DNA of 32,000 nucleotides from Halogeometricum borinquense DSM 11551 (lineage in GTDB: Archaea; Halobacteriota; Halobacteria; Halobacteriales; Haloferacaceae), in the NCBI RefSeq assembly GCF_000172995.2, contig NC_014729.1:360001-392000 (forward strand), in the 5' to 3' direction. Shown here piece by piece: positions 1 to 32,000 of this stretch. Both the position numbers and the translations under genes were made by a program. The notes under the pieces were generated by a model. It worked only from the letters and a program-made list of their open reading frames with translations, was not told the origin of the DNA and ran no database searches. Numbering within the stretch: the stretch's first letter is position 1; every line of letters begins with the position of its first letter.

Positions 1-135
1 GGCGAATCGGGTAACGACTCGGCCGTCCACGTGGATATGATCACGGACGTAAGCGAGGAGTCGCGGATGGACGTAGACGGGGAAGTCGTTCAGCGTAACG
101 GCGTCTTCCGATGGGAAGACGGGTTTGAGGGCTGA
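1..135 (+). CDS. 3' end of an upstream gene (partial); C-terminus resembles M29 / aminopeptidase-T-type metallopeptidases
   Basis: Frame 1 is open from the window edge to TGA at 133-135: [44 protein letters not shown]. Acidic composition. Family guess comes from the remembered C-terminal pattern S.H.D...DGe.v..nG.f and is unverified. Confidence 0.4.
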
Positions 136-282
136 AGCCCGGGAAATACCCCGTTCTCGGCTCGCCGTTTTCGACCGGAAATTACAATGTGTCTATCCGC
201 TGGTGCTTGTTGTCTCTTGTCGTACTGAGAACCGGCCGAAACAGGCACTCGACGGTAAGAGAGGGCGGAAGCGCTTTCGACG

Positions 283-292
283 TACTTTTTAC
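283..292 (+). promoter_or_regulatory. TATA-like box (TACTTTTTAC) for rps6e
   Basis: AT-rich element centred about 27 nt upstream of the ATG at 315. This spacing is typical of leaderless haloarchaeal transcripts. A similar ACTTTTAC lies about 26 nt upstream of the ATG at 1215. Confidence 0.45.
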
Positions 293-314
293 CGGCTGTC
301 GTTACGTTCCACGC

Positions 315-719
315 ATGGCAGAATTCAAGGTTGTCGTCTCCGACCCCGACGCCGGTGACACGCACCAGTTCGAGGTTGATGGACAGGACGCGAACCGATT
401 CCTCGGCCGAGACATCGGCGACGAGGTAGACGGCGGTGCCGTCGGTCTCGACGGATTCACGCTCGAAATCACGGGCGGGTCCGACGAAGCGGGCCGTCCG
501 ATGCGCGAGAACGTCGCCGGTTCGAACCTCAAAGAACTCCTCCTTGAGGGCGGCGTCGGTTACAAGCCGTCCCGCGACGGCGAGCGCAAGCGCGTCACCG
601 TTCGCGGCCGTCAGGTCTCCGACGAGACGGCGCAGGTCAACGCCAAAGTCATCGATGGCGGCGACGTCGCCGCTGCACTCGGCGAGGACGACGAGGAAGA
701 CGAAGCGGACGAAGAGTAA
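315..719 (+). CDS. rps6e: 30S ribosomal protein S6e
   Basis: [40 protein letters not shown]...[24 protein letters not shown]...KRVTVRG plus an acidic tail, the classic archaeal S6e. The internal ATG at 315 is preferred over the GTG at 189 because the upstream extension is Cys/Arg-rich and non-haloarchaeal in character. Confidence 0.95.
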
Positions 720-768
720 CTACTCACTCACCGTGTCGGAACGCGTCCCTAGCGACCACGACTCGGTG

Positions 769-1170
769 ATGTCGTACCGCGCGACCATCGCGCGTAGCGG
801 CGGCACTCGCCGCCCCTGTCTCCGTCTCCCGGACGAGGTCACGGCCGTCGAAGACGGCGATATCATTCGGCTGTCCCTCGGCGGCGAACTGTTCCACGCC
901 CGAGTGACGGCGGACAGTTCGAGCCGCCTCCTTCGCGGCGCGTACGACAACAAACGGCTCGCTCGGACACCGGGCGAGGGGACGAACCGCCTCGTCGAGT
1001 GGTGTGAAGCGACGAGCCGCGACCCCGGGTCGGCCGTCGAATTCGACGAACTCGATGCGGGCTTCTGTTACGGACTCCGCGAGCCCGGCAAGCGGACGGT
1101 GTACTCCGTCCCCTCGCGGCCAAACGAGTCGTTGGCGAACATCGCCGAGAAGTTCACGCGCGACGAATAG
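769..1170 (+). CDS. conserved hypothetical protein (133 aa)
   Basis: ATG at 769 lies in frame within ORF 436..1170. The upstream part of that ORF overlaps rps6e and is Ser/Arg-rich. The downstream part (MSYRATIARSGG...LANIAEKFTRDE) has normal acidic composition. No family recognised. Confidence 0.6.
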   Translation: MSYRATIARSGGTRRPCLRLPDEVTAVEDGDIIRLSLGGELFHARVTADSSSRLLRGAYDNKRLARTPGEGTNRLVEWCEATSRDPGSAVEFDELDAGFCYGLREPGKRTVYSVPSRPNESLANIAEKFTRDE

Positions 1171-1214
1171 GCTGAGTTCACGCGACTTTTACGCTTCCGC
1201 GGGTATCTCGTCGT

Positions 1215-1694
1215 ATGAGCAAACTCGACGAGTTCCTCGCGGGCGAACGCCACGACGACGTCGCGCTGTTTCTCACACACGAGTATCTCGACAGTCAGGG
1301 GAAACTGCCCAATTTGGGCGAAGAAGTCGAGAACGGGTACGTGCTCGTCGTCCCCGGCGACGACGGCCGCCGCGCGTTCGCCGCCGGAACCGGGATGGAC
1401 GCGATGGAGTTCTCTCGCACCGCGATGGCCGAGAAAGGCCACATCGACCGTGAACTCGGCGGCGGCGAATGCCCCGACCACGACTCCGATGAGAACCATC
1501 AAGCCGAGTTCATCTTCTCGTTCTCCGAGGAGCAAAACGAGGAGGTCGGCGGTCTCTACGCTCGCGGCGACGTGGTCCACGCCTACGCACACTGCGCGTG
1601 CGGGGCGAACTATTCCGATAAGTGGGTTATCGGCGAGGAGACCGAAACGGGCGTCCAACCCGGCGAGTCCGAACCCGCAGAGGCGGACGAATAG
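1215..1694 (+). CDS. conserved haloarchaeal hypothetical protein (159 aa, acidic, C-terminal H/C cluster HAYAHCACG)
   Basis: Clean ORF with an ATG start, a TATA-like ACTTTTAC about 26 nt upstream, and acidic composition. No domain recognised with certainty. Confidence 0.7.
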   Translation: MSKLDEFLAGERHDDVALFLTHEYLDSQGKLPNLGEEVENGYVLVVPGDDGRRAFAAGTGMDAMEFSRTAMAEKGHIDRELGGGECPDHDSDENHQAEFIFSFSEEQNEEVGGLYARGDVVHAYAHCACGANYSDKWVIGEETETGVQPGESEPAEADE

Positions 1695-1733
1695 GGCGTT
1701 CGAGCGTGATCCCCGCCTCGACTGTAGCGTGGG

Positions 1734-1871
1734 TTAGACGCCGATTCTCGTCACGCCGAGTATCGCGCCACACTGGTTACATTCCCACACTCTGGCGTCA
1801 CTGAACTTCGCCGAGGTGTCGCTTTCGATGACTTCGATGAGTTCCGCTCCGCAGTCAGTACAATGTCCCAT
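1734..1871 (-). CDS. zinc-ribbon micro-protein (45 aa, CxxC...CxxC)
   Basis: Not in the supplied ORF track because it is under 60 aa. My translation of the minus strand gives MGHCTDCGAELIEVIESDTSAKFSDARVWECNQCGAILGVTRIGV*. It has two CxxC knuckles about 22 aa apart and a TATA-like TAATTATTTT about 29 nt upstream of the ATG. Confidence 0.6.
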   Translation of the reverse strand: MGHCTDCGAELIEVIESDTSAKFSDARVWECNQCGAILGVTRIGV

Positions 1872-1895
1872 GTTGGTTTTCCAACACGAAGGGGC

Positions 1896-1905
1896 AAAAT
1901 AATTA
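1896..1905 (-). promoter_or_regulatory. TATA-like box (TAATTATTTT on minus strand) for the zinc-ribbon micro-protein
   Basis: The only AT-rich element in the 100-nt gap between the DHH gene stop (1972) and the micro-ORF ATG (1871). The spacing is consistent with a leaderless mRNA. Confidence 0.4.
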
Positions 1906-1971
1906 GGGACTCGTGGATTGGTCTCTTTGCAGGACCGAACCGGTTGGCTGTTCTCAGTTCAGCGACGGCCG

Positions 1972-3231
1972 TTACGACTCCGTCTTGTCGGCCTCGTCGT
2001 CCGCATCTGCCGTCTCAGCTCCTTCCTCGTCTTCGCTTTCCTCAGCCACTTGCTCGGCCACTCGTTCGAACGCGGCGAGGATGACGCGTTTTGCCGCCGC
2101 ACCGTTCGTCGTCCAGTGGTGGGCGTAGTCCAGCATGTCGTCGTAGATGTCCGGCTTACAGCCGGCGGCCTTCGGGTGGCCGCCGCCGTTGACCTGCCCG
2201 GCCACCTCGTGGGCGCGTTCGAATCCATCGGACCCGCGGATACTGGCGCTTCCAGCGGGTTTGACGACGACAGCGGCGTCTGCGCCGCGTTCGCGCAGTC
2301 CTTCTGCGACCTCGTTCTGGGAACACCGACCGTAGGTGACGCCGACAGTCCACGGACCGACCTGCTTTATCTCCGCGCGGTCGAGTGCGGCGTCGATGAG
2401 TTGCTGTTTCTCGACGCGACGGAGTTCGATGAACTGTTCGACGATCTCAGGGAGATCGACGCCGTACGCGCCGACGACCGCGACGTACTCCTCGGGACTG
2501 ACCCAGTAGGCGTAGTCGGCTAAGTCGTCGCTTCGCTCGTCTTCTTTCAGCCACAGATCGTGATCGCGGGTGACGGCGGCGAGTTCGGTCCACCGGTCGT
2601 CGAAGTCGTAATCAAGCGAGCGCAGAGTCACGCCCGTCGAACACTCCTCGTCGGACTCACCGACGACGAGTTCGACGCCCGCATCACGGACGGCGACCAT
2701 CGTCTCGTCGTCCCACTGGTGGTGGTCGTACCACGAGACGGAGTCGGCGCGGTCGAGAAGCGCGGCCAGTTCGTCTTCGACCCACTCGTACTGGTCAGGA
2801 CAGAGGTCACAGACGTAGGCGTCGATATCTTCGGGGGCGTACTCGGCAACCCGTTCGAGCGCGTCGTCCAGCGAGTACGGCCCTGCACCGACGAGTGCGA
2901 CAGTCGAGCGCGGCAGTTCCTCGTCTTCGTCCTCGTCCTCGTCGTCTATCGGTCCATCCGCCTCCCAGCGTTCGACTCGGCGAGCCACGTCGTCTTCGAA
3001 CGCCGCTACGTCAAGTGTCGCGTCGTACATCTCTCGAATGAGGGCGACACAGCCGAGTCCGTCGGCGTCCGTGTCGGCGATGACGACGGCTTCGGCGTCT
3101 TCGACGGCCTCTTTCACTCGTTCTTCGGCGCGTTCTTCATCCAGCGAATCGGGATAGAAAAAGCCCGTTCCGGGCAACTGCGACTTCCGCGAGAGCGACA
3201 GCCGAGAACTGTCGATAAGTTCCTCTTCCAT
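1972..3231 (-). CDS. DHH/DHHA1 family phosphoesterase (RecJ-like)
   Basis: Motifs VIADTDADGLG (DxD), YDHHQW (DHH) and GGGHPKAAGC (DHHA1), followed by an acidic tail. The start is uncertain: ATG at 3231 (MEEELIDSS) or the upstream in-frame start at 3285. Confidence 0.85.
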   Translation of the reverse strand: MEEELIDSSRLSLSRKSQLPGTGFFYPDSLDEERAEERVKEAVEDAEAVVIADTDADGLGCVALIREMYDATLDVAAFEDDVARRVERWEADGPIDDEDEDEDEELPRSTVALVGAGPYSLDDALERVAEYAPEDIDAYVCDLCPDQYEWVEDELAALLDRADSVSWYDHHQWDDETMVAVRDAGVELVVGESDEECSTGVTLRSLDYDFDDRWTELAAVTRDHDLWLKEDERSDDLADYAYWVSPEEYVAVVGAYGVDLPEIVEQFIELRRVEKQQLIDAALDRAEIKQVGPWTVGVTYGRCSQNEVAEGLRERGADAAVVVKPAGSASIRGSDGFERAHEVAGQVNGGGHPKAAGCKPDIYDDMLDYAHHWTTNGAAAKRVILAAFERVAEQVAEESEDEEGAETADADDEADKTES

Positions 3232-3307
3232 ACCTGTTCGAGGAGTGCGGGGGTGAAAATCTCCGTGGTCCGGCGTGCGCCCCACAGTCGGCGTTTCGAC
3301 GGGTGGC

Positions 3308-3772
3308 TCAGGCTGATTCGGGGGTTCCTTCCAGTCCGTCCGTCTCGTCTTCGGCTAACTGACGAACCGTGAGAACTGGAACCGGACAGGTGCGGACGAC
3401 GCGTTCGGCAACCGATCCGATGAGGAATCGGTTCTCGCCGTGTCGGCCGCGCGTCCCCATCGCCACCATGTCCGCGTCCACCTCGCGGGCGTAATCGCCG
3501 ACGACGGTGGCGGGCCGTCCTTCGCGGACGGCCGTCGTCACCGACCGGTCCGTTGCCTCCTCCACTTCCGAGAGGGCGCGCTGTCCGCGTTCCGTCAACG
3601 CCTCGCGCATTTCATCACGGAGTCGTTCGGGCGAGGAGTCAACCTCGCTGGCATCGACAACGTACAGCGCGTGGACCGACGCACCGAATCGGTCTGCGAG
3701 GTCCAAGGCGACATCGACGGCCCGGCGGACGCTCTCGGAACCGTCCGTGGCAACGACGATTGTGTCGAACAT
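3308..3772 (-). CDS. universal stress protein (UspA family)
   Basis: MFDTIVVATDGSESVRRAVDVALDLA...MVAMGTRGRHGENRFLIGSVAERVVRTCPVPVLTV is the canonical USP pattern including G-x2-G-x9-G-S. ATG at 3772 is preferred over the upstream start at 3859. Confidence 0.9.
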   Translation of the reverse strand: MFDTIVVATDGSESVRRAVDVALDLADRFGASVHALYVVDASEVDSSPERLRDEMREALTERGQRALSEVEEATDRSVTTAVREGRPATVVGDYAREVDADMVAMGTRGRHGENRFLIGSVAERVVRTCPVPVLTVRQLAEDETDGLEGTPESA

Positions 3773-3867
3773 GGGCGGCGGTTCACCCGCAGGTGGCATA
3801 AAACCAGCCGAGGAATTGCGGTCGTGCGGGGTGGGTCTTTTTGACGGCGGCCGTCGCATGCCCCGGT

Positions 3868-4326
3868 ATGAGCGACCGACGCCCGTTGGACGTGAATCTC
3901 GTCCTCGTCCCCGTAGACCGGAGCGAGGAGTCCGCGAACGCCGTCGAACACGCCGCCGCCATCGCCGCGGAGTACGACGCCGCGGTCCACGCCGTCCACG
4001 TCCTCGGCGGGGACGTGGTCCGCGCCATCGAGACCGGTGCTGTGGACGACGAAGACGTGGTGGCCGACAGCACGGCGATTCAGGAGACGGCGGGGGAAAT
4101 CGCGGCTCGTTACGATGTCGAACTCGCTACGTCCGTCGCCTACGGTTTCTCCACGAAAATGAAGCTCAGACATCCCGGAAGCGTCGTCCTCGACACGGCA
4201 GAAGAGTTGGGGGCGGACTTCGTTGTCGTCCCGCGCGAACCTGTCTCGGGCGACCCCGGCGAGGTGCTTGCCAAGGCCGCCGAGTACGTCCTCCTCTACG
4301 CCAGCCAACCCGTCCTTTCGGTGTAG
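3868..4326 (+). CDS. universal stress protein (UspA family)
   Basis: LVLVPVDRSEESANAVEHAAAIAAEYDAAVHAVHV...ADFVVVPRE...VLAKAAEYVLLYASQPVLSV. Divergent from the preceding USP gene. ATG at 3868. Confidence 0.85.
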   Translation: MSDRRPLDVNLVLVPVDRSEESANAVEHAAAIAAEYDAAVHAVHVLGGDVVRAIETGAVDDEDVVADSTAIQETAGEIAARYDVELATSVAYGFSTKMKLRHPGSVVLDTAEELGADFVVVPREPVSGDPGEVLAKAAEYVLLYASQPVLSV

Positions 4327-4363
4327 GTGCGTGTTGGTGGTGGGATTTTCGACTGCGTCCGAG

Positions 4364-4909
4364 TCAGTCCGCTGACTCAGTGAGTCGAAGCGTCATCTCC
4401 ATCTCGAAGCTCTCAGAGTTGCTCGTCTCGAACCCGATTTTCTTGTAGAGACCGACCGCGGGGCGGTTCCAGCGTTCGACCGTGAGCCACACTTTCTTGA
4501 CGCTGTTCTCCGCACCGTGGCCCAGCAACGACTTGATGAGGAGTGTCCCGATGCCTGCCTCCTGATACTCTTGGAGGACGAAGATAGCGAGTTCGTAGGC
4601 GTCGTCGTCGGGGACGAGCGTCGCGTGTCCGGCGGCGTCGTCGCCGTCCCACGCGATGACGTTCAGACACTCCTCGGCGAGGATGTTGTCTAACCAGTCG
4701 CGGATGCGCCGCTCCTGTCCCGGTGGAATCCCCTGCGCCCTGTCGGCGGGGTCGAACGCGTCGTACATGGAGACGAGCGACTCGAACTCCTCGTCGCTTC
4801 CGTCGTACGGCCGAACCTCGATGTCGCGGCCTTCGCGGTCCTCGAACGTGACCGGTGGTGATTCGAACGGCCCAGCAACTGCATCCGGATAGCGGCGTTC
4901 TGTACTCAT
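4364..4909 (-). CDS. GNAT family N-acetyltransferase
   Basis: Acetyl-CoA binding pattern VLQEYQEAGIGTLLIKSLLGHG...VWLTVERWNRPAVGLYKKIGFE. The start codon overlaps the stop of the upstream USP gene (ATGA on the minus strand at 4906-4909). Confidence 0.9.
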   Translation of the reverse strand: MSTERRYPDAVAGPFESPPVTFEDREGRDIEVRPYDGSDEEFESLVSMYDAFDPADRAQGIPPGQERRIRDWLDNILAEECLNVIAWDGDDAAGHATLVPDDDAYELAIFVLQEYQEAGIGTLLIKSLLGHGAENSVKKVWLTVERWNRPAVGLYKKIGFETSNSESFEMEMTLRLTESAD

Positions 4910-5274
4910 CGGACCAGAGACACCGTGACGTGCGAGTTCAGCAGGACGAACTCAGCGATGCTCCCGATGTTTATCTTCCCCATCGGACTCGTCTCGCCGC
5001 CGCCGAGGACGATTTCGTCGAAATTCTCAGACTCGGCGGTATCGACTAACTGACTGCCGGGGTCGCCTTCGAGATGCCGAACTTCGGCCTCGACGCCCTC
5101 CTCGTCGAGAATCTCGCGGACGATTTCGGTTATCTCCTCGCGCGACCGATCCGATGCAGGGTTTTCAACGACCGCGACAGTCAAATCGTCGCCTGCGGCG
5201 GCCGCTCGCGCGACGGTTTGCTTGACCGCGCGTATCGAGTCGTCGCTCCCGCCAACTCCCAAGAGCACTTTCAT
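4906..5274 (-). CDS. universal stress protein (short, 122 aa)
   Basis: MKVLLGVGGSDDSIRAVKQTVARAAAAGDDLTVAVV...FDEIVLGGGETSPMGKINIGSIAEFVLLNSHVTVSLV. Translationally coupled to the GNAT gene. Confidence 0.85.
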   Translation of the reverse strand: MKVLLGVGGSDDSIRAVKQTVARAAAAGDDLTVAVVENPASDRSREEITEIVREILDEEGVEAEVRHLEGDPGSQLVDTAESENFDEIVLGGGETSPMGKINIGSIAEFVLLNSHVTVSLVR

Positions 5275-5400
5275 GGGACGTGGTGTCGCGGCCGCGGTAA
5301 AAAACAGTTGCCCGTTTCGCCCGTTTTTTCAGTTGTTTTCCTCGCGCTTGGCGGACCGCCCGACGGAATCCTTTTCCGCCGCGGGGGGAAACCCCGCCGT

Positions 5401-6234
5401 ATGACCGACGACGACCGGACGACGCCGGACCGAAACGGACGGTCCGACGCCGACCCGGATGCGACAACCGGATCGACCGAGGACGCCGCGGAGACGCCCC
5501 AAGACGGCGAACGCCCCGGGGCGATTGACCGCGACGAACCGCGGCCGACTGACGGCGATGCGTCGGCGGACGCCGAAGACATCGAATCGGTCGACGCAAC
5601 GGACAGCGAAGGGGACGACGGAGCGGGTGCGACGGACGCGGAATCAACAGACGCGGAATCGACAAACGAGAAATCGACAGACGCAGACGGGACGAACGGC
5701 GAATCGACGGACGAGGAGCCGGAGATTCCGCGTGACGTGCAGAAGTACGCGCGCTTCAAGAAGATGGACGGCGCGCAGTACGACCGAGTCAACGAGTTCC
5801 TCCGCGACCGCACGTACGTCACCGCCCGCGAGTGGGCCATCGCGCGACTCTGTGCGGACTTCCGAACTGAGACGGGTGTCGAGATGACGAAAATCGGGGA
5901 GAATCTACCCGAACTCGTCCCGTTCATGACCGACACGTACACGCCGCAGGCGGTCAATCAGGCCCGGTCATCGTTCGAAGGGAAAGTTCGGAAGGCAGGC
6001 GCGACGTTCCTGTACGGTGCGATGTCGGGATTCTTCACGGCCGAGGAACTCGACGAGTTGATGTACGAAGTGAGCGAAGTGGCGAAGTTCCTTCTCGAAG
6101 TCGAAGGCGTGGACCTCTCGGTCGAAGAGGAACTTGAAGCCGAAGAACGCATCTCCAGTGTGATGCGGGAAGTGCGTGATGCGAGTGAGGATCTGCGCCG
6201 CGAAGAACTGGCCGATGAGGCCAGCGACGACTGA
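5401..6234 (+). CDS. conserved haloarchaeal protein with a disordered acidic N-terminus and pentapeptide repeats (277 aa)
   Basis: ATG at 5401 (MTDDDRTTPDRNG...). The upstream part of ORF 5074..6234 overlaps the USP gene on the other strand. The C-terminal half (KYARFKKMDGAQYDRVNEFLRDRTYVTAREWAIARLCADF...) looks like a folded conserved domain. No confident family name. Confidence 0.7.
   Translation: MTDDDRTTPDRNGRSDADPDATTGSTEDAAETPQDGERPGAIDRDEPRPTDGDASADAEDIESVDATDSEGDDGAGATDAESTDAESTNEKSTDADGTNGESTDEEPEIPRDVQKYARFKKMDGAQYDRVNEFLRDRTYVTAREWAIARLCADFRTETGVEMTKIGENLPELVPFMTDTYTPQAVNQARSSFEGKVRKAGATFLYGAMSGFFTAEELDELMYEVSEVAKFLLEVEGVDLSVEEELEAEERISSVMREVRDASEDLRREELADEASDD
5638..5712 (+). repeat. 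five tandem 15-nt units encoding (A/E/G)(E/K/D)(S/G)T(D/N) pentapeptides
   Basis: gcggaatcaacagac / gcggaatcgacaaac / gagaaatcgacagac / gcagacgggacgaac / ggcgaatcgacggac, encoding AESTD AESTN EKSTD ADGTN GESTD. Confidence 0.8.
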
Positions 6235-6239
6235 TTCCG

Positions 6240-6265
6240 TTCTTTTTCTGTTCGTTCTTTTTCTC
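6240..6265 (+). terminator. oligo-T terminator candidate for the 5401..6234 gene
   Basis: Two T5 runs (6243-6247 and 6258-6262) sit within a duplicated gttctttttct motif immediately after the stop at 6232-6234. Archaeal termination typically uses oligo-T tracts. Confidence 0.5.
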
Positions 6266-6298
6266 TCCCTGCAATTACGCTTCGCCGGTGACGTCGCC

Positions 6299-6400
6299 GT
6301 CAGCGTCTGTGTCCTTGTCGGCGGTTTCGGCTGTCAGCGTCCGTCTCACCGTCGGCGGTTTCAGCTGTCAGCGTCCGACGTATCGTCGGCAGTGTCACTA
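6299..6400. repeat. about three tandem copies of a 34-nt unit straddling the stop codon of the 6361..6909 gene
   Basis: Copies at 6299-6332, 6333-6366 and 6367-6400. By hand alignment, A vs B match at 28/34 positions and B vs C at about 25/34. The shared cores are gtcagcgtc and gtcggcggtttc. Confidence 0.75.
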
Positions 6401-6909
6401 TTACCGTCAGCATCGGGCACCAGTGCTTCGGGGTCCTCTTGGACGAAGACGACGCGCCGGTCGTCCGACAGAGGCCGGATGTATAGGCGCATCTCTCCGC
6501 GCTCCTCGATCTGTTCGAGCATCGGCTGACCTTCCGTCATCGTGTAGTACACCGGGACAGCGACGGCTTCGCCCGCCGACTCGGCCTGCATGACGACGAC
6601 GGCGAACATCACGTCGCCCCGTTCGGCACGGTAGGCATCGTAGGAGTCGAACGTTGCGTCTTCGACCAACGCTTCGACCGTCTCGAACTCGTCGCCGGGG
6701 ACGAGAACGTCGAGGCCAGCGCGGTCTGTTTCCACGGTATCGAGGGTTGCAGGGACAGGTGTCACGTCGCCGGGATGGAGTTCCGTGACATTCCATCCTG
6801 CCTCGCGGTACTCCGCCGCGGTGGCCTCCATATCCTCGATGACGTGGTCCCAAAACTCCATCACGCCGGACAACGGGTGCGCCTCGCGTTCTCGTTCCGG
6901 GTCGTCCAT
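6361..6909 (-). CDS. conserved haloarchaeal hypothetical protein (182 aa, acidic)
   Basis: ATG at 6907-6909 (MDDPEREREAHPLSGVMEFWDHVIEDMEATAAEYREAGW...) with an acidic C-terminal tail DADGNSDTADDTSDADS. No family recognised. Confidence 0.7.
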   Translation of the reverse strand: MDDPEREREAHPLSGVMEFWDHVIEDMEATAAEYREAGWNVTELHPGDVTPVPATLDTVETDRAGLDVLVPGDEFETVEALVEDATFDSYDAYRAERGDVMFAVVVMQAESAGEAVAVPVYYTMTEGQPMLEQIEERGEMRLYIRPLSDDRRVVFVQEDPEALVPDADGNSDTADDTSDADS

Positions 6910-6947
6910 GCCCCGAGTTCGGCTCTCGAACGAAGAAAAGCGTTCCC

Positions 6948-6965
6948 TTCTACTTCACAGTAGAA
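6948..6965. promoter_or_regulatory. perfect 7-4-7 inverted repeat TTCTACT-tcac-AGTAGAA upstream of the ABC operon
   Basis: Seen directly in the 97-nt divergent intergenic region, about 45 nt upstream of the ATPase start. An AT-rich stretch aaaaactattt follows it. Confidence 0.35.
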
Positions 6966-7006
6966 AGTGAAAAACTATTTGCGGTCAAGGGGGCCATCGT
7001 GTGACA

Positions 7007-9460
<2,454 letters not shown>

Positions 9461-9555
9461 GGAACCACACGAGATTCGCCGTCTAGAGCCGTCTTTTGCC
9501 GGTTCTTCACGTCACTATTGCCGGTAGAATCGATACTTTTACGTAACAACTGGGT

Positions 9556-11289
9556 ATGGGTGAAACTATGTCCCGTGATATTGATAGACGTGCATTTTTA
9601 AAAGCGGCCGGTGGTGCCGCGGCCGCAGCGACGCTTGCTGGCTGTGCGGCGGACCCTGATGAATCTGGCACTGGTACGGAAGACGCCACGGATACCCAAA
9701 CGAACGGTGGCGAAACTGACGAAGAAACAACCGAAACCGACGGGGAGGACACCACGACGCTGACGTTCGCCCGTGGGAACACCTCGGGGACGCTCGACCC
9801 GCAGAACTCCACCAGCGGGGAAGACGTGAAGGTCACGAACCAGGTGTACGATCAGCTCATCATGTTCGAGCCGGGGAAGACCTCCCTGCGCGAAGGGCTG
9901 GCGACGGACTGGAGCCTCGAAGGGACGACGGTCACGCTCACCCTCCGCGAGGACGTGACGTTCCACAACGGCGAGGAGTTCACGGCCGACGACGTTGTCG
10001 CCACGTTCAACCGCTTTACGAACCCCGACTACGAACACTACCCGGGCGACAAGTATATCTCGGCGTACGGCCCGTTCACGCTCGGTAATTGGGTCAAGAG
10101 CGTGTCGAAAGACGGCGACTACGCGCTCACGATTCAGCTTAACCAGAAGTACGCGCCGTTCCTCCGCAACCTGGCGATGTTCGCCTCCTCTATCCTCTCG
10201 GAGAAGGCCATCAAGGAACTCGGTCAGGATCTGAGCAAGAAACCAGTCGGAACCGGCCCGTTCAAGTTCGAGAACTGGGATACGTCCAACCAGCAGATCC
10301 GTCTCTCGGCCAACACCGACTACTGGGGTGAAGTGCCGAAGGTTGACGAAGTCGTCTTCACTTCCGTCGGTAGTAACACGACGCGCGCGCAGACGCTCGA
10401 CAGTGGTGGTGCGGACATTATCGACGGTCTCGGCGCGCAGGCCTCGAAGATTGTCGAGAACTCCTCGAATGCCAAACTCGTCAGTAAGGCCGGTATCAAC
10501 GTCGGCTATATGGCGTTCAACATGGCTAAAGTCGAGGCGTTCCGGAACAAGAAGGTCCGGCAGGCTATCAGCTACGCGATCAACACGGAAGCACTCGTCA
10601 ACAACATCTTCAAAGGCATCGCAGAACAGGCGAGTCAGCCGATTCCGAGCAACGTGTTCGGCTACAACGATGATCTGAGTCCGTACCCACAGGACCTTGA
10701 GAAGGCGGAGTCGCTCCTCGAAGAGGCCGGCTACGGTGACGGCTTTAGCTTCGAACTGGCGACGTTCAAGAACCCGCGGACGTACAATCCCTCGCCGCTG
10801 TCGGCGGCGCAGTTGGTCAAATCCAACCTTGCGGAACTCGGTATCGAGGTTTCCATCAACCAGCAGTCGTTCAACCCGTTCCTCGACTACACCAACTCCG
10901 GAAAGCACGACGCGTGTTTCCTCGGATGGATGACTGACAACGCCGACCCGGACAACTTCTTCTACGCGCTCCTGCACCCGCAGGTAGAAGACAGCGAGTT
11001 TACGGAAGGCGAGGACTGGGTCTCCTTCGATTCCAAGGGCTACAACACCCTCAACGCCGCCGGGTGGGCCAACCGCGACTACATGCAGTTGGTCGAAGAC
11101 GCACAGACGACGTACGACAAGGAGACGCGCGCCGAGAAATACAAACAGGCCGCGAAAGTCGCACACGAGGAGGCACCGTGGGTCTTCCTTGACCACGCGA
11201 AGGAACTCCGCGGCGTGTCGAACAAGGTCTCCGGGTTCGTTCTCGCGCCGATCAGCGGACCGTTCCTCAACCTCGTCAGCCTCGACTAA
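9556..11289 (+). CDS. ABC transporter substrate-binding protein (family 5, peptide/nickel type), Tat-exported lipoprotein
   Basis: Twin-arginine signal DRRAFLKAAGGAAAAATLAGC with a lipobox Cys, followed by a Thr/Asp/Glu-rich linker. The body is typical of DppA/OppA-like SBPs (FHNGEEFTADDV..., PVGTGPFKF, DNADPDNFFY). Confidence 0.95.
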   Translation: MGETMSRDIDRRAFLKAAGGAAAAATLAGCAADPDESGTGTEDATDTQTNGGETDEETTETDGEDTTTLTFARGNTSGTLDPQNSTSGEDVKVTNQVYDQLIMFEPGKTSLREGLATDWSLEGTTVTLTLREDVTFHNGEEFTADDVVATFNRFTNPDYEHYPGDKYISAYGPFTLGNWVKSVSKDGDYALTIQLNQKYAPFLRNLAMFASSILSEKAIKELGQDLSKKPVGTGPFKFENWDTSNQQIRLSANTDYWGEVPKVDEVVFTSVGSNTTRAQTLDSGGADIIDGLGAQASKIVENSSNAKLVSKAGINVGYMAFNMAKVEAFRNKKVRQAISYAINTEALVNNIFKGIAEQASQPIPSNVFGYNDDLSPYPQDLEKAESLLEEAGYGDGFSFELATFKNPRTYNPSPLSAAQLVKSNLAELGIEVSINQQSFNPFLDYTNSGKHDACFLGWMTDNADPDNFFYALLHPQVEDSEFTEGEDWVSFDSKGYNTLNAAGWANRDYMQLVEDAQTTYDKETRAEKYKQAAKVAHEEAPWVFLDHAKELRGVSNKVSGFVLAPISGPFLNLVSLD

Positions 11290-11312
11290 CGCCTCAATAG
11301 TTACTCTTTCAC

Positions 11313-12338
11313 ATGGTTTCGAAGCGTTTCATTCTCAAGCGACTCTTGCTCCTCGTCCCGGTGTTGTTCGGGGTGGCGACACTCGTGTTCGCTATTCTCC
11401 ATCTGAGCCCCGGTGACCCGGCGCGAGTCATCGCAGGCCAACGGGCGACGGAGGCACAAGTAGCCGCCGTTCGTTCCGACCTCGGCCTCGACGACCCGCT
11501 GTGGATGCAGTACGGTCGCTTCCTTGTCGATATCGTGACGCTCAACCTCGGCGAGTCGTACATCATTCAGCGCGGTACGTCCATCCTGACCATCCTTCGT
11601 GCCCGTCTTCCGGTCACGCTGGAACTCGCTATCTACGGGCAACTCATCGGCGTTCTGCTCGGCATCCCGTTCGGGATCATCAGCGCGGTGAAACAGGACA
11701 CCATCACCGACCACCTCACCCGTGTCGGTGCGCTGACTGGAATTAGCATGCCAATCTACTGGACTGGGCCGCTCGTCATCCTGCTGTTCGCCCAATTCCT
11801 CAACGTGCTGCCGGCGTCGAACCGCATCGCCTCGCAGTTCGACCCGCCGGTGTACACCGGACTCATCACGTTCGATACGTTCATCTTCGGTATCCAATCG
11901 GGTGATTTCGCCGCGTTCATCTCGGCGGCGTCGCACATGCTGTTGCCCGCCGCCGTCATCGGCATCTACGGCATGGCGCTCATCTCTCGGATGATGCGCT
12001 CGTCGATGCTTGAGGTCATCCGGCAGGACTACATGCGGACTGCCCGCGCGAAGGGCCAAGGTGCGAAGATAACCGTGATGAAACACGGTCTTCAGAACGC
12101 GCTCATTCCCGTTATCACCGTCATCGGCATCCAGTTCGGGACGCTCCTCGGCGGGGCTGTCCTTACGGAGACAGTGTTCGGTATCGGCGGCATCGGGACG
12201 ATGCTCGTGAAGGCTATCGAAGTCGGGGACTACCCCGTCGTCCAAGGAACCGTGCTGGTCTTCGCCTTCCTGTTCACGCTCGTGAACCTCGGCGTTGACC
12301 TGACCTACTCGTACCTCGACCCGCGCATCGATCAATAA
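11313..12338 (+). CDS. ABC transporter permease (DppB/OppB-like)
   Basis: MVSKRFILKRLLLLVPVLFGVATLVFAILHLSPGDPA... is the typical N-terminus. The EAA-like loop is MLEVIRQDYMRTARAKG. Confidence 0.95.
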   Translation: MVSKRFILKRLLLLVPVLFGVATLVFAILHLSPGDPARVIAGQRATEAQVAAVRSDLGLDDPLWMQYGRFLVDIVTLNLGESYIIQRGTSILTILRARLPVTLELAIYGQLIGVLLGIPFGIISAVKQDTITDHLTRVGALTGISMPIYWTGPLVILLFAQFLNVLPASNRIASQFDPPVYTGLITFDTFIFGIQSGDFAAFISAASHMLLPAAVIGIYGMALISRMMRSSMLEVIRQDYMRTARAKGQGAKITVMKHGLQNALIPVITVIGIQFGTLLGGAVLTETVFGIGGIGTMLVKAIEVGDYPVVQGTVLVFAFLFTLVNLGVDLTYSYLDPRIDQ

Positions 12339-12339
12339 C

Positions 12340-13281
12340 ATGAGTACACCCACACAGACGGAGACGGGGAGAAACCGCCGCGGCTTGCTCAGCCGTCTGC
12401 GCGCCTCTCCGTTCCTTTCGGACCTCCTGTCGAACCGCCTCGCCCTCGCGGGAATCGTCCTCATCCTCGTGATGGTGGTTATCGCACTCTACGCCCGTCT
12501 CGGCGCGTTCCTCGGCTTTGCGCCGAGTTATGCGGAACTCACGTCGTCGCAGTTCGGAGCTAATCCGAGTCTTGCGGCACCGAGCGCCGCTCACCCCTTC
12601 GGGACAGACATTCAGTCCCGCGACATCTTCAACCGCGTTCTCTACGGGTCGTGGTTGGCACTGAAGTTCGGGACTGTCACTGTCGGTATCTCGACCGCTG
12701 CGGGCGTCTCCCTGGGAATCATCGCCGCCTACTACGGCGATATCACCGACAACATCATCATGCGCTCGATGGACGTGTTGCTCGCGTTCCCGTCGCTGCT
12801 GCTCGCACTCGCGCTTGTCGCCATCTTCCCGAACGAACTCGGCCTGTGGCGTGCAGTAACGGCGTTGACGCTCGTCTACACACCGCGCTTCGCCCGCGTC
12901 GTCCGCGGTGCCGCGTTGAAGGTGCTCGAGGACGAGTACGTGGACGCGACCATCGCGCTCGGTGCGACTGACCCGCGCGTTCTCGCGCGCCACGTCATGC
13001 CGAACTGCCTTGCGCCGATCACGGTGCAGAGTACGCTCAACTTCGGACTCGCTATCATCGACCTCGCGGCGCTCTCATTCCTCGGCTTCGGTGCCGAACC
13101 GGGATCACCGTCGTGGGGGCTGATGCTGTCGAACGGCGTCGAGAAGGGCCTTCTGACGGGCGACTGGTGGTGGTCGTTCTTCCCCGGTCTGTTCCTCGCC
13201 GTGACCGTCCTCGGGTTCAATCTGCTCGGTGACGGCATGCGCGACGCACTCGACCCGCGAATGCGGGAAGCGGTGGACTAA
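12340..13281 (+). CDS. ABC transporter permease (DppC/OppC-like)
   Basis: HPFGTDIQSRDIFNRVLYGS..., ITDNIIMRSMDVLLAFPSLLLALALV and YVDATIALGA are typical of the family. The ATG lies 1 nt after the preceding stop. Confidence 0.95.
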   Translation: MSTPTQTETGRNRRGLLSRLRASPFLSDLLSNRLALAGIVLILVMVVIALYARLGAFLGFAPSYAELTSSQFGANPSLAAPSAAHPFGTDIQSRDIFNRVLYGSWLALKFGTVTVGISTAAGVSLGIIAAYYGDITDNIIMRSMDVLLAFPSLLLALALVAIFPNELGLWRAVTALTLVYTPRFARVVRGAALKVLEDEYVDATIALGATDPRVLARHVMPNCLAPITVQSTLNFGLAIIDLAALSFLGFGAEPGSPSWGLMLSNGVEKGLLTGDWWWSFFPGLFLAVTVLGFNLLGDGMRDALDPRMREAVD

Positions 13282-13298
13282 CTCTTCTCCCTCCTTCG

Positions 13299-13682
13299 AT
13301 GTCCCGCCTCGACGACACGCCCCGTGACGCCCCGACACGAGCGTCGCCGACGCTCTCACGTCGTGTGACTGTGGTCGGTGGCGCATTTCTCGTCGGTGTT
13401 GCGGGCGGTGGTGTCGCTCTGGCGGTCGCTACCTACCATTTTTCCAGTCTTCCCGACGGCGCGGACGCGGTGTTCCTTCTCGGCATCCTCGCCCTCGGGT
13501 TCGGTGTCCTCGGCTGGTCCGGATCCGTCCTCGCCGGGCGTGGATTCGAGGAGATGCAACGGCATCTCGACACCGGAGCAGAGTGGACCGAGATGGATTC
13601 CCGGCGTGCGATGGCCCGCATCGGCGGGTTCGGTGCGGGCGTGATGCTCGCGGCAATGACGCTCGGGTCGCTCTTGGCCTGA
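13299..13682 (+). CDS. small membrane protein (127 aa, about 3 predicted TM segments), hypothetical
   Basis: Hydrophobic stretches VTVVGGAFLVGVAGGGVALAVA, AVFLLGILALGFGVLGW and IGGFGAGVMLAAMTLGSLL. Same strand as the ABC operon and directly downstream of it. Confidence 0.5.
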   Translation: MSRLDDTPRDAPTRASPTLSRRVTVVGGAFLVGVAGGGVALAVATYHFSSLPDGADAVFLLGILALGFGVLGWSGSVLAGRGFEEMQRHLDTGAEWTEMDSRRAMARIGGFGAGVMLAAMTLGSLLA

Positions 13683-13730
13683 CGTTCACGTACGAAGACG
13701 GGACCACTCCCGTCGTGACCTGAGCATCGC

Positions 13731-13768
13731 CCCGGGTCGGATCGCGGTAGTCCGGCACCCGACTCGGG
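13731..13768 (+). repeat. left-end hairpin (10-bp stem including one G-U, 18-nt loop)
   Basis: cccgggtcgg (13731-13740) pairs with ccgactcggg (13759-13768). The 3' arm contains the CTCGGG motif that is also present at the right end. Confidence 0.5.
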
Positions 13769-13813
13769 ATAGCGACGACGCCGGCTGTCAGCTTATAAAG
13801 AGCAAGGAGAATA

Positions 13814-13833
13814 CCCGCGCCTTTAGGCGCGGG
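13814..13833 (+). repeat. perfect 8-bp GC hairpin with TTTA tetraloop upstream of tnpB
   Basis: cccgcgcc-ttta-ggcgcggg, read directly from the sequence. Confidence 0.6.
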
Positions 13834-13946
13834 ATGAATCCGACACTCTGACCGCCAATCCACCGACTACACTCCAACCGGATATTCAACGTCCGGTCGT
13901 TAGTTTTAATGGCCGTTTTCACATAACATATTATGAAGACAGTTCG

Positions 13947-15203
13947 ATGCTGGAAACCACCCGCACCTACGTCGCACGCATTACGAACCACGAACAGGTT
14001 CGTGACGACCTCGACCAGTGCGGGTTCTCCGCATCCAAACTGTGGAACGTCGGTCGCTACTACATCCAACAACGGTGGGACGAAGACGACGAGATACCCG
14101 ACGAAGCCGAACTCAAATCGGAGTTGAAAGACCACAAACGCTACAGTGACCTTCATTCTCAGTCAAGTCAGCGAGTTCTCGAAGAGCTTGCTGAGGCGTT
14201 CACTGGTTGGTACAACTCTGACGACGGCAACAACCCACCGGGCTACCGGAAATGTGGCGACGACCACCCGCGCTCCACCGTCACGTGGAAGAAACGGGCC
14301 ATCAAGCACGACGACAAGCACGGTCAACTCCGTCTCTCGAAAGGGTTTAACCTGAAAGAGAGTCGGTCTGACTTCATCCTCGCGAAGTACGAAACTCGCC
14401 CCGACGTAGAAGTCGAGAACATCCAGCAGGTGCGTGCCGTCTGGAACGGCGACGAGTGGGAACTCCACCTCGTCTGCAAGACGGAGATTCCAGTCGAAGA
14501 CGCACCCGGAAACAACACGGCGGGTATCGACCTCGGTATCAGCAACTACCTCGCCATCGACTACGAAGACGGCCCCTCGGAGTTGTATCCGGGGAACGTG
14601 CTGAAAGAGGACAAGCACTACTTCACCCGCGAAGAGTACCAGACCGAAGGCGAGAACGGGCCGTCGAAACGTGCGCGGAAGGCTCGACAGAAACTCTCCC
14701 GACGCAAAGACCACTTCCTCCACACCCTGTCGAAACACATCGTTGAGCGGTGTGTGGAAGAAGGCGTGGAGAAGATAGCGGTTGGCGACCTTAGTGACAT
14801 CCGCGAGAATGAAAACGGTGACTCGCGGAACTGGGGTGCGTCGGAAAACAAGAAGTTGCACGGCTGGGAGTTCGACCGATTCGCCCGTCTCCTTGAATAC
14901 AAGGCCGAGGAACACGGCATCCTCGTGGACCGTGTGGACGAGGAGAACACGAGCAAGACGTGTTCGTGTTGCGGGAAGATTCGGGACAGCAACCGCGTGG
15001 AGCGAGGGCTGTACGTCTGTTCGTCGTGCGAGACGACGATGAACGCAGACGTGAACGGTGCGGTGAATATCCGACGAAAGATAACTCAGAGTCCCCCGAC
15101 AGGGGATATGAGTAACGGCTGGTTGGCACAGCCCGGAGTCTTCCTGTTCGACCGCGAGAGCGGACGGTTCACACCGAGAGAACAAGGAGTCTGCAAACCG
15201 TAA
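13947..15203 (+). CDS. tnpB: RNA-guided endonuclease TnpB (IS1341-type transposase accessory protein)
   Basis: RuvC-I TAGIDLG (D195), RuvC-II VDEENTSKTC (E332/E333), zinc finger CSCCG...CSSC, and RuvC-III NADVNGAVNI (D368). 418 aa with a C-terminal tail ending ...REQGVCKP. Confidence 0.95.
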   Translation: MLETTRTYVARITNHEQVRDDLDQCGFSASKLWNVGRYYIQQRWDEDDEIPDEAELKSELKDHKRYSDLHSQSSQRVLEELAEAFTGWYNSDDGNNPPGYRKCGDDHPRSTVTWKKRAIKHDDKHGQLRLSKGFNLKESRSDFILAKYETRPDVEVENIQQVRAVWNGDEWELHLVCKTEIPVEDAPGNNTAGIDLGISNYLAIDYEDGPSELYPGNVLKEDKHYFTREEYQTEGENGPSKRARKARQKLSRRKDHFLHTLSKHIVERCVEEGVEKIAVGDLSDIRENENGDSRNWGASENKKLHGWEFDRFARLLEYKAEEHGILVDRVDEENTSKTCSCCGKIRDSNRVERGLYVCSSCETTMNADVNGAVNIRRKITQSPPTGDMSNGWLAQPGVFLFDRESGRFTPREQGVCKP

Positions 15204-15220
15204 TATCCCAACGCTCGGGA

Positions 15221-15244
15221 TTCCTCCGGCTTCAGTCGGAGGAG
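15221..15244 (+). repeat. right-end hairpin (10-bp stem with two G-U, TTCA tetraloop)
   Basis: ttcctccggc-ttca-gtcggaggag. It lies 18 nt after the tnpB stop and 5 nt from the pyrC stop codon on the opposite strand. Confidence 0.6.
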
Positions 15245-15248
15245 GATG

Positions 15249-16547
15249 TCAATTGCGGACGTTCTCGCCCACCGCGTCTCCGAACTTGCCGTCCTCGTAG
15301 ACGACGTGTCCGCGGACTAGCGTCATCTCAGGGAACACGCCGCGCATGCCCTCGAACGGCGTCCATCCGCACCGTGAGTGAAGGTCTGCGCCGTGAATCT
15401 CTTGGGACTCCTCGGGGTCGAACACCACGAGGTCGGCGTCAGAACCGACTTCGACGCGGCCCTTCTGCGGCAGATCGAAAATCTCGGCGGCGTTCGCGGC
15501 GGTCACATCGCGGACGCGTTCGTACGAGATGGTTCCTTTCCGCGCTTCTTCCAGAAGGAGCGGAAGCATCGTCTCGACGCCGGGAACGCCACTCGGCGCA
15601 TCCCACAGGTCGGCGTCTTTCTCGGCGCGGGTGTGCGGCGCGTGGTCCGTCGCAACGATGTCTATCTCGCCGGAGACGACTCTCTCCCACATTCCTTCGC
15701 GGCGGTCCTCACTGCGCAGCGGCGGATTCATCCGGCCGTACGTTCCCAGTTCGGTGGCGTCTGCACGTGAGAGAAACAGGTGGTGTGGCGTCACCTCACA
15801 GGTCGCTCCGCCCGCCTTTGCGGCATCAACGCCTTCGGGCGTACTCGTGTGGGCGATGTGAATATCGGCCTCGGAGTCCGAACCGACCGATACGGCGCGT
15901 TCAACGGCCGCCTCCTCTGCTTCTGCGGCGCGGTACTGGCTCCACACGTCGGCGTCAGCGGCCTCGCCGGTGCCGCCCGTATCTCGTTTCTGTGCCGACT
16001 CGTCGAACAGGTCGGCATCTTCGGCGTGGACGGTGACGGTCACATCGGCGTCGGCGGCGCGCTCGACGGCGTCAGCGAACAGGTCGGCGTCGATACCCAT
16101 GTCACCCGTCGAATCCGCGAGGAACACCTCTCCGAGAGCGAACAGCGGGCGGTCAAACAGCGAGTCGGGGTCCCAGTCGGCTGTGACGCCGCCGCTGATA
16201 CCGAAATCGATGAGTGACGCCGCGGCGAGACCTGCTTTCTCGTCGAACGCCGATCCGGTTGTCGTCGGCGGTTGTGTGTTCGGTTGGTCGGCGACGACGG
16301 TGACGCCGCCCGCGGCGGCACTCTGTGATCCGGTTTCCCACGTCTCCTTGTGCGAGAAGCCGGGTTCGCGGAAGTGGACGTGCGCGTCTATCGCGCCCGG
16401 GAACAGCATCTTCCCCGTCGCGTTTACTACGCGTTCGTCCTCGCGCGGGTCCAGTGACTCTTCGATAGCGGTGATCGTCTCCCCTTCGACTCGAACGTCG
16501 CGGACGCGGCCGTCGGCCAACGTCGCCCCGGTGATGAGCAGTGACAT
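15249..16547 (-). CDS. pyrC: dihydroorotase (cyclic amidohydrolase superfamily)
   Basis: MSLLITGATLADGRV..., metal-binding AIDAHVHFREPG, KETWETGSQSAAAGGVTVVADQPNT, and VATDHAPH. ATG at 16547 is preferred over the upstream start at 16592. Confidence 0.85.
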   Translation of the reverse strand: MSLLITGATLADGRVRDVRVEGETITAIEESLDPREDERVVNATGKMLFPGAIDAHVHFREPGFSHKETWETGSQSAAAGGVTVVADQPNTQPPTTTGSAFDEKAGLAAASLIDFGISGGVTADWDPDSLFDRPLFALGEVFLADSTGDMGIDADLFADAVERAADADVTVTVHAEDADLFDESAQKRDTGGTGEAADADVWSQYRAAEAEEAAVERAVSVGSDSEADIHIAHTSTPEGVDAAKAGGATCEVTPHHLFLSRADATELGTYGRMNPPLRSEDRREGMWERVVSGEIDIVATDHAPHTRAEKDADLWDAPSGVPGVETMLPLLLEEARKGTISYERVRDVTAANAAEIFDLPQKGRVEVGSDADLVVFDPEESQEIHGADLHSRCGWTPFEGMRGVFPEMTLVRGHVVYEDGKFGDAVGENVRN

Positions 16548-16614
16548 ATCCGTCCGTTCCACGCGGAGCGGGTAAGCCCCGCGGTTTTTCACCCGGCCGT
16601 TCGCTGCGGTCGTC

Positions 16615-17334
16615 TCAGTCGTCCACTCGTTCCCGAGCGTCGGTCACTCGCCGTTCCGCGTCGCCGACGAAGGCGTCTTCGAGCGCCCGGATGACGCGTT
16701 CTGCGTCTCCCGGGCCGCCGCTTCGAGCGACGCTCCCGACCGAACCAGGGTCGAACGGCACGTCGAGCGCCTCGTAGACGGGTTCGAGAACAGCGGCTAT
16801 CGCGTCGTGATCAGCGACGACGACGACCCCCGAGACGAGAGCCACGTCTCGGCGGACACGTTGGGCGATGCCGCAAATCTTCCCGTGGGCTTGGACGGAG
16901 TGGTCCCCCGGACAGAACGAATTGGCGGGCTCGCCGCGTCTTGCGGGGACGCCGAGCGAACGGAGGGCGCGAATGACGGCCGTGGTCGCTGTCTCATATC
17001 GCTCGTCGAGACCGGTCCGGTCGTTCTCGATTGGGACGGCGGAGGCAAACGCCACCGTTCGACCGGTGTAGGCGACGGCGCGTCCGCCGACGCTCCGTTT
17101 GACGACCGGGAACCCCCGCGATTCGGCCGCCTCGCACGCCCTCTCGTACCCTTCGGCGTGCGCGTCGCGTCGCCCGAACGCCATCTGCCGGTGTGGCGTC
17201 CACGCTCGGAACGCTGGATTGCCCGTCTCGGCGACGTACTCGCTCATCTCCGTCGTCACAGTCTGGTCGCTGTCTCGGGTCGCCACGCGTCCCCGGACGA
17301 CTCGGACTGCTCTGTCCCCACGCTCGTCGGCCAT
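16615..17334 (-). CDS. lipoate-protein ligase family protein (BPL/LplA/LipB domain)
   Basis: The pattern VWTPHRQMAFGRRDA...VKRSVGGRAVAYTG...FCPGDHSVQAHGKICGIAQRVRRDVALVSGVVVV matches my recollection of haloarchaeal lipoate-ligase-family proteins. Not verified by search. Confidence 0.7.
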   Translation of the reverse strand: MADERGDRAVRVVRGRVATRDSDQTVTTEMSEYVAETGNPAFRAWTPHRQMAFGRRDAHAEGYERACEAAESRGFPVVKRSVGGRAVAYTGRTVAFASAVPIENDRTGLDERYETATTAVIRALRSLGVPARRGEPANSFCPGDHSVQAHGKICGIAQRVRRDVALVSGVVVVADHDAIAAVLEPVYEALDVPFDPGSVGSVARSGGPGDAERVIRALEDAFVGDAERRVTDARERVDD

Positions 17335-17387
17335 GCCATCGGACAGGTCCCGACGCGCCTAAGCCCTCTCGGTCCTCTCCTCTCGGC

Positions 17388-18308
17388 ATGGACGGCCACG
17401 ACTCGCGCGTCAAATCCACGACGCCTGCTTCTCCTGCCGACGCGGACGAGTTGGTGACGCTCTCGGCGTCGGTTCTCCGGCGTTACCAACGGTTTTCCCT
17501 CTATAACTCTCCGTATTCGGCTCACGACCACGGTCACGCTATCGACCTCTACCCGGCGACGAACGAGGGTCTCTCACCGGTTTCGGGCGAAGTACTGGAA
17601 ACGCGAACCGTTCGTGCGCCGCCGAAACCGTACGCCCACGAGGACGAGTACTTGATTCTCGTGGACGCAGGCGAGTACGTCGCCCGAATTCTCCACGTCG
17701 AACCCGCCGTCGAAGCCGGAGAGCGAGTCGAAGTCGGGGATTCGCTCGGTCCGATGGTTCGCTCGGGCTTTTTCGCGCCGTGGGTCGCAAACCACGTCCA
17801 TGTCGGCTTCCGACGGCATGATCAGAACCTCCAGCGAGCCACCGGTTCGCTTCCGCTCGTTGCCGATGTGCCGGTCGAACCGCTTGCGTGGGATGGCACC
17901 GGAACCATCGTTGAGACGGGAGACACGTACGCCCGCCTCGACAGCCCCACCCACCCCGCGCCGGGCGAGTCGTTCGCGGGTATTGCTACCGACGGGGGAT
18001 ACGTTCTCGACGGCGGATTCGGCCACTACACTGGCGGTGGAGCCATCACCGCTGGGCCAGACGGTGCGGGGGCGTCGGGGACAGTATCGCTTCTCGGTCA
18101 TCCAGTCGGCGATGTGAGGCAGCGAGACGTGGCGTGGCGCGACGTGGACGTGATGGCGAACGGGGAGCGAATCACTGGCATTTCGCTGTTCGCCGCACGC
18201 GACTCCGGGTTCGGTGCGAAACTCGTCTGCCCCGGTCACGAGTTCGCCGTCGGCGACGAGATTCGCGTCGAGATATCTGACAGCGACGACCCGGTTCGGT
18301 TGGGCTGA
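17388..18308 (+). CDS. hypothetical protein with an M23/LytM-like (duplicated hybrid motif) N-terminal domain
   Basis: ATG at 17388 lies in frame within ORF 17193..18308. Motifs SAHDHGHAIDLYP ... ARILHVEPAVEAGERVEVGDSLG ... ANHVHVGF. No signal peptide. The antisense ORF 17574..18590 is Arg-rich and was rejected. Confidence 0.65.
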   Translation: MDGHDSRVKSTTPASPADADELVTLSASVLRRYQRFSLYNSPYSAHDHGHAIDLYPATNEGLSPVSGEVLETRTVRAPPKPYAHEDEYLILVDAGEYVARILHVEPAVEAGERVEVGDSLGPMVRSGFFAPWVANHVHVGFRRHDQNLQRATGSLPLVADVPVEPLAWDGTGTIVETGDTYARLDSPTHPAPGESFAGIATDGGYVLDGGFGHYTGGGAITAGPDGAGASGTVSLLGHPVGDVRQRDVAWRDVDVMANGERITGISLFAARDSGFGAKLVCPGHEFAVGDEIRVEISDSDDPVRLG

Positions 18309-18401
18309 GTGGTCTTCCGTTCGACCGGTATCTCGAACGCAGCGGACAACTTTAAACGCATCACCGGTGGTTACATACGGTTCGCCGTCGCCTACGGGAA
18401 C

Positions 18402-18905
18402 ATGAGCGAGGACGCTCCGGAGGGGTTCCCGGACGACGCAGCGTCGTTCGTCCAGCAGTACATCGAACAGGAACACGGATACCTCTCGTGGCTCGGAACG
18501 CAGGTGAACGAATTCGAAGACGGGCGCGTGGTGATGACCATCCCGTACGACGAGAAACTCACCAATACGACGAACCCACCGACGGTTCACGGCGGTATCG
18601 CCGCGACCCTTATCGACACCGCAGGCGGCATCGCCCAGCGCACGATGCTTTCGGACCCGATGAACGGCGGGGTGGCGACGGTGAATCTGAACGTGAACTA
18701 TCTCCGCCGGGCCGCGGGCGACCTGCGAGCGACTGCTGAAGTCGTTCGCGCGGGTGGCAGTATCGGAGTTAGCACTGTGACTGTCGTCAGTCGTCCGCCC
18801 GAACGCGTCCGCGAGAACGACGAAGCGTTCGAACGCTGGCAGGGGACGACCGACGAGGAAGCCGTCGCCACCGGACAGGGTGCATACCGACTGTTTCGGG
18901 ACTGA
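18402..18905 (+). CDS. PaaI-family hotdog-fold thioesterase
   Basis: HGYLSWLGTQVNEFEDGRVVMTIPYDEKLTN...VHGGIAATLIDTAGG...TVNLNVNYLRRA...A.VVRAGGSIG is the typical PaaI/YbgC-like pattern. ATG at 18402. Confidence 0.85.
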   Translation: MSEDAPEGFPDDAASFVQQYIEQEHGYLSWLGTQVNEFEDGRVVMTIPYDEKLTNTTNPPTVHGGIAATLIDTAGGIAQRTMLSDPMNGGVATVNLNVNYLRRAAGDLRATAEVVRAGGSIGVSTVTVVSRPPERVRENDEAFERWQGTTDEEAVATGQGAYRLFRD

Positions 18906-18923
18906 ACAGGCCGACTCGGACTG

Positions 18924-19499
18924 CTACTCGAAGCGAATCTCTTCGCGTGTCGTTACCTCTCCGAACAACCAGTCTGCGTGTTCGAGCGCATACTCCTTGT
19001 GGTCGGCCTCGATTGCGCCGATAGCGTCCGCTACGAGAACCGGCCGGTAGTCGCGGAGGCCGGCGCTTCCCGCGGTGTGGAGGACGCAGACGTTTGCCAG
19101 CGTGCCGCAGAACAGCAAGTCATCGATGCCGTGAGCGTCTAGCCACCCCTCTAACTCCGTCTGATGGAAGGCGTCGTAGGTGTGTTTGACGACGACGTGG
19201 TCGTCCTCACGTACGTCGAGTTCCTCGACTAATTCTGTCTCCCACGTACCCTCTACGACGTGTTCTCCCCATCGGTCGAACTCGTCGTAGTAGTGGGCGT
19301 CATCGAACTGCTCGGGCGGGTGAACGTCTCGTGTGTAGACGACGGCTGCGCCCGCATCGCGCACGTCGGCGACCAGCGCGGCGACATCGTCTACGACAGC
19401 CTCACTCTTCGGTGCGTACAGACTCCCGCCGGGGTGACAGAAGCCGTTTTGCATGTCAACGACGACGACAGCCGTTCGTTCGGGGTCGAATTCGGACAT
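18924..19499 (-). CDS. pncA: isochorismatase-family cysteine hydrolase, probable nicotinamidase
   Basis: Catalytic D-K-C pattern: VVVVDMQNGF, VVVKHTYDAF, LFCGTLANVCV. ATG at 19497-19499. The remainder of the 564-aa ORF is an antisense artefact. Function is inferred from the nicotinate phosphoribosyltransferase gene 3.8 kb away. Confidence 0.85.
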   Translation of the reverse strand: MSEFDPERTAVVVVDMQNGFCHPGGSLYAPKSEAVVDDVAALVADVRDAGAAVVYTRDVHPPEQFDDAHYYDEFDRWGEHVVEGTWETELVEELDVREDDHVVVKHTYDAFHQTELEGWLDAHGIDDLLFCGTLANVCVLHTAGSAGLRDYRPVLVADAIGAIEADHKEYALEHADWLFGEVTTREEIRFE

Positions 19500-19709
19500 A
19501 CACGGACGTTCTATCGCCGGGACCAAAACGCTATATTCACCGCTGAACGGATTATGAACCCACGTCCATATCTCCGGATAATTAGGAATGTGATCAGTAT
19601 TCGCGGGGTGTGTGAGCATATATCGGGTTCTCTGGCTCGGAAACGGCCCGTCATGGAATTTGCGTGGAAAAAGGTACTTCCCCAAGGGGGCCTTCGGAAA
19701 ATCTAGAGT

Positions 19710-21197
19710 ATGTTGACGAAACACGGAATCGCCGTGGGTGCCCTCTCCCTCCTCCTCGTACTTGCTGGATGTACGGCACCGATGGTGGAACCGGAACTCG
19801 GTGACGGCGGCGTCGCAGGCGGGCCGTCGGACACTTCTGTTATTGCCTCTCCTGATGCGAATTTCACGGACCCGGCCGATGACCCACTCGGCTGGGAAGA
19901 CGGATACTGGTATAACGAGTCGATAGCTGTCGATCAGTCCGACGGCCTCTCGGACACTGAACTCCGAGCGTACGTCGCCCGGTCGATGGCGCGTGTGGAG
20001 TATCTCCGTCACAAGGAGTTCAAAAAACGCGTCTCGGTGGACATCCTCTCCCGTGAGGAGTACCAAGAGCAACAGCGTGCGAACGCACAGAACGGGTCCG
20101 CTGCCGGTAACCAGACGGAGTTCAACCAGTGGAACAACCAAGTCTGGGAAGCGTTGTTCATCTCCGGTGAGTCCGGCGACAGTCAAGCCGAGATAAGCGA
20201 GACACAGGGAAGTTCGGTTGCAGGTTTCTACTCCCCCAGTAACGACGCGATTACGGTCATCACGCCGTCGCCCGATTCGCCGCGAATCGATAATGCGACG
20301 CTGATTCACGAACTCACTCACGCACTGCAGGACCAACACTACGATCTGACGAGTCAGACCTACCGCGGTGACACGCAGGACCGTAGTTTGGCTATCGACG
20401 GGGCCGTCGAAGGCGACGCGAAGTACGTCGAACTCCTGTACGCCGACCGTTGTGGAATCGAGTGGGAGTGCGTCGAGACGCCACCGGCAACGGGTGCAGG
20501 TGGCTCTGCTGGTTCGGCTGGCAATGGCCCAAACCTCGGTATCTTCCTGACCATCTTCCAACCGTACTCGGACGGTCCCGTGTACGTTCACGATAAGGTG
20601 CAACAAGGTGGCTGGCAAGCCATCGACGAACTGCTCCGGAACCCGCCGGAGTCAACTGAACAGACGATTCACAGCACCGACGAGAAACCCGTTCCCATCG
20701 AGTATCAGGATCGGTCTACCAACGGATGGGCGACCTTCCCTCAGCAGGGGCAGGATGGCTCCGATACCGTCGGTGAAGTGTCGATGTACGCAATGTTCTG
20801 GTATCAGGCGCGGATGTCTGGTGCTGAAACCATCCCTTCGCAGAGTATTCTTCGGACGGAAAGTCAGTACGATACGTACAACTACGATGCCGCTCCGTCG
20901 AACGGTTGGGGGAACGACCGCCTGTTCCCGTACAAGAATTCGGTTAACGGTAGCGACGAGTACGGCTACGTCTGGGTTACGGAGTGGGACTCGAAAGGTG
21001 ACGCACAGCAGTTCTACGACGCCTACGTGAATATTCTGGACGCGCACGACGCGACGAAGCAGAGCAAGAACACGTGGGTCGTTGAGTCCGGCCAGTTCGC
21101 AGATTCGTTCCGCGTCCAGCAGGACGGTACGCGCGTCACCATCGTTAACGGGCCGACGGTCGAGGACGTAGACGACATTCGACCGCCCGCGAACTGA
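19710..21197 (+). CDS. secreted HExxH lipoprotein, paralog 1 (family I recall being annotated as Hvo_1808 family surface protein)
   Basis: Lipobox LLLVLAGC, then GWEDGYWYNESIAVDQSDGL, the zincin-like strand-helix AGFYSPSNDAITVI...LIHELTHALQDQ, and FRVQQDGTRVTIVNGP at the C-terminus. Confidence 0.85.
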   Translation: MLTKHGIAVGALSLLLVLAGCTAPMVEPELGDGGVAGGPSDTSVIASPDANFTDPADDPLGWEDGYWYNESIAVDQSDGLSDTELRAYVARSMARVEYLRHKEFKKRVSVDILSREEYQEQQRANAQNGSAAGNQTEFNQWNNQVWEALFISGESGDSQAEISETQGSSVAGFYSPSNDAITVITPSPDSPRIDNATLIHELTHALQDQHYDLTSQTYRGDTQDRSLAIDGAVEGDAKYVELLYADRCGIEWECVETPPATGAGGSAGSAGNGPNLGIFLTIFQPYSDGPVYVHDKVQQGGWQAIDELLRNPPESTEQTIHSTDEKPVPIEYQDRSTNGWATFPQQGQDGSDTVGEVSMYAMFWYQARMSGAETIPSQSILRTESQYDTYNYDAAPSNGWGNDRLFPYKNSVNGSDEYGYVWVTEWDSKGDAQQFYDAYVNILDAHDATKQSKNTWVVESGQFADSFRVQQDGTRVTIVNGPTVEDVDDIRPPAN

Positions 21198-21365
21198 GTT
21201 CGCCAACTCGTTTTTCTCGATGCCACAGTCGCCGGACACTGCCGAGAGTGACGATACCGGGCAGCGACCATCCTGCGAACGCCCCCTGATTTCGGTGACT
21301 GTCTTCCTTCGAAGACCGCCCGACTACGCCGGGACTGTTTTCCGTAACCGCGCCTACGACTCCGT

Positions 21366-22727
21366 GTGAACATTTCCCGCTCGTCACTCGTCCCGGTCGT
21401 TCTCGCCCTCTCTCTCATCATCTCGGGATGTAGCGCTCCCGTTTCCGACCCCTCGGCCTCGTGGTCGTGGCCCGAGGACCCGCCGACAGACCGTATCGGG
21501 TGGGAGGAAGGGTACTGGTACAACGAATCCATCGCGGTCAACCAGTCTGACGGATTGAACGAGACGGAACTGGATGCGTTCGTCGCGCGGACGATGGCCC
21601 GTGTCGAACACGTTCGCCAGTTAGAGTTCCGTGAGGAGGTTCCCGTCGAAGTAATCTCACGGAAAGAGTACCGGAACGAGGCGAACGTCTTCCGGGCAGA
21701 ACCAGACTCGTGGCAAGAACAGGTGTACGAGGCATCTTTCCTCATCGGTGAAGACGAGTCGGTAGCTGACGTGTTGAACGGACTCTACGGCGGTGCTGTC
21801 GCGGGCTATTACACTCCCGGCGACGACCAAATCGTCATCGTCAGCAACTCCGAACAGCCGAAAATCAACCGCGTCACGCTGGCGCACGAACTCGTCCACG
21901 CGCTGCAAGACCAACAGTTCGGGTTCAATCCGCCGCAGGAGACGCACGACGCCCGGATCGCAGATAACGGACTCTACGAGGGAGATGCGAAGTACACTGA
22001 ATCTCTGTACGAGGAGCGCTGTGCGGACGACTGGGACTGTGTCCCGATACCACCTGCCGGTGCGGGCGGGGGCGCATCGTTCGATTTCGGCGTCTACCTC
22101 ACCATCTACGCGCCGTACAGTGAAGGTCCGGAGTTTGTCGCCGCCCTGCACGAACGCGGCGGGTGGAAGGCAGTGAACGACGCCTACGACAACATCCCTA
22201 CGACGGCCGAGCAGATCTGGCACCCGGAGAAGTACCCCGACGAGGGACCAACCAACGCGGACGTTCCCGACCGGTCTTCGACCGAGTGGTCGCGGTTTGA
22301 CCGTGAGACGGTGACGACCAGATTAGGGGAGGCGTACCTGTACGTGATGCTCTGGGACACCCGCGCTATCGACCGGCAGTCGCTGCGACAAGCGACTGGA
22401 CAGTACTCGCGGTATAACTATACGTCTGGTGCGAGCGCCGGATGGGGCGGCGATACGCTCGTCCCATACCGAAGCGAGAGCGGCGAGTTCGGCTACGTGT
22501 GGGCAATCGAGTGGGATACCGAAGCCGATGCCGAACAGTTCGACGAACGCTACCGGAAGTTACTCCTCCAACTCCGTATGAACGCCGAACGCATCGATTC
22601 GGAGACGTACGTGATTCGAGACGGGCCGTTCGCAGACGCCTTCCGCGTCCAGCAGAACGGAACGCGTGTCACCATCGTCAACGCGCCGTCAGTCGAAGCG
22701 TTAGACAGGGTTCACGCCAGCGGATAG
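21366..22727 (+). CDS. secreted HExxH lipoprotein, paralog 2 (same family as 19710..21197)
   Basis: GTG start. Lipobox LSLIISGC, then GWEEGYWYNESIAVNQSDGL, AGYYTPGDDQIVIV...LAHELVHALQDQ, and FRVQQNGTRVTIVNAP. Collinear with paralog 1 along its whole length. Confidence 0.85.
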   Translation: MNISRSSLVPVVLALSLIISGCSAPVSDPSASWSWPEDPPTDRIGWEEGYWYNESIAVNQSDGLNETELDAFVARTMARVEHVRQLEFREEVPVEVISRKEYRNEANVFRAEPDSWQEQVYEASFLIGEDESVADVLNGLYGGAVAGYYTPGDDQIVIVSNSEQPKINRVTLAHELVHALQDQQFGFNPPQETHDARIADNGLYEGDAKYTESLYEERCADDWDCVPIPPAGAGGGASFDFGVYLTIYAPYSEGPEFVAALHERGGWKAVNDAYDNIPTTAEQIWHPEKYPDEGPTNADVPDRSSTEWSRFDRETVTTRLGEAYLYVMLWDTRAIDRQSLRQATGQYSRYNYTSGASAGWGGDTLVPYRSESGEFGYVWAIEWDTEADAEQFDERYRKLLLQLRMNAERIDSETYVIRDGPFADAFRVQQNGTRVTIVNAPSVEALDRVHASG

Positions 22728-22781
22728 CGCTCCTGCTCGCACGGGAGAAAGCACTTATCGCGTCCGTAAGTCACAGCAGGC

Positions 22782-23204
22782 ATGCACCTTCGAAAGGCCC
22801 TCCTCGTTGCTCTCCTCGTCTCGTTCGCGGGGTGTTCCGGTGTTCCCAGTCTGTCCGACAACGGAACACCAACACCCACGCAGACGGCGACATCCACACC
22901 CACACCGACTGCGACACCAACGCCGACACCGACGCCCACGCCGACTGCAACTCCGACGGAGACGATTTCGTACATTGACTGCCCGGGAGTGCTCTCTATC
23001 GACTCCGTAGAGAACGTTACCGACGACGCGACGGTAATTCCGTACGCGAACCTCTCTGCGGAGCGGCAAAGCGAGTTCGACGCGGCCGTAGGTGGCCAAA
23101 GCGTCGAACTCGACCAACAGGGAGACGGCTACGACTTCTGGGTCGGCCGTCCGTACGTTCGGTACAATGGATCGGTCTACCGCGCCACCGTCGCCATCTG
23201 CTGA
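22782..23204 (+). CDS. small lipoprotein with a Thr/Pro-rich linker (140 aa), hypothetical
   Basis: Lipobox LLVSFAGC, linker TPTPTQTATSTPTPTATPTPTPTPTPTATPTET, then a roughly 80-aa globular domain ending in Cys. Confidence 0.75.
   Translation: MHLRKALLVALLVSFAGCSGVPSLSDNGTPTPTQTATSTPTPTATPTPTPTPTPTATPTETISYIDCPGVLSIDSVENVTDDATVIPYANLSAERQSEFDAAVGGQSVELDQQGDGYDFWVGRPYVRYNGSVYRATVAIC
22866..22964 (+). repeat. coding low-complexity (Thr-Pro)n repeat
   Basis: Iterated acVccV codons encode the TP linker of the lipoprotein. This is a likely O-glycosylated spacer of the type common in haloarchaeal surface proteins. Confidence 0.8.
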
Positions 23205-23293
23205 TCGTTCTCCCGACGTTTTGGAATCGTGCGCGCTCCGGTTCCGACCCGTGAACGGACGCGTTTTTCACCACGCCGGTGGAACGGCCTCTC

Positions 23294-24442
23294 ATGGACT
23301 TCGACATCGTCGGTACCGACGCGATTCGTGACGGGTCGGCCACCGACGCCTACTTCGAGCGAACGGAGACGACGCTCCGACACGCGGAGAAAAACCCGCA
23401 CGTCGTCGCCGAGGTGACGGCCGACCAGTTCCCCGACGGCGACTACGAACTCCTCGCGGGGGTCAAAGACGCCGCCGCCCTCCTCGAAGGCCACGACGTG
23501 GACGTAGACGCCATCCCCGAAGGCCGTCTGTTCGACGGCGGCCCAGTCATGCGAATCGAGGGATCGTATCTCGACTTCGGGCGCTTTGAGACCTCTCTCT
23601 TAGGATTCCTCTCGCACGCGTCCGGCGTCGCTACCGCCGCCCTCGACGTGCGGCGAGCAGCCCCTGATTCGACGGTCCTGTCGTTCGGCGCGCGGCACGT
23701 CCACCCAGCACTCACCGCGATGATCGAACGAAGCGCCCTTCTTGCCGGTCTCGACGGTATTTCCCACGTCGCCGCGGGGGACGTTCTCGGCCGCGAGGCG
23801 TCGGGAACGATGCCGCACGCGCTTCTCATCTGCTTCGGGCGCGGAAACCAAGAGGAGGCGTGGAAGGCGTTCGACGAGGCAGTCGAGGAGTCCGTTCCCC
23901 GGGTCGCCCTCTGCGATACGTACAGCGACGAGACCGATGAAGTACTCCGCGCCGTCGAAGCACTCGGTGACGACTTAGACAGCGTCCGACTCGACACCAC
24001 GTCCTCGCGCCGCGGCGACTTTCGGCACATCGTCCGCGAGGTACAGTGGACGCTCAATGCACACGACCACGAGTCCGTTGATGTGTTCGTCTCGGGCGGC
24101 CTCGGCCCGTCGGACCTACGACACCTCCGCGACGTGGCCGATGGGTTCGGTGTCGGCGGCTACGTCTCGAACGCGAATCCGGTTGACTTCGCACTCGATA
24201 TCGTAGAAATCGACGGCGAACCGGCGGCAAAGCGCGGAAAACTCACTGGCGTCAAAGAGGTGTACCGGACAGCCGACGGCGGCCACCACGTCGGCCTCGA
24301 AGACGCTGATTCACCCACCGATGCCGAGCCGTTGCTCGAACCGCTGATTCGAGACGGCGAAATCGTTCGGGAGTTCGACCTTGATGCGGCGGCAGCGCGA
24401 GCGAGAGCTGACGCCGAGCGGTGTGGATACGGCGCTGAGTAA
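23294..24442 (+). CDS. pncB: nicotinate phosphoribosyltransferase (archaeal type)
   Basis: MDFDIVGTDAIRDGSATDAYFERTETTL..., LSFGARHVHP, GTMPHALLI, VRLDTTSSRRGD and VFVSGGLG. ATG at 23294 is preferred over GTG at 23279. Confidence 0.88.
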   Translation: MDFDIVGTDAIRDGSATDAYFERTETTLRHAEKNPHVVAEVTADQFPDGDYELLAGVKDAAALLEGHDVDVDAIPEGRLFDGGPVMRIEGSYLDFGRFETSLLGFLSHASGVATAALDVRRAAPDSTVLSFGARHVHPALTAMIERSALLAGLDGISHVAAGDVLGREASGTMPHALLICFGRGNQEEAWKAFDEAVEESVPRVALCDTYSDETDEVLRAVEALGDDLDSVRLDTTSSRRGDFRHIVREVQWTLNAHDHESVDVFVSGGLGPSDLRHLRDVADGFGVGGYVSNANPVDFALDIVEIDGEPAAKRGKLTGVKEVYRTADGGHHVGLEDADSPTDAEPLLEPLIRDGEIVREFDLDAAAARARADAERCGYGAE

Positions 24443-24520
24443 CCCCACAGCCGTCGCTGGTCGCAGTGAGGAGGCGCAGGTTGCTGCCTTACGCGCGGGG
24501 AGGCACGTAGAACGTGTCAG

Positions 24521-25123
24521 TTACAGCTCTTCGACGCTGCCGCCGTCAGTTCGCTCGCGGAACACTTGCCCTTCGAACAACGTCACCATGGAATCTTCAT
24601 CCTGCCACGCAAGCGGTGACAGCCCGCCTTTGCGGCAGGCGTGCGTCAGGAACTGCTCTGCGGACCAGCCGTTCTCGACGGGAATCGTTGGGTAGAGCCA
24701 ACCGTGCTTGCCGTCTTTGTCGATAGCGACCCCGTGGGTACCGAGTTCGAGGTCGGCAACAGGATCGTTAGTCAGAACGTGATTACAGACGATGCAGACG
24801 GAAATGTTGAGATTTGGTAGTTCCGGCGGTTCGATTTCGGACCCGCACGAATCGCCCGATGCGGCTTGTATCGCCGCATCGACGATGGCGTGTCCCAGTT
24901 GGTCTTTCCCTCGATACGCGCCAGCGCACCCCCGTAGGCGGCCGCGTCCCCGCGTTGATCGTATTCGGACGAATGCACCGGTACGAGCGTAAAATGCGTC
25001 ACGCATACTTCCCGGCTGTTCTCGTTGCCCGTGGAGAACGTACGATTCGACCGATTCACGCGCTAGTTCGACCGCCCTCGACCCGTCGTCGTATGTGAGC
25101 CGAACGGTCTGCGCCTCGGACAT
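24521..25123 (-). CDS. AMMECR1 domain protein
   Basis: GAFVRIRS...GRLRGCAG...L..AIVDAAIQAASGD.R...I...ELP.L.ISV and GTHGV matches the AMMECR1 pattern. ATG at 25121-25123 (MSEAQTV) or the upstream start at 25168. Confidence 0.85.
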   Translation of the reverse strand: MSEAQTVRLTYDDGSRAVELARESVESYVLHGQREQPGSMRDAFYARTGAFVRIRSTRGRGRLRGCAGAYRGKDQLGHAIVDAAIQAASGDSCGSEIEPPELPNLNISVCIVCNHVLTNDPVADLELGTHGVAIDKDGKHGWLYPTIPVENGWSAEQFLTHACRKGGLSPLAWQDEDSMVTLFEGQVFRERTDGGSVEEL

Positions 25124-25277
25124 AATACTGTTCAGGCACTCGCTAAACTTGAACGCTTCCCTTGTCACCGCCTTGATTCGTCGTGCATTAAGTGCCTCCT
25201 ACCGCCTCTTTACCCCGAAATACGTCCAATCCTCTCGAATCGAACTTCTTATGCGCCTCTCGGAAGTAGTGAAAAAC

Positions 25278-25807
25278 GGCAGAGAGAGCCCGGTTCCCGT
25301 GTCCTGTCAGGTAGGTTATCTATCTGTTGGACATGAGGAAAGTCCCCCCACCGTCCGGACGGGTGACCGGGCGCAAGCCCGGAGTCGGAGACGACTGGCT
25401 CTGGAACAGAAACGAGACCTCTCGGTCCGACCGATGAGACGCGTGCGGCGGATGAATCCGCTGCCGGCGCGAACGGGTGACCCCGTTCGCGTGCGAACCG
25501 ACCCGTAAGGGGAGGGAGTTGACCCGTCGAGGGGAGCGCGCCCACAATGTGGCCGCGTCTGGCGAACGGGATACCCGTTTGCTCCGGGGTGACGGCAGTT
25601 GCCTCGGCCGCGACTGAACGCCTCGCGTTCGGTCGTAGACGACCGAGAACGGATGGAACGGCGAATCCTCACCGGTGCAAGTCCGCGCCGCTAAGGTAGT
25701 CCGGACAGCACGTTCGGGTTCGCCCGGCGTGCCCCCAATTTTGGGGAGGACGCGGACGCTCAGCCGAATGCCGGGTCGAAACAGAAGGGGGCTTACTCCT
25801 CTCAGCC
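25278..25807 (+). ncRNA. rnpB: RNase P RNA (archaeal type A-like); ends approximate
   Basis: CR-I GAGGAAAGTCC at 25335-25345. CR-V ACAGAAgggGGCTTA at 25781-25795, preceded by GCCGAATGCCGGGTCGAA (compare bacterial AGAUGAAUGACUGUCCACGACAGAA). GGTGCAAGTCC is also present (compare GGAGCAAGGCC). A candidate P1 pairs 25278-25288 (ggcagagagag) with 25797-25807 (tcctctcagcc). The only ORFs here are Arg/Pro-rich artefacts. Confidence 0.8.
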
Positions 25808-25823
25808 GTCTCGACCGACGCGA

Positions 25824-25854
25824 GAGTTATTATCTAATCTTCTCTGAGTTATTA
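25824..25854 (+). repeat. direct repeat GAGTTATTA x2, 22-nt spacing, in the P-type ATPase promoter region
   Basis: Copies at 25824-25832 and 25846-25854, each followed by (a)tct. They lie in a strikingly AT-rich 110-nt stretch between the RNase P RNA 3' end and the ATG at 25922. Confidence 0.7.
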
Positions 25855-25890
25855 ATCTCTTATACTATATGGGTCTCATTTCGCAGATGG

Positions 25891-25898
25891 ATTAATAA
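25891..25898 (+). promoter_or_regulatory. TATA-like box ATTAATAA for the P-type ATPase
   Basis: Centred about 28 nt upstream of the ATG at 25922, consistent with a leaderless transcript. Confidence 0.45.
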
Positions 25899-25921
25899 CC
25901 GGTAAGCGACTAGTTTCTCGT

Positions 25922-28630
25922 ATGAATCGGGACAGTCACGATACCGAGGAGGCGGGCCACGACCACGGCCGCGATCATCCACCTTCTAGCGACGACACTG
26001 AAGCGTGCGGGTGTGATGATGGCTGTGACACGGATGAGTCGTCCACATCCGTAGCGAGTGGGTTCGACGGCGACGGGCAAACGCTTCGGCTGTCAGTGCC
26101 GGAGATGGATTGTCCCTCGTGTGCGGAGAAGGTCACAAAAAGCGTCCGTGGTGATGCGGGCGTTCGTGACGTAGACGCGCAACCGACGACGGGGACGTTG
26201 TACGTTCAGTACGACCCCACGGCGACCGACGACAGTGCTGTCCGGTCACGCGTCGAAAGCGCGGGCTACGCTATCGCTGATGAGGAGACGGTGACGTTCT
26301 CCGTCCCGGAGATGGACTGTCCCTCCTGTGCCGGAAAGGTGGAGAACTCCCTCGATGGTGTCTCTGGCATCGTTGACTTCGAGACGCAACCGACGGCTGG
26401 GAAGGTGACGATCCGCTACAACCCCGACGAGGCCTCGCGTGGTGACTTTGTGGCCGCTATCGAGGGTGCGGGCTACGCCGTCGAAGATGACGGAGGAGCG
26501 GACTCTCCGCACGATGTGTGGCGGAGTCAACGTGCACTGAAGACGTGGGGCGGTGCAGCCTTCCTCGCTGTCGGCCTCGGACTGGAGTTCGTTGTAGAGG
26601 GACTCGATTTGGTTCTCGCCGCGCCGGTCGGGTACGAGATCAGCGTTGCGTGGGTCTCGTACACGCTCGCCGTTCTCCTCGCGGGTATCCCCATTCTGCG
26701 GAACGGCTACTACTCAGCGAAGAATCTGAGTCTGGATATCGATCTGCTCATGACTGCGGGTATCGTCGGCGCGATGGCGGTCAACATGCCGTTCGAGGCG
26801 GCGACGCTCGCAGTCCTGTTCAGCGTCGCGGAACTACTCGAACGCTTCTCGATGGACCGCGCGCGCAACTCCCTGCGGGAATTAATGGAGTTGTCGCCCG
26901 ATACGGCAACAGTTCTCCGTAATTCCGGTTCCTCGAAGACATCCCAAGCGGAGCGCGAGGAAGTCGTCGTCCCCGTCGAGGATGTGGCCGTTGGCGAGAC
27001 CGTGATCGTCCGCCCCGGTGACCGCGTTCCGCTTGACGGCACCGTAACCGAAGGAACCTCTGCGGTTGACGAGTCACCGATTACGGGCGAATCCGTCCCC
27101 GTAGACAAAGAACCGGGTTTGGAGGTGTTCGCCGGGAGCATCGTCGAAGAGGGCTATCTCGAAATCGAGACGACCACGCCGGCGAGCGAATCGACGCTCT
27201 CGAAGGTGGTCGATATGGTCGAAGACGCCAACCGCGAGAAGACCGAGGCCGAGCGGTTTATCGACCGGTTCGCCCGGTACTACACCCCGATCATCGTCGT
27301 CGGTGCCATCGCCACAGCGACGGTACCGCCGCTTTTGTTCGAGGAACCGTTCCGCATGTGGTTCGTGCGCGCACTCACCCTCTTGGTGGTCGCCTGCCCC
27401 TGCGCGTTCGTCATCTCGACGCCTGTTTCCGTTGTCTCCGGTATCACCTCGGCGGCGCGTAACGGCGTTCTCGTGAAGGGCGGTCAACACCTCGAAGCGA
27501 TGAACGACGTTGACGCTGTCGCCGTGGACAAGACGGGGACGCTCACGACCGGCGAACTCGGCGTCACCGACGTGGTCGCCCTCAACGGCAACGACGAGTC
27601 GGACGTTCTCGGCTGTGCGGCCGCCATCGAATCACGCAGTGAACACCCCATCGCACAGGCTATCGTGGAGTACGCCGCCGACCGCGACGTGCCAGAACGG
27701 GATATTCGGGAGTTCGAGTCCATCACCGGCAAGGGCGTGAAAGCCGTCCTCGACGACAAAGTACACTACGCCGGCAAACCTGGTCTGTTCGAGAGTCTCG
27801 GATTCGACCTCGAACACACGCACGTCCAAGCGGATGGTGGCGTGCGGTCCGACGGCGGACAGGCCGTTGAGGACGCACGCAACTGCGACCACGGACGCTA
27901 TCTCGACTTGGCGAACGAAGTCGTCCCGCGTCTACAAGCCGAAGGTAAGTCGGTCGTTCTTGTCGGCACCGAAGACGAAATAGAGGGTGTCGTCGCCGTT
28001 GCCGACACAGTGCGTCCTGAATCGGCGTGGGCCGTTTCGCGCCTTCACGACCACGGCATTTCGCAGGTCGTGATGCTCACCGGCGACAACGAGCGCACCG
28101 CGCAAGTCATCGGTGAACGCGTCGGCGTAGACGAGGTCCGTGCCGACCTCTTGCCCGAACAGAAGGTCGAAGCCGTGCGCGAACTGCTTGCCGAACACGA
28201 CTCGGTAGCGATGGTCGGCGACGGCGTGAACGACGCGCCCGCTCTCGCCGCCGCGACGGTGGGCGTCGCCATGGGTGCTGCCGGAACGGATACGGCATTG
28301 GAGACGGCCGACGTGGCCCTTCTCTCAGACGACCTGACGCGACTGCCGTACCTCGTTGACCTCTCGAACGGCACCTCATCCGTCATCAGACAGAACGTCT
28401 GGTCGTCACTTGTCGTCAAAGGTGCCCTCGCGGTCGCCGCACCGCTCGGCATCATCAGTGTCGCCACCGCTATCATCGTCGGGGACATGGGTATGAGTCT
28501 CGGCGTGACGACGAACGCGCTCCGACTCGCAGGTGTTGACCCCGAGTCGGCAGTTGCGGACGCGGAGGCTGACCCTGGGGACGCGGAGTCGAGCGTGGAC
28601 GACTCTCTCGCTGATACGTCAGCCGCGTAA
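25922..28630 (+). CDS. heavy-metal translocating P1B-type ATPase, Zn/Cd/Pb-like (P1B-2 signature)
   Basis: His/Asp-rich N-terminus, two HMA domains (MDCPSCAEKV and MDCPSCAGKV), TM4 CPCAFVISTP (CPCx4SxP), DKTGTLT, GDGVNDAPAL, and TM6 GDMGMSLGVTTNALRL (DxG, as in ZntA-type pumps). Confidence 0.93.
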   Translation: MNRDSHDTEEAGHDHGRDHPPSSDDTEACGCDDGCDTDESSTSVASGFDGDGQTLRLSVPEMDCPSCAEKVTKSVRGDAGVRDVDAQPTTGTLYVQYDPTATDDSAVRSRVESAGYAIADEETVTFSVPEMDCPSCAGKVENSLDGVSGIVDFETQPTAGKVTIRYNPDEASRGDFVAAIEGAGYAVEDDGGADSPHDVWRSQRALKTWGGAAFLAVGLGLEFVVEGLDLVLAAPVGYEISVAWVSYTLAVLLAGIPILRNGYYSAKNLSLDIDLLMTAGIVGAMAVNMPFEAATLAVLFSVAELLERFSMDRARNSLRELMELSPDTATVLRNSGSSKTSQAEREEVVVPVEDVAVGETVIVRPGDRVPLDGTVTEGTSAVDESPITGESVPVDKEPGLEVFAGSIVEEGYLEIETTTPASESTLSKVVDMVEDANREKTEAERFIDRFARYYTPIIVVGAIATATVPPLLFEEPFRMWFVRALTLLVVACPCAFVISTPVSVVSGITSAARNGVLVKGGQHLEAMNDVDAVAVDKTGTLTTGELGVTDVVALNGNDESDVLGCAAAIESRSEHPIAQAIVEYAADRDVPERDIREFESITGKGVKAVLDDKVHYAGKPGLFESLGFDLEHTHVQADGGVRSDGGQAVEDARNCDHGRYLDLANEVVPRLQAEGKSVVLVGTEDEIEGVVAVADTVRPESAWAVSRLHDHGISQVVMLTGDNERTAQVIGERVGVDEVRADLLPEQKVEAVRELLAEHDSVAMVGDGVNDAPALAAATVGVAMGAAGTDTALETADVALLSDDLTRLPYLVDLSNGTSSVIRQNVWSSLVVKGALAVAAPLGIISVATAIIVGDMGMSLGVTTNALRLAGVDPESAVADAEADPGDAESSVDDSLADTSAA

Positions 28631-28673
28631 CTGGTCCGAACGGCTGGCAGAACGTTCTTTCCTTCCTGCACCA

Positions 28674-28687
28674 ATCTATCGATAGAT
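28674..28687. promoter_or_regulatory. perfect 14-nt palindrome ATCTATCGATAGAT overlapping the metzincin start codon
   Basis: Read directly from the sequence. The last two bases are the A and T of the ATG at 28686. Confidence 0.35.
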
Positions 28688-29759
28688 GTCCGCTCGCAGG
28701 TCCCCAGCAGTCGCACTCGTTCTTCTGTTGGTCCTCTCGGGTTGTCTCGCACCGTTCTCGGGCGCTGAATCCCCCATTCCCGTCGGCGATGAGACGCCGA
28801 GCGCAACCACGTCTACGGAACAAGCTGCCGCGAGGACGGCGACTCAGAACCCTTCCACCACCGCCGCACCGACTGGTGCGAGTCCGTGGGGCGACGACCC
28901 AATCGTCGTCGCCGTCTCTGATCCGGAACACACCGGACGCGACTGGACGCCACTCGTTCGACAAGCCGCGGCGTACTGGGAGACGAACGCCGAGCAGTAC
29001 GCTGGATATACTGTCGAATATGAAGTGCGTCCGGACGCGGCGAATCCCGATATCGTCGTGGAGTTCGTCGATGACGTGCCCGACTGCGACGGTGCCGAAG
29101 ACGCCGCGGGGTGCGCGCCGCTCATTACCGACCGGAGGCAGATAGACACCCCCGAGACGGTTTCCATCCAGACGAGGTTCTCGAACGACTCGACTGTCCT
29201 CGTCCTCGAACACGAGTTCGGCCATACCCTCGGTCTCACTCACGACGACGCGCCCGCGGACGTGATGGCGAGTCGCTCGGTGCTTTACACGACGCCACAA
29301 CCGAACGCCACCGAACGGGCGTTCCCGTGGGATGACGGCGAATTCACCGTCTACGTAGACTCAGCGAACGCGACGAAATCCGAACAGGCGCGCGAACAGG
29401 TCCAACACGCTCTCGACTACTACGAACGCGGTGCTGAGGGGATGCCGAACAACCTCACGTTTACCGTCGTTGACGACGCCGAGAACGCGGATATCGTCGT
29501 CGGCTTCTCGGATGAGTCTCCGTGTTCGCCGGATGCCGCCTCCTGCGGCGCGACGCGAGGGTGGGACCCCGACGGTGATGGCGTCGTCGAGACGTACTCG
29601 AATCTTCGAATCGTCCTCGTGGACCTCGATACCGACGCGGTGGGATGGCACACTGGCTACTGGCTGGCGTTTGGCTTCGGTGCGGAGGACGACGCTGAAA
29701 AACCAGACCCGTTCCGCGACGCCTCCTACCGGGAACGCCGGAACGAGTGGTGGGAGTGA
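28686..29759 (+). CDS. secreted metzincin-like zinc metalloprotease lipoprotein with an internal domain duplication
   Basis: Lipobox LLVLSGC and a Ser/Thr/Ala-rich linker. HEFGHTLGLTHDD (HExxHxxGxxHD) at 29211-29249, with a possible Met-turn ADVMAS. The second half repeats the fold pattern but lacks the metal ligands. Confidence 0.8.
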   Translation: MSARRSPAVALVLLLVLSGCLAPFSGAESPIPVGDETPSATTSTEQAAARTATQNPSTTAAPTGASPWGDDPIVVAVSDPEHTGRDWTPLVRQAAAYWETNAEQYAGYTVEYEVRPDAANPDIVVEFVDDVPDCDGAEDAAGCAPLITDRRQIDTPETVSIQTRFSNDSTVLVLEHEFGHTLGLTHDDAPADVMASRSVLYTTPQPNATERAFPWDDGEFTVYVDSANATKSEQAREQVQHALDYYERGAEGMPNNLTFTVVDDAENADIVVGFSDESPCSPDAASCGATRGWDPDGDGVVETYSNLRIVLVDLDTDAVGWHTGYWLAFGFGAEDDAEKPDPFRDASYRERRNEWWE

Positions 29760-29909
29760 TGTCGGGGTTGTCACTACGGGTGTTGAAGTATACTGCTGTA
29801 CCGTCGTCCGCTAGCAGGACGAGACTGATGGCCAGCCCGAAACTTCCCGACCCCGACGACTTGGACCGTTAGCTCATGTGTGGCCGAGACACGAACGCGG
29901 CGATGTGCT

Positions 29910-30200
29910 TCAACGAGGCTTTTCTGAACTAGGGCTGGGATAGCCCGAACCAACGCCCTCAGGAATCCGATATCTCTGGTGTGCGAATAAATAGCGTAGC
30001 GATTCATTAACACCTGTTGAGACTGCGCTCTCTGCGAATACCACTTCGGTGTCTGCAGAGTGCGTCGTAAAAACGGGATGCTTCGGGGTCGTACGGAAGA
30101 CAAAGCCTTCCGTGATGACGAGACATTCCGCGTCTCGAACCACTTGAACCTGAGGTGATTCACCGTACTCGACATCGTATTGGTGGCCTTGCTCAGGCAT
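29910..30200 (-). CDS. hypothetical protein (96 aa) in the low-GC island
   Basis: ATG at 30198-30200 is preceded by GGTGAgaaa (Shine-Dalgarno-like). MPEQGHQYDVEYGESPQVQVVRDAECLVITEGFVFRTTPKHP... is mildly acidic. The overlapping alternative frame 29774..30226 is basic and was rejected. No family recognised. Confidence 0.35.
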   Translation of the reverse strand: MPEQGHQYDVEYGESPQVQVVRDAECLVITEGFVFRTTPKHPVFTTHSADTEVVFAESAVSTGVNESLRYLFAHQRYRIPEGVGSGYPSPSSEKPR

Positions 30201-30322
30201 TTTCTCACCCCGTATTCGGTTTCCACATCGGTGTCTGTGGGTGTTCAACAGGATATGCGGTGATCGCCTTGTAGATACTGTCCGATGACTGGTATGAAGT
30301 GTCTGTTTCTCAGTGGGAGCAT

Positions 30323-30796
30323 TCAGTCAGTGAATATCTCAATGAGGGCTTGATCATCCCGGCGGCGGGCGATAGATCGGGGGGATTTTCCGGCGTCGTT
30401 CTGATTCGCTGGATCTGCCCCGTGAGCAACAAGTGATTGAATTATGTCGTCTTTGGTCTCTTCGTTCACTACTGCACTCCATAACGGTTGATTACCGTAG
30501 TCATCCGTTACTGTAACATCTGCTCCTTCACTAAGGAGAATCCTTACCATGTCTTCGTAACCCATCTCCAGCGCGTAATGGAGCGGTGTCTTCCCTTCTT
30601 TACCTCTGTGGTTGATGTCGATATCTCGATCTATGAGTTCTTTCGCAAACTCATCTTGTCCATATGCTGCTGCGGCATGGAGCAGATTATCGCCGGACTC
30701 GTCTAATGTATTTATATCGACGGTATTGATTAAATCCCGAAATTTCTCTTCATCGCCTTCTTCAATGCTGTAGAATAGGAGTGTCGTCTCATCCAT
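30323..30796 (-). CDS. ankyrin-repeat protein (157 aa, 3-4 ANK repeats); putative immunity protein
   Basis: ANK signatures GDNLLHAAAAYGQDEFAKELIDRDIDIN, GKTPLHYALEMGYEDMVRILLSEGADV, and GNQPLWSAV...LVAHGADP. The ATG lies 2 nt downstream of the toxin stop codon. Confidence 0.85.
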   Translation of the reverse strand: MDETTLLFYSIEEGDEEKFRDLINTVDINTLDESGDNLLHAAAAYGQDEFAKELIDRDIDINHRGKEGKTPLHYALEMGYEDMVRILLSEGADVTVTDDYGNQPLWSAVVNEETKDDIIQSLVAHGADPANQNDAGKSPRSIARRRDDQALIEIFTD

Positions 30797-30798
30797 CG

Positions 30799-31662
30799 TT
30801 ATTCATCTCCCTCGTACTTTCTACTGCGGTTGGCTTTTGGCTTTTCCGGCCGATAGTTATCCGGGTCCCGGTACCTGTTGAGAAATTCTTCTTTCGAAAT
30901 TAGTCCGCTTATGTACTTTTGATGCAATTTACGGTATTCCCTCCGGGGCTTGTGTCCCATATCCCACTGTCCCTCACGTGGTTCGCCTCGATCCCATTCG
31001 AGCCGTTCACCGGTATTTGGATCATAAACGTTCCCGTCTTCGTCTTTTGCCTGTTCCCACACTGCTTCGACTTGTCCATCGGCGTAATCTGGCCGGTTGT
31101 TGGCATATGGTTTGTCCTTCTCCTCACCACTTCTCGGCTGTTTGTACCTCTCTTCTAATTCGCTGAATTTTCCCTTTTCATCACGCTTCTGCTTTTCCCA
31201 CTGTTTGATCCTTTGAACGTGTATTCCTGCATTCGCCATGCGATGCACGCCGATTTTCCCACCTTGCATCACGCGCTGGGCGGTTTCTTCGGCTTCCCGC
31301 TCTAAGCGTGGGTCAGGATCAATCTCTAACTCGCCCGCTTGGGGGAGCATCGACACCGCGCCACCCGTTTGCTGGCGCACGTGTGCTAACTCGTGGGCGA
31401 GAATATGCTGGCCTTCAGCACTCGATGGATCGTACTCGCCGTGGTTGAACGCGATGTGATTGCCGACGGTAAACGCGCGGGCGTTGATGTCTTCACAGGC
31501 TTTCGCGGCCGATGGACCCGTGTGAATACGCACGTCGCCGAGGGTGTCACCCATCCGATCTTCCATCGCGCGCTGAATTGAGGTATTGAGACGCTGGTCA
31601 GACAGCACTGAAATATTACGAGCCGTCTCGTTAGAAAAGGCTCGTCTGTTGAGTAAACGCAC
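30799..31662 (-). CDS. polymorphic-toxin-like protein: N-terminal DUF4157 (HExxH) domain plus C-terminal GH-E family HNH/EndoVII nuclease domain
   Basis: DUF4157 pattern MEDRMGDTLGDVRIHTGPSAAKACEDINARAFTVGNHIAFNHGEY...ILAHELAHVRQQ. GH-E pattern GQVEAVWEQAKDEDGNVYDPNTGERLEW...WDMGHKPRREYRKLHQKY...EEFLNRYRDPDNYRPEKPKANRS. GTG start at 31662 is the first start in the frame. No signal peptide. Confidence 0.8.
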   Translation of the reverse strand: MRLLNRRAFSNETARNISVLSDQRLNTSIQRAMEDRMGDTLGDVRIHTGPSAAKACEDINARAFTVGNHIAFNHGEYDPSSAEGQHILAHELAHVRQQTGGAVSMLPQAGELEIDPDPRLEREAEETAQRVMQGGKIGVHRMANAGIHVQRIKQWEKQKRDEKGKFSELEERYKQPRSGEEKDKPYANNRPDYADGQVEAVWEQAKDEDGNVYDPNTGERLEWDRGEPREGQWDMGHKPRREYRKLHQKYISGLISKEEFLNRYRDPDNYRPEKPKANRSRKYEGDE

Positions 31663-32000
31663 CGCTTTCGGGGTTGTGGAACTCCGGATAGAAGTCGATA
31701 TAGCTGTAGCAGTGGGCCGCCATGAACTGTCCTAATCCCAGCACACGGAACTCCTCGGGCGGAACGACGCCCATCTCGATAAACACATCTCGAATCTGGC
31801 ACCGAAGGTAGTGATCCATGAACGACTGGAAGTATTCCAGGCTCTCTAGCTCAATCGGGAGCAGTTCGATAACCGTATCCGGCTCTCTGGAGGTCGGTTC
31901 GAGATGGTCATCGGCGGCCACTAAGTCCGTCCCTTCGGGGTGTTTGACGTACAATTGGGACGTGTTGTCGATATAGACCGCGTCTGAGAGGTCGATCTGT
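31631..32000 (-). CDS. hypothetical protein, 5'-truncated by the window edge
   Basis: The frame is open from the window end: ...QIDLSDAVYIDNTSQLYVKHPEGTDLVAADDHLEPTSREPDTVIELLPIELESLEYFQSFMDHYLRCQIRDVFIEMGVVPPEEF...*. The TTG at 31954 used by the ORF track is probably not the true start. The 3' end overlaps the toxin start by 32 nt. No family recognised. Confidence 0.5.
   Translation of the reverse strand, partial: QIDLSDAVYIDNTSQLYVKHPEGTDLVAADDHLEPTSREPDTVIELLPIELESLEYFQSFMDHYLRCQIRDVFIEMGVVPPEEFRVLGLGQFMAAHCYSYIDFYPEFHNPESGAFTQQTSLF

Follow-up and report, generated by a model that had tools for sequence, protein, structure and literature searches.

A 5′-truncated DUF4157–GH-E toxin gene and its ankyrin partner as a probable reserve cassette of the contractile injection system of Halogeometricum borinquense

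A toxin gene and an ankyrin gene at the edge of a low-GC island

The DNA analysed here (the window) is a 32,000-nucleotide stretch of the chromosome of Halogeometricum borinquense DSM 11551, near the end of which lie two co-oriented genes on the minus strand, tox1 (Hbor_04090) and the gene of a small ankyrin-repeat protein, Ank1 (Table 1). An earlier note, made from the letters alone, had read this pair as a toxin and its immunity gene in a haloarchaeon, and the host and the positions and strand that it gave for both open reading frames (ORFs) proved right. The longest tox1 ORF encodes 287 aa and begins at the first GTG (31662), and the GenBank product of Hbor_04090 has 269 aa, consistent with a start at the GTG at 31608, which the gene call in the draft assembly also uses. 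The reading frame is uninterrupted (0 frameshifts or stops), its GTG starts are usable, and both the HELAH and the GH-E motifs are intact. In the draft assembly, 30 aa around the HExxH motif appear twice, but we rejected this duplication as real: its junction holds an N, and the duplication is absent from the window, which fits the annotated 269-aa product of the complete genome.

Table 1 Features at the tox1/Ank1 locus (positions of the window)
Feature	Position	Strand	Basis
Ank1, 157-aa ankyrin-repeat protein, predicted cognate immunity (Imm-ank)	30323..30796	-	ORF + Pfam
tox1 (Hbor_04090), DUF4157(eCIS_core)–GH-E toxin ORF	30799..31662	-	ORF + Pfam
GH-E (HNH/EndoVII, His-Me finger) nuclease toxin domain, residues 209–284	30811..31038	-	Pfam PF14410
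Predicted catalytic residues H237 and E242	30952–30954 and 30937–30939	-	alignment of GH-E relatives
HVQR motif, residues 148–151, end of the conserved block	31210..31221	-	paralog alignment
Candidate recombination 'handle', 346 nt, 89% identical to tox2 (L001 2662–3007)	31236..31581	-	nucleotide comparison
DUF4157/eCIS_core (PVC-metallopeptidase), residues 25–101	31360..31590	-	Pfam PF13699
DUF7958 gene, 320 aa, 3′ part (runs past window end)	31631..32000	-	precomputed annotation
Low-GC island of ~9 kb, window-side end	29900..32000	.	GC 0.45–0.57 vs 0.62

Pfam profile searches upheld the two domain assignments of the earlier note. The N-terminal domain of tox1 matches PF13699, eCIS_core, formerly DUF4157 (E 3.9e-31, 107.5 bits against a curated gathering score of 22 bits, profile positions 2–78 of 79), and the C-terminal domain matches PF14410, GH-E (E 1.2e-28, 99.9 bits against a gathering score of 25 bits, profile positions 1–68 of 68); Ank1 consists entirely of ankyrin sequence, with 3–4 repeats (Ank_2, E 1.7e-23). 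All of these matches are far beyond chance. The HExxH zincin motif of tox1, HELAH (residues 90–94), lies at 31381–31395, as the note had placed it, and is invariant across the aligned relatives (n = 19 in alignment A1 and n = 11 in alignment A2). In the GH-E domain, the columns of G236-H237 and E242 are invariant in 19 GH-E relatives, alignments A1 and A3 show no variation at W233, M235, G236, H237, E242 and Y243, and a PE further on (E273) is nearly invariant; the 'N' of the GH-E signature of Zhang et al. 2012 varies within the aligned GH-E set. An AlphaFold2 model of the GH-E domain (pLDDT 89, pTM 0.79) returned 13 Foldseek matches in the PDB, none of them significant (best E-value 1.8, best TM-score 0.46) and most of them known His-Me/HNH nucleases, namely Cap5, colicin E9, McrA, the Cas9 HNH domain and Vibrio endonuclease I; no PDB relative was found by sequence. 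The top matches of the full-length model (pLDDT 73), also non-significant, were abylysin, a minimal zincin, and Cap5, an HNH nuclease. We infer that the GH-E tip of tox1 is a His-Me-finger DNase.

The toxin TAA ends at 30799 and the ATG of Ank1 stands at 30796, so that 2 nt separate the co-oriented genes in the toxin-then-immunity layout recognised in the note, which had also named ankyrin proteins as a known immunity type, in agreement with the Imm-ank class of Zhang et al. 2012 (Biol Direct 7:18). The same order recurs among relatives: an ankyrin gene lies directly 3′ of every archaeal GH-E relative (loci L009, L010 and L011) and of tox2 (L001), a second DUF4157–GH-E gene of the strain, and GH-E toxin genes are followed by ankyrin genes in Haloferax, Halovivax, Neorhizobium (L006) and Halomonas (L007). 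Among bacteria, the nearest GH-E toxins (60–67% identity) have an ankyrin gene directly downstream, and that of Neorhizobium sits behind DUF2169 and a PAAR-like DUF4150. From this conserved arrangement Ank1 is predicted to be the immunity protein that would neutralise tox1. Searches of PADLOC and PHROGs gave no match for tox1 and only generic ankyrin matches, which argues against an origin in a catalogued defence system or a phage.

The G+C content of the toxin/ankyrin module is 0.49 against a background of about 0.62, and the low-GC island to which it belongs extends ~6.8 kb past the window end. About 6 kb beyond that end, within the island, lies the second DUF4157–GH-E/ankyrin pair, tox2 and Ank2, separated from the tox1 cassette by unrelated genes. 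The island also holds toxin-less, orphan immunity-type genes: the DUF7958 gene, a gene of 151 aa and, from the same family, a fragment of 61 aa. (The labels DUF7958, Ig_halo_2 and DUF3368 come from precomputed annotation and denote families outside the Pfam copy searched.) Elsewhere, members of the DUF7958 family occupy the immunity position directly 3′ of DUF4157 toxins in 41 of 57 haloarchaeal loci; the one before tox1 resembles an immunity gene left over from a cassette ahead of it. A tRNA search found no tRNA gene marking an integration site.

The injection system of the strain and the constant part of its toxins

H. borinquense DSM 11551 is the model organism for a T6SS-like contractile injection system (CIS), described by Zachs et al. 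2024 (Sci Adv, PMC11566945). Its cluster, Hbor_38640–38890, is carried on the 210-kb plasmid pHBOR03, and the particle is membrane-anchored, not extracellular. Secretion of five DUF4157 proteins depends on an intact sheath gene, DUF4157 being the single feature common to all CIS-dependent secreted proteins of the strain; the system kills Haloferax volcanii in a contact-dependent manner, and four toxins are neutralised by their respective downstream genes. No density was observed in the tube lumen, and attachment of cargo to the spike was proposed (PMC11566945). The view of the earlier note that the toxin had no visible delivery route, and that archaeal modules of this kind had not been characterised experimentally, is superseded by this work, whereas its statement that DUF4157 marks CIS cargo holds; in bacteria, the domain is highly specific for eCIS operons. 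Hbor_04090 is neither among the five secreted proteins nor mentioned in the text of that paper, and a toxin of GH-E type with an ankyrin immunity protein is absent from its descriptions (PMC11566945). Our literature search found the locus tag Hbor_04090 in no paper and no published test of the pair, and no H. borinquense plasmid was among the PLSDB matches listed.

Alignment of the paralogs of the strain (A2) revealed a constant N-terminal part followed by variable tips. The N-terminal region and DUF4157, up to the HVQR motif, are near-identical in Hbor_01880, Hbor_38900, Hbor_17540, Hbor_21730, Hbor_28990 and tox2, the first two of which are secreted; beyond HVQR, all paralogs diverge completely. 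Residues 33–151 of tox1 are almost invariant relative to Hbor_01880, Hbor_38900 and the others in the same alignment. The N-terminal region itself (MDGLDTKIQRLAKKHG...VPDSVRDVISSPGQ), of ~95–150 aa, is present in the secreted paralogs, in tox2 and in the other paralogs examined, and tox1 lacks it. The earlier note had taken the ORF for a complete toxin, which it is not by comparison with these paralogs. A tblastn search with the N-terminal-region sequence gave no match anywhere in the window, and the DNA upstream of tox1 belongs to the DUF7958 gene, at its 3′ end; on both counts we rejected the idea that the gene is split and that a different upstream frame encodes the region. Such a split into another frame seems to occur at loci L010 and L059. 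Full-length forms of the tox1 toxin type, with the N-terminal region, are found in Haloferax sp. S1W (74% identity), the ankyrin gene of which is 57% identical to that of Ank1, and in another H. borinquense strain, P0140.

At the nucleotide level, the handle shared by tox1 and tox2 has a dS of 0.39 and a dN/dS of 0.13, a ratio that reflects selection on the tox2 lineage as well. The flanks of the handle are unrelated or saturated, and the homology between the two genes is thus mosaic.

A recurrent layout and its parallels

A scan of reference genomes yielded 57 haloarchaeal DUF4157 loci, H. borinquense itself not being among them. CIS genes lie within 10 kb (<=10 kb) of part of these loci: an AAA+/WHD ATPase at 27, Pvc16_N at 13 and a tail sheath at 8. 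Many loci share an array of the form full-length toxin, immunity-position gene, short toxin, immunity-position gene. The short toxins, about 25 ORFs in the secondary slot (for example at L012, L014, L025, L036, L037, L051, L060 and L063), begin at or within the conserved block, with truncation points that vary and in several cases fall inside or after DUF4157. A partner gene downstream of the toxin is the rule across the 57 loci, as it is at tox1. With its 5′ truncation, a retained part of the constant region, its own immunity gene next to it and a DUF7958 gene, of the immunity-position kind, on its 5′ side, the tox1 cassette appears to be an instance of this recurrent secondary, or 'orphan', layout.

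Orphan toxin/immunity cassettes of Rhs and CdiA loci have a comparable architecture: downstream of the full-length locus stands a 5′-truncated toxin gene that keeps a homology handle from the constant region and has its own immunity gene after it. As in those cassettes, tox1 is truncated at the 5′ end, retains the handle and precedes an immunity gene, and truncation points vary among loci. The differences are that the host is an archaeon, that the constant region is made of the N-terminal region and DUF4157 and not of Rhs/YD repeats or FHA, that the demarcation motif is HVQR and not PxxxxDPxGL or VENN, and that the full-length tox2 is ~6 kb distant, on the far side of unrelated genes.

Within the strain, the closest counterparts are the CIS pairs such as Hbor_38900 and Hbor_02990, which share with tox1 the near-identical DUF4157 block to HVQR and the order of variable C-terminal toxin and protective gene; Hbor_02990, like tox1, is chromosomal and away from the CIS cluster. 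Unlike the paralogs examined, tox1 is without the N-terminal region, and it has not been reported as secreted. The exact domain combination of the locus (PVC-metallopeptidase, Tox-GH-E and Imm-ank) was listed, euryarchaea included, by Zhang et al. 2012 (Biol Direct 7:18), who also named H. borinquense as a carrier of several PVC-type toxins. That catalogue was made by computation alone, on the assumption of a PVC-like extracellular system, and many of its PVC toxins had no adjacent immunity gene, whereas a downstream partner is usual at tox1 and the 57 haloarchaeal loci. Among bacteria, the pair LZK73_29375/29370 on plasmid pNgVX of Neorhizobium galegae, a T6SS toxin of the PAAR-like DUF4150 type, has a GH-E domain 60% identical to that of tox1 and, directly downstream, an ankyrin gene of the same size as that of Ank1 (33% identity, E 9e-25). 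Both toxins stand in a contractile injection context; the delivery module is DUF4150 with DUF2169 in the bacterium and DUF4157 in tox1.

The cargo proteins Cgo1 and Cgo2 of AlgoCIS share the three-part plan NTD-DUF4157-CTD with the full-length haloarchaeal toxins, and their N-terminal region is needed for loading, DUF4157 being dispensable (bioRxiv 10.64898/2026.05.27.728243). AlgoCIS is an extracellular CIS that carries its cargo in the tube lumen, and the N-terminal region of its cargo is disordered and non-homologous, whereas tox1 has no such region at all. The loading rule of this bacterial, lumen-loading system may not transfer to H. borinquense, where spike attachment has been proposed.

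A reserve cassette and the alternatives

We propose, with a probability of roughly 60%, that Hbor_04090/Ank1 belongs, as a secondary or 'orphan' cassette, to the polymorphic toxin system with which the T6SS-like CIS of pHBOR03 is armed, and that tox1 is probably a spare held in reserve. Three features lead to this reading: the missing N-terminal region, the DUF7958 gene directly before tox1 and the handle with its 89% identity to tox2. In full-length members, the N-terminal region and DUF4157 up to HVQR would form a constant 'delivery' part, and a variable C-terminal toxin and then an immunity gene would complete each cassette. Here we infer that the N-terminal region is needed for loading; tox1 in its present form would then probably not be loaded onto the CIS, and it could be armed if its DUF4157 handle recombined, by homology, with that of tox2 or of some other full-length paralog. 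Such an event would transfer the toxin tip and its immunity gene together. Ank1 most likely binds the GH-E nuclease directly, blocking it in the producer and in sister cells, and may already be useful as immunity to toxins of the GH-E type of tox1.

The intact ORF and motifs mean that tox1 may be translated and active as it is, and the alternative that survives best, although we hold it to be rather unlikely, takes the short protein for a working CIS effector that is made from its own GTG and docks to the spike or baseplate through DUF4157 alone, which would make the pair one more active toxin-immunity pair. The invariance of its motifs, the purifying selection on the handle, the recurrence of short forms in many genomes and the position of DUF4157 as the sole feature shared by all CIS-secreted proteins of the strain (PMC11566945) are all consistent with direct delivery. 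Against this, both secreted paralogs that can be identified have the N-terminal region, the arbitrary truncation points at other loci fit recombination debris better than a designed short class, the low dN/dS carries the selection on the tox2 lineage too, and loading in AlgoCIS depends on the N-terminal region and not on DUF4157 (bioRxiv 10.64898/2026.05.27.728243).

Ank1 might instead be the only part that matters, tox1 being a remnant stranded recently, unexpressed and never re-armed, and the island a store of orphan immunity against the GH-E toxins of neighbours. The further toxin-less immunity-type genes of the island and the extra ankyrin genes arrayed at L009–L011 would suit such a store, but a frame without frameshift or stop, intact catalytic residues and a well-conserved 346-nt handle speak against it, and we regard this explanation as improbable.

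Still less probable, and by a wide measure doubtful, is that tox1/Ank1 works inside the cell as a toxin-antitoxin, addiction or abortive-infection module that has no secretion machine. The absence of a signal peptide and of the N-terminal loading region, the tight coupling of the genes by a 2-nt spacer and their place in a low-GC island would agree with this. The failure of tox1 to match PADLOC or PHROGs speaks against it, as do the N-terminal DUF4157 domain, a marker of CIS cargo, the CIS-dependent secretion of paralogs in the same strain (PMC11566945) and the delivery-linked settings of related toxins: the GH-E/ankyrin cassette occurs on bacterial PAAR-like T6SS toxins, and a GH-E domain of lower similarity (34% identity) belongs to a T7SS toxin of LXG type, the partner of which is SuFu-type instead. 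Finally, an extracellular CIS locus encoded alongside the toxin, which the earlier note had predicted and for which the high specificity of DUF4157 for bacterial eCIS operons would speak, is scarcely credible, as inspection of the sequence past position 32000 found neither a CIS structural gene nor a homolog of the sheath, Pvc16 or AAA+ over the 32-kb window and the 10 kb that follow it, which refutes 'nearby', and the only CIS cluster described for the strain is the membrane-bound, contact-dependent one on pHBOR03.

Extended from this locus to the family, the proposal becomes tentative: haloarchaeal CIS loci may possibly hold silent arrays of 5′-truncated cassettes that are re-armed through the DUF4157 handle or, alternatively, short forms that are delivered anyway, with DUF4157 as the docking part. 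If true, re-arming would be the first polymorphic-toxin cassette switching in Archaea, and delivery of the short forms would mean that cargo docks to the archaeal T6SS through DUF4157 itself, in contrast to bacterial eCIS. In both cases the N-terminal region and DUF4157 would gain a function.

The toxin family, the delivery machine and the toxin-immunity logic are already published for this strain, and the locus is no new class. What is new is the second GH-E/ankyrin pair ~6 kb past the window, the absence of the N-terminal region from tox1, the recurrent orphan layout and the parallel with a bacterial cassette. The GH-E/ankyrin cassette, at 60–67% identity with bacterial T6SS toxins, documents exchange of toxin-immunity modules between domains of life in similar habitats. 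In an established model organism, tox1 is a natural experiment: a DUF4157 toxin naturally without the N-terminal region, with a full-length paralog of its toxin type ~6 kb away. Whether tox1 is secreted as tox2 is, or only with a grafted N-terminal region, would reveal the loading signal of the archaeal T6SS and bear on whether cassette swapping diversifies the toxins of archaea.

A toxin–ankyrin module of a catalogued family

Pfam searches assigned residues 25–101 of tox1 (Hbor_04090), the toxin ORF, to PF13699 (E 3.9e-31, 107.5 bits against a cutoff of 22), formerly named DUF4157 and now eCIS_core, and residues 209–284 to PF14410 (GH-E; full profile covered, E 1.2e-28). The adjoining ORF, Ank1, consists of ankyrin repeats throughout (Ank_2, E 1.7e-23). 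Both toxin matches lie far above cutoff, in agreement with the DUF4157 and GH-E domains that an earlier note had read from the sequence, and its motifs and coordinates were right: HELAH (HExxH) at 31381–31395, GH at residues 236–237, E at residue 242, and a 2-nt spacer between the tox1 stop codon and the Ank1 ATG. The annotated product of Hbor_04090 has 269 aa, a length that fits a GTG at 31608. Module G+C is 0.49, against a background of about 0.62. On this sequence evidence we consider the toxin-then-ankyrin module at 30323–31662 to be real, as that note had rightly recognized.

Features of the tox1/Ank1 locus and of related loci (L001, draft-assembly stretch carrying Ank1; unprefixed coordinates, window)
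Feature	Coordinates	Strand	Basis or remark
tox1 toxin ORF, 287 aa, GTG start	30799–31662	-	ORF call
Ank1 ORF, 157 aa	30323–30796	-	ORF call
DUF7958-labelled gene, 320 aa; 3′ end is a window ORF	31631–32000; L001 8114–9076		precomputed label
96-aa ORF	29910–30200	-	
Matrixin-like metalloprotease, 357 aa	28686–29759	+	Peptidase_M10, E 5e-10
P-type ATPase, 902 aa	25922–28630	+	HMA, E1-E2_ATPase and Hydrolase domains (precomputed annotation)
Ig_halo_2 gene and DUF3368 gene	within 10 kb past window end		
Several small ORFs	within 10 kb past window end		
151-aa ORF	L001 4559–5014		
61-aa fragment	L001 4059–4244		
tox2 (ADQ66023.1), full-length DUF4157+GH-E, 417 aa in complete genome, with 170-aa Ank2 gene	L001 2113–3969		
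Ankyrin arrays of 2–3 genes behind GH-E toxins	L009 10840–13084; L010 10858–11912; L011 11576–12291		
Split toxin ORFs	L010 9573–10861; L059 9634–10882		Haloferax elongans; Natrinema gari
Neorhizobium galegae pNgVX GH-E toxin	L006 2209–3824		
Halomonas sp. PA16-9 GH-E	L007, about 3001–3791		

An AlphaFold2 model of tox1 (19 relatives) reached a pLDDT of 73 overall, exceeding 90 in the GH-E region and about 75–84 in DUF4157; the model of GH-E alone had pLDDT 89 and pTM 0.79. Foldseek searches of both models against the PDB gave no significant match. The weak, non-significant matches were still of the kinds one would expect: for the N-terminal half the zincins abylysin and BepA, and for the GH-E model mostly known His-Me/HNH nucleases (Cap5, colicin E9 DNase, McrA, the Cas9 HNH domain and Vibrio endonuclease I). 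We base the family assignment of tox1 on profile HMMs and on its invariant motifs.

The architecture has been catalogued before. Tox-GH-E was listed with PVC delivery, a PVC-metallopeptidase and Imm-SuFu or Imm-ank in euryarchaeota by Zhang et al. 2012, who named H. borinquense as a carrier of several such toxins; archaeal GH-E domains of H. borinquense and Halovivax were listed by Jablonska et al. 2017, and DUF4157 is an eCIS core marker (Geller et al. 2021). By its sequence, tox1/Ank1 adds another member to the family catalogued in 2012; work on this strain in 2024 demonstrated the family's delivery machine. Several haloarchaeal DUF4157 toxins (P0029, P0036, P0041 and P0082) are named 'transposase' in NCBI/UniRef records, which appears to be a misannotation.

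Ank1 is also encoded on NCBI contig AOHT01000033.1 (assembly GCA_000337855.1), where tox1 carries 90 additional nt: a perfect 89-nt tandem copy joined by N (L001 9255–9433; window equivalent 31364–31452) that adds 30 aa and doubles the HExxH region. Similar in-frame duplications occur in draft tox2 (445 versus 417 aa) and Hbor_01880 (391 versus 366 aa). We rejected a real duplication because a perfect repeat joined by N indicates an assembly artefact at multi-copy DUF4157 sequence; the clean version is that of the window. Logan short-read contigs also break where this repeat ends.

A contractile injection system that secretes DUF4157 proteins in this strain

The earlier note had seen no delivery route and had taken archaeal modules of this kind to be experimentally uncharacterized; both statements are overtaken by work on H. 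borinquense DSM 11551 itself (Zachs et al. 2024, PMC11566945). The contractile injection system (CIS) cluster of this strain, Hbor_38640–38890 on the 210-kb plasmid pHBOR03, yields structures with T6SS-like anchoring in the cytoplasmic membrane and contact killing of Haloferax volcanii (PMC11566945). Comparison of wild-type and sheath-mutant secretomes identified four CIS structural proteins and five DUF4157 proteins (Hbor_01880, 02990, 07690, 38720 and 38900), and the four toxins Hbor_38740, 38760, 02990 and 38900 could be brought into H. volcanii only with the respective downstream gene (PMC11566945). Both the secretion of tox1 paralogs and protection by downstream genes are established by that study. 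No mention of Hbor_04090 was found in that study or in the other literature searched. The eCIS locus predicted nearby did not materialize, as neither the window nor the 10 kb past its end contains CIS structural genes and the cluster lies on pHBOR03.

As an independent check of CIS linkage, we inspected genes within 10 kb of relatives encoded in 57 haloarchaeal loci. A Pvc15-type AAA+/WHD ATPase was present in 27/57, Pvc16_N in 13 and a phage tail sheath in 8; loci with CIS genes include plasmid pHFX2, Haloferax sp. S1W.

A missing N-terminal region and a probable orphan-cassette context

We aligned tox1 with tox2, the secreted toxins Hbor_01880 and Hbor_38900, and Hbor_17540, Hbor_21730 and Hbor_28990. 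All of the aligned proteins except tox1 have a near-identical N-terminal region (MDGLDTKIQRLAKKHG...VPDSVRDVISSPGQ) and, behind it, DUF4157 as far as a VHVQR motif, past which the sequences have nothing in common. Such a constant N-terminus with a variable tail is the hallmark of polymorphic toxins, and HVQR marks the boundary between the two parts. In tox1 the DUF4157 block is present and the N-terminal region is absent. Its DNA homology to tox2 (89%) sets in abruptly at 31581 and stops at 31236, immediately ahead of HVQR; the sequence upstream of 31581 is the end of the DUF7958 gene. Within this 346-nt block, the handle, dS is 0.39 and dN/dS 0.13; past it synonymous sites are saturated. The tox1 type also occurs at full length, N-terminal region included: one such protein, from Haloferax sp. 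S1W, is 74% identical overall and its ankyrin partner 57%, and a second comes from a further H. borinquense strain (protein P0140). Two overlapping ORFs in different frames hold the N-terminal region and the DUF4157+toxin part in Haloferax elongans and Natrinema gari; this split could reflect a frameshift, sequencing error or pseudogene.

No gene stands directly behind DUF4157 toxins more often than DUF7958 (81 ORFs in 41/57 haloarchaeal loci), which therefore occupies an immunity position. No functional annotation was found for it; since this family of roughly 320 aa nearly always follows a DUF4157 toxin in haloarchaea, it is a candidate for the dominant immunity family of archaeal CIS toxins. 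Between the tox1 and tox2 modules, the 151-aa ORF and the 61-aa fragment stand without a toxin partner, and their homologs are the genes immediately behind other DUF4157 toxins (L015, L027 and L050), which marks them as putative orphan immunity-type genes. Many loci contain an array in which a full-length toxin and an immunity-position gene are followed by at least one short toxin, each with its own downstream gene. Short toxins begin at or inside the conserved block at differing truncation points: at the DUF4157 start, mid-DUF4157, or only at the LEIDPDP...HVQR tail. Displaced orphan cassettes with this same array pattern are known from Rhs and CdiA systems, and the order DUF7958, tox1, Ank1 fits it exactly.

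About 6 kb past the window end is the tox2/Ank2 pair, which shares with the tox1 module a low-GC island of about 9 kb. Gene calls on some metagenome contigs include the 96-aa ORF just downstream of Ank1, in the low-GC tail of the island; searches of Pfam, PHROGs and the retrieved loci gave no match for it. The island's neighbours on the window side are the metalloprotease, whose N-terminus looks like a lipoprotein signal (LSGC), and the P-type ATPase, which has two CPSC metal-binding motifs; both are ordinary chromosomal genes.

Ankyrin partners and a proposed role for the truncated toxin

One to three ankyrin genes follow each archaeal GH-E relative (L009, Haloferax sp. S1W; L010, H. elongans; L011, Halovivax asiaticus). 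H. asiaticus also has a GH-E C-terminal fragment, standing alone, that is paired with an ankyrin gene of its own, probably an orphan cassette with a more severe truncation. The closest bacterial GH-E domains found were those of N. galegae (60% identity to tox1), where the toxin lies behind DUF2169 and PAAR-like DUF4150 and is followed by a 150-aa ankyrin gene (33% identical to Ank1, E 9e-25), and of Halomonas (65–67%), followed by a 157-aa ankyrin gene. Because these T6SS-type toxins combine a 60–67% identical GH-E tip with a same-size ankyrin gene, the sequences suggest that the whole GH-E/ankyrin cassette moved between Bacteria and Archaea. Instead of an ankyrin protein, the partner of a more distant GH-E domain, on a Bacillus LXG toxin, is of SuFu type, in agreement with the table of Zhang et al. 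2012. Ank1 and Ank2 are only 33% identical and the tox1 and tox2 GH-E tips have diverged (dN 0.51), as expected for cognate pairs diversifying together.

Most likely, the locus holds a working immunity gene, Ank1, and a reserve toxin tip that is not loaded as it is. We infer that tox1 is potentially an active GH-E DNase to which Ank1 would bind, and that the N-terminal region may serve in loading in this archaeal system, as in AlgoCIS, where cargo with the same NTD-DUF4157-CTD plan needs the N-terminal region, not DUF4157 (2026 preprint). Without this region, tox1 would probably not be loaded onto the CIS. On the main competing reading, the short protein would be delivered in its present form: its ORF and motifs are intact, and the AlgoCIS rule may fail in H. 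borinquense, since Zachs et al. proposed spike attachment rather than lumen loading (PMC11566945). If tox1 is instead a reserve tip, recombination through the handle could place it behind a full-length N-terminus.

Points that the earlier note had raised as open are largely answered. It had missed the second module, the orphan-cassette context and the absence of the N-terminal region, features that make the locus of some practical use for working out how the archaeal T6SS recognizes its cargo for loading.
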